Virus record (IMG/VR): IMGVR_UViG_3300005403_000018
Coordinates: 1 to 37,336 of that record
Source of the DNA: a virus
Taxonomy: Duplodnaviria > Caudoviricetes
Reading direction: 5' to 3' (one strand)
DNA length: 37,336 nucleotides
The notes beneath the pieces are model-generated. The model was not told the origin of the DNA. It was given only the letters and a program-made list of their open reading frames with translations, and searched no databases. Position 1 is the first letter of the stretch; every line of letters starts with the position of its first letter. The position numbers and the translations under genes were made by a program. This document shows positions 1-37,336 of this stretch, in pieces.

Positions 1-36
1 CAGTCCGCAAGTCCTCCGCAATAAACTCTTTCTGCT
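1..36. repeat. Imperfect terminal direct repeat of 37301..37336 (circular-genome overlap)
   Basis: cagtccgcaagtcctccgcaataaactctttctgct vs aagtccgcaaatactcctcaataaacgcttgctgct, 30/36 identical. ATG at 51..49 supplies the missing TerS start. Confidence 0.8.
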
Positions 37-50
37 TTTACCAAACGACA

Positions 51-266
51 TTAGAAGCCTTCTGCTTTTTCCGCCTTGATACTTGATTGTAATACCGACT
101 TGACCTGTTTCAATACTTCCATGTCTGCCTTTAGTTCGGCATACCGTCCGGCAATGTGCGCAAACTCAATCTGCTTGTCTAACATCTCTTGACCAACGCG
201 CTCTAGTAGTAACACCTTCCCGCCGTAATCAAGAGATAATATGTCTGTCTTTGATAGTTCACTCAT
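51..266 (-). CDS. Hypothetical small coiled-coil protein upstream of TerS
   Basis: 71-aa ORF whose TAA overlaps the next ATG (TAATG). Confidence 0.7.
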   Translation of the reverse strand: MSELSKTDILSLDYGGKVLLLERVGQEMLDKQIEFAHIAGRYAELKADMEVLKQVKSVLQSSIKAEKAEGF

Positions 267-362
267 GCGTAAACTCTATACCTTCCGAGTAACCAGTCAA
301 AAAATATAATCCACTTTTTCCAGATTGTCATAAGTCCTCACTCAATTTATTATAGCATAAAA

Positions 363-394
363 GCAAACGACCCGGTATTATCCAGGTCGCTTAC
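363..394 (-). terminator. Intrinsic terminator-like hairpin after cassette 1
   Basis: GCGACCTGGATAATACCGGGTCGT stem-loop followed by TTGCTTTT on the minus strand. Confidence 0.6.
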
Positions 395-429
395 CGCATT
401 CACCTCGTGCGAGTGTAACTCCAAAATTA

Positions 430-699
430 TTATACTACTTTCTTTGGCCTCCCGCCTTTCTTCCCGTTCTCAGCGGACGAACGCGCTTTCTTTTCTGTTT
501 TGATACCACCTAATACTTTTGCCGATTGAGATATTTTCAACATATTACTGGCTGCGTATCCATCGCTTTGATCTTTGAAAAATTCTGTTTGAATATTTTT
601 TATTTTTTCTTTCAATTCGTTATTTTCAATTATTAAATCATCGCGCTCTTTAGTTAATTTGTCTATTTGTTCTATTGCTTCGCTATAAAGATTTTCCAT
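430..699 (-). CDS. Coiled-coil protein with C-terminal 'KTEKKARSSAENGKKGGRPKK' putative DNA-binding tail (last gene of cassette 1)
   Basis: Start moved to MENLY at 699. The C-terminal ~30 aa are near-identical to those of 7031..7399. Confidence 0.75.
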   Translation of the reverse strand: MENLYSEAIEQIDKLTKERDDLIIENNELKEKIKNIQTEFFKDQSDGYAASNMLKISQSAKVLGGIKTEKKARSSAENGKKGGRPKKVV

Positions 700-994
700 T
701 TTGTTTTTCCATTCTTCTCTGTATAATCCACTCATCAAAAAATATTCCTGGGGCTTTAGAATATTTCCAATGAGAAACAAATTCTGTTACGTCGCCATGG
801 TCGCTTGTCCTCATCCATCGCTTATCGGATGGAGAAAATAAACATACTGCCGGGTAATAACCTTGAAGCAAACAAAAACATAGTATTCCTAAAGATACGT
901 TTTTATTCTTGTGCTTTGGTAGTTTTTTATTTACTAGAATCCAACCACTTAGAAAACACATTATCTTTGAAAGTAATACATATTGAATTTTCAT
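683..994 (-). CDS. DUF551-like small phage protein
   Basis: W-I-x-V-x-x-x-L-P ... V-S-H-W pattern; ATGA coupling to the upstream ORF. Confidence 0.55.
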   Translation of the reverse strand: MKIQYVLLSKIMCFLSGWILVNKKLPKHKNKNVSLGILCFCLLQGYYPAVCLFSPSDKRWMRTSDHGDVTEFVSHWKYSKAPGIFFDEWIIQRRMEKQNGKSL

Positions 995-1176
995 TTTTCC
1001 TCTAATTTACTAAAACAATACTCACCAACAACATGGGATGTTTCAAATTTTTCATTCCAAACATTTGCTATTTTTCCAGTTTCAAGATGATATTTTTTGC
1101 ACACATAACAACAAAAATGTCTTGAAATTGCACCTTCAACCGGATCTATTATTGATAAAATTATTATGTTTTTCAT
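991..1176 (-). CDS. Hypothetical Cys/His-containing protein
   Basis: 61-aa ORF, ATGA-coupled on both sides. Confidence 0.65.
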   Translation of the reverse strand: MKNIIILSIIDPVEGAISRHFCCYVCKKYHLETGKIANVWNEKFETSHVVGEYCFSKLEEK

Positions 1177-1337
1177 TTTAAGTTGAATTGCTTTGATTCT
1201 AATTTGGCAGCTTTTTTATTTGAGAAAACTTCAATTACTTTTCCATTTTCATTTACAACTGCATAACCAGCGCCATAATAAAAATTTCCGTTTTCAAGTT
1301 CGTGTTTTCCTGCGTAAAGTTTTTTTGTTGTTGTCAT
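1173..1337 (-). CDS. 54-aa hypothetical protein, first gene of cassette 1 (not in the ORF track)
   Basis: MTTTKKLYAGKHELENGNFYYGAGYAVVNENGKVIEVFSNKKAAKLESKQFNLK, strong SD GGAGGAG, TGA overlaps the next ATG. Confidence 0.75.
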   Translation of the reverse strand: MTTTKKLYAGKHELENGNFYYGAGYAVVNENGKVIEVFSNKKAAKLESKQFNLK

Positions 1338-1369
1338 TTTGTTTTCTCTCCTCCGTTGTCTATGTAATA

Positions 1370-1398
1370 ATAATACAACCTATTGATTGGTTTGTCAA
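1370..1398 (-). promoter_or_regulatory. Sigma70-type promoter with a palindromic operator in the spacer (cassette 1)
   Basis: TTGACA-17-TATTAT; spacer contains AACCAATCAATAGGTT. Confidence 0.8.
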
Positions 1399-1431
1399 TA
1401 GGGAATTACATAATTTAACACGGATTTAACA

Positions 1432-1486
1432 CAAAACACCCCCTATAAAGGGGATGCTTTGCGGAGGAGTGGAGAAACGTTTACCA
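1432..1486 (-). ncRNA. Candidate ~55-nt sRNA carrying an anti-SD tract
   Basis: TTGAAA-16-TAATAT with TG extension (1492..1519), then TTTCTCCACTCCTCCG, then a CATCCCCT/AGGGGGTG hairpin and T-tract. Confidence 0.4.
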
Positions 1487-1593
1487 TTAATATATTACCA
1501 CGTTTCTCTGTTATTTCAAGTCCTGTTAGGGTTGGTTATTCCTGTATGTGTGAAAACTCTACACCGTTAGTATGCCTAGTCAGGACGTGAAAA

Positions 1594-1860
1594 CTATTTC
1601 GTGGCGTTTTTCAAGACATCATAAATTCCTGATGCGATCAATCCTAACGCAAGTCCAAACACGATTGTGCCAAACCAGCCACTAAATCCAACCGGAACTG
1701 CGATGCTCAACTGATAGCCGATCCCGAGCACAAGGCCAATCGCCATTGATACGAGTTTTACGGCAACACCTTGTAATCCCAAACTCTTGACCCATTCAAC
1801 CAGGCCAAGCACAACCAAAACCAGCGGAACGCCTGCAACTAAATAACTTGTGAAATCCAT
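1594..1860 (-). CDS. Probable holin (three hydrophobic segments)
   Basis: 88 aa, 'LVEWVK' and 'GLIASGIYD' holin-like motifs, basic C-terminus, SD AAGGAG, upstream TGATATAAT. Confidence 0.7.
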   Translation of the reverse strand: MDFTSYLVAGVPLVLVVLGLVEWVKSLGLQGVAVKLVSMAIGLVLGIGYQLSIAVPVGFSGWFGTIVFGLALGLIASGIYDVLKNATK

Positions 1861-1890
1861 TTTTTCTCCTTGAATAGTTTTATTATATCA

Positions 1891-2091
1891 CTAACATTTT
1901 ACTACATGTTTTTTTCTCTGCATTTTCCTCTCTTTCAGTATCATTTCAAGTAAGTTTTCCCATCCTTCGTCTCGATTATGTCCCTTGACTTCACCGGCGC
2001 ATATTACCTCTTTGTTGACCGAGACAACGTAGGTATAGTTTGAACTTTCGTTGGATCCACCCTCATTGTGGATTGTGATTATCAGCATCAT
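1891..2091 (-). CDS. Hypothetical protein
   Basis: 66-aa ORF coupled to the rtcB stop. Confidence 0.7.
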   Translation of the reverse strand: MMLIITIHNEGGSNESSNYTYVVSVNKEVICAGEVKGHNRDEGWENLLEMILKERKMQRKKHVVKC

Positions 2092-3236
2092 TATCCCTTG
2101 ATTGATGCAAGTGGTTTTAATTCAACAAGTATTTCTACAAGGTCTTTTTGGTTTTCCATGACAATGTCAATATCCTTGTATGCGCCTGGAGATTCGTCAA
2201 GGTCTTTTGCAGTTCTTAGTCCATGAATTACGCCTTCCATTTTTCGTTGTTCATCTTCAAGATTTAGAGACCTTTCTGCTTCCTTGCGCCCCATTCTACG
2301 CCCCGCCCCATGAGAGCATGAAGTAAAACTGTCTGGATTACCTAAACCCCTGACAATATAACTTTTAGTCCCCATTGAACCAGGAATAATTCCGGTAGTA
2401 TTGGCCGTTGCTAAAGTAGCGCCCTTGCGATGAACAATTACATCTTTTCCAAAGTGATGTTCAAATTTTGCGTAGTTATGATTTATGTTTATTGATTCTA
2501 CAATTTCAGCATTCATAAATCTATAAAAAACAGCAAAGATATTATCCATCATTAATTGACGGTTGGCTTTTGCAAACTCCAAACAGTAATTCATGGCTTC
2601 AAAATATTCCTTACCTTCCGGCGTTTCAATTGGTAAAAACGCCAGGTCTTTGTCTGGAATATCCGATTGCCAACGCTCACATAGTGCCTGTGCTTTTGCG
2701 TGGAAAACCTTTGCGGTCTTTAAACCAAAGTTACGGCTACCAGAATGGAGCATAATCCAGATATGTCCATCATTCCCTTTTTGGATTTCAATGAAGTGAT
2801 TACCACCGCCCAATGTTCCTAATTGCTTTTTAGATGAATTTAGTTCTTGCTGAATAATTGGAATATCAGGCGCGTTATCAAATCCACCCCACGCTTGATT
2901 TTCTTGTTGGCGATCGAACCCTAAGGGCACTACTTCTCGAATTTTACCCATGAGTAGTTTTAGTGAATCTGTATCGATTTCAGTTAGTGATGTTTTTACA
3001 GCACTCATACCACAGCCAATATCCACACCAACGGCATTTGGTACAATCACGCCCTTGGTTGCCATAACCCCACCAATAGGCATTCCGTATCCCTGGTGAG
3101 AATCCGGCATAATCGCAATGTGCTTGAACGCAAACGGAAGTTTAGCCAGGTTCAACGCCTGTTGTAATGCGCCGGCCTCAATATCATCTAACCATAATTT
3201 TATTGGAATTCTCTCACTTGTAATTACGCTCTTCAT
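2091..3236 (-). CDS. rtcB: RtcB-family RNA 2',3'-cyclic-phosphate/5'-OH ligase
   Basis: Motifs MPDSHQGYGMPIGG, AVGVDIGCG, LGTLGGGNHFIE, HSGSR, NHNYA, HRKGAT, IPGSMG, SCSHGAGR, DESPGAYKDI. Confidence 0.97.
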   Translation of the reverse strand: MKSVITSERIPIKLWLDDIEAGALQQALNLAKLPFAFKHIAIMPDSHQGYGMPIGGVMATKGVIVPNAVGVDIGCGMSAVKTSLTEIDTDSLKLLMGKIREVVPLGFDRQQENQAWGGFDNAPDIPIIQQELNSSKKQLGTLGGGNHFIEIQKGNDGHIWIMLHSGSRNFGLKTAKVFHAKAQALCERWQSDIPDKDLAFLPIETPEGKEYFEAMNYCLEFAKANRQLMMDNIFAVFYRFMNAEIVESININHNYAKFEHHFGKDVIVHRKGATLATANTTGIIPGSMGTKSYIVRGLGNPDSFTSCSHGAGRRMGRKEAERSLNLEDEQRKMEGVIHGLRTAKDLDESPGAYKDIDIVMENQKDLVEILVELKPLASIKG

Positions 3237-3237
3237 A

Positions 3238-3561
3238 CTACCTCAATCCTAATTCCCTGAGTTTATCAATGACTTGCATGGCGGTTTGAAGGGTATCACC
3301 TGAATAACCACAAATGTTTTGATTGACTTCATCAACAAGCATTTTCATGGTTGGCCTTTCTAAATCATCAAATGAGTTGTAATCTTCAAATGGGGTAGGA
3401 CACGAACAGCCGCTATCCCTTGCGGTGAAAAACTGATTATTTTTATCCTTCCAAATCACACGCGTATCAAATTCGTATGAACCGGATGAATATTCAATCT
3501 CTCCAACTAATTCAAGTCCCCATGATTCTGGTGCATAATAAACATTGTTTTCGTATTCCAT
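3238..3561 (-). CDS. Hypothetical phage protein (DSGCSCP motif)
   Basis: 107-aa ORF, SD GGAGAG. Confidence 0.8.
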   Translation of the reverse strand: MEYENNVYYAPESWGLELVGEIEYSSGSYEFDTRVIWKDKNNQFFTARDSGCSCPTPFEDYNSFDDLERPTMKMLVDEVNQNICGYSGDTLQTAMQVIDKLRELGLR

Positions 3562-3571
3562 ATTCTCTCTC

Positions 3572-3799
3572 CTATTGATACCTGAATGTCTTGTCTAATG
3601 CGTTGCTCACGTTTTGCGCACCGAACCGCTTTTCGAGTTCTCGTCTGTTCTTACCATTGTACAACTTCCTTATCTCTTGATAGCGTGATTGTTTCCATGC
3701 GCTTATCATTTCTTTTGCTGTTTGTGTCATTATGTCATACTCCACAAATTCCAGAACACTCATTATCCCAATCCCTTTCATCTTTTGTACTAGACACAT
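3572..3799 (-). CDS. Hypothetical protein (start uncertain)
   Basis: Fills the gap in a tightly packed minus-strand operon. Confidence 0.55.
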   Translation of the reverse strand: MCLVQKMKGIGIMSVLEFVEYDIMTQTAKEMISAWKQSRYQEIRKLYNGKNRRELEKRFGAQNVSNALDKTFRYQ

Positions 3800-3959
3800 T
3801 AATCCGTTTAACTTTTGCTTTCGTTTTCAGAATATAGTCTCCGTCTATGTATCTTTGCGCATCCTCTTTTTTCTCAAAAAGATTAATCATATCGTTGTTG
3901 TATAAACCAACGCAGGCATACGGAGCGCCATTAATTGTGATGATAAACATTTGTCTCAT
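3735..3959 (-). CDS. Hypothetical protein
   Basis: ATGA-coupled ORF. Confidence 0.6.
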   Translation of the reverse strand: MRQMFIITINGAPYACVGLYNNDMINLFEKKEDAQRYIDGDYILKTKAKVKRINVSSTKDERDWDNECSGICGV

Positions 3960-4267
3960 TGTTCACCAATCCCTTTCATCTTCAACCAGGATAAACAGAC
4001 GGCCTCGCCAAATTCACCCTCTTTGACAGTGGAAAGTTGCATACGTTGATCGGTTGGCAACTCAAAATAGAGTGGCATATACAGGTTGGCGCCGGTATAA
4101 AAACTTACCGGTATCCAACAAGGTTTTATGCCTCGCAAGTAGTTTGCAAAGCAATACCAGTTTCCTCGCGGAGAATAAACAGGCTCAAATAAGCATTGGT
4201 CAACCGTTGGAAGATAATCTGGCATTGGTTCACGCGCCTTCGCTATGACTTCGTTTAGGTTACTCAT
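3956..4267 (-). CDS. Hypothetical protein
   Basis: Start moved to MSNLNE (ATGA overlap with the upstream stop). Confidence 0.65.
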   Translation of the reverse strand: MSNLNEVIAKAREPMPDYLPTVDQCLFEPVYSPRGNWYCFANYLRGIKPCWIPVSFYTGANLYMPLYFELPTDQRMQLSTVKEGEFGEAVCLSWLKMKGIGEQ

Positions 4268-4686
4268 CCTTCCCCCTTCAACTTTTCCATGAGGGCGTGA
4301 TGTAAGGTGATGACACATTCTGGATTATGTTCAACAGTAGGCCGTGCGCCACAAAAATCACAAAACTTTGGCGCAACTCCGCGAAAACCCGGCTTTCCTT
4401 TTTGGCTATAAACTGGCAAAAGACCAGCAAATAACCGTTCCGCATCTTCTCCGCACTCTTTGAGTAGGGAGCGCAACCTATGAATTTCGTCTAACACATT
4501 CCAGTCAAACTCGTCTTTGTTGTCTGCCTTGAGTGATACCGCAACGGCAAGTCTATTGTTTAGTGTCTCGTTTTCAGCACGGAGAGCAATCAATTCTTGT
4601 AGATATGTTCCAAGTTCTTTAGTGCTTACATCACCGCAAACATAGCCTCCGGCAAATCGTTTTATTATTTCTTGTGGTTCCATCAT
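4264..4686 (-). CDS. Hypothetical protein with C-terminal CxxC..H..C Zn-binding motif
   Basis: CDFC...HNPEC; coupled ORF. Confidence 0.7.
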   Translation of the reverse strand: MMEPQEIIKRFAGGYVCGDVSTKELGTYLQELIALRAENETLNNRLAVAVSLKADNKDEFDWNVLDEIHRLRSLLKECGEDAERLFAGLLPVYSQKGKPGFRGVAPKFCDFCGARPTVEHNPECVITLHHALMEKLKGEG

Positions 4687-5069
4687 TCACCTACCTTTGG
4701 AAGGTGTCGCCAGTGGGTCATTGTTCCCTTTTCGTTGTGGCGTACATCGCACGGATATTTTAGTTTTGTTGATGGATTACCATAGTCAACCGGTATCCAT
4801 TCTTCAAGCACTCGAATCCGCTCCGCCTGTTCCTTTTCGACTGACTGGAGACGGATGAGTTCTGCCATTTTTGACGCTGTTTTTGCGATGTATCTTGCTG
4901 CCAATCCAGAAGCTAACTCCAGAGAATCGCGCATATCCTTATAAAACTCATGGAACATGTTGACAACTTTGGTTTGTTGTTCACTCGCCGGAAGTTTTTC
5001 AATTTCATCAACCAAAGCGCGATACTTCTTGAAATACGGACGTTCATAATCCTTTTTTTCGTCCATCAT
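4683..5069 (-). CDS. Hypothetical protein with DUF551-like C-terminus
   Basis: WIPV...THWRHLP. Confidence 0.65.
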   Translation of the reverse strand: MMDEKKDYERPYFKKYRALVDEIEKLPASEQQTKVVNMFHEFYKDMRDSLELASGLAARYIAKTASKMAELIRLQSVEKEQAERIRVLEEWIPVDYGNPSTKLKYPCDVRHNEKGTMTHWRHLPKVGE

Positions 5070-5254
5070 TACCCTACTTTCTTCTCTATCCTGACCTGAT
5101 TGCCTTTTACCCAGATTATCTCAGGCCGATAACCGAACCGTTTCACAAATTGATCTATCGCGTCTTGTACCGTCTCACCTTTTGTAAGTGAGTATCCTTC
5201 ACATTCTACGGTTGACATTTTAGCCCATGTATCTATTTCGATGATTTCAGTCAC
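5069..5254 (-). CDS. Hypothetical protein
   Basis: 61-aa coupled ORF. Confidence 0.6.
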   Translation of the reverse strand: MTEIIEIDTWAKMSTVECEGYSLTKGETVQDAIDQFVKRFGYRPEIIWVKGNQVRIEKKVG

Positions 5255-5729
5255 AAAACACCTCTATTGTATTTAGCTTTGCAAACTCGCCATATAAATC
5301 TATTGCATTTTTATTGTATGCCAAGGCCGCCTCCTCTATTGTTTTAAAACATCCGAGGTGAATATGTTTTCTGTTTTTGCAAATTTTTGCCATGTATGGA
5401 TTGCTTGTTCCTGGAGTATAATAAACGCCCTTATATCCCGTCGTGTTATTTTTACCCAATAAAGAGTTCGCTTGATTCTGAGACGCGCTACAAATCCTTA
5501 AATTTTCTTTTCTGTTGTCAAGAGTATCGTGATTTATATGGTCAACATATTCACCTTCCATAGCGCCCAAAATAACTCGGTGCATTTTTATGTGTTTAAA
5601 TGTACCGTCAACGCGCTTATTTCCATCGGCATATCCATAATTAAAATTCCACTTGCAAAAGTTTATTTTTTCAAAATCTTCATCGTCAATCTTTGAAAAT
5701 TTTCCTTGAGTTAATGGGATTAATATCAT
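5247..5729 (-). CDS. HNH-AP2 homing endonuclease
   Basis: MHRVIL...VDHINHDTLDNRKENLR (HNH) and GYKGV...HLGCFKTIEEAALAYN (AP2). Start at MILIPLTQG with SD GGAG. Confidence 0.92.
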   Translation of the reverse strand: MILIPLTQGKFSKIDDEDFEKINFCKWNFNYGYADGNKRVDGTFKHIKMHRVILGAMEGEYVDHINHDTLDNRKENLRICSASQNQANSLLGKNNTTGYKGVYYTPGTSNPYMAKICKNRKHIHLGCFKTIEEAALAYNKNAIDLYGEFAKLNTIEVFCD

Positions 5730-5739
5730 GTTACTCCAA

Positions 5740-5852
5740 AATATAAACAGCAGCCAATTACCAGGATAGTGTTTTCTCAGGAACACGGAGGTAAAAAGCT
5801 GCTGCTTATACATTATCTTATTCCATGTTCCTGAGTAACTCTATTGTACCAC
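5740..5852 (-). promoter_or_regulatory. Extended -10 promoter and structured leader of the HNH-AP2 gene
   Basis: TGGTACAAT; complementary blocks 5822..5835/5776..5789 and 5790..5807/5745..5762. Confidence 0.65.
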
Positions 5853-6668
5853 ATTATCACAAAAAATTTCTGGATATTTCTTTGCGAGTGCCTTGAATAT
5901 AGCCTTGGTCAGCTCTTTGTCATAATCCCAAAAATGGCATACTTTTTCAAGCGCAGATATAACGCCGATTTTCCAATTATATTGGTCTTTTGTTGAACAT
6001 ATTGAAACAGCAAAGTCAACCGATCCGCTATGACAATTTTTGGCATACGTCACCGGGTTACCTACGATGATCTCAAAATGATTATGTCCAACCGAGAATT
6101 TCAACCGCTTGCCGATCATCTCTGTTGCGTCCATCATGTCTTTTTGCACACAGATTAACCTCTGTTGCCACACGTCCGCTACGGTTGACATGAGCTTAAG
6201 TTCGTGTGATTTTTCAGTGATGATTGAAGCCTGTCTGCCTAATGCGCGCGACACTTCTTCCAACAGTTCTTTATAGTGATCTCGCATGGCTTCGGCTGAA
6301 TTACAGCGTGATTGTAAGTCGTCATAATCACGTATCTTTTGAAGCCATGACTTCTTTTTGGGCTGGACGCCAAAGGCGATTTTACAATCAGGAGAAATGC
6401 CAAACCGGGTTGCCGCATACCTGATTGCGTCCGCTTGATGTTCACAAACCCTGTCTATCGCTTTTTTGTAAGTGGTTGCAAAATTATTCAATCCGGTAAT
6501 CTTGACGCTCTTTGTCACCGTCCCGTCCTGGTTCATTGTTCCACCTGGATACTCAATGGAGTATTTTCCAAAATTACTTATAGAGGACGGCGTGCATTCT
6601 CGTAATCCAAGACCAGTTAGTTCAATTGTTTTATCGCCTTTATTTTCAATCGCTATGGTAAAGTTCAT
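5841..6668 (-). CDS. Hypothetical protein with central coiled coil
   Basis: 275-aa ORF, SD GGAGGAG. Confidence 0.8.
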   Translation of the reverse strand: MNFTIAIENKGDKTIELTGLGLRECTPSSISNFGKYSIEYPGGTMNQDGTVTKSVKITGLNNFATTYKKAIDRVCEHQADAIRYAATRFGISPDCKIAFGVQPKKKSWLQKIRDYDDLQSRCNSAEAMRDHYKELLEEVSRALGRQASIITEKSHELKLMSTVADVWQQRLICVQKDMMDATEMIGKRLKFSVGHNHFEIIVGNPVTYAKNCHSGSVDFAVSICSTKDQYNWKIGVISALEKVCHFWDYDKELTKAIFKALAKKYPEIFCDNVVQ

Positions 6669-6754
6669 TTTCTCCTCCGATCAATTATCCAAAATATTAT
6701 TACCGATGGTATTACTATGATTAGAAATATAGGGACTGGTAACATTGGTTATCC

Positions 6755-6967
6755 TCAAAATGGAATTTCATCTTCTGAATTTAATAGGCGCTCTTCTTCA
6801 ATTTCTTGTTCCAAGTCATGCGCCCGCTCTGCCATTTGGCGGTCTTGTTCTTCAGCCCACGCTTGATAATATCCATCACGCCCGTGTCCAATATCGCCGT
6901 AACACATCGAACATGACCTTCCTTGTCCCTCTGGTATTTCACTTCCGCAACTTGTACAATGTGGCAT
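6755..6967 (-). CDS. Small Zn-ribbon protein with acidic 'DEIPF' SSB-like tail
   Basis: CTSC...CSMC; SD GAGGAGAG. Confidence 0.75.
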   Translation of the reverse strand: MPHCTSCGSEIPEGQGRSCSMCYGDIGHGRDGYYQAWAEEQDRQMAERAHDLEQEIEEERLLNSEDEIPF

Positions 6968-7030
6968 TTCTCTCTCCTCGTTTTACTTTTACTATAACAA
7001 ATTACATTGGTTATGTCCGTAAAAAAGTCA

Positions 7031-7399
7031 TTAAATCGCTTTCTTTGGCCTTCCGCCTTTTTTGCCATTTTCGGCAGACGAACGAGATTTCTTTTCTGTT
7101 TTGATTGACCCTAGAATTGACGCGGCGGATTTTATACCGTCTGATGGTTTTGCGGCTCGAATTGACATAGCCATATTTTTACCAAAATCAATAACTCGTT
7201 CGTTTGTTTCGCCGACCAAACTTCCCTCAATCCATTTAGCTGAATATTCAAGAGTATTTGTATCAAGTGCGCGACCTTCTGAAACGCGTTTATCTATTAG
7301 CTTACGAACCGTAACTTCGTTTTTAAGTTCTTGTATTTCTGTTTTCAATAAACCAATTACAATTAACGCTTTTTTTAAATCCGTTATTTCTTCACTCAT
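7031..7399 (-). CDS. Protein with C-terminal 'KTEKKSRSSAENGKKGGRPKK' tail (last gene of cassette 2)
   Basis: Tail paralogous to 430..699; SD GGAG. Confidence 0.8.
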   Translation of the reverse strand: MSEEITDLKKALIVIGLLKTEIQELKNEVTVRKLIDKRVSEGRALDTNTLEYSAKWIEGSLVGETNERVIDFGKNMAMSIRAAKPSDGIKSAASILGSIKTEKKSRSSAENGKKGGRPKKAI

Positions 7400-7408
7400 T
7401 TTATTCTC

Positions 7409-7606
7409 CTAATACACAATCTCGGATAGTCGTTTTTCTATCCATTGTTTACGGCGTGGGTCAACAAACCCTGACATATTCTTTAACTCATTTGTCAATC
7501 GAAGAGCTTCGTTATGCAATCCGCAGGATGTTATTGTGGCCTCAACTCCCGGATGTTTTTTGAATATGTATTGCCAATCATCATGTGAAATATCAGTTAT
7601 GTTCAT
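7409..7606 (-). CDS. Hypothetical protein (cassette 2 cargo)
   Basis: 65 aa, SD GGAG. Confidence 0.7.
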   Translation of the reverse strand: MNITDISHDDWQYIFKKHPGVEATITSCGLHNEALRLTNELKNMSGFVDPRRKQWIEKRLSEIVY

Positions 7607-7615
7607 TATTTACTC

Positions 7616-7891
7616 CTAATTTGCATTATGAAAAACTTCAAGAATTTCAATAGCATCTTTTAATGCTTGTCTTTTTTCTGCCAAATAAACCATGTTGTTT
7701 CTACTTTGTGCGCGTCTCTGTGAACATCCCTGCATAGAACCAGTAGAATTAATAGCACGCAAATGAGACTCACTAGATTTTTTCAACTCTCGCTCTATTT
7801 TGAATAATTGTAATTCAAGCTCTTGTTTTTTATAGTTTTTTGCAAGTTGTTTTGACCAATTTGAATAATCTTCATACTTCCAGTCTGCCAT
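7616..7891 (-). CDS. Hypothetical protein (cassette 2 cargo)
   Basis: 91 aa, SD AGGAG. Confidence 0.75.
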   Translation of the reverse strand: MADWKYEDYSNWSKQLAKNYKKQELELQLFKIERELKKSSESHLRAINSTGSMQGCSQRRAQSRNNMVYLAEKRQALKDAIEILEVFHNAN

Positions 7892-7930
7892 GTTATCTCC
7901 TGTGCGTATCCCTGCGCACCCCGGATTATT

Positions 7931-8149
7931 TTAGAAGTCACCGGCTAAATTTGCATTATGCCAACCGAGTGACCATTGTTTGAGAATTGATTGAATTACA
8001 TTTGATTTTGAGAAGTCACTTGTTGAATATTTTCCGACCAACTTCATTACTTCTTTATCTAAAACCGGGGCTGATTTTATTCCATTTACAAAAGCCTGTT
8101 GTCCTAAAACTTCGGATGTTGCAACGTCGATTTTCTCTTGAGCTGTCAT
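7931..8149 (-). CDS. Hypothetical protein, first gene of cassette 2
   Basis: 72 aa; leader GAGGAGAGAAAACAAAATGACA identical to cassette 1. Confidence 0.8.
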   Translation of the reverse strand: MTAQEKIDVATSEVLGQQAFVNGIKSAPVLDKEVMKLVGKYSTSDFSKSNVIQSILKQWSLGWHNANLAGDF

Positions 8150-8180
8150 TTTGTTTTCTCTCCTCGTTTGTTATGTATAT

Positions 8181-8209
8181 ATAATACAACTAATCGTTAG
8201 GTTTGTCAA
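8181..8209 (-). promoter_or_regulatory. Sigma70-type promoter with a palindromic operator (cassette 2)
   Basis: TTGACA-17-TATTAT; spacer contains AACCTAACGATTAGTT. Confidence 0.8.
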
Positions 8210-8250
8210 TAGGGTTGATGTTAAATCGCCGTTAAAGTTTGCCTACGATT

Positions 8251-9144
8251 TCAAACATCCGTGTAATCATCTTTGAACACCGGCCTCATGTCTGGCCCAG
8301 GCACGTTTATCACAACCCCGCCGTTTATCCTGGAAGTAAGATAACCGAACTCCATAGGCAATTCTTTAGGCGCTTTGTTTGATGCCATGACCGTTAATAG
8401 ATTGTCTCTTTGTGTGAACCTGTCATCAATCAATGTAAAGATTGTTTCCGTAGCCCAGCTTGTAAGGTTTGCCCGGTCAAACTCATCAATACACAAAACC
8501 TTGATTGATCGGTAAAACTCCAAAACGGTTTGTACTTCCCTTGTGCCATTAGGCTCTCCGAACCTTGCCCTAATATCAGATAGTAAATCAGCCATCGTTG
8601 AATAAAACGCCCTCAGCCCTACCCCCCGAAGTCCATTGATGACTGCTTTCAACAAGTGAGACTTACCGCTCCCGAAAGTACCATAGAACGTGTAAAATCC
8701 GTGCGCGTCCTGGTTCATTGACAAAATATGCGCTATGACATCATGTGCCTCTTTTTTAGGCTCTGCGCTTCCAGTGATCGAAAAGTCATACAAGCCTTTT
8801 TGTAAATCCATCCCCTCTAATCCGCAGTTCTTTTCTAACCAGGCTTTCATGTTCCCTTGACTGCATACTGGGCAATCGGCCTGTTTTGTCTCACCTGCAT
8901 ACCACCCGCTATATTCGGTATCCCCATTCACGTTTCCCGCCGGGATCCATTTTGACACAACTCCAGGTGGATAGCGTAATGGTTTTGCGTCCCTTGCCTT
9001 TTCAAACACGAACACATATCCAAGCCCGCCACAATTTGAACACTGACCGTCCGTTGATGATATTCGTAATGGGATCGCAATTCCTGAATTTATTAGCCCT
9101 CTAAACTCTTGTGGGTATTGTACTGGTAGATTATCGGCTATCAT
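8251..9144 (-). CDS. DnaC/IstB-like AAA+ helicase loader with N-terminal Zn finger
   Basis: Walker A GTFGSGKS, Walker B LCIDE, ASN sensor, SR finger, two CxxC; follows the initiator. Confidence 0.88.
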   Translation of the reverse strand: MIADNLPVQYPQEFRGLINSGIAIPLRISSTDGQCSNCGGLGYVFVFEKARDAKPLRYPPGVVSKWIPAGNVNGDTEYSGWYAGETKQADCPVCSQGNMKAWLEKNCGLEGMDLQKGLYDFSITGSAEPKKEAHDVIAHILSMNQDAHGFYTFYGTFGSGKSHLLKAVINGLRGVGLRAFYSTMADLLSDIRARFGEPNGTREVQTVLEFYRSIKVLCIDEFDRANLTSWATETIFTLIDDRFTQRDNLLTVMASNKAPKELPMEFGYLTSRINGGVVINVPGPDMRPVFKDDYTDV

Positions 9145-10009
9145 TCATCCTCGCTTTTCTCTCTTCCTCAATCTGTTTTCTCATAAGTTTATAGTCTATT
9201 TCAGGCTCGTCTTTTGTCGCGTCTGCTACGGTTTTTGGTTGTTTGTTTTCAGGCGGTATGTCACCAATAGCCGCCCATTCTAAAAGCCAGAATAAACCAT
9301 TCCTTGAATACGGTTGCCCGTTCTTGTTTTTGCGCCGGCACATTTCTAAAAAGTACGGCCTCAATATATCCGCTACTTTGGGTTTATTCTTTGGATTGAT
9401 CGGTATATTCTCCCTATCCGCAATAAGCATAATAGTTTTACGGATATTGTCTTTTTCTTTGGAAGGTAAGAATCCTGTAACTTGCAAGAATATATCATCA
9501 ATCATTATGTTATCTGCATTTTGAAATTCATAATCGGATAGATTAGGGTGAAGTAGTGGTGGCGTTTCACCTTCTACTTCTTCTTGACTTAACTTATCCT
9601 TAACTTCACTTAAACTTAACTTAACCCGATTTAATCCGTCAATTATCCGGCAAGTTTCAGGATTAAAACAGGGAATTACCGAAGCGGGTTCGCGGTCTTT
9701 TCTAAGTCCAGTTTGATGTTTTTCAAAGTTTATCAATTGAATGTATCTATCACAATCGTCCTCATAATAAACAATCAATCCGGCATTATGCCAATCGCAG
9801 GCCATTTTTTCTACTTCTTCAACTGATATATTCCCGTTTTGTCTAGGAAATATAACAGATTTCAAAACGGATGGATCGCCGTATAACCTTCCCTCACAAT
9901 CCGCATGAGGTATCATCCATGTAAAACCAAGCATTGACCACGGGTCTTTTAGGTCGTTTACTTTTTTATCAATCGTTATTTGTTTGCTCACAAATCGCCC
10001 TTTAGCCAT
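9131..10009 (-). CDS. Phage replication initiator / replisome organiser
   Basis: N-terminal 'ADCEGRLYGDP..LKS.IFP...YIQLINFEKHQ' wHTH-type initiator signature; upstream of the DnaC-like gene. Confidence 0.8.
   Translation of the reverse strand: MAKGRFVSKQITIDKKVNDLKDPWSMLGFTWMIPHADCEGRLYGDPSVLKSVIFPRQNGNISVEEVEKMACDWHNAGLIVYYEDDCDRYIQLINFEKHQTGLRKDREPASVIPCFNPETCRIIDGLNRVKLSLSEVKDKLSQEEVEGETPPLLHPNLSDYEFQNADNIMIDDIFLQVTGFLPSKEKDNIRKTIMLIADRENIPINPKNKPKVADILRPYFLEMCRRKNKNGQPYSRNGLFWLLEWAAIGDIPPENKQPKTVADATKDEPEIDYKLMRKQIEEERKARMNDSR
9586..9636. repeat. AT-rich (A)CTTAA short repeats in the initiator linker, candidate origin
   Basis: gacttaacttatccttaacttcacttaaacttaacttaacccgatttaatc; lambdoid origins lie inside the initiator gene. 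Confidence 0.4.
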
Positions 10010-10793
10010 TAGATGCCTCTACTATTCTACTTCCAATCCATTCAGCGGCTTGAGGTACAACAGCATTGCCGCAGCGCTTCATTCTTTGTGCGGCTTCTTT
10101 TTTGTCCAGTTCTCCGGAAACCCCATCACCCATTCGCAAAAACAAGGGTTGAGGAAAACATTCAATATAAGAGGCTTCTCTCTTTCGGTCAATTTGTAAA
10201 CCATTCCATATACCCTTGCCGGAAGGTCTCCGGTATTTTTCCATGTCTGACTGGTCCGAAGAGAAAAAGTTAGAAAATCTAATGCCTCTCCAAGAATTGC
10301 TCGCGGGGTAGGCAATAAGGTAAACCCTATGGCGTAGTTGTGGCGCTCCAAAGAAGGCCGCTGGTAAACAGTCCCACTCCGCATCATACCCGATTGAGGC
10401 CAAGTCCCTGAGAATGTTTCCAAAGAATTGTCCATTGTCACTTGAAAATAATCCCCTGACATTTTCTGCCAAAACCCATTCTGGTTTAATTTCGCAAATG
10501 ATTCTGAAAAACTCACCCCACAAAGTTGATCTCTTTCCTGCAAGTCCTGCTCTTTGTCCTGCAAGACTGACATCCTGGCACGGGAATCCACCACAAATAA
10601 CATCGACTGATTGAAGGTTTGATTTTCCAACTTCTCTGACATCTTTATACCTCGCTACATTAGGCCAATGATTTTCTAAAATTTCAGTTGCATGATTATC
10701 TATTTCAACTTGCCACTTACATTCCATACCTGCTTTTTCAAATCCTAAATCTATACCACCTATTCCACAAAATAAACTTCCGAAAGTCAACAT
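10002..10793 (-). CDS. C5-cytosine DNA methyltransferase, large (alpha) polypeptide
   Basis: Motif I SLFCGIGG, IV GGFPCQD, VI ENV, VIII QLRHRVY, X GNAVVP. Confidence 0.93.
   Translation of the reverse strand: MLTFGSLFCGIGGIDLGFEKAGMECKWQVEIDNHATEILENHWPNVARYKDVREVGKSNLQSVDVICGGFPCQDVSLAGQRAGLAGKRSTLWGEFFRIICEIKPEWVLAENVRGLFSSDNGQFFGNILRDLASIGYDAEWDCLPAAFFGAPQLRHRVYLIAYPASNSWRGIRFSNFFSSDQSDMEKYRRPSGKGIWNGLQIDRKREASYIECFPQPLFLRMGDGVSGELDKKEAAQRMKRCGNAVVPQAAEWIGSRIVEASNG
10079..10642 (-). CDS. Nested alternative-frame beta polypeptide of the C5 methyltransferase
   Basis: 187-aa same-strand ORF inside the MTase with WPQSGMMRSG, LLPTP and motif-IX-like LNPCFCEWVMGFPENWT. Confidence 0.75.
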   Translation of the reverse strand: MSEKLENQTFNQSMLFVVDSRARMSVLQDKEQDLQERDQLCGVSFSESFAKLNQNGFWQKMSGDYFQVTMDNSLETFSGTWPQSGMMRSGTVYQRPSLERHNYAIGFTLLPTPRAILGEALDFLTFSLRTSQTWKNTGDLPARVYGMVYKLTEREKPLILNVFLNPCFCEWVMGFPENWTKKKPHKE

Positions 10794-10809
10794 AAGCAAT
10801 CCTTTATAT

Positions 10810-10940
10810 ACAAAAAGCCACTCGTGAGGTCTACGGTCTTTGGCGTTCCAGGGATGTTGGAAAACCATAGACCTCGCGGGTGGCAGTCATCCCATTAATT
10901 ACTATTTACCATCGCCAAATGGTTACTTATATTTTATCAC
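10810..10940 (-). promoter_or_regulatory. Extended -10 promoter and attenuator-like structured leader of the MTase/replication operon
   Basis: TGATAAAAT; ~21-bp stem 10864..10884/10817..10837 followed by TTTTT; loop blocks complementary to upstream TTTGGCG and GGGATG. Confidence 0.65.
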
Positions 10941-11161
10941 ACTTTTTGTAAATTACACCAATCAGATACAGCCTTTTCGATGATAGGCAGCTCCTCATCC
11001 AGTGGCTTCAGGAACGCCACACACTTCTCATAAGCGTCTTTGTACACCGGATAGATGAATAATAAGTTTAGCACCCTGGCTACGTTATCCTCGGTAACAG
11101 GCTCATGATAATCGTCTGGTTCCAAATCAAGCATCATTTGATCGTCACATTCGTTTGTCAT
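10937..11161 (-). CDS. Hypothetical protein
   Basis: Start moved to MTNEC (ATGA overlap). Confidence 0.65.
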   Translation of the reverse strand: MTNECDDQMMLDLEPDDYHEPVTEDNVARVLNLLFIYPVYKDAYEKCVAFLKPLDEELPIIEKAVSDWCNLQKV

Positions 11162-11418
11162 TTGTCGTAAGTCCTCATAGAGTGTAAAGCAATCGCAACA
11201 CATTTAGCAACTTCATAATCGTCTTGTGTCTCGTAATGTGTATCGCACATCATGCCGTCCTCTTTCGCTTGATCTAAAGTCATATCCCAATATTCAAGTT
11301 GTCTTTTTGACGGTGTAAAACATTTATCATGTGTCCAGATTGTTATCTCGTGTTCATCGCCATAGATAACTTTAGTTCCATAATACTTACCTGATAAATC
11401 TGCTACTTCTGCTTTCAT
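11158..11418 (-). CDS. Hypothetical protein
   Basis: 86 aa, SD GAGGTG. Confidence 0.75.
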   Translation of the reverse strand: MKAEVADLSGKYYGTKVIYGDEHEITIWTHDKCFTPSKRQLEYWDMTLDQAKEDGMMCDTHYETQDDYEVAKCVAIALHSMRTYDK

Positions 11419-11470
11419 CTCTCACCTCTCTATATTTGATAATAGACATTTTAATAGTTATTAAAACACT

Positions 11471-12040
11471 TTATGTCACTGAAACGTCAGAATCTGAAGG
11501 TTCGTTATTATCTGGCGAGGTTTTCACATTGTGTTCTTCAACAAGCTCTTTATAAACCGCGTTCTTGAATGCTTCCCAGTTTGTTTGCTCACCATTCCTA
11601 TTCGCTATCATCCAGGCGCTTCTCAATAAGCTGTTTGCGTTTTCGTTGTATGCCGGCTTGTTTTCGGGCACCGTTTTATTTTCGGTACTCGCTTCGACGT
11701 CCAAATAAGTACCGTCGACAATATGCATGGTGTTTTCTTCTACCTTACGCATCAACTCGAAACACCGGATAGGAAGTCCGTATTTTCCTTCTTTGGCCTC
11801 GCCTTCTGTGTCGTAAGTTGTGGCACCCATGATTGCATGACATAGATCATCAACGTTCCTTGCGTACACATTCCAGATCCACCAAATGAAGCGCTGTTCC
11901 TGGGATTCTTTGAAGCGGAGCGCTTGAAGTTCAATCCGTAGCCGGCGGTTTTCGTTTTGAAAATACTCAATAGGTGTTTTTTTGTGTTCAACTATCATTT
12001 CAATATGCTGTTTTAGTCGTTTGCGATCTTCTGGTTTCAT
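11471..12040 (-). CDS. Hypothetical protein
   Basis: 189 aa, SD AAGGAG. Confidence 0.75.
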   Translation of the reverse strand: MKPEDRKRLKQHIEMIVEHKKTPIEYFQNENRRLRIELQALRFKESQEQRFIWWIWNVYARNVDDLCHAIMGATTYDTEGEAKEGKYGLPIRCFELMRKVEENTMHIVDGTYLDVEASTENKTVPENKPAYNENANSLLRSAWMIANRNGEQTNWEAFKNAVYKELVEEHNVKTSPDNNEPSDSDVSVT

Positions 12041-12300
12041 TTTTTATGCTCCTTGCATTGTTTCAATGCGTCAAATGGATGTTCAACTTTCGTTGTGGTG
12101 CCATCTATGTTGTAAATAACGAGAACATCAGCCGTAAACTTTGGCGGGTCAAAATCACATTCGTAATTTTCAGGTAGAACGCCCATAAGGTAATTACACC
12201 TTGCGATATGAACACAATCTCCACATCTAAAATCATCCGGCAATCTAGTTCCCATCGACATATCCTTCTTGGTTGAAATGAAGCGCTGCACATTCATCAC
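12037..12300 (-). CDS. Hypothetical Cys-rich protein (start uncertain)
   Basis: CGDCVH..RC...C pattern. Confidence 0.65.
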   Translation of the reverse strand: MMNVQRFISTKKDMSMGTRLPDDFRCGDCVHIARCNYLMGVLPENYECDFDPPKFTADVLVIYNIDGTTTKVEHPFDALKQCKEHKK

Positions 12301-12520
12301 ACCAAAGCCATGGTTTGCGCATATAAAACAACGCGTCTGTATGATTTATGTTGTCGTCTTTGTGATCCCCGTGTGTGTCGCAGGTAAGAAAATATCCTTT
12401 CTTGAATTTACACGTTTTGTTGAATTGAACCGTTGTCAATCTAATCTTGGTGCCAAGTAACCTATTCTTACAGCGATAGGTGCCCGTTATTTTAAAACCA
12501 CCAACTATGTCAGTATCCAT
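12245..12520 (-). CDS. Hypothetical Zn-binding protein
   Basis: CDTH...WCDEC; SD GAGG. Confidence 0.65.
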   Translation of the reverse strand: MDTDIVGGFKITGTYRCKNRLLGTKIRLTTVQFNKTCKFKKGYFLTCDTHGDHKDDNINHTDALFYMRKPWLWCDECAALHFNQEGYVDGN

Positions 12521-12532
12521 CTCTCGTCCTCT

Positions 12533-12844
12533 CTATAAATCCAATAGCCACTGTTCCGGCGCTTTCAAGTCCAATGATTGAATCCAGGCAGTCACGTTAT
12601 AGCCCCGGTTCACTTGTCTCATTGCAAACAACTGTTTGTATTCGTATGAATCAACCTCACCTGAAGCGTGACACTTACGGCAAACTAGCGAAATATTAAC
12701 ATCTTCGTCAAACTCGGGACGGTGCTTTGACCGCCTAACAAGGGCGTGATGCCGCTCGCAAGGATTGTCATAGGTAAACGGTTCGTGACAATGTTCGCAC
12801 GTGTTCCCTCGTATGCGTAGGAAGTGTTCAATGGAGTTCATCAT
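12533..12844 (-). CDS. Small HNH-fold nuclease (recombination-associated type)
   Basis: CEHC...ERHH...N..LVCRKCH. Confidence 0.75.
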   Translation of the reverse strand: MMNSIEHFLRIRGNTCEHCHEPFTYDNPCERHHALVRRSKHRPEFDEDVNISLVCRKCHASGEVDSYEYKQLFAMRQVNRGYNVTAWIQSLDLKAPEQWLLDL

Positions 12845-13308
12845 TGGTCATACTCAAATTCCCTGGCGATTTCATTACCGCGTTGGTCATACGTCTTTTG
12901 GAAAGCGGGTTCACCAAACATCGGTTCCAGAATCGGCTGATCCGGGTTAACTTTCACCTTTGCGCTCACCCCGTTACCATATTTTCGTTTAGCCGCCGCG
13001 AATACCTGGTCGTTCTTTTTGGTCGCTTCATACACTCTGTGATATTCACGGTTCAAATATTCGATAACAGGTTGAGGGTCATCTCCAAAAGTTGAATATC
13101 CACCGTGATGCGCGATGATAGGCTTTCCAAGTTCCTGTAAACGCGATACGGCTTCGCGGACTTTGCGGATGTTCCAAGATGACATTGAACCAAATTTAGC
13201 AATTGCAACAATATTTTTATAAGCTAATTTTGGAAACTCATATCTCAGAATATAACTCCAAACATTATCCAATTCATCATCCGTAAGTTTGATCTCGAAT
13301 TTACTCAT
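12841..13308 (-). CDS. Hypothetical wHTH-like DNA-binding protein
   Basis: RKVREAVSRLQELGKPII...GGY pattern. Confidence 0.6.
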   Translation of the reverse strand: MSKFEIKLTDDELDNVWSYILRYEFPKLAYKNIVAIAKFGSMSSWNIRKVREAVSRLQELGKPIIAHHGGYSTFGDDPQPVIEYLNREYHRVYEATKKNDQVFAAAKRKYGNGVSAKVKVNPDQPILEPMFGEPAFQKTYDQRGNEIAREFEYDQ

Positions 13309-13662
13309 TCATCCCTCCGTTGGTGGTGTAACATATTTCCATAAGGTATATTGATTGCTATACCCATGAACAGAATAGTTTTTACTATCAATAGTCCAAT
13401 GCAATCCATGAAGTCCAGACGCTAAATATGCAAATACAGGTTCACCAGATACGCGGTCATGCAAAAGTATCAATTTGTTTTCATCAGGCAATCTCTCGCT
13501 CACCGGAATCCAACGCGCCTCTGATTGCAGACGGCGCTTCATTTCGTTGACGTATTCCATGAAAGCAGACGCGCGGCCATTTTGCCACACTTGAGACGCA
13601 ACGCCTTGTACCAATTGATCGACTGTCATGTTTTCTAACTTCGGTTCATTTTGTTCATCCAT
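13309..13662 (-). CDS. DUF551-like protein
   Basis: WIPVSERLPD...W; start MDEQ with SD GAGGAG. Confidence 0.75.
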   Translation of the reverse strand: MDEQNEPKLENMTVDQLVQGVASQVWQNGRASAFMEYVNEMKRRLQSEARWIPVSERLPDENKLILLHDRVSGEPVFAYLASGLHGLHWTIDSKNYSVHGYSNQYTLWKYVTPPTEG

Positions 13663-13788
13663 TCTTTTCTCCTCTCTAAATTTGACCAAGTTGGCTGGAA
13701 TCGGTACTTGATCCTATCCAGCCACAACCTAGATTGTAAACAAGTTATTTCATAGGCGCTCCTATCAAGGTTTCGATAACCGTAATTA

Positions 13789-14016
13789 TCACCAACAAAA
13801 ATGCGCCTGGTCTCGCAAGTCTGGATTGTTTTCGTCTATTACGTCAGAATCGCATTTCTTTGTTGTGTTTATAATTCTTTCAAAATCAACATCAGACAAA
13901 GATACATTTTTTCTATTTGTAATATTAGAGCACACTCCACCAGTCCCAACGTGCGGGTTAAGCGACGGAGGCTCGTGAATACTTGCTAAACACCGATCAA
14001 AAAAATCGCTACTCAT
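13789..14016 (-). CDS. Hypothetical protein
   Basis: 75 aa, SD GGAGAG. Confidence 0.6.
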   Translation of the reverse strand: MSSDFFDRCLASIHEPPSLNPHVGTGGVCSNITNRKNVSLSDVDFERIINTTKKCDSDVIDENNPDLRDQAHFCW

Positions 14017-14062
14017 AATTTCTCTCCTATTCCCTCTATCATCACGACATGGGGATGAATGG

Positions 14063-14389
14063 TTACTGAATCAGTTTGAATTCGTCACCAATTGCGATCT
14101 CATAGGCGGTTACTTCCAATCCAGCCGGATAATCAATGCCCTCTTTTTTGTAGAATCTCGGTTCTTTGACCTGTCCGGTTACTGTGATGTGATCGCCTTT
14201 TTTTAGCGCATCATTGGCAACGGCTAATTCTTCCCACGCCGTCACGTTTACCCACACGCCTTTTTTGTATCCTTCTTCTTTGTTGCCACCAGTGTACATG
14301 GATAAACCAATTTCTAATACCTGCTTACCTTGTGGCGTAAAGCGTGATTCTGCTTTCATTACCGTGCCAGTAAATTTGATGTTAGACAT
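14063..14389 (-). CDS. ssb: Single-stranded DNA-binding protein
   Basis: OB-fold SSB pattern (RFTPQGK, WVNVTAWEELA, LKKGD.I.V.G); follows ERF. Confidence 0.85.
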   Translation of the reverse strand: MSNIKFTGTVMKAESRFTPQGKQVLEIGLSMYTGGNKEEGYKKGVWVNVTAWEELAVANDALKKGDHITVTGQVKEPRFYKKEGIDYPAGLEVTAYEIAIGDEFKLIQ

Positions 14390-14975
14390 GCGCCACCTTT
14401 TCAAATTCCGAATATGCCATTTTCTTTTGGATCTTGCCCGCCGTCAAAAGTTCGTTGATCGCGGTAACAGCGTCTTTGTTTTCAAGTCCGCGTTCTTTTG
14501 CGAACAATGACACGACTTTTGCAGACAGATAATCAACCATTTCATCTTGTTTTACTTCCTGTTTAGATCCAGCGCCAGTATCTTTGTGTGAACCTTCGCT
14601 ATCATTATCTTCATCTGCATAAAGCCCCAGGATAGCGGCAAGTCCATAGCGCCGTAAATAAGTGATCGTTTTTCCGGCTTCTTGCGAGATATTACTTCCA
14701 CTGATAGGAACAATCAAAGAGGTTGAAATAAACTCACCTGATTCATGGAGTAGCATCGTTGTCACCCCTGCCTGACCGTCCTCACCTTCGACTAACTGAC
14801 TGACCGCCAAACCGTGCTTTGACAAAACAGGTTTGCACGTTTCGATCACCGCCCCCAAGTCTGCATACTTTGACTTGAAAAACGGATTGACCGAGTTCAT
14901 TTGTACGCTCTTGAATTCTGCCTGCGCCATAACAAGCGCCTTGCTCAAACTTGCGATTGATTCACTTTTGTTCAT
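14382..14975 (-). CDS. erf: ERF-family single-strand annealing recombinase
   Basis: NPFFKSKYADL, LLHESGE, G..ITYLRRY.L.AILG...DEDND. Confidence 0.92.
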   Translation of the reverse strand: MNKSESIASLSKALVMAQAEFKSVQMNSVNPFFKSKYADLGAVIETCKPVLSKHGLAVSQLVEGEDGQAGVTTMLLHESGEFISTSLIVPISGSNISQEAGKTITYLRRYGLAAILGLYADEDNDSEGSHKDTGAGSKQEVKQDEMVDYLSAKVVSLFAKERGLENKDAVTAINELLTAGKIQKKMAYSEFEKVAHV

Positions 14976-14977
14976 CC

Positions 14978-15295
14978 CTAATCCTCCAATCTCTTATTAC
15001 AATCTGGACAATACGTCTCACCAACGTGAGCGCGTTCATGCTGGCAATATCTCTGACGGCTCAACTCATACGCACGTTCGCGCGCCTTGTTACATTCGAG
15101 GGCGTTATCGAACATTGCATCATAATTTCCGACTGCTATCCAATCTTCGACCATTTCGTTGTGACGGCGTTCCATCTCGTCTGCAATATCACGCTGTTCA
15201 CGGTATGCTTTTTCAGCGGGTGAAAGTGTATCCGGCATAAGTGATTCCCATCCGTTTACAGGTTCGTTTGAAGTTACACCTACTCCGAGTGTCAT
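14978..15295 (-). CDS. Hypothetical protein with C-terminal C.H...CPDC
   Basis: 105-aa coupled ORF. Confidence 0.7.
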   Translation of the reverse strand: MTLGVGVTSNEPVNGWESLMPDTLSPAEKAYREQRDIADEMERRHNEMVEDWIAVGNYDAMFDNALECNKARERAYELSRQRYCQHERAHVGETYCPDCNKRLED

Positions 15296-15534
15296 TCGAT
15301 ACCTTCCTGTCTATTCTCGATCTCGTTGATTACCGTATGTCCCGTGTATTCTATCGTTTTGCCAATCGTGCCGATCAACGGAACACGGATGCTGTTGTTC
15401 TTGACATCCCATTCTCGCAGAATGAGACCCCGGATAACCTTGCTCATGTCCGACCCTTCCGCCAGGTTGTCAAGTTTCGATCTCGTTTCTGGATCAAATT
15501 TTATCAATACTTGCTCTGTCATTCGTTTTGTCAT
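15292..15534 (-). CDS. Ribbon-helix-helix (CopG/Arc-like) regulator
   Basis: QVLIKF strand, then ETRSKLDNLA and MSKVIRGLI helices. Confidence 0.7.
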   Translation of the reverse strand: MTKRMTEQVLIKFDPETRSKLDNLAEGSDMSKVIRGLILREWDVKNNSIRVPLIGTIGKTIEYTGHTVINEIENRQEGIE

Positions 15535-15537
15535 AGG

Positions 15538-15708
15538 TTACTCCAATTTCTTAAGCTCTTCTGAAATGCTGTGTTTTGATTTTTCAATTTCACGCCGATT
15601 GGCTTCAATCGCTGCAATAGTTCCAAGTCCACCGGCGTTGATTCGCAACCTACGGTCAATAGCAGCCTTACGTTCTTCTTTGGTCATATTTCGCAAACCT
15701 TTACTCAT
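15538..15708 (-). CDS. 56-aa hypothetical protein (not in the ORF track)
   Basis: MSKGLRNMTKEERKAAIDRRLRINAGGLGTIAAIEANRREIEKSKHSISEELKKLE with SD GAGGAGAGG. Confidence 0.7.
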   Translation of the reverse strand: MSKGLRNMTKEERKAAIDRRLRINAGGLGTIAAIEANRREIEKSKHSISEELKKLE

Positions 15709-15754
15709 TGTGTCCTCTCCTCTGCGTGTAAGATGCGCAGCCCCTATAATGTGA

Positions 15755-16135
15755 TTAGATATTGCCGAATGCAGGTAAACGCTCTTTGACTTGTTTCAAC
15801 AAATCATCAACATCAATTCCATCGCCCATGTTGTCAATTGCATGAATGATCGATTCTAACGGAACGATGCCAAGTTGTCTCGCGCGCATTACGGCGCACA
15901 TTTTCACCAAATCTTCACCGCAAACATCTTTGTAAAGCATCCATATTTTACTTCCATAGATACCCATAGAATCAAGTGACAAAACCTCTCCTAAGCCTGG
16001 CATCCAGTTATCTGGATCAATTTTTGCGGCGTCTCTAAGTAAAGACATAATTACCGTAAGCGCACCGGGATTTCCCTCTGACATTTTCATTGCCACGTCC
16101 ATTGTTGAATCTGTTAATTGAATTCGTTCGTTCAT
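15755..16135 (-). CDS. Hypothetical phage protein, first early gene
   Basis: MSEGNPGA...GIYGSKIWMLYKDVC; SD GAGGAG. Confidence 0.8.
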   Translation of the reverse strand: MNERIQLTDSTMDVAMKMSEGNPGALTVIMSLLRDAAKIDPDNWMPGLGEVLSLDSMGIYGSKIWMLYKDVCGEDLVKMCAVMRARQLGIVPLESIIHAIDNMGDGIDVDDLLKQVKERLPAFGNI

Positions 16136-16172
16136 TTTTCTCTCCTCATTTGAATGTTTGATTGATATATAC

Positions 16173-16200
16173 ATTTTACATCCGTATATACAAAAGTCAA
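16173..16200 (-). promoter_or_regulatory. Early promoter with a GTATATAC palindrome in the spacer
   Basis: TTGACT-16-TAAAAT; second near-copy GTATATAT just downstream of the -10. Confidence 0.7.
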
Positions 16201-16441
16201 GTTAATTTAAGATTCTTTACGCGGATTTAATACCGTAATAGACATTCGATGTCAAGAATGGTTTATGGATAGGCATAAATCGCACGGGCGCGCCATGTGT
16301 TTATATTCAACAAATCAACGCTACACAATGCGCATGTGTGCTTGTACCTTACTTTTGAAATTGGGGCTTCTGGGCGGCATAACTGACATATTGGTTATTA
16401 TCCGTGTTTTATAGTGACAATAATCAATTTTATAGTTATAA

Positions 16442-16670
16442 AGCGAAACTCCCCGCAAACCAAATGATTTATGGCGGGGGAGCTTCTCGATCAATTTAGC
16501 GGCTCGGAGATTTCGCAACTTATTACCGATAGTTTAATTCGTGACACCGCTACACAATGCAGCTGGTTATCAGGTCGATGCGCTTATTCTATTCTCACCA
16601 AGTAGCTAACTTGGATTGGTTGCGAACCAAATATTGAATTTTTACCGCGCCCCTCATTGAACCAACCGCA
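16442..16670 (-). ncRNA. Candidate ~225-nt structured non-coding RNA of unknown class
   Basis: Own promoter and terminator, complementary ends, several hairpins, no SD-led ORF. Confidence 0.55.
16444..16487 (-). terminator. Terminator-like hairpin
   Basis: GAAGCTCCCCCGC...GCGGGGAGTTTC followed by GCTTT. Confidence 0.6.
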
Positions 16671-16675
16671 CACTT

Positions 16676-16704
16676 ATTTTATACACGCAATTTTCAAATG
16701 TCAA
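16676..16704 (-). promoter_or_regulatory. Near-consensus promoter driving the ncRNA candidate
   Basis: TTGACA-17-TAAAAT, with a TTAA-N7-TTAA box directly upstream. Confidence 0.75.
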
Positions 16705-16791
16705 GTTAAATCGCCGTTAAGTTATTATCCATTCCACTATGTATACAATCTTGTTAGGTTATAACCGTCAAATATAACTGTTTTAGGTAAA

Positions 16792-16833
16792 CAAAAACCA
16801 CCCGGAGCCGAAGCGGTCATACAGGTGGTTTTC
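16792..16833 (-). terminator. Terminator at the end of the late/lysis transcript
   Basis: AAAACCACC...GGTGGTTTTTGTTT. Confidence 0.6.
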
Positions 16834-16879
16834 TTTGAGCGGAATCCGCAAACCCATTATACATCTTTTTTGAGTAATA

Positions 16880-17776
16880 TCACTCCTGGGGGAATACAGT
16901 TCCGCTAAATAAGTCGTTTACAGCACTGATTGGAACCGGATTGATAATCTTTGGAGTGCATTCTATTGGACATTGAACGTCTGAATTCCCCGTCCTTTTT
17001 ATGGTCACTAAGCATCCACCTAAAGGTTTAGGAACGCCACCCCTTGTCACTTCCCAGCCGGTTGTACCGTCCCCATAACTTGACATGTATCCCGGTGTTC
17101 TTACGTGATGCTGTGTGTCAAAATATTGCACGCCTTGAATGGATACCCGTTCCCTTGTAATTGGAACCCAAAACGCATTATGAGAATGTCCATTTACTAC
17201 TATGTCTGCGTCTGGAAGATAAACCGCCTGTCTGTTGGTTTGGATTACTCCTCTGGTTACGGGAGCCTCACCGCCCGCGCCGTGAAAATATTTTATCCTT
17301 GTTACTCCCCGGTTGCCTTTTATTTCAAACTTTATGTTAATCCATCCACCGTATGCGCCATGCAAACATCCTAAACCTTTAGTCAGTCTGTCTGATAAAA
17401 AGGTGTTAGCATTTTTCAGTACACTCATTTCATGGTTGCCAGCGGTTACGATCAAGATATTATCTTTATACTTCTTTAGTTTTTCGATAGCATCGTTGAC
17501 TACAAAGTCGTAATAATCAGCCCTTCGGTATTCCGGTCTTAGCATTGACATATCTCTTCGCGGGTCAAACCTTCCATTCATCGCGTCAAAGAAATCTCCA
17601 AATATGCAAACTTTTGCGCCTTGTTTTTCTGCATAATCCATGTGCTGAAAAAACGCTTTTCGATCACAATAAACACTGTCAAAATGTACGTCACTTGTAA
17701 AGAACAATTTCACTTCTGGTTCGTTCACTTCTATTTCAGTTACGACACCTGATTTAACCTTCAAAGTTTCCTCCAT
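16880..17776 (-). CDS. Calcineurin-like metallophosphoesterase
   Basis: SDVH, GDFFD, GNHE, FHG, GHSH motifs; the true start may be TTG at 17764 after GGAGG. Confidence 0.9.
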   Translation of the reverse strand: MEETLKVKSGVVTEIEVNEPEVKLFFTSDVHFDSVYCDRKAFFQHMDYAEKQGAKVCIFGDFFDAMNGRFDPRRDMSMLRPEYRRADYYDFVVNDAIEKLKKYKDNILIVTAGNHEMSVLKNANTFLSDRLTKGLGCLHGAYGGWINIKFEIKGNRGVTRIKYFHGAGGEAPVTRGVIQTNRQAVYLPDADIVVNGHSHNAFWVPITRERVSIQGVQYFDTQHHVRTPGYMSSYGDGTTGWEVTRGGVPKPLGGCLVTIKRTGNSDVQCPIECTPKIINPVPISAVNDLFSGTVFPQE

Positions 17777-17822
17777 TCAAAAAAGTAGCCGACTTACATC
17801 GGCTATCTGATTTCATTATACG

Positions 17823-18095
17823 TTATTTTACGAGTATTGACATTTGATTTATATTACTCGCTAATGCGGGTAATACATCCTTCAGCAACCATAACAGTAT
17901 TCCAACGATTACCGAGATTGAAGCGCCTATTAGATAATTAGAAGCCTTGTCGCGGCGCGCTAAAGAATCCTCAATCCTGGTTAACCTTGTCTTTGCGCCG
18001 TCCTGACCGTTTGGGGTGACTCCGTTTATAAAGTTTTCATGTTCGCATAATTGTCTTTTTTCGGCTGCTGTAATCGTTGCCATGTTTACCCTCAC
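17823..18095 (-). CDS. Single-TM lysis-module membrane protein
   Basis: One C-terminal hydrophobic helix; directly after the endolysin. Confidence 0.65.
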   Translation of the reverse strand: MRVNMATITAAEKRQLCEHENFINGVTPNGQDGAKTRLTRIEDSLARRDKASNYLIGASISVIVGILLWLLKDVLPALASNINQMSILVK

Positions 18096-19081
18096 TTTAG
18101 ATATTGTGTGCTGATGTATAGTTCTTGACCGTGCAACTTTCCCCAGCCATTAGAGATATTTGATACATTCACTTTTGCGCCACGAAGTAACCGACCCCTT
18201 ACGGGTGAGTTAGTCGTGGGTTGCTCTCGGATGTTCAACCAGGATAAAACACCAACTTCAACGGTGTAAGTCTTATAAACAGGCTGCGGGATTACTATGA
18301 CTTCATCATCTGGAGTATCAATAGTTGTACTAAACATACTTTCGTATTGCGCATTTGTACCAATCCAACCATTCAGGTCAAGGAATGAGTATTGCATCCC
18401 CATAGAGATACCGTCCGGCGTGCCGTTATCGTCCACGTCACCATCTGAAGCGTATTGCCAGATTAGAACAGATCCAGTCCAGCCATTGCTTGCCGCTCTT
18501 TGGATAACGTAGTCTGAAGAAACATTAGCCGTTCTATACGGATAAAACGCAACCCATAACAGGCGATTTCTAAACCACTGGTAGAACCATGTCAACCAGC
18601 CCAAAGAGGTGTAAATCCCTGCTGTTACTTTTAGTTCATCCATGCGCTCCAAAAACGCGCGGTTTATCTTTTGAGCGTGTTCTTTTGCCAACGGTTCGGT
18701 AAGTTTTGGGAAGGTAGAATTGGTCATGTTTTCAACGTCAAGGAACATGAGATTTATGCCGTATTTTTTCATCTGGGAGTAGCATAAGTCAGCTTGTTTT
18801 CTACCCCAAGCCTCATCTGTTAGACCGTAAGCGGAATGGTTTTTGTTGAACCAGTTTGAGTAGTAATCAGAATACCAATAAACAAATATATCAAGGTCGG
18901 TCTTTTGCGCCCCCTCTATATTTTGGATAAACTTTACGTCAATGTTTGCTCCATAACCAACTCGGATAGAAACAAAGTCGCTCGCAACTTTTGACCAATC
19001 AATTACGCCATTGAACTCGCTTACATCGATCCCGTTTATTGAAAAGTCTGAAAATTTTATACCCATGTTACTCCTAGTCAA
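18092..19081 (-). CDS. Endolysin: GH25 muramidase plus C-terminal SH3b domain
   Basis: GIDVSEFNG, LDVE, LWVAFY, WQYAS, DLN; LNIREQPTTNS...NGWGK. Confidence 0.92.
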   Translation of the reverse strand: MTRSNMGIKFSDFSINGIDVSEFNGVIDWSKVASDFVSIRVGYGANIDVKFIQNIEGAQKTDLDIFVYWYSDYYSNWFNKNHSAYGLTDEAWGRKQADLCYSQMKKYGINLMFLDVENMTNSTFPKLTEPLAKEHAQKINRAFLERMDELKVTAGIYTSLGWLTWFYQWFRNRLLWVAFYPYRTANVSSDYVIQRAASNGWTGSVLIWQYASDGDVDDNGTPDGISMGMQYSFLDLNGWIGTNAQYESMFSTTIDTPDDEVIVIPQPVYKTYTVEVGVLSWLNIREQPTTNSPVRGRLLRGAKVNVSNISNGWGKLHGQELYISTQYLK

Positions 19082-19691
19082 AGAATATGGGAACGCCGCC
19101 CGCTGGTATATAGTTTACAACAATATACGGCCTGTCAGTTGAAGTTACCGTGTCAGAAGCATAATATAAATATTGGTCTGCATTTTCGGTATCAACTTTT
19201 AATAAAAATGTCGGAGTTGTCCAAGTGCCATTTACAATCGCCAGAATTGCATTAGCGTTTAGCGGTATCTCTATCCATGTACCAGGTGCCACGCTTGCGC
19301 CTACCGATACATCACCAATACTTGTTTGCTCACAATCATCAGCATGAAAACCGCCAGCCGTTGCCCAGTTAGAACCTGTTTTCCAAATGTTCCAAGTCGC
19401 CTGAGATATTACAACGTCTCGTTTACTTCGATATGCGCTTAAAGTTCTTGCGTTTGATGACCTGTCCTCTTTTACTTTTATGAATATTGAAGCGCTTGTA
19501 ACAATAGAACTAGGTGGTATAGTACCGTTACTCAATCCTGGAAACTGGTATAAACCCCTTGATAGTGCGGCGGCTACATCTGATTCACCAATATAAACTT
19601 CAGTCCCCGTACTAAAATTAGTAGTGGCGGCGTTTTGCGATATTCTAGTATCAAGAGTAGTCCCGTCCTGTGGACTGGTATAAGTAGCCAT
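19074..19691 (-). CDS. DNRLRE/CBM96-like tail-associated protein
   Basis: DTRI....TTNF, RGL, ATWN...W...GG, RPYIVV.Y pattern. Confidence 0.65.
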   Translation of the reverse strand: MATYTSPQDGTTLDTRISQNAATTNFSTGTEVYIGESDVAAALSRGLYQFPGLSNGTIPPSSIVTSASIFIKVKEDRSSNARTLSAYRSKRDVVISQATWNIWKTGSNWATAGGFHADDCEQTSIGDVSVGASVAPGTWIEIPLNANAILAIVNGTWTTPTFLLKVDTENADQYLYYASDTVTSTDRPYIVVNYIPAGGVPIFFD

Positions 19692-20332
19692 TAGCTCACC
19701 GTGTACCTTACTAATACGTCAGTCAAATAAGCGTCAACGTCAAGGGTATCATCGGTTGCATGGTCAGCATCCCTGTAAGCACGTAATACGATCTTTTGAC
19801 CGCCAACCGGCGTTCCCGCTAATGTGATAGCCGCCGTTTCTGGACCTATGTAAATGTCCCTGGTTGTTCCACCGGTATCACTTACTAAAACAGCCGTTCC
19901 AAATGCCTGATCTAAAGCGTCATCGTTGGCATAAGCTCTACCTTTGAAGCCCCACACTACCCCAAAGTTAGTTACAGCCGCCGGGTGTATCCAGTAAGGC
20001 GTGCAATAGATTACCCCGCCGTCCCAATTAGGCGGCATCGGGAAACTTATTTCTGCGTTTTCGTCAGTCGTTTTGTCAAACGCCATGTATTCAATCGCCT
20101 GTTTGTTAGTCCCCATTTCTAGGGTTGTCAAAGCAGCACACCCCGCCGTTGTGGTAGGATGGAACGCCTTGATAGGGATTGAGATATACCTAGTCTGTGG
20201 GTTTACGAAGTCCCTCACGGTTTCGGCTGTTATCTTCTTGGTAACCGGCGTTGAACTTGGTGCATTGACCATTACAAATAAATCATCTGCTGTTAGTGCT
20301 GTCATTTCGTCGTACGCTGATATTTTTGCCAT
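19691..20332 (-). CDS. Tail fibre / receptor-binding-type protein
   Basis: N-terminal MAKISAY...DDLF...TKKIT fibre-anchor-like segment; position after the tail tip. Confidence 0.6.
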   Translation of the reverse strand: MAKISAYDEMTALTADDLFVMVNAPSSTPVTKKITAETVRDFVNPQTRYISIPIKAFHPTTTAGCAALTTLEMGTNKQAIEYMAFDKTTDENAEISFPMPPNWDGGVIYCTPYWIHPAAVTNFGVVWGFKGRAYANDDALDQAFGTAVLVSDTGGTTRDIYIGPETAAITLAGTPVGGQKIVLRAYRDADHATDDTLDVDAYLTDVLVRYTVS

Positions 20333-20342
20333 TGTGTCCCTC

Positions 20343-22634
20343 TTATGGTATTCTACAAATTGGTGAACCGGATGGAGTACCTATAACACCATGAACATTG
20401 TCTATAACTTTGTCAGACGAAGTCATGGTTAAATCTGTGTAGTGTGCTATTTCTGATGTTTTGATATATGGCGATTCCAATACCAAGCCCCTAGTTATCT
20501 TTGTTCCTGCGTAATCTAGCGCAATTTCATCAGCTGTTAATTCAACATCATAAATCTTAACATTTGAAATAATTCCATCAAATGACTGATAATATGTTAC
20601 GTCATCGTAAAGTGAAGCGCCTCCAAATGTCAAAGTATTTCCGATGTCTAATGTGCCCACACCGATATTAGCCAATATGTTTTTAACTGTGACTATTGCG
20701 CTTCCGTCTTTGTACCAAACTCCTGAATAAGCAGTCGTGCTGTTTAGATTAGAGCACGAAATAGCAAACCTAATCTCTGTGCTTAATGAAATAGAATTAT
20801 TTGGAGAATAGTAAATTGTATTGTAATCTGTAATTGCGTCTCTAAATATAACTCTTGAATTAATGTAGTCTGCCCAAATCTGCCATCCGGAAACATTAAC
20901 ACTGTCTAAGGAAGATAGTTTGCATATTATATTATTAAGCTGGCTGTCCAATAAGCTTGCCACGTTTATAGTAAAAATAATAGTAATTGTATCTGGATTG
21001 GTAATTGACGGAAAATTACTTCCATAATCAAGCGCAATTCCATTACCGCCAGCAAACTCAATATTCACGGGCGTTAAATTACTTGACTGCTCTGTAAACG
21101 CCTCTTTTATCAACCATGAAAAGTCAATGATATTCCCACTTGATACAGTCCATGATATTCCTTGCACATAAAAGTCGCTATCCAATCCGGTTACTGAATT
21201 TTCAATGTGTACCAAATCCCCTATGTCAACCGTAAGGAATGAGTACATATTCGCGGCGTTTTTATTGGCTTTCATGTTAATCTTGTTGTATCGGTTTCGC
21301 GGGTCTTTTTCAAGGAATAGAATCTTATTCGCTTCCATAGTCCCTTGTTCAACGTCAGTTTGATACAACTGGTTTATGACAAGTTCCTTGACCCCGTATG
21401 CTGTTTGTGAGGGTATATCTTCAACTTCAACCGATAACGTATCACCCATGTACACACCATAGCCCCTTGCCTGTAAGAGCGTGACGTAGCCGGTATAAAC
21501 TGAATTATTAACTAGTGTGTCGGTAAACTTGTCGGCTTCATAAACCCTTGTCACTGTCAAATCAGCCGTCAAATCAGTGCCAGTGCCATTCCGTAGCCTA
21601 TTCATCAAATAGTCGGTTGTGGCTACCGGATCTTCCATGAGTGAATCGTATACCGTGATTTTTTCCTCAGTACCTGGTTTTGTGTAGTTACCTACAATCG
21701 TTTTAGTTTGACCTGGCGCGATTTTCAACGGTTTACCCAAACTGTATAAAACTTGCACGCTATCATCACTAGACTTTGGATACGCCGTGACCTTGACTTT
21801 ATTCAGGATGTTCGCCCCCCGATCACGCTCCATTGATTCGAAGTTAGTTCCATTCAGGGTAACATCTTCCTGTACCTCAGCACCAATTGGATTACCTTCT
21901 TCATCCAAAATATTCTCACCAGTTTCGTCTTGAATATATCCGGCCGTCGCTATATCTTGTGGACGCGTCTTTAACTCCCGTAATCCGTTCCTTGCGTTCG
22001 CATTTTCAAACCGTAGAATCTCACCATCATGCCAGTGGTTTTGAGTGTAGATGTATCCACCCTCTGAAAGTGCGATTTTATTGGCTTCAGTAGCCCCTTT
22101 AGTCGTGGGTAATACTGTGTCAAACACGGCTTCAAATTCATTCGTACCCACGTCATAATTAATCGCTAAAGGTTGTTCGGTTATTCCGGCTACAATCAAT
22201 GTGAGCGCTTCGTCACCTGTCTTGTTTACCTGAATTTCTACGTTTTTCATCGGGTAGTTATATAAGTTTCTTAACCATCCCAAAGTTGTAACCTTTATAA
22301 ATCCAATGTTTTCTGTAATGTCATCCGGTTGCATATTAACGATAGCGCCGTAGAATCTCTTGTACTGTTTTTCCTCACACGTAAATCTAACTTCAATCTT
22401 TGTTCCAATATCCCAGCCAGCCGTAGCCGTGACTAATTCCGGATCGTATTCACCGTCAGAATTATTCACCCAAAATGTAAACGTCCCGGTATCTGCTAGA
22501 ACATCATCATATCTATTCGATGAAAACCCACGCTTGCACGTAGGCGCGGCGGTTGATAATTCCGTTAACACGTCACTTGTTATGTCTGTCCACACACTTT
22601 CTAATTCTGCCATGACTTGCATTGTCGCGTCCAA
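20343..22634 (-). CDS. Tail tip/hub protein with C-terminal LamG-like domain
   Basis: 763 aa after the tape measure; FDGIISNVKIYDVELTADEI LamG-like ending. Confidence 0.75.
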   Translation of the reverse strand: MDATMQVMAELESVWTDITSDVLTELSTAAPTCKRGFSSNRYDDVLADTGTFTFWVNNSDGEYDPELVTATAGWDIGTKIEVRFTCEEKQYKRFYGAIVNMQPDDITENIGFIKVTTLGWLRNLYNYPMKNVEIQVNKTGDEALTLIVAGITEQPLAINYDVGTNEFEAVFDTVLPTTKGATEANKIALSEGGYIYTQNHWHDGEILRFENANARNGLRELKTRPQDIATAGYIQDETGENILDEEGNPIGAEVQEDVTLNGTNFESMERDRGANILNKVKVTAYPKSSDDSVQVLYSLGKPLKIAPGQTKTIVGNYTKPGTEEKITVYDSLMEDPVATTDYLMNRLRNGTGTDLTADLTVTRVYEADKFTDTLVNNSVYTGYVTLLQARGYGVYMGDTLSVEVEDIPSQTAYGVKELVINQLYQTDVEQGTMEANKILFLEKDPRNRYNKINMKANKNAANMYSFLTVDIGDLVHIENSVTGLDSDFYVQGISWTVSSGNIIDFSWLIKEAFTEQSSNLTPVNIEFAGGNGIALDYGSNFPSITNPDTITIIFTINVASLLDSQLNNIICKLSSLDSVNVSGWQIWADYINSRVIFRDAITDYNTIYYSPNNSISLSTEIRFAISCSNLNSTTAYSGVWYKDGSAIVTVKNILANIGVGTLDIGNTLTFGGASLYDDVTYYQSFDGIISNVKIYDVELTADEIALDYAGTKITRGLVLESPYIKTSEIAHYTDLTMTSSDKVIDNVHGVIGTPSGSPICRIP

Positions 22635-22637
22635 ATA

Positions 22638-24215
22638 TTACCTCCCTGTTTTTACTAAGTAGTCTGTTAGAACACGTGCATTCTCGTAAGGATCGTATGC
22701 CATTTGTCTTACTGCTTTGATTAGTTTGTCATCCCCACCCGGTCTTTGCACCGTGATTTTCTCACCCGCGCTCGCGGTTGCAACTCCACCCATGTTGAAC
22801 CCCTCGTATCCAGCCCAACCAGGAACGGTAAACGAACCTCCGGTAGCCATTTTCTCTTGAACACCCGTTCCTTGCGCACCACCGATAACATTACCACTAC
22901 CAGTTGTTACTGGGCCTGAAGATTGCCCGCCATTGGATTGGCCTGCGTATACCGTGGTGATTGTTATGTTTTTCCATGAGGGAATTCCATTTATAGCGTT
23001 TTTCAACCTGCTCGCTTGGTCTATCGCCCTTTGCATTTCGTCAACGGCTTTTTGAGAATAAATACCCCATTCAACGCCCTTTGCAAGCAGGAATTCAACT
23101 TCTTGTTGTGTCAACCCATCAGCCGCTAATAGTTGTTCGGTGTAACCTAAAATTATCTTGCGGGTAGCAAGTTCGTGAGCGGCTTCAACTTCTTTGATAG
23201 CCGCTATCCTTTCGTCGTCCGTTTTGTATTCGGTTTCGGCTATGTTCTTTAGTGATGTTTCGTAATTTTCATTAGCACTTTGCATCCCGTCTGTAATAGC
23301 CAACATATCCTTGCTTGTTTGGTTCATTATTGCTAATTGTTCTTCAGCCGATGCAGTAGAACTACCAACATCTTCCATAATACTTCTATGTTCAATCGCA
23401 ATTCTGTTATACTCTTCCATGACCTTAACGGCGTATTCTTCTTTTGTTGTATAGCCTCCCACCATAATATCTAAACCTTGTATTGCTCCCTCTAGCATCC
23501 AAAATGCGGCGGTAATTAGTTTTGTTATTGTCTCTGATTCGTCAATAACTTCAAGAAAATCAGCCCAACGAACATTTAACTTTGTTAACGCCGGCATAGT
23601 ACCCTGTGCAACAGAATAATTTAATGCGTCCTGTGCATCTTTTACGGCATCTATCGACCGCTTGTATTCAAACGTTGATTTTACTATTGCATCCGTGACA
23701 ACTAAACTGTCGGCAATCGCTTCCATGTTCTTAGTGATACCAGCTGAACCCTGTTCTAACAGTTTACCCATTGCCAACCCAGAACGCCCGAAGTTGTCAT
23801 TCAATAATTTAGCGCGTTCTTGTGGAGTTGCTAAGGCGTTATATTCGTCTGCCAGCGCCTTGATACCGGCAACCGACATATCAAGACCTTTTTTAGCACC
23901 GATTGACATTGCATTATTTAACGCTTCTTGGCTTAGGAAAGCATCATCTGCAACCTGTACAAGCCGTGACATTTGGTCAACTTGATCGCCAGTAAACCTT
24001 GCCATGTCCACGATAGACGTGACGTATTTGTCATTATTCTCAATCGCTTGTTTTGTGTACTGGATAACCTCTTGCATCGCCTTACCCGCTAAAGCGATAC
24101 CACCGGCTGCCCCTAAAGAGAATCCGGTCAAGGACTTAAAGGACGCGTTCAACTTGTTCATTGAACCGCTTGCGTTATCAGTTGCCTTTAGGATAATTTC
24201 TACTGTGTTAGCCAT
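22638..24215 (-). CDS. Tape measure protein
   Basis: MANTVEIILKATDNAS start, Ala-rich helical, FGRSG motif, follows the chaperone pair. Confidence 0.85.
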   Translation of the reverse strand: MANTVEIILKATDNASGSMNKLNASFKSLTGFSLGAAGGIALAGKAMQEVIQYTKQAIENNDKYVTSIVDMARFTGDQVDQMSRLVQVADDAFLSQEALNNAMSIGAKKGLDMSVAGIKALADEYNALATPQERAKLLNDNFGRSGLAMGKLLEQGSAGITKNMEAIADSLVVTDAIVKSTFEYKRSIDAVKDAQDALNYSVAQGTMPALTKLNVRWADFLEVIDESETITKLITAAFWMLEGAIQGLDIMVGGYTTKEEYAVKVMEEYNRIAIEHRSIMEDVGSSTASAEEQLAIMNQTSKDMLAITDGMQSANENYETSLKNIAETEYKTDDERIAAIKEVEAAHELATRKIILGYTEQLLAADGLTQQEVEFLLAKGVEWGIYSQKAVDEMQRAIDQASRLKNAINGIPSWKNITITTVYAGQSNGGQSSGPVTTGSGNVIGGAQGTGVQEKMATGGSFTVPGWAGYEGFNMGGVATASAGEKITVQRPGGDDKLIKAVRQMAYDPYENARVLTDYLVKTGR

Positions 24216-24479
24216 TATTCACCAAGTTTTCAGCGAACTCTAATAGTTGTAAGGCGTATTGATTTTCAGAAGCGAAAGCCGCCGCATTAGTGGCGTTTTT
24301 TCTGGCGTTATACATTCTGATAACCTTTTCTGACCATTCAATTCTGTTTACCTCATAGGCATATAACTGCCTACCTAATACCGCTTGTACACCGAACCTG
24401 TCCAACCTTGACGCGAGTTCTATTTCTTTTGGTATATTACCTTCGCCGCTCACCCATTTAAAGGCGTCGGCGATTACCC
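24208..24479 (-). CDS. Tail assembly chaperone, -1 frameshift extension (gpT-like part)
   Basis: Open in the -1 frame from the slippery site through to the stop at 24208. Confidence 0.75.
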
Positions 24480-24866
24480 GTTTGGGACTTCGTCTGCCTC
24501 TTTGTATAATTTAGTAATCTCGGTCATCAGCCAGTTCATCAATTCAAGCCTTGATTGTCTCGGAGTAGCCGGAAAGTTTTCGGGATCGAAGTCTTTTAAA
24601 TTCCATTCCAAAACACATTCCTTTATTCCTGGCAAAACCTCGTTAGCGTATTTCACGCTATTTGAGATATTCAGGTATTCAAGATGTTCTGGTAATAACT
24701 TAGTCGTATCAATACTTCCATCTTCTTTTAGTTCAAATTCAACCTCTGGAAGTAAGGCGCGTGCCTTTTCAAGAGCATCTTCCCACGCCATAGCCTGCGG
24801 AATAGTCAAATATTCAGGTAGTGTGATCGTACCTGGCCATCGTTTTACGGGTGATTCTATTTTCAT
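24474..24866 (-). CDS. Tail assembly chaperone (gpG-like)
   Basis: Between tail tube and tape measure; ends GTC CCA AAC GGG TAA. Confidence 0.8.
   Translation of the reverse strand: MKIESPVKRWPGTITLPEYLTIPQAMAWEDALEKARALLPEVEFELKEDGSIDTTKLLPEHLEYLNISNSVKYANEVLPGIKECVLEWNLKDFDPENFPATPRQSRLELMNWLMTEITKLYKEADEVPNG
24480..24486 (-). other. Programmed -1 frameshift slippery heptamer C-CCA-AAC
   Basis: XXXYYYZ in the correct phase; downstream TCGCCG...CGGCGA stem-loop. Confidence 0.75.
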
Positions 24867-24937
24867 GTCATCTCTCCAGTTTTGAGAGCGGGCGTTTCAA
24901 GAGCCGGAGAGTAGCCCTATCCGCGCCCGCAAACTCA

Positions 24938-25607
24938 CTATGCATGGTTCGTAGTAGCCCATCCTGGTGCAGTTGGGCCAAAGACGTTGAATGTCGCGGT
25001 AATCTCTGTGTCAGTGGCGGTCATATCTTTTAGAACATAACCGCTCGTGGCTGAAGATGAAATACCGAAACAGGGTTCGCCCGTCACTTGTGGGGATTGT
25101 CGAATACCTACCCTAATATCAAGAGATAATGGGGTATTCCTATTCAACGCAATCAGGTGAGCGAATACAACCGTATCCCATTGGAAGGTAATCGTTAGCG
25201 GCGCTTCCGGCCTCCCAATTACTACATTCATTGCGCCGTCGTTATATGCGGTTACGTCTTGTTCTGCATACGTCAAACCGAAAGTATTCACGCTTTTTGT
25301 ATAAGCCGTGAGATCGGTCAACGTGCCTGACGAATTGTCAAGCCAGAACTCTACATGTTTGGCGTTTGTTCTCGATTTTGTTATCCCTTTCGGGAGCGGG
25401 TCATTTCTGCCGCGCTCTGCAAGTTGTTATTCCTTGCAGTCCAGACTATGCCTTTATCCTTTCGGATATTCCGTTTCTAGTCGTTGCACCTTCCCTTTGT
25501 GGGCTTGGCTCACTCTCTGCATTTCAGCCTTTAAGTGAATTTACGGAATGTTTCAATCACAATTTCTTGTGAAGGGGGCTATTTTGTTAACCCGTTTGTG
25601 CTGCCAT
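24938..25607 (-). CDS. Probable major tail (tube) protein, intron-split: exon 1 25607..25590, exon 2 25372..24938 (150 aa spliced)
   Basis: SD AAGGAG + ATG; splicing gives in-frame MAAQTG|RTNAKHVEFWLDNSSGTLTDLTAY; directly upstream of the chaperone. Confidence 0.8.
25373..25589 (-). ncRNA. Group I self-splicing intron, 217 nt, no internal ORF
   Basis: P1 GGGU|UA..UAGCCC with U.G at the splice site, P2 UCACAA-GAAA-UUGUGA, P3 AUUCCGU/ACGGAAU, P4 UCACU/AGUGA, P7 GACUA/UAGUC, P8 AUCC-GAAA-GGAU, P9 stems, terminal G. Confidence 0.92.
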
Positions 25608-25622
25608 AATTTACTCCTTTTA

Positions 25623-25740
25623 TGGTATAATTTGATTACTTAGGCAAAGCAGTTGGTCAGATTTTTTATTTCATGCGTCTCGTTTAGACTGTATTGCCTA
25701 AGTAACAATACTGACCCACTAAACGGGGCGCTCCTTTTTG
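25623..25740 (+). promoter_or_regulatory. Extended -10 promoter and structured leader of the HNH gene
   Basis: TGGTATAAT; TTACTTAGGCAA/TTGCCTAAGTAA, GGTCAG/CTGACC, GCGTCTCGTTTAG/CTAAACGGGGCGC. Confidence 0.7.
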
Positions 25741-25747
25741 GATAGTT

Positions 25748-26407
25748 ATGAAAAATCTTTTTCTTATTGTCTGTGAGCATTGCAAAAAGCCTTTTTATGT
25801 ACATAAATATAGAAGAAATTCTGCGAGATTTTGTTCCTATTCTTGTAGAAGTAAAACCACTATGGGAAAAGGCGAAACCGCTGTTTTTTGGAAAGGCGGA
25901 AAAAAAACTTTTATTTGTCAAAACTGTGGAAACAATTTTCTTGGTTCTACTGGAAACAAAAATAAGTTTTGTTCTAAAGATTGTTTTGATAAATGTAGAA
26001 TGAGGCGCGTTGAAACAAAATGCGCAAATTGCGGTAAAATTACATTCAAAAAACTTTCCAAATTCAACGAATCTATCAATCATTTTTGTTCTCAAAAATG
26101 CAGTAAAGATTATCTTGTTGGAGAAAAATCCCATCTTTGGACTGGCGGCAATAAAGATTATCCGCAAACATTTAATCGCAAGTTTAAAAAGATGATTAGA
26201 GATCGAGACAACTTTACGTGTGCTATTTGTAAAGAATATGGAAACGAAGTTCACCACATTAATTATGTGAAGAACGATACTATTCCAGAAAATTGCATTA
26301 CTCTTTGTAAAAGTTGTCATTGTAAGACCAATCATCACCGTGAATATTGGAAATCCTTATTATGTTCCTCTAATAAAAGCACAAGCAAAAGTTGCGGTAT
26401 TGGCTGA
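25748..26407 (+). CDS. Free-standing HNH endonuclease with repeated Zn-finger (CxxC..FCSxxC) domains; the only plus-strand gene
   Basis: Three CxxC...FCS..C repeats; RDNFTCAIC..EVHHI...N.ITLC..CH. Confidence 0.9.
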   Translation: MKNLFLIVCEHCKKPFYVHKYRRNSARFCSYSCRSKTTMGKGETAVFWKGGKKTFICQNCGNNFLGSTGNKNKFCSKDCFDKCRMRRVETKCANCGKITFKKLSKFNESINHFCSQKCSKDYLVGEKSHLWTGGNKDYPQTFNRKFKKMIRDRDNFTCAICKEYGNEVHHINYVKNDTIPENCITLCKSCHCKTNHHREYWKSLLCSSNKSTSKSCGIG

Positions 26408-27124
26408 GCCTAAAGCCAACTGCCATCTTAAATACTGTCTTACGGTTGCTGTCTTAGCGAGTGCAACCATTCCAGAAGCCGGTGTAACACTTGCGTTTAT
26501 CAATCCACTTGTAGCCCCTGATAACGCTGAAAAAGCGCCGTCGTTGGCGTTAGTAGCTGAATCATCAACAGATAACGTACAAGTACCGTCTGACGAGAAT
26601 AACTGCCAGGCGAAGATCCCGCCTTTAGCACTTGCCGCCCCGTTATTGATTGTTCCAACGGCTGTATTAGCCGCCGTCCTGGCTGCCTTTGCATGAAGTA
26701 ATAGACCAAATGGGTTCTCATAACCCTTGACTTCTGAATAAGAAGCGGCAGGAAAGTTTACGTTTACACCAACAATACCTTGGCCGTCCGAAGTGTAAGA
26801 CGCTTGCTGCATAGTCCACGCAAACACCGGCATACCCACTGTTGGTTCTGCGATTGTTCCAAAAGCAACCATGACATTAGTTACGATGTTCCCGGCACTC
26901 ATTAACTCATGTAATCCAATAGCGGCAGAAGGTGACAAGAATGCGTTTAGCGGGCCACACTGGATAGAAGCCATTCCGAGAATGGTATTCATAACTTCGT
27001 CTGAATAGGCAGCGGCGGGAGTATCTTCCATCGTTACACCAACCGAACCAATATCCCTTGCAGTACCTGAAATATCGTATGCGTTTGCGTAGACCCTTGT
27101 ATATTTAGGATTTAATCTTGTCAT
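26360..27124 (-). CDS. Tail structural protein (tube-like N-terminus)
   Basis: 254 aa, Ala/Gly/Thr-rich, after the tail terminator-like gene. Confidence 0.65.
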   Translation of the reverse strand: MTRLNPKYTRVYANAYDISGTARDIGSVGVTMEDTPAAAYSDEVMNTILGMASIQCGPLNAFLSPSAAIGLHELMSAGNIVTNVMVAFGTIAEPTVGMPVFAWTMQQASYTSDGQGIVGVNVNFPAASYSEVKGYENPFGLLLHAKAARTAANTAVGTINNGAASAKGGIFAWQLFSSDGTCTLSVDDSATNANDGAFSALSGATSGLINASVTPASGMVALAKTATVRQYLRWQLALGSANTATFACAFIRGT

Positions 27125-27125
27125 G

Positions 27126-27593
27126 CTAAACCTCGTAGAATTCCATCGCCCTTAGTTTGATAATTGCACCAAAGAACGAATTACCTGAAGGATCGGTTAT
27201 CATTCCGAAAGCGTCAAACCCATCAAACCTCAAATCAACCGCGCCGGATAATGTGTCATTGGTAACAATGCTGTTGACAATTTTCATAGCGTCTGCCAGT
27301 AAAATGTCATAGTTAGCGCCCAAGTTACGATTACTACCAACCGGATTACTTACGAACACCCAGGACATTGTGTAATGCACGTCTTGTTTTTCAGTTCCAT
27401 TTGAACCGTATGTAGCCTGTTCAACTGAAAAATCAGTCAAGAAGTTGTCAGGATTAGGGAACATTATTTGACCAAGATTAGCCGCGCTTTCCGGTATCGT
27501 AGCCTCTGTTTTGATAACTAAATTACTCCCATTCGTCAAGGTAATTGATAAATTAGAAATTGAAGTAATTAGAGTTTCAATGGATACGCTCAT
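27126..27593 (-). CDS. Putative tail terminator/completion protein
   Basis: Size and position after the head-tail connector. Confidence 0.55.
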   Translation of the reverse strand: MSVSIETLITSISNLSITLTNGSNLVIKTEATIPESAANLGQIMFPNPDNFLTDFSVEQATYGSNGTEKQDVHYTMSWVFVSNPVGSNRNLGANYDILLADAMKIVNSIVTNDTLSGAVDLRFDGFDAFGMITDPSGNSFFGAIIKLRAMEFYEV

Positions 27594-28201
27594 GTTCGTT
27601 TCCTAAACGGATTGATTTTAGACCACGCCACACTTGGCACATCCTGAGGGGTAATTACGACCCCGCCCGCCGTGATCGTTGAAATTTGAGATAACGTTTC
27701 ACCAAATCTACGCTTACTGGCAGACGCGGCTATCATTATTGTGGCTTCTTTGATACCAGTAGGAACGGACGGCCATCCAAAGATACCGGATATTTTCACA
27801 CCCTTTGATAATCCATTAGGCATTGTCTCGGTTGTCACTGGACTTAGTACAATCTTTGAGTAAGGTCTGCCATCTAAGACCGCATTATCGGGCTTCAAAT
27901 CATAATCTGTTGTTTCCCACGTGTAAGGATAATCCCTGTTCCCGCCGTCTGTTTGCAAGGTAGTTACACTGACAAGATCGCCTGTTTTAATCTCATTATC
28001 AACCGCTTCAAAGTACCTTGTCTCAGCGGTTGAGTTCTTATAGAACTTCCGGCAAGTCTCACCGTCAATGAACCGACTAGCGCCCTCTACAAGCATCTCT
28101 AATACGGCATCATCAGCTACGCTTGTAGAAAATGTCTGATTGGCGGGTGTTAGATATGCCTTTAGATCAGCTAAGGTTGCATAACCGTTTGTGATCGCCA
28201 T
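27590..28201 (-). CDS. Head-tail connector/adaptor
   Basis: YATLADLKAYL...ASRFID...GWPSVP..IKEA. Confidence 0.8.
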   Translation of the reverse strand: MAITNGYATLADLKAYLTPANQTFSTSVADDAVLEMLVEGASRFIDGETCRKFYKNSTAETRYFEAVDNEIKTGDLVSVTTLQTDGGNRDYPYTWETTDYDLKPDNAVLDGRPYSKIVLSPVTTETMPNGLSKGVKISGIFGWPSVPTGIKEATIMIAASASKRRFGETLSQISTITAGGVVITPQDVPSVAWSKINPFRKRT

Positions 28202-28575
28202 TAGTCCTCGTAGTAAACTACAACGCGCCCGACCTTTGAATTAGCGCCACTGGCAATATCAGCCTTTAGTGCGCCGTCAAGGATTGGTAAACACCTATCC
28301 CCGCCAGCCGTGCCAGTCAGTGCCGATCCATCTGCAACCGCATTAACTAAGTCTCTCGGATAAAACCATACAATAGAAGTCCCAGCAGTCGCTTTAGTCA
28401 ACAGGGGTTTTGAAGCCGTGTTAGGGTGAACACATGTTATCGTTAGGGTTGCGCCGGTGTCAATAGTTCCAGGTTCATACTTGATAGCATATAACTTACC
28501 AAATACGCTCCTACTCGTGGCGCTTGCAGTTCCATCGCTTACGTGTGTCGTTAAATCTAAGACAATGCTTCTCAT
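28201..28575 (-). CDS. Hypothetical virion protein
   Basis: 124 aa, beta-rich, in the head module. Confidence 0.7.
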   Translation of the reverse strand: MRSIVLDLTTHVSDGTASATSRSVFGKLYAIKYEPGTIDTGATLTITCVHPNTASKPLLTKATAGTSIVWFYPRDLVNAVADGSALTGTAGGDRCLPILDGALKADIASGANSKVGRVVVYYED

Positions 28576-28584
28576 AATGTGTCC

Positions 28585-28830
28585 TCAAACTTTCGCTTTT
28601 CTTCCGCGCTTTACGATGACTTTAGGTTCTACGATTTTAATCGCGGGTTCTACTACCTCATCAAATACATCGTTTTCTTTTACTTCAATGACCGGTTCAA
28701 CAGAAACTACGATTTTTCTAGTAATGAAATTTTGCGCAACGAGATCGTTAAGGTCTACAATCGCACCCTGTAAGTGTCTGAATTCGTTTGTTTCTGGACC
28801 GTGATAATCTCTAAGGAATTTTACTTTCAT
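28585..28830 (-). CDS. Small post-capsid protein
   Basis: MKVKFLRDY...G..VDL...basic tail; SD GGAG. Confidence 0.7.
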   Translation of the reverse strand: MKVKFLRDYHGPETNEFRHLQGAIVDLNDLVAQNFITRKIVVSVEPVIEVKENDVFDEVVEPAIKIVEPKVIVKRGRKAKV

Positions 28831-28846
28831 GGTATCTCTCCATTAA

Positions 28847-28868
28847 GGGCGGGAATTTCACCCGCCCA
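28847..28868 (-). terminator. GC hairpin (terminator-like)
   Basis: GGGCGGGTGAAATTCCCGCCC. Confidence 0.5.
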
Positions 28869-28876
28869 ATTAATTT

Positions 28877-29809
28877 TTACGCTAAACTTCCGTTAGCGGG
28901 AACAATCGCATTAGCAACGTCAGATGCTGAAATTCGATTATCAAGCATCATTTTTGCACCAGCCACGATCGCGCCGGCTCCGGCAGTTCCCTGCGCGTTC
29001 CCGGTCACACAATAGTTGCCGTGAACGTAGAATTTGCCGCTTGCGTCAGTGATACAGATTTTTGTCGTGTTTACGACATTGTTCAGAACACGCCCGGCTC
29101 TCGCGGCGCATGTCGCGGACGCGTTGATTTCAACGCCATTGTCAGCGCCCTCAATCACATTGCCCTCGATAAGCAGGGAGTTGGAAGCGCCCGCGCCGAT
29201 CTCTATTACAGCATCCGAGAATTGCCCCATAAACAGGCAGTCCTTGATCGCCAGGCTCTCTACGGCAGTCGCGATGATCGCTCCGCCAGCTGCAGCCGTT
29301 GAGGTCGCGTCAAATGTGCAACCCTCAAAAGAGATACCGCTTTGCTGTGTCGGGATAGTGAATAAATCGCCACCAGCGGCGGGAGCCTTGAAAATCATGT
29401 TGATGAACCGGCATCCCATATAAGGCGTGGTTCCGATCGCGTGATTTCCTATGATCCGAGCGCCTTTGAGATGGTCAACAGAACCGACCCCGATAATGTC
29501 AGTTTTCTGCGCGAGCGCGGTAAAGTCCTCGCCGTCGTCGTCAGCCGTTTGGTCAGCCCGAACATAGATCACGTTGCGAGCCGCCCAACCATAAGCGCCG
29601 GAAGCAATATCAGCGTGTGAAAGTGCCATAGCTTTCGTGAGGGTCTTCAAGGCGTTATCCCATGAATCGCCCTCGTTGCCATCACTCCCGCAGTTGCAAT
29701 CCACATAAAATACACGGTTTGCTCCGACCCCATAATTCATTGCCACAGCACCATCTTTGAGGTCTAACAGACTTGACTTACCCTTGCGCAAAATATAAGT
29801 GTTTCCCAT
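28877..29809 (-). CDS. Right-handed beta-helix (pectin-lyase-like) protein, possible head decoration/spike
   Basis: FYVD...GSDGNEG.SW..A.KT..KA motif and repeated I.GN/I.DC turns; start MGNTY with SD AAGGAG. Confidence 0.7.
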   Translation of the reverse strand: MGNTYILRKGKSSLLDLKDGAVAMNYGVGANRVFYVDCNCGSDGNEGDSWDNALKTLTKAMALSHADIASGAYGWAARNVIYVRADQTADDDGEDFTALAQKTDIIGVGSVDHLKGARIIGNHAIGTTPYMGCRFINMIFKAPAAGGDLFTIPTQQSGISFEGCTFDATSTAAAGGAIIATAVESLAIKDCLFMGQFSDAVIEIGAGASNSLLIEGNVIEGADNGVEINASATCAARAGRVLNNVVNTTKICITDASGKFYVHGNYCVTGNAQGTAGAGAIVAGAKMMLDNRISASDVANAIVPANGSLA

Positions 29810-29833
29810 TTTTATTACTCCTTTTTGCCTCCG

Positions 29834-29860
29834 TGAGGGTGAGCACACACCCACCCTCAC
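29834..29860 (-). terminator. Hairpin after the capsid gene
   Basis: GTGAGGGTG...CACCCTCAC. Confidence 0.5.
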
Positions 29861-29881
29861 ATCAGGCTATCTTATAGAGGA

Positions 29882-32038
29882 TTAGACAGTCACGCCGTAA
29901 GTAATGGCGCTTGCTTCCGTATCACGCTGTTTCAAACCAACGCGGAGCATGGCAACGATCTCATTACTATCGCTGTTAGCGAACCGGGTTGTTTCCATAG
30001 TGATACGCCGTCTCCAACCGAGTTTCCACTGATCCCAGCGAACCGCGAGAATTGCACCGTAAAGGTTCGCGGTTGTGTCGGTTGTGTTCACCTTACCAGC
30101 GCTGTTGGCTTTGCGGGCACTTGACATAAAGTGCATTGAACCACTGACCATGAGAGGATAACCCCATAAACCGGTCAGTTTACCACCTTCAAGAGTGGGT
30201 GAAGCAAACACGTCACGGGTCAAGACTTCAGGAAGTGCTAAGGCTTTGTAGTAGGTGTTCGGGTCAACGATGAAAGCACACTTTGAAGTGTCAAGTCCGT
30301 TGATACCAGCGCTACCCATGAGTTTCATAGTTTCAAGGAAATCTTCAACGGTCAACGCGCCGCCAGCCCGTGAGTTGGCAGTCGTGGTAACTAAGCAGGA
30401 TTTTCTAAAACCGTTGAAAGCCAGGTAATGCCCGCCGGTAACTTCAGCCCCACCAATATTATTGATATTGGTAGAATCGGTTGTCTCAGTATCGCCATCG
30501 ATGATAGCAGAATCGAGATATTCAGCACCGGAAGTTGCAAGCTGTTGTCGAACCTGATTAGCAAACGGGATTAAGGAACTTTCTTCCATCTCACCAGTCC
30601 ACACCACACGAGCTCCCATTTTAGCAAGGGTCAAAGAAGCATTACCAGTTGCTACACGGGATGAAGTAATGGTAGGAGCGGGAGCTCCAACGGTTGAACC
30701 ATTGGTCGTATTCTCTGAAATGTTATACCAAATCGGATCGGTTGATTCCAACGGAAGGGTAATGCTTTCGTAACCCTGTGGAACTTCAACGGACGGGATT
30801 TTGCTCATAACATTCGCCTGAATACGGATCGATTCCCAAAGTGAGGTTGAATATGCAGCACCAACCCACTCATCGCCATAACCAGATGAAGTCGAGTAAT
30901 CAATTTCACCAGCTTTAATTCCGGCGGCTTTCATAGCCTTTCGGCCTTCAGCACCAACGCTTGATTGATCTTCTTCCAGTTTCAGAGAGAGAGCTTTCAA
31001 CGCGCCTTCGCTCACGTCCTTTTTGGCAGACTTCAACACACCAATCAAAACGGCGGTATCAGCTGCATCAAGGTTATCGTAGCGGTCAGTGTCCGAGAAT
31101 TTCTTCACGTAAACGCCACCAGGAAGCCGTTTCTCAGCCGCGAATTGTTTTGTCAATTCTTCTTCTTTGGCTTTGACGGCCTTGTCAACTTCTGCCTGAA
31201 TTTCGGCAGCTTTTGCGGCTTTGGCCTGAGTATCGGCTTCTTTTGCGGCCAACGCGGCATCAATCATTTTTTGAACCTCTTCGTTTTCCATCTTGTTACT
31301 CCTTGTTTGAATGGTTAAATTATCTGCCGCCTCATTGGCCTCTGGCAGTTTATCAACGTCTGGAATTTCTAGTCCTAATTTCTCATAATGCGCTTTCATT
31401 ACCGGAAGCGCTACTGCATACGCATTGGCAGGATGTCTCTTGTCGCCTTCATCAATCAATGACCCTTCTACAACAGGCCACTTGTCAATGTGCCCACCGG
31501 GTTGATCTCTAATAATGTGAGGGATTGAACCGCTTGAAGCCCTGGCAAGTCCGCGTTTAGCAGCATCCCAAATCCTCTTTGCTAATTCACTTGTCTTGTC
31601 AAGAATAGCTCTATACCAATGACCCTTTTCATCCGTGTGATCGTAGGTCATCATTCCAATAGGCTCTGGATCCCCCTGTGGCTTTCCTTCAGGCGTGAAC
31701 CCGTGATAATAGTATGCAGGAATGGTTTTATAAATCTCGTGCTGTGTCACGGTCTTTGCATCGAAGTATTGACCGTCTGTGTCCTTTCCGTTATCCGGCC
31801 CGCCAAAAGGAACTAACAACACGTCTAATTCCATATCTGCTAAAGCCTTGATAACGGTAGACGCGGTAATCTTGTATTCAGTCAAACTCATAGTCATAGT
31901 TGATTTAGTTGTCTTGTCATCCTCATCTGGTTCCATTTCGTTAGTCAGTTCATGGATACGTTTAGCAGATGACCGAATCTCTTTGATACGTTCTTTGTCA
32001 TAACCGTTGTTACGTGCACCCATTTTCAAATCATCCAT
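29882..32038 (-). CDS. Prohead protease-scaffold-major capsid protein fusion (HK97 fold)
   Basis: N-terminal KDTDGQYF, YYYHG, ASSGS, WPVVEGSL protease-like motifs; Ala/Lys/Glu helical linker; C-terminal capsid (D.AIIDGD, FNGFRK, LWGYPL). Confidence 0.85.
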   Translation of the reverse strand: MDDLKMGARNNGYDKERIKEIRSSAKRIHELTNEMEPDEDDKTTKSTMTMSLTEYKITASTVIKALADMELDVLLVPFGGPDNGKDTDGQYFDAKTVTQHEIYKTIPAYYYHGFTPEGKPQGDPEPIGMMTYDHTDEKGHWYRAILDKTSELAKRIWDAAKRGLARASSGSIPHIIRDQPGGHIDKWPVVEGSLIDEGDKRHPANAYAVALPVMKAHYEKLGLEIPDVDKLPEANEAADNLTIQTRSNKMENEEVQKMIDAALAAKEADTQAKAAKAAEIQAEVDKAVKAKEEELTKQFAAEKRLPGGVYVKKFSDTDRYDNLDAADTAVLIGVLKSAKKDVSEGALKALSLKLEEDQSSVGAEGRKAMKAAGIKAGEIDYSTSSGYGDEWVGAAYSTSLWESIRIQANVMSKIPSVEVPQGYESITLPLESTDPIWYNISENTTNGSTVGAPAPTITSSRVATGNASLTLAKMGARVVWTGEMEESSLIPFANQVRQQLATSGAEYLDSAIIDGDTETTDSTNINNIGGAEVTGGHYLAFNGFRKSCLVTTTANSRAGGALTVEDFLETMKLMGSAGINGLDTSKCAFIVDPNTYYKALALPEVLTRDVFASPTLEGGKLTGLWGYPLMVSGSMHFMSSARKANSAGKVNTTDTTANLYGAILAVRWDQWKLGWRRRITMETTRFANSDSNEIVAMLRVGLKQRDTEASAITYGVTV

Positions 32039-32051
32039 GTTTACTCCATAT

Positions 32052-32162
32052 AACAAAAAAGACGTGATGCAAAATCAAGCCTTATTCAGGCTATCAGTTG
32101 CAACACGCCACTCTTACAAGAGTCTCTAGCGGTTCGCTATTTAGTTATGAATATTATAACAC
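32052..32162 (-). promoter_or_regulatory. Promoter and multi-hairpin leader of the capsid operon
   Basis: TGTTATAAT; TAGCG/CGCTA, ACTCTT/AAGAGT and GCGTGTTGCAA/TTGCATCACGT followed by TTTTTT. Confidence 0.55.
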
Positions 32163-32200
32163 ATTTATTTTGTGTCAATGCCCTTATTCTATACTGTCAA

Positions 32201-32389
32201 TTACAAATCTCTGAATAACTGCAATTCATTATGCGTTTGCGCATTCAGCTCATATTGTCCTAAGTAATAAAACGCAAGCGCTACTTGTTTTGGATCGTTA
32301 ACGTCTACCTGTTTACCGAAAAAGTAACCACCCTCAACCCTACCCAATATTTCATCATACTTCTTGTCTATCCATTGTTCGCCTGTCAT
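32201..32389 (-). CDS. Hypothetical protein (moron-like)
   Basis: 62 aa, SD GGGGAG. Confidence 0.7.
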   Translation of the reverse strand: MTGEQWIDKKYDEILGRVEGGYFFGKQVDVNDPKQVALAFYYLGQYELNAQTHNELQLFRDL

Positions 32390-32398
32390 TATTCTCCC

Positions 32399-32659
32399 CT
32401 ATTCTTCGCAAACTACATTTGATGAATAATAATACTTCCATCCAATGAATGAGTGTATTTCAACAAAACGATTATACAGTTTCCAAATGTGTAGTTTTTC
32501 TCCAATGAACCTAGATACAATAGCAATGATGTTCTTCGGATAAACCACATAACTATACCCATTCCAGTATCTTGGATGGATAATACATGAATATTCAGGT
32601 TGTTTATGTTCCTTAATTTTTGACAATGCTATTACAAAATCTGCATACGTTAAACTCAT
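32399..32659 (-). CDS. Hypothetical protein (moron-like)
   Basis: 86 aa, SD AAGGAG, upstream TATAAT. Confidence 0.65.
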   Translation of the reverse strand: MSLTYADFVIALSKIKEHKQPEYSCIIHPRYWNGYSYVVYPKNIIAIVSRFIGEKLHIWKLYNRFVEIHSFIGWKYYYSSNVVCEE

Positions 32660-32688
32660 ATTCTCTCCTTGAACAACTTAATTATACA

Positions 32689-33144
32689 TCAACTCAAATG
32701 TAACTTTTTGATAGCAGACTTAACCCCGCCCTCAAACTTCTTTAGAATATCCTTACCCTTATTCTTTAGCACCATTGTTATGGTCTGCCAATTATTAGCC
32801 CTGTGTCCGATAATCTGATTATCGCCTTGCACAAATTGAGCATATTCTTTTTCGTTTACTACAATCTGATTGTATCCTTTTCCTACCGCTCTCCATCCCT
32901 GCCTTAGTTCCTGTGATCTTCCAGGAAAACCAGCTTGTTTCATTTTCATCATTACATACTTTCGCTGTTTATCAGACGACCATACAAAAGGTTTACTAGA
33001 CTTAGGCGGGTATGTCTGCATAGAATTGACTATATATTCGTTGGCAGCTTCAACGCCAGCATCACGCGCTTCTTTAGGTAACCTTTTCAGGCGCTCTGAA
33101 ATAGTTGTGATTCCCGAAATGTCGATGCCGATGAAGTTACTCAT
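32689..33144 (-). CDS. HK97 gp10-like neck/morphogenesis protein
   Basis: Basic 151 aa; YPP...R...L..GW...YAQFVQG. Confidence 0.6.
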   Translation of the reverse strand: MSNFIGIDISGITTISERLKRLPKEARDAGVEAANEYIVNSMQTYPPKSSKPFVWSSDKQRKYVMMKMKQAGFPGRSQELRQGWRAVGKGYNQIVVNEKEYAQFVQGDNQIIGHRANNWQTITMVLKNKGKDILKKFEGGVKSAIKKLHLS

Positions 33145-33848
33145 ACATTCCCTGAAGTTGCAATATCCAATAGTCTACCTAAAGCGTCCGCGGATCTCCG
33201 TTGGTCAGTTTCTTCCAACCGGCAATCACAATTCCACCCGCCACACGAAAGGACGCTTGACCCTGATTCACCTGGCGTTATTCCTGATTGTTCCCATTCG
33301 TAAGCATAGGCCACAATTCCATCTAAGGCGCTACAAGTTTCACAATGTAATTCAGTAGCTCCTAAACGCCACACGAGACGGATCTTACCACCAAAGTGAA
33401 TCTTTGACGTATTCATAACTTCATTATACTTGCTTGCCCAAATATCAATTCTCGGTCTGAATTGTGATCTAAACGCATCTAAAGCCTCTTTGTCGGTCAT
33501 GCCCTCTGTGTCTTTTATGATGTCGATTATGTCAACTGCTAGACCCGTTAGATAGCCTATTTCCTCACTGATTATTCCACTTAGAATTGCAAGGTCATCC
33601 TCTGTCATTTCACTTACAGGAACACCGACTTCGTCCGCGCCCTCGTTCCATGCCTTAGTAAGTTGATTCTCAATCGCAGCGATAAAATCACTTTCAAATT
33701 GGTTGTCTGATACTTCGCCCCTAAAGAACTCCAAAGCGTATGACCATAACTGACGGTCAAACATCTCTAATGTCTTTATGGATACGATATGCCATAAAGC
33801 AGGTATTGAATCGCATACGTCAAATAAGATACTATTTTTCAACGGCAT
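33141..33848 (-). CDS. Head morphogenesis (SPP1 gp7/Mu F-like) protein
   Basis: After the portal; W.LG..E.HCETC...NCDCRL. Confidence 0.7.
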   Translation of the reverse strand: MPLKNSILFDVCDSIPALWHIVSIKTLEMFDRQLWSYALEFFRGEVSDNQFESDFIAAIENQLTKAWNEGADEVGVPVSEMTEDDLAILSGIISEEIGYLTGLAVDIIDIIKDTEGMTDKEALDAFRSQFRPRIDIWASKYNEVMNTSKIHFGGKIRLVWRLGATELHCETCSALDGIVAYAYEWEQSGITPGESGSSVLSCGGWNCDCRLEETDQRRSADALGRLLDIATSGNV

Positions 33849-35388
33849 TGTTTATCGCGTCCGCAAGTTTCAATAATGCAACGTCTGAATAGTCCCTTTT
33901 GCTTGATTCTACAATCATCGCATTAGCAACCGGTATTACAGAATCACGCCGTAACATTTTACGCGCTTCATCAAATGTAGTACCATTATTGATACTATCC
34001 ACAATTTCAGCCGGAATGTTATACGCCACAAATTCAACTTGTTTTCCAGCCTTCTTTGCTTTGCGTTCCCACTTGTCTAGTTCAAGCATAGCCGGCCTAA
34101 TGTCTTTTATCATCTCGGGTTCGTCTGTTTGTTTTTCTGGTTCTACGATTTCATTTACTGGTTGATTTACAGGAACTTCAACCCTAGGTTCTTGTTTCTT
34201 TGCGTTTTGCGCCACACTCACTAATAGTTTACCAGCTTCGCCCTCTAAAGGCTTATCATTCCAGAATCTCTCACGTAATTCGTCAACCGTGTGTGTCTTT
34301 GCGTATTCCTGCATTTCTTTTAGTTCCATTAGTTTGTCAGTTACTCGAATATCTTCAGGTTCTAAAATATACCCATCCCCGTAAACTGGCATTACCTTAG
34401 TCGTTAGAACGTCACCAATCTTTTTTAGCATCGGATAAACTTTGAAGTCGATCATCGTTGACTTTCCGGTCTTAGCGTTCGCTTCGGTTGCATTGACTGA
34501 CAAAATAGAAGCCAATCCAGGGGCGATGCTTGAATAGATTTCATCCCTGTTTGCTAAACGGCTATTCAAGAACTCCATATCCTTTTGACTGGCCGCCGCT
34601 TGAATCCATTGAACGCCGCCCGCCTTGACGTTTCTTAGCATCATAATGCTTCTAATTGAAGATGCTTTATCAACGTCCTTTTGTATCTGTTCCCAATCTT
34701 CATCTGGAATTGGATCTGCAAAAGCCATTAACCCAGGCAGCTTGCCGTTGTTCTTACCAAATAATCTCTTGTTCCATGACTGCATTGCTACGTCAGCATC
34801 CATGACCATTTTCAATGATTCTAAATTACTATATCCGGTGAACATTGAATCCGGGTTAAATCCTGAAAACGCCACAACCTCATCAACTGGTAGGTTTATC
34901 AATCTTCCGTTACCAGGATCGTATTCGTACCACTTAATATATAGTTTTTCGTCAGGAATAGGTGATATTTGTTTAGTAGGGATTAGCCAAAATTCAACCG
35001 GCTTATTGTTTACTTTGTTCATCCACCAATAGGCATTATTAGTAACACACATATAAGCCAATGTAGAATAAATCAAATCTGACTGAGACATTAACGGATT
35101 AGGCGCTCTCAATACCCTTTCAAGGTCATGGTTTGGAATATCCTCTAATTTTTCTCCATTCATCTTTTTGACGTTGAACTTTGCGCCAGATCCAACGGTT
35201 GCAACCTTGTCTACCGCAATATTCACCCAAGACACCCGCTTAAAGTATTCGACCTGGCTATAATTAGTCATGTAATCAGGGTATGAAACTTCTTCAGTGC
35301 CAGCCCGCTCTAAAGCCCAGGCAGGATAGTTTTTCGGGTTCGCCTTGCTATACCCTAAGCCACGTAAAAGATTATCAATAATGCTCAT
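33832..35388 (-). CDS. Portal protein (HK97 family)
   Basis: PNPLMS, NAYW, DMEFL..R, TVDELRE; follows TerL. Confidence 0.9.
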   Translation of the reverse strand: MSIIDNLLRGLGYSKANPKNYPAWALERAGTEEVSYPDYMTNYSQVEYFKRVSWVNIAVDKVATVGSGAKFNVKKMNGEKLEDIPNHDLERVLRAPNPLMSQSDLIYSTLAYMCVTNNAYWWMNKVNNKPVEFWLIPTKQISPIPDEKLYIKWYEYDPGNGRLINLPVDEVVAFSGFNPDSMFTGYSNLESLKMVMDADVAMQSWNKRLFGKNNGKLPGLMAFADPIPDEDWEQIQKDVDKASSIRSIMMLRNVKAGGVQWIQAAASQKDMEFLNSRLANRDEIYSSIAPGLASILSVNATEANAKTGKSTMIDFKVYPMLKKIGDVLTTKVMPVYGDGYILEPEDIRVTDKLMELKEMQEYAKTHTVDELRERFWNDKPLEGEAGKLLVSVAQNAKKQEPRVEVPVNQPVNEIVEPEKQTDEPEMIKDIRPAMLELDKWERKAKKAGKQVEFVAYNIPAEIVDSINNGTTFDEARKMLRRDSVIPVANAMIVESSKRDYSDVALLKLADAINNAVEK

Positions 35389-35395
35389 GTTACTC

Positions 35396-36895
35396 CTATC
35401 CTGCGAAAGAAATCATTTTATTAGGACTAATATTGTTTCCAATGTAATTAGAATACAAAATACTTTCACCCTTATCAGGGGATCTTCCGAGTCTCTTTTT
35501 TATTTCGTCTTTTTCCTCAACTAATACTCCGGAAGTTGTCAAGCTATACCTCGCACTACACAAATCAGCTACTATCTCGTTTCCAGGTGGTAGACAAATA
35601 TTGTCCCCGCTTACCGGATCAAGCGCGTCCCTCATTCTCCAATAATATTCTGCCCTTAGATTACGCATCTTTAGTTTACCACTTTTGTCTCTGTAATCAC
35701 TTCCGGACGCGGCATTAACAGCGAATAAACATTTATACATTGGCTTCAATGAATCGTAAACAGCCGACCCAATACCGCCAATATCTATATTCATTATAGC
35801 AGGTTCTTGTTTGCCTAAAATATTTTGAATAAGCGCTGCCGCCGTTGGGCCGTCCTTGACAATAGCACCCGGCCAAAACGATACTTCACTAAACCAATTA
35901 TCGTATCTTAGTGACATACTCATGTTATCCCTACCACCGCGTGCTGGGTCAATTCCAACCGCCGTTAGCGGAATTTCCGGCTTTTCTGTTTTACGCCATC
36001 GCTCCTGCGCTTGTATAACCCATTCAGTAGGAATAATCTGCCAGGGGTCGGCCATCGCGGACGCTTGAAAATCACCGTAAAGCATTTGTGATCGTAATGG
36101 TTCTGGAAGTGACTGCAAAACAGACTTATACCTGTTATCGTCAGCAAGGAACGGGTTATCATCTAATTTAGCGGGAATAAATGTTCTTGATAGTGGGTAT
36201 ATCGTTTCCTTTTCAGTAACAATAGGCTTCCCAGTCATCAACTCTTTTTCTTCCCCGTCAATGGTTGCGTACCACCTTAGCTCACCTGGTTTAGCAGGAT
36301 TAGGATGTTTAGGGTCAAGCCACGCTGCCCATCTTCTTACTACCCAGTTACCGCTTTCACTTGTTGGCGGGTTTCCAGTACAAACTACCCTTACTCTTTG
36401 ACCTTTATTAGTTGATCGAATCCATCCACAAATAAACACATAAATCGATTCTGTAAATTCAGTGATTTCGTCAAATAGTTTATGGTCGTGAGGTCTACCC
36501 TGCCAGTCGGTCTTATTGTCCTCGTATTGCACCGCGCCTAATTCGATTGATCGATTATTAGGCAAGTCCCAGGTATGCTCTGACTTATTCTCTTTTCCGT
36601 TCTTGCCGTCAGTACCGATAACATCCCTTGCTTGCCTAATTAGTTCTTTTAGGTTTGGGTACACTCTACGAAAAATAGCCGCGTGTTCTGCTAATTCAGC
36701 GGCCATTCCAACTAATAAACTCGACTTACCACCACCCGCAGCCCCGCCGTAAAATAATTCGTCAGCCCTTGAAAGTACCGCTAACCATTGAGGCTTACTC
36801 TGCGGTATCCAAAGCGCCGTCTTGTTTTGAATCCTGGCTAGGTATGATTTCTCGGATGGCATTAGTGAGTGTAGATATTGCTCTATCATATCCAT
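35396..36895 (-). CDS. terL: Terminase large subunit
   Basis: PQ..Q motif, Walker A GGAAGGGKS, Walker B FDE, TGNP, nuclease GIDPARGGRD and RSPDKGES. Confidence 0.95.
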   Translation of the reverse strand: MDMIEQYLHSLMPSEKSYLARIQNKTALWIPQSKPQWLAVLSRADELFYGGAAGGGKSSLLVGMAAELAEHAAIFRRVYPNLKELIRQARDVIGTDGKNGKENKSEHTWDLPNNRSIELGAVQYEDNKTDWQGRPHDHKLFDEITEFTESIYVFICGWIRSTNKGQRVRVVCTGNPPTSESGNWVVRRWAAWLDPKHPNPAKPGELRWYATIDGEEKELMTGKPIVTEKETIYPLSRTFIPAKLDDNPFLADDNRYKSVLQSLPEPLRSQMLYGDFQASAMADPWQIIPTEWVIQAQERWRKTEKPEIPLTAVGIDPARGGRDNMSMSLRYDNWFSEVSFWPGAIVKDGPTAAALIQNILGKQEPAIMNIDIGGIGSAVYDSLKPMYKCLFAVNAASGSDYRDKSGKLKMRNLRAEYYWRMRDALDPVSGDNICLPPGNEIVADLCSARYSLTTSGVLVEEKDEIKKRLGRSPDKGESILYSNYIGNNISPNKMISFAG

Positions 36896-37336
36896 CTATT
36901 GAGTTCACCTTTTCGCCTTGCGTTGTAACATCTATTTTGTCAGTAAACAAGCCTTTTGTTTTTCCAAGTAACTCAAGAGCCTTGATAGGATCGTGAAATT
37001 CGTATTTAGTTCCTTCTTTAGTTGGAATAATTGATTTTATCAAATGAAGTTTTTTGTTTTTATGTGCAACGTCAATGCCAACCTGCTTATGTCCATTTTC
37101 ATCATACTCAATAATGTCCTCAAAGTTTGACCTGGCAATATCTGCAAGCCTTGACAATATTTCGTTGGTTGTCATTGCGTTTTCATCTACACGCTTGTCA
37201 ATCTCGGCTTTAATTTCAGGTTTATTCAGGTTTTCTTGACCAATTGAATACGCAGTCTTTTCAGAATATCCAGCAGCAATAGCAGACTTCGTGGCGTTCC
37301 AAGTCCGCAAATACTCCTCAATAAACGCTTGCTGCT
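36795..37336 (-). CDS. terS: Terminase small subunit (5' end runs off the window and continues at 51..37)
   Basis: QQAFIEEYLRTWNATKSAIAAGYSEKTAYSIGQENL.KPEI. Confidence 0.92.
   Translation of the reverse strand, partial: QQAFIEEYLRTWNATKSAIAAGYSEKTAYSIGQENLNKPEIKAEIDKRVDENAMTTNEILSRLADIARSNFEDIIEYDENGHKQVGIDVAHKNKKLHLIKSIIPTKEGTKYEFHDPIKALELLGKTKGLFTDKIDVTTQGEKVNSIDGYDRAISTLTNAIREIIPSQDSKQDGALDTAE

Follow-up and report, generated by a model that had tools for sequence, protein, structure and literature searches.

A short protein tail as the probable autorepressor of phage cargo cassettes, with operator spacing that follows tail length

Among described regulatory systems, the closest to the locus analyzed here are the acr-aca operons of phages, the dhiTA operon of Dickeya dadantii, and the PeSLs of T4-type phages. 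The known Aca proteins are HTH proteins, and Aca14 is an RHH protein (PMC9410906 and PMC13551039, in excerpt). In a reporter system the antitoxin, DhiA, repressed its own promoter, and the reverse primers place an acidic LEEK-stop at its C-terminus instead of the GGRP tail described below; no mapped dhiTA operator is found in the same excerpts (PMC8198452). We had considered Dickeya DhiA as an already studied member of the tail family and rejected it on this C-terminus. The PeSLs are repeats of a strong sigma-70 promoter module; placed on either side of small non-essential genes, they mediate the shuffling of these genes by recombination. They consist of promoter and terminator stem-loop DNA and encode no regulator (PMC2839356, in excerpt).

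We analyzed a 37,336-nt stretch of DNA from a virus of the Caudoviricetes (IMG/VR record IMGVR_UViG_3300005403_000018), the whole of which is referred to as the window. It contains two cassettes, A and B (Table 1), which share one architecture as the original prediction had stated, with all listed features on the minus strand. In each, three unrelated ORFs lie behind a TTGACA-17-TATTAT promoter and a 22-nt RBS/start identical in both, and are followed by a gene that ends in the tail. The 82-nt repeat of the two cassettes is 82% identical, and the tails share 71% identity over 35 aa on N-termini that are unrelated to each other. The two promoters are the top two of 35 promoter-like sites in positions 1-9000, and TTGACAAACC-N9-GTT has two copies in the window and none in 100 shuffles. 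For tail gene A, an alternative ATG start at 699 (89 aa) would remove most of the overlap with A3.

Table 1. Features of cassettes A and B and related genes in the window
Feature	Position	Strand	Remark
Terminator-like hairpin	362..395	-	3' of cassette A
Tail gene A, 116 aa from TTG	430..780	-	coiled-coil-like N-terminus + tail
Tail A, short class (without GxxG insert)	433..525	-	predicted DNA-binding module
Cargo A3, 103 aa	683..994	-	no family
Cargo A2, 61 aa	991..1176	-	no family
Cargo A1, 54 aa	1173..1337	-	no family
22-nt RBS/start, cassette A	1332..1353	-	identical to cassette B copy
Promoter A, TTGACA-17-TATTAT	1370..1398	-	promoter-like site scan
Predicted operator A, gap-4 palindrome in spacer	1377..1392		top-scoring site of the genome
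TTWAC-N5-TTTWAY repeat	1415..1430		upstream of cassette A; contains the TTAA-N7-TTAA box
Terminator-like hairpin	1439..1453	-	between holin gene and cassette A
Tail gene B, 122 aa	7031..7399	-	unrelated N-terminus + tail
Tail B, short class	7034..7129	-	predicted DNA-binding module
Cargo B3, 65 aa	7409..7606	-	
Cargo B2, 91 aa	7616..7891	-	no family above cut-off
Cargo B1, 72 aa	7931..8149	-	sole match a weak PHROG of unknown function
22-nt RBS/start, cassette B	8144..8165	-	
Promoter B, TTGACA-17-TATTAT	8181..8209	-	promoter-like site scan
Predicted operator B, gap 4	8188..8203		second-best site of the genome
TTWAC-N5-TTTWAY repeat	8220..8235		upstream of cassette B; contains the TTAA-N7-TTAA box
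Free-standing gene	11471..12040	-	homologue in relative G376 bears the tail fused in frame
ERF-family annealing protein	14382..14975	-	candidate agent of end-to-end exchange

A 16-bp palindrome had been proposed for the promoter spacers; it is present in both, and its form is better given as WWCCYR-N4-YRGGWW, which the dyad of cassette A fits at 11 of 12 positions and that of cassette B at 10 of 12 (read from sequence). In the window's family the dyad is longer, CCTATTGA-N8-TCAATAGG. When five loci of this family were left out of the training of the matrix, the two spacers still took the first ranks in the 37 kb. The TTAA-N7-TTAA box fared differently: it is exact in both window copies but occurs in 0 of 7 relatives compared and at 1 of 55 operator-promoters, and we rejected it as a component of the system. 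It belongs to the repeat TTWAC-N5-TTTWAY, which has an 11-bp period and four copies in the window, all located no more than 16 nt from a TTGAC promoter; two of these promoters head no cassette. The repeat is a separate, lineage-specific promoter element.

The tail comprises about 30 aa with a conserved helix-helix-GGRP pattern, and GGRP is invariant in 45 of 45 rows in both alignments. Its predicted fold consists of two helices (pLDDT 87) and a GGRP arm in 39 residues. We found no family match for the tail in Pfam, NCBIfam or PDB, including no HTH or RHH match in Pfam and NCBIfam, and no match of the tail model in a Foldseek search against the PDB. PDB sequence searches gave compositional matches only (alphaRep and histone H2A), and a wide VIA-align search with the model reached a best Z of 2.9 for a 39-residue query that is too short to inform. 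In the ESM Atlas, unnamed clusters were matched at 0.91 and, among named clusters, DUF2442 only, at no more than 0.80. Matches to motif families were sub-threshold only: SASP for 1 of the 45 members (E=0.096), KGG for 2, and DUF6291 for 10 (best E=0.04). AT-hooks, the GRP arm of serine recombinases, alpha/beta SASP, and KGG all carry G-R-P or NGxxGG amid basic residues, and the GRP core of the tail, flanked by K/R, is AT-hook-like in this respect. A plain AT-hook is not supported: the predicted site has an invariant CC/GG core and not an AT tract, and the modeled fold consists of two helices and an arm. The motif is undescribed among the matches listed in a search of mostly open-access literature, and GGRP is absent from the text and supplement text of PMC13551039.

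By pattern, the family extends to approximately 1,400 IMG/VR and 4,300 GTDB stretches (estimates from partial scans), and 9,762 clusters match the tail at E<=0.001, some of them probably by composition. Cultured phages are nearly devoid of it, with two weak matches in 50,697 records. Fusion partners of the tail in phages are unrelated to one another, and stand-alone tail genes of ~35-50 codons occur directly behind operator-bearing promoters. Judged by codon differences, the 3' end of the tail gene is under selection as protein: 11 close relatives show 495 synonymous versus 172 non-synonymous differences.

We divided the tails into a short class without insert and a long class with a 4-residue GxxG insert, and described the palindrome as WWCCYR-N(g)-YRGGWW, where g is the gap and the half-site consensus, with an invariant CC/GG core and A/T flanks, was drawn by eye. 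Perfect sites at gap 4 precede 27 of the 57 short-tail phage loci (gap 6 in one), and perfect sites at gap 6 precede 21 of the 55 long-tail loci (gap 4 in one); the respective downstream controls were 2/53 and 2/49. For hold-out loci picked on protein sequence alone, the numbers of gap-4 and gap-6 sites were 16 and 0 for short tails (n=37) and 0 and 11 for long tails (n=20; p=8e-8), and at 70% redundancy 8/1 versus 1/6 (p=0.009). The reverse search, starting from the operator, found a short tail at 11 of 11 gap-4 loci with downstream sequence (5 contigs being new) and a long tail at 5 of 5 gap-6 loci (two new proteins). Both pairings occur on a single contig, where L140 combines a long tail with gap 6 (11/12) and L172 a short tail with gap 4. 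The enrichment and covariation of the palindrome with the tail were thus borne out in both search directions, and also by the tail-less control given below. Boxes resembling -35 and -10 flank 36 of 57 upstream phage sites versus 1 of 18 downstream ones. When any gap of 4-9 is allowed, 51 of 105 phage loci have a perfect site within 1.5 kb, versus 15 of 105 downstream, which leaves about half of the tail loci without one. Exceptions to the spacing are L072, a short tail with gap 6, and L096, a long tail under a gap-4 promoter that it shares with a short tail. Among 10 representatives of tails with two inserts, gap-8 sites were found at L154 (12/12) and L136 (11/12); perfect sites were found at none of the five with 1 kb upstream.

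DUF2442 antitoxins account for 58 of the 73 bacterial tail proteins, and the ORF upstream of the tail gene encodes DUF4160 in 28 of 41 cases. The half-site is located upstream of 44 of 70 bacterial tail loci and downstream of one of 70, and it precedes toxin-antitoxin-like DUF4160-DUF2442-tail operons in Acidobacteria, Proteobacteria, and Cyanobacteria, which have no further cassette sequence in common with the phages. Among DUF2442 genes, the site precedes 6 of 9 with the tail (five of these nine were seeds, and the unseeded count is 2/4) versus 2 of 56 without it; at 11/12 matches the tail-less background is 20/56. Gaps in DUF2442 fusions range from 4 to 6 in the short class and from 6 to 10 in the long class, so that the 4-versus-6 rule is not cleanly kept. 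At locus L344, where the short-tail protein is encoded behind a HicA gene, the site has gap 4.

The cargo census covered 102 cassettes and grouped 128 cargo proteins into 112 families. The prediction of swappable interiors held at one orthologous locus: a relative (L010) has different cargo at the cassette A locus between flanks that are 89-95% identical (95% at the 3' hairpin). Cargo B3 matches the second gene of the L001 cargo at 91% identity, and the remaining cargo of L001 differs. Points of exchange fall past the RBS and within genes, and none at the dyad. For the ERF recombination put forward in the original prediction, an ERF-family gene is present in the window as a candidate agent, but the tail also occurs fused to ordinary genes at points where sequence identity just runs out; the G376 fusion is 89% identical in nucleotides to the free-standing window gene up to the junction. 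None of the cargo proteins was recognized as a known acr, and the only anti-defense leads among these mostly unannotated proteins were Lar-like and DUF932 (3 of 104 PHROG and 3 of 67 Pfam matches, none named anti-CRISPR). A holin homologue search and cluster look-up yielded no host organism.

The best explanation, to which we assign a probability of roughly 80%, is that the tail is a DNA-binding, probably dimeric autorepressor of its own cassette promoter. Such a tiny self-repressor is likely because the promoter palindrome travels with the tail and its width tracks the length of the protein. The original prediction of a minimal repressor of the spacer palindrome passed these comparative tests, and as a whole that prediction is partly supported. 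As a likely stand-alone module, the tail would bind, probably as a dimer, to the WWCCYR-N4-YRGGWW palindrome in the spacer that separates the -35 box from the -10 box. Repression of the strong promoter from which its cassette is transcribed would be the likely result. Each half-site may be read by the C-terminal helix and the GGRP arm, and the glycine/alanine-rich first helix may fix the distance between the arms, each monomer adding one turn of helix for each base pair. As in acr-aca operons, the cargo would be expressed in a burst early on and damped later, and cassettes A and B would cross-repress. Cargo turnover would combine recombination between the conserved ends with gene-by-gene non-homologous joints.

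Co-inheritance might also produce such a pattern, if promoter and tail are merely transmitted together as the ends of the cassette, with the palindrome read by another factor of host or phage and the tail serving as a non-specific tag for nucleic-acid binding or localization. The short, glycine-rich and basic tail has a weak, sub-significance likeness to histone H2A tails, KGG, and SASP; a perfect site is missing from half of the loci; and the short/long contrast in spacing may stem from one evolutionary event, since the shared-core tree has no well-supported branch (one pair is supported). We nonetheless regard this account as unlikely, given that the palindrome gap follows the insert in the protein, the site is rare before tail-less DUF2442 genes, and the half-site recurs before bacterial operons otherwise unlike the phage cassettes.

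Somewhat less probable still is a tail that binds the site but activates or fine-tunes the promoter, or that requires a toxin or cargo protein as co-repressor. The latter has a parallel in Dickeya, where the dhiTA antitoxin alone gave ~50% repression and toxin-antitoxin complexes 70-99%, although the antitoxin of that study apparently lacks the tail (PMC8198452, in excerpt). Stand-alone tail genes without any partner stand behind such promoters, and the mutual unrelatedness of the phage fusion partners likewise argues against a partner. Activation is disfavored by the promoters themselves, which are near-consensus with spacers of 16-18 nt; sigma-70 promoters of this kind require no activator. 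We consider it very improbable that the palindrome is a nucleic-acid structure (a cruciform, or a recombination or att site for cassette exchange) and not an operator. Its extended dyad in the window's family, with cargo exchange just 3' of it, would suit such a role, but the dyad is absent from RNA because it lies upstream of the transcription start, its arms are just 6 bp and tolerate degenerate, non-complementary changes, the exchange points lie after the RBS or inside genes, and no integrase, cassette-type recombinase or transposase was found among the 63 window proteins.

If binding by the autorepressor tail holds, it would rank with the smallest repressors that recognize a specific sequence, and its visible length-to-spacing code could provide orthogonal parts. 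The tail could flag phage cargo genes of uncharacterized role and, together with its operator, could give access through guilt by association, as aca genes do, to hundreds of small genes that lack annotation. For a subset of DUF2442 antitoxins, we propose promoter control via the tail. A broader proposal is tentative, and we give it rather less than even odds: the tails may form an undescribed class of ~30-residue repressors in which a GxxG turn widens the operator by 2 bp, with orthogonal pairs (gap 4, 6, and perhaps 8), serving DUF2442 antitoxins as well as, in the manner of an Aca-like marker, thousands of counter-defense operons in uncultured phages.

Compared with the known systems, the layout is likely acr-aca-like, with the tail as a likely dimeric autorepressor: in both, an inverted repeat lies within the core of a strong phage promoter, which is followed by variable small genes and, in last position, by the gene of a conserved regulator. 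The tail differs from Aca proteins in its ~30 residues without HTH or RHH family match and in its usual in-frame fusion to a cargo gene, and the excerpts of PMC9410906 and PMC13551039 contain no rule relating protein length to operator spacing. The likeness to dhiTA lies in the bacterial tail carriers, most of which are DUF2442 genes behind DUF4160 genes, whereas phage cassettes, including those of the window, have no DUF4160 or DUF2442 gene. A terminator-like hairpin is located 40 nt upstream of promoter A, and none is listed at promoter B. With the PeSLs the cassettes share gene exchange between conserved modules, as seen at the L010 locus; in contrast to them, the 3' end of the cassette is protein-coding and apparently under selection on the protein.

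The organization that the original prediction had described for cassettes A and B was found in the window in every feature claimed. Their promoters rank as the top two among 35 promoter-like sites in positions 1-9000, and their tails (conserved C-termini ending in GGRP) share 71% identity across 35 residues. Codon differences in the tail DNA of 11 close relatives comprise 495 synonymous versus 172 non-synonymous changes, an excess indicating that conservation acts on the protein. The window, a complete virus record of 37,336 nt, encodes terminase, portal, capsid, tape measure, endolysin, holin, ERF, SSB, a replication initiator, a DnaC-like loader, a methyltransferase, and RtcB, with nearly all genes on the minus strand; no integrase was found among the 63 window proteins scanned. 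Cassette A is flanked on one side by the holin gene and on the other by the genes preceding the small terminase, and cassette B comes after the DnaC-like gene.

Coordinates of features in the window and in one relative
Feature	Position	Strand	Remark
Cassette A	430-1430
Cassette B	7031-8235
CCTA immediately 5' of -35 box	1379-1402, 8204-8214
TTWAC-N5-TTTWAY repeat	1415-1430, 8220-8235, 16216-16231, 16705-16720		11-bp period
RtcB RNA ligase	2091-3236	-	between cassettes A and B, in a 37-kb phage
Cargo B3	7409-7606	-	third ORF of cassette B
Window gene with homologue in G376	11471-12040
80-aa ORF	15292-15534	-	N-terminus ribbon-helix-helix-like by eye
724-aa ORF	29882-32056	-	protease-like and major capsid regions joined
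Second promoter-operator-like match	G376:C1:10484-10503		about 1.9 kb downstream of a tail gene

In a search for relatives, the promoter pattern matched 13 loci in IMG/VR, two of which repeat the window. In seven of the 11 others the spacer ends in GGTT, and all seven are followed at 0.4-0.9 kb by a tail, with different genes in between; in the four with a spacer lacking GG, the tail was absent within 3 kb. Tail-only scans gave 247 unique tails (181 representatives below 85% identity), and stand-alone tail genes of about 35-50 codons also exist directly behind strong promoters. A profile search matched 9,762 clusters at E<=0.001, some of them probably compositional because the motif is basic and glycine-rich; three of the matched proteins (P0001, P0003, P0033) are very long and hold many tail-like repeats. 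Cultured phages yielded two weak matches in 50,697 records, and no above-threshold entry was found in Pfam, NCBIfam, PHROG, or PDB. In the AlphaFold model (pLDDT 87), residues 5-16 and 20-31 form two helices and GGRP forms an arm. Some phage contigs carry two tail genes, in part of different class (L096/L101; L188; L140/L172; L266/L267; L069/L070), and at L042/L043 the tail is fused to a UPF0150/HicB-like domain.

From promoters upstream of tails we derived by eye the palindrome consensus WWCCYR-N(g)-YRGGWW, where g is the gap. Short tails (AAxxLG) with at least 1 kb upstream had a perfect gap-4 site at 27/57 loci and a gap-6 site at one, versus a gap-6 site at 21/55 and a gap-4 site at one for tails with a GxxG insert; downstream control regions held perfect sites at 2/53 and 2/49, respectively. 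Among held-out loci, which were collected once the rule had been set and differ from the earlier ones, gap-4/gap-6 counts were 16/0 of 37 for short and 0/11 of 20 for GxxG tails (p=8e-8), or 8/1 and 1/6 at 70% redundancy (p=0.009). Searching from the operator, the exact gap-4 promoter string identified 12 loci, with a short tail 152-1301 nt away in all 11 that have downstream sequence (5 on previously unseen contigs). In IMG/VR the exact gap-6 string matched no contig beyond the two it was taken from; in metagenomes it matched five loci, each with a long tail, and two of the proteins were new. The co-occurrence and covariation expected in other genomes were thus borne out. A site matrix built with five loci of the window's family withheld gives its highest scores to the spacers of cassettes A and B (12.3 and 12.0 bits), and the next-best site reaches 8.6 bits. 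Position of the palindrome, tail co-occurrence, and spacing covariation are established here by sequence comparison. Counting against the model, perfect sites at any gap of 4-9 occur upstream in only 51/105 phage loci versus downstream in 15/105, and L072 and L096 are exceptions to the spacing rule. Two-insert tails suggest a pairing with gap 8, at two loci only. The tail genes of L081 and L097 (~53 aa) are closely preceded by a pair of gap-6 sites in tandem, spaced 27-37 nt. The second match in G376, a relative's contig, may point to regulation in trans.

In the window's family (also L001, L006, L008, L010-L012, L036) the CCTA is kept and lengthens the dyad to CCTATTGA-N8-TCAATAGG; it is possibly a third half-site. 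The TTWAC-N5-TTTWAY repeat lies at most 16 nt from a TTGAC promoter, in either orientation, at all four window sites, and adjoins promoters of relatives. The pattern was drawn from these sites, which makes the estimate of its chance occurrence too favourable. It may be the site of a host OmpR/PhoB-type regulator; alternatively, it may be a phage protein's site, the 80-aa ORF (no Pfam or PHROG match) being a candidate reader.

In GTDB genomes the tail pattern occurs at 122 loci. DUF2442 accounts for 58 of the 73 bacterial tail proteins with long upstream sequence, and the ORFs upstream (41 tested of 67 picked) include DUF4160 in 28, HicA in one, and ParE in one. L344 has a tail protein behind a HicA gene, and L336 joins DUF4160, DUF2442, and tail in a single ORF. 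Perfect sites lie within 1 kb upstream at 44/70 loci versus downstream at 1/70, mostly 570-650 nt before the tail, at the operon promoter. Here gaps vary from 4 to 10 and track linker type, not the phage rule. With the 9-residue GxxG linker, 8/16 loci have a site, always at gap 6; with the 8-residue linker, gaps are 6-9.

In a control set of DUF2442 genes gathered by family, perfect sites accompany 6/9 genes with a tail (5 of the 9 loci were seeds; 2/4 unseeded) versus 2/56 without (p=3e-5), after exclusion of two loci with short upstream sequence and one unpublished locus, so that the palindrome tracks the tail and not DUF2442. In L467 and L479, DUF2442 genes with decayed tails, the operator is absent upstream; joint loss is possible. 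The covariation may reflect descent of the short/long split from a single origin, since the tree of 24 shared tail columns, although requiring 11 changes, has no well-supported branch. That tail length causally rules operator spacing is predicted at slightly better than even odds.

We consider it probable (about 0.8) that the tail binds the palindrome and represses the promoter. One palindrome would be occupied by two tails, each half-site being read by helix 2 together with the GGRP arm and the distance being set by helix 1; by our geometry, 4 residues (about 6 angstroms) would match roughly one base-pair step along a groove per monomer. Occupancy of the spacer would block sigma-70 polymerase.

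Cargo is highly diverse: 102 operator-to-tail cassettes encode 128 proteins in 112 families (99 singletons), and 45 have no separate gene ahead of the tail gene. PHROG matched 3/104 and Pfam 3/67, with Lar-like restriction-alleviation domains in L001, L006, and L012 and DUF932 once; no match was named anti-CRISPR, and the window's own cargo had no informative match. A mainly anti-defence cargo is a tentative proposal, somewhat doubtful in our estimate. Cargo swapping is established by comparison with L010, where flanks of cassette A are 89-95% identical and the cargo wholly different, in agreement with the predicted fixed ends and exchangeable interior. Single genes are exchanged as well: cargo B3 shares 91% identity with the second gene of L001, a gene missing from L006, where the first and last genes of L001 are both present. 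The tail is also added onto ordinary genes. One case is G376, where its partner is a homologue of a window gene, with identity stopping at the junction; the fusion partner in G379 shows 88% identity to a gene that stands free in G376; N-termini of tail genes thus look like passengers supplying a start codon. ERF could mediate end-to-end exchange and does not account for these joints.

We found no description of the tail motif in the literature searched. The tail is not classed as an Aca because it matched no HTH or RHH family and no acr turned up. Autorepression is reported for Dickeya dhiTA (PMC8198452), the only DUF4160/DUF2442 pair that has been studied; its antitoxin C-terminus differs from the tail, judging by the primers in that paper. 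The tail domain is absent from the databases searched, and the system itself resembles known kinds: tail cassettes would operate in the manner of acr-aca operons (PMC9410906; PMC13551039) and are shuffled in the manner of PeSL modules (PMC2839356).

Follow-up and report, generated by a model that had tools for sequence, protein, structure and literature searches.

A compact group I intron beside an antisense HNH endonuclease cassette at the start of a phage tail-tube-fold gene

The 37,336-base virus record analysed here, referred to in its whole length as the window, carries terminase, portal, head, head-tail adaptor, tape measure and endolysin genes on its minus strand, together with a gene for a tail-tube-fold protein that is interrupted after its sixth codon by a group I intron of 217 bases, which very probably works, that is, splices itself out. 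The structure of the intron, its splice sites, the restored frame, the lack of a full-length product from unspliced message, the patchy distribution and a DNA block shared with a second locus are established at the level of sequence and comparison. The best overall explanation, and in our view a likely one, is that this self-splicing intron has spread with an adjoining gene for an HNH endonuclease, by collaborative homing or by hitch-hiking. The preliminary description of the locus omitted this HNH cassette; the HNH gene and its covarying leader are the new part here. The interrupted gene is made up as follows.

25614..25619, minus strand: Shine-Dalgarno sequence AAGGAG of the tube gene, 6 nt ahead of its ATG, read from the sequence
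25590..25607, minus strand: exon 1, six codons ending in GGT (Gly), the final four bases of which form P1 together with the internal guide sequence
25373..25589, minus strand: group I intron, 217 nt, without an ORF (Rfam RF00028 and a helix table over seven introns)
25443..25484, minus strand: P7 guanosine site (5' strand 25484-25478 with a bulged C, 3' strand 25448-25443)
24938..25372, minus strand: exon 2, 144 codons and a stop, of the 150-aa tail-tube-fold protein (AlphaFold2 model, structure comparison, PHROG match of a homologue)

The intron begins with an in-frame TAA at 25589, directly after exon 1, and ends with a G at 25373, both as noted before, and its excision yields a single 150-aa frame from the two exons. 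P1, P2 (GAAA loop), P3, P4, P5 (two pairs), P6/P6a, P7, P8, P9, P9.1, P9.2, P9.0 and the terminal G could all be drawn, and the helix table thus agrees with the earlier drawing of P1 to P9 with a U.G pair at the 5' splice site; P1 consists of this pair plus three G-C pairs, and no P7.1/P7.2, P5abc or clear P10 appears in the 217-nt intron. The covariance-model comparison that had been proposed as a check returned RF00028 over 25417-25599 (minus strand) at 52.5 bits (gathering cut-off 50, E = 1.1e-10), the sole gathering-level Rfam match in the whole window, which together with helices kept across seven introns bears out the group I assignment. The intron region folded with z = -5.3, and none of 200 shuffles was equally stable. 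One of five P10 positions pairs, in keeping with the remark that no P10 was obvious; P10 is described in the available part of one source as an auxiliary helix that aids the choice of the 3' site (PMC6155759). When U/G boundary pairs were enumerated, 15 kept a frame open, and the 217-nt pair is preferred because of P9.0 and because homologues have no extra residues between Gly6 and Arg7. Since there is no in-frame start from the last intron stop to TTG 25321, the unspliced message cannot yield the full-length protein. The four sequencing runs listed for the region include none of RNA, and their contigs, being DNA in which splicing would leave no trace, showed no joints.

By class, the helices P7.1/P7.2 are assigned to subgroup IA; here P7 joins P3 via three bases and neither helix is present, which argues against that subgroup. 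Compared by layout, the core agrees with subgroup IC3 and the P9 region differs. P7.1/P7.2 are named among group I intron features in the accessible part of a published account (PMC3984707). An IStron reading was also considered and is ruled out, because all 217 nt are accounted for by helices; no insertion-sequence genes lie in the 3' part. The direct repeat reported at the two intron ends, TAACAAAAT, is indeed present at 25589 and 25383 (a 9-nt match was reached in 78 of 20,000 shuffles, a post-hoc test), but it is not conserved: the AACA motif close to the 3' end is family-wide, and the 5' copy is absent from six of six related introns. As this copy occurs in the window only, the repeat was rejected as a functional feature of the family.

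Homologues support the splice sites. A search with the exon 2 protein gave 235 matches among 254 candidates, and the best 120, which include the window's own product, were used. Among the 119 homologues so obtained, 115 have an N-terminus of the form M-x(2-5)-G-R/K-T/S/I/M, 20 share all of their first eight residues with the restored protein, so that the predicted intron-less proteins beginning MAAQTGRT do exist, and none starts at the position of TTG 25321, which had been named as an observation that would speak against the intron. TTG 25321, which has no Shine-Dalgarno-like sequence ahead of it comparable to the AAGGAG of the tube ATG, was rejected as the true start. Gly6, Arg7 and Thr8 are nearly invariant in the tube family, and exon 2, which is intact, shares 88% identity with the closest homologue among these best 120 of 235. 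The protein collection stores the window product in a 127-aa TTG form (P0001), as expected from the earlier statement that standard annotation truncates the gene. Two further proteins, P0007 and P0038, begin unusually, with K-S ahead of R-T, like the tail of the window intron read in frame; we infer from these extensions, which resemble translated intron tails, that they are further alleles with an intron at the same site. The intron signature is thus found in 3 of the 120 proteins (best 120 of 235): the window's own and these two.

The identification of the gene as a tail tube gene, already proposed, is supported by its predicted fold and by a homologue. The AlphaFold2 model of exon 2 (pLDDT 86.6) had tail tube proteins as its best matches (8gtb_B, VIA Z 10.9, rmsd 3.3, 121 aligned), the top Foldseek rows were tube-fold proteins (none at E ≤ 0.001, best 1.2e-3), and an intact homologue of the exon 2 product matched phrog_10528, major tail protein, with E = 1.2e-6. 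The 127-aa ORF of the window had no match in Pfam or PHROG, and the tube family had none among 50,697 phage records. Two neighbouring features bear on the role of the gene.

26360..27124, minus strand: 254-aa paralogue with a predicted tube-fold N-terminal domain and a jelly-roll domain (structure comparison)
22638..24866, minus strand: 130-aa and 81-aa ORFs, in what we infer to be the tail-chaperone position, and a tape-measure gene (phrog_8125, E 3.4e-4)

The paralogue likewise matched 8gtb_B (Z 8.2, rmsd 3.0, 122 aligned), and the tube profile also matched the counterpart of the 254-aa gene in genome G001 (E 3.2e-8). A scan of viral contigs with a single-protein query gave no match; the alignment-based scan gave 181 loci, of which the best 80 were examined with 11 genome loci, 91 in all. 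The two genes are adjacent and occur together in 68 of these 91 related loci, which suggests distinct roles. As to which of them supplies the main tube subunit, the tube gene is favoured by its position directly before the chaperone-like ORFs and the tape measure, and the paralogue has the same fold. The earlier claim that tail assembly depends on splicing is therefore kept at likely, as a tube-fold domain is also predicted for the product of the adjacent 254-aa gene.

Introns of this kind are common, as a scan of viral contigs for the core motif found 123 stretches in 4 of 64 collection parts, from which about 2,600 are estimated overall; the short P7-P3-P8 region was scored in 23 of 118 distinct motif matches. 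Six relatives of 221-227 nt share the architecture of the window intron (L048, L076, L095 and L123, with L155 and L271 from other scans). That of L155 lies in the tube gene and that of L048 in a major head gene by PHROG; L095 and L123 match L048 by peptide, and we read the host genes of L076 and L271, which had no PHROG match, as capsid genes. Over the seven introns P1, P3, P4, P6 and P7 are kept with covariation, P7 having an A-U pair plus a bulged C in four and a G-C pair plus a bulged A in three. All seven have the U.G pair of P1 at the 5' splice site as well as the terminal G, and P9.0, made by four different combinations of pairs, is kept in 6/7 and so fixes the 3' splice site. P10 is as weak as in the window in L155, L048 and L095, has two of five positions plus a distal pair in L076, and is strong (four to five pairs) in L271 and L123. 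The intron of L155, at the same site as that of the window, measures 221 nt, is 87% identical over 181 nt, scores 56.6 bits with RF00028 and has the same short P5 and weak P10; in another same-site intron, from run X2, two-sided changes were read by hand in P2 (25568/25561) and P4 (25535/25513) among the variants listed. A metagenome scan with the intron core found four stretches (the window's own contig, two with the capsid-gene intron sequence of L219, and L271) and no new tube-site intron.

Several relatives show features of their own. A P5 of two pairs (window, L155, L271, L076) goes with a long A-rich L9 loop and one of four to five pairs (L048, L095, L123) with a GNRA L9 loop, the two regions concerned lying at intron nt 58-74 and 151-173 (window 25532-25516 and 25439-25417); a switch of tertiary contact may possibly underlie this pattern. 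L271 (1-428, minus strand) holds two related introns in tandem in a capsid-like gene, each after a GGT codon with a short exon between them, the second cut by the contig end. In a major head gene of L219/L273 (541-1438) lies a close ribozyme relative whose P9 region contains an antisense LAGLIDADG gene; judged by eye, a good sigma-70-type promoter and a strong P10 are present.

The size of the window intron had been called minimal, which overstates it. Nine of nine tRNA-type phage introns measured among the 23 matches are 189-211 nt long, with ends set by hand since ARAGORN made no call of the split tRNAs, so that 217 nt is compact but no record; Rfam backs the group I identity in 4/4 of those checked, one of them above the cut-off. 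The smallest, in L124 (about 214-394, plus strand), has about 189 nt between hand-set ends and 47.3 bits with Rfam, below the 205 nt quoted for Azoarcus, and those of L094, L040, L114 and L072 have 197-199 nt. A literature search for a statement on the smallest group I intron, with most subscription papers outside its reach, found nothing relevant.

Immediately upstream of exon 1 lies a cassette that points away from the tube gene.

25623..25631, plus strand: extended -10 promoter-like site TG-n-TATAAT, found by eye, in four of four cassettes, one with a mismatch
25748..26407, plus strand: free-standing HNH endonuclease of 219 aa, with Cys-rich repeats at its N-terminus, encoded against the direction of the late operon (phrog_1271, E 2.1e-20)

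A two-hexamer promoter scan gave nothing at 25623..25631. The HNH gene has 32% G+C, versus 46-47% for its neighbours, and its His-His/Asn/His motif and cysteines are invariant in three of three aligned homologues. The ORF-less intron therefore adjoins a free-standing endonuclease gene with an intact catalytic motif, which is the arrangement expected of collaborative homing. Most clusters have 24-64 bases between the tube gene and the 254-aa gene; in the window, L155 and L130/L131 an HNH gene on the other strand occupies this interval, with the extended -10 site and a conserved leader ahead of it. The HNH proteins of the window and L155 are about 47-51% identical, more diverged than their introns. 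L130/L131 have the cassette and no intron, and in L159/L160 this leader precedes another type of HNH gene, located downstream of the tube gene, which indicates that the cassette moves and survives alone. Compared with the empty alleles L125/L126, it sits cleanly between the upstream stop codon and the Shine-Dalgarno sequence. Its ends, at about 26355 and 25620, have similar sequences of about 10 bases, possibly microhomology or a target duplication. Elsewhere the window holds a second free-standing HNH/AP2 endonuclease gene without this leader (5247-5813, minus strand) and a phage-encoded RtcB RNA ligase (2091-3236, minus strand); group I splicing needs no ligase, and RtcB is thus not taken to be connected with the intron.

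The leader of the HNH gene has a structure of its own, which was compared in four copies.

25636..25747, plus strand: conserved structured leader of the HNH gene, no credible Rfam match
25636-47 with 25694-705, plus strand: helix a
25656-60 with 25711-15, plus strand: helix b
25675-87 with 25719-31, plus strand: helix c
25692-96 with 25706-10, plus strand: hairpin d, which excludes a
Promoter and leader copies: window 25623-25747 (plus), L155 2427-2562 (minus), L130 3338-3472 (minus), L159 4354-4489 (minus)

Helices a, b and c pair in 118 of 119 cells over the four distinct copies, with two-sided changes in 6 of 30 pairs, and slid controls reached at most 43% pairing; the structure was derived from the same four sequences that were scored, and n = 4 gives no formal significance. 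Helices b and d never vary in the four copies and are thus without covariation support. Wobbles on the HNH strand were six G.U and no A.C in the positions counted (P = 0.03), which points to the leader being RNA of that strand. A small hairpin covers the ribosome-binding site of the HNH gene, and single-sequence folds choose either helix a or hairpin d, the two being mutually exclusive. Promoter and leader precede two unrelated HNH types, and all copies found lie within tail operons of phages of this group. Three leader patterns hit 3, 13 and 12 stretches in viral contigs, of which only five contigs, of L130/131, L155 and L159/160, are real by profile score; loose ends from run X3 suggest a fifth copy. 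Related HNH genes were compared at 37 loci; there the leader is confined to L155 and L130/131, so that it is not general to this HNH family. Rfam, including HEARO and small ribozymes, gave chance-level matches only (E ≤ 10), and a literature search, from which most subscription papers were excluded, found no relevant description. An HDV-like, hammerhead or pistol ribozyme was rejected in view of the missing Rfam match and because the core motifs were not seen, and a guide RNA because there is no variable guide-like segment and two unrelated HNH types have the leader. By the precedent of T4 (PMC2988022), the leader would most likely serve to limit expression of a toxic nuclease. A bolder and rather doubtful proposal is that these ~125 nt form an undescribed RNA switch (5' helix a versus hairpin d within a b/c pseudoknot, a U-rich loop facing a purine-rich strand), a portable module controlling antisense expression of unrelated toxic HNH types in a late operon, which with nuclease and intron would form a three-part mobile unit aimed at the start of the tail-tube gene.

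Intron and cassette appear to be linked in their distribution. L155 is the only one of the 91 loci (best 80 of 181 viral plus 11 genome loci) with an intron, at the same site as that of the window. The 68 loci with both paralogues form 49 clusters, 50 with the window; none of the 23 excluded has an intron match. Both intron-bearing clusters of the 50 have the upstream cassette, as does 1 of the 48 intron-less clusters (Fisher P = 0.0024), a value that overstates the linkage, because the two intron loci may share one transfer. The window (25738-25368) and L155 are 79% identical over 387 columns comprising promoter, leader, exon 1 and intron, a block that stops about 5 nt into exon 2, whereas their tube proteins are 41% identical and neither the tube nor the 254-aa genes align as DNA. 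Exon 1 matches in 17 of 18 bases and the start of exon 2 in 12 of 30; since the six bases at the junction also occur in 3 of 67 intron-less loci, the exon 1 match may stem from the need for P1 pairing and not from co-conversion. These observations fit joint travel of intron and nuclease, seen at two loci only (2/2 versus 1/48 clusters), with the cassette also occurring alone. In a tree built from 63 hand-picked tube sequences (31 of the 119 homologues, 31 loci and the window), the four intron alleles require four changes, near relatives have no intron signature, and a single clade is rejected (p-AU 1.6e-6), L155 being a long branch. The tube profile matched 4 of 401 genomes of the class of G001, one strongly, and its other matches lie in bins of unrelated taxa. 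In L155 (2839-4134, plus strand) the tube frame continues into tape-measure-like sequence (a 431-aa ORF), the chaperone genes are missing and a capsid gene is reversed nearby, an arrangement that may be read as a deletion or a misassembly.

By established group I chemistry, free guanosine would attack at the U.G pair of P1, and exon 1 would then attack after the terminal G, placed by P9.0 and the P7 G-site without a strong P10. Ribosomes entering the intron would be released at the in-frame TAA; such a stop is a described feature, and release there a reported view in the accessible part of the source (PMC3984707). The HNH protein, made from its own antisense promoter with the structured leader in control, would nick or cut intron-less alleles at or near the Gly6-Arg7 junction, and repair would copy HNH gene, leader, exon 1 and intron jointly, the intron shielding the donor, as in collaborative homing. 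That the adjoining HNH drove the spread of the intron is, on comparative grounds, distinctly probable; that its cut site is the insertion site itself falls somewhat short of an even chance.

The alternative that survives best, although unlikely, is that the cassette is an independent intronless-homing element with a target elsewhere nearby, for example at the 3' end of the 254-aa gene, and that the intron is co-converted without giving protection. This would suit the intron-free cassette of L130/L131, the different HNH behind the same leader in L159/L160, the clean insertion relative to L125/L126 and the end of the shared block about 5 nt into exon 2; however, both intron loci with DNA context have the cassette, and the Gly6-Arg7-Thr8 codons at the junction are nearly invariant, as homing sites tend to be. 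It is improbable that the intron spreads without the adjoining HNH, through ordinary recombination, reverse splicing or another nuclease, with the adjacency incidental: related introns in other genes do lack the cassette, one having an internal LAGLIDADG gene (L219/L273), but the linkage to the cassette and the shared block weigh against it. Quite improbable is that splicing has been retained for regulation, so as to set the time or the conditions of tail assembly. The idea is suggested by the place of the intron, which sits right where a structural gene begins and opens with a stop codon, yet only 3 of the best 120 of 235 proteins have the signature and near relatives lack it, a pattern typical of a selfish element. 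Least probable of all is a dead 150-aa gene whose intron no longer splices while the paralogue of predicted tube fold builds the tube, for despite the absent P10, the two-pair P5 and the non-tetraloop L9, exon 2 is intact at 88% identity, no core pair is lost, P5 is just as short and P10 as weak in L155, and the two paralogues together in 68/91 loci suggest distinct roles.

The locus is a candidate case of collaborative homing within a structural gene that could be tested, since alleles with the intron, with the cassette only and with neither occur naturally. The window intron and its relatives form a set of natural ribozymes of compact size (217-227 nt), which either have or lack P10 and some of which have a two-pair P5, on which the contacts needed by a small group I intron could be tested, and the leader, if a real switch, would be a new means of controlling homing endonucleases. 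Gene callers truncate such genes, as the 127-aa fragment and the two homologues with apparently intron-derived N-termini illustrate.

Among phage introns, the tail-gene setting, compact size and weak P10 of the window intron are all ordinary. Azoarcus-type tRNA introns, of subgroup IC3 and 205 nt, likewise have a compact core, a short P7-P3-P8 junction and no P5abc; the window intron differs in its protein-coding host gene, its three P9 hairpins and a P5 reduced to two pairs. The rarity in late genes assumed at the outset is weakened, since group I introns in phage tail and capsid genes are already published in the accessible parts of three sources (PMC11878797; PMC3706429; PMC7886860). Introns occur there in capsid genes of crAss-like phages (PMC7886860) and in the tail gene orf142 of Staphylococcus phage Twort (PMC11878797; AF132670.1), which is annotated in MT151386.1 as 'tail tube protein', joined from four pieces, and is thus, like the window gene, a tail tube gene with group I introns. 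Cultured-phage DNA matched the window region in 35-37-nt core pieces only, one of them in Twort orf142 (89.5%, E 2e-3). In Twort, a large myovirus, the gene is interrupted by three introns, about 290 nt each on average from the record span, whereas the window has a single 217-nt intron without P7.1/P7.2, next to which lies the antisense HNH cassette. Among Cluster J mycobacteriophages, introns occur in the LittleE capsid gene and a BAKA/Optimus tail gene. The latter intron, short (265 bp) and free of a nuclease gene like that of the window, interrupts a siphovirus tail gene, and its splicing was demonstrated by RT-PCR; a sister intron in a capsid gene carries a bottom-strand endonuclease, and the window family is split alike into ORF-less tube introns and the L219/L273 head-gene intron with its antisense LAGLIDADG gene. 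The Cluster J gene is a minor tail gene, and the portion of the report that was available describes no adjoining free-standing nuclease or structured leader (PMC3706429).

F-CphI and the psbA intron of cyanophage S-PM2 are a described case of collaborative homing, where an Endo VII motif enzyme was shown to cleave and the intron to protect, in so far as the available parts of the reports extend; the window holds a Cys-rich HNH, upstream and on the opposite strand, a candidate pair from sequence (PMC6083498; PMC3984707). T4 segD, like the window HNH, is an endonuclease gene opposite to its flanking structural genes, and hairpin-controlled T4 endonuclease genes, like the window, have RNA structure over the ribosome-binding site. 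In the accessible part of that work segD lacks its own promoter and the controls are single hairpins, whereas the window has a promoter-like site and a multi-helix leader of ~110 nt common to two unrelated HNH types (PMC2988022).
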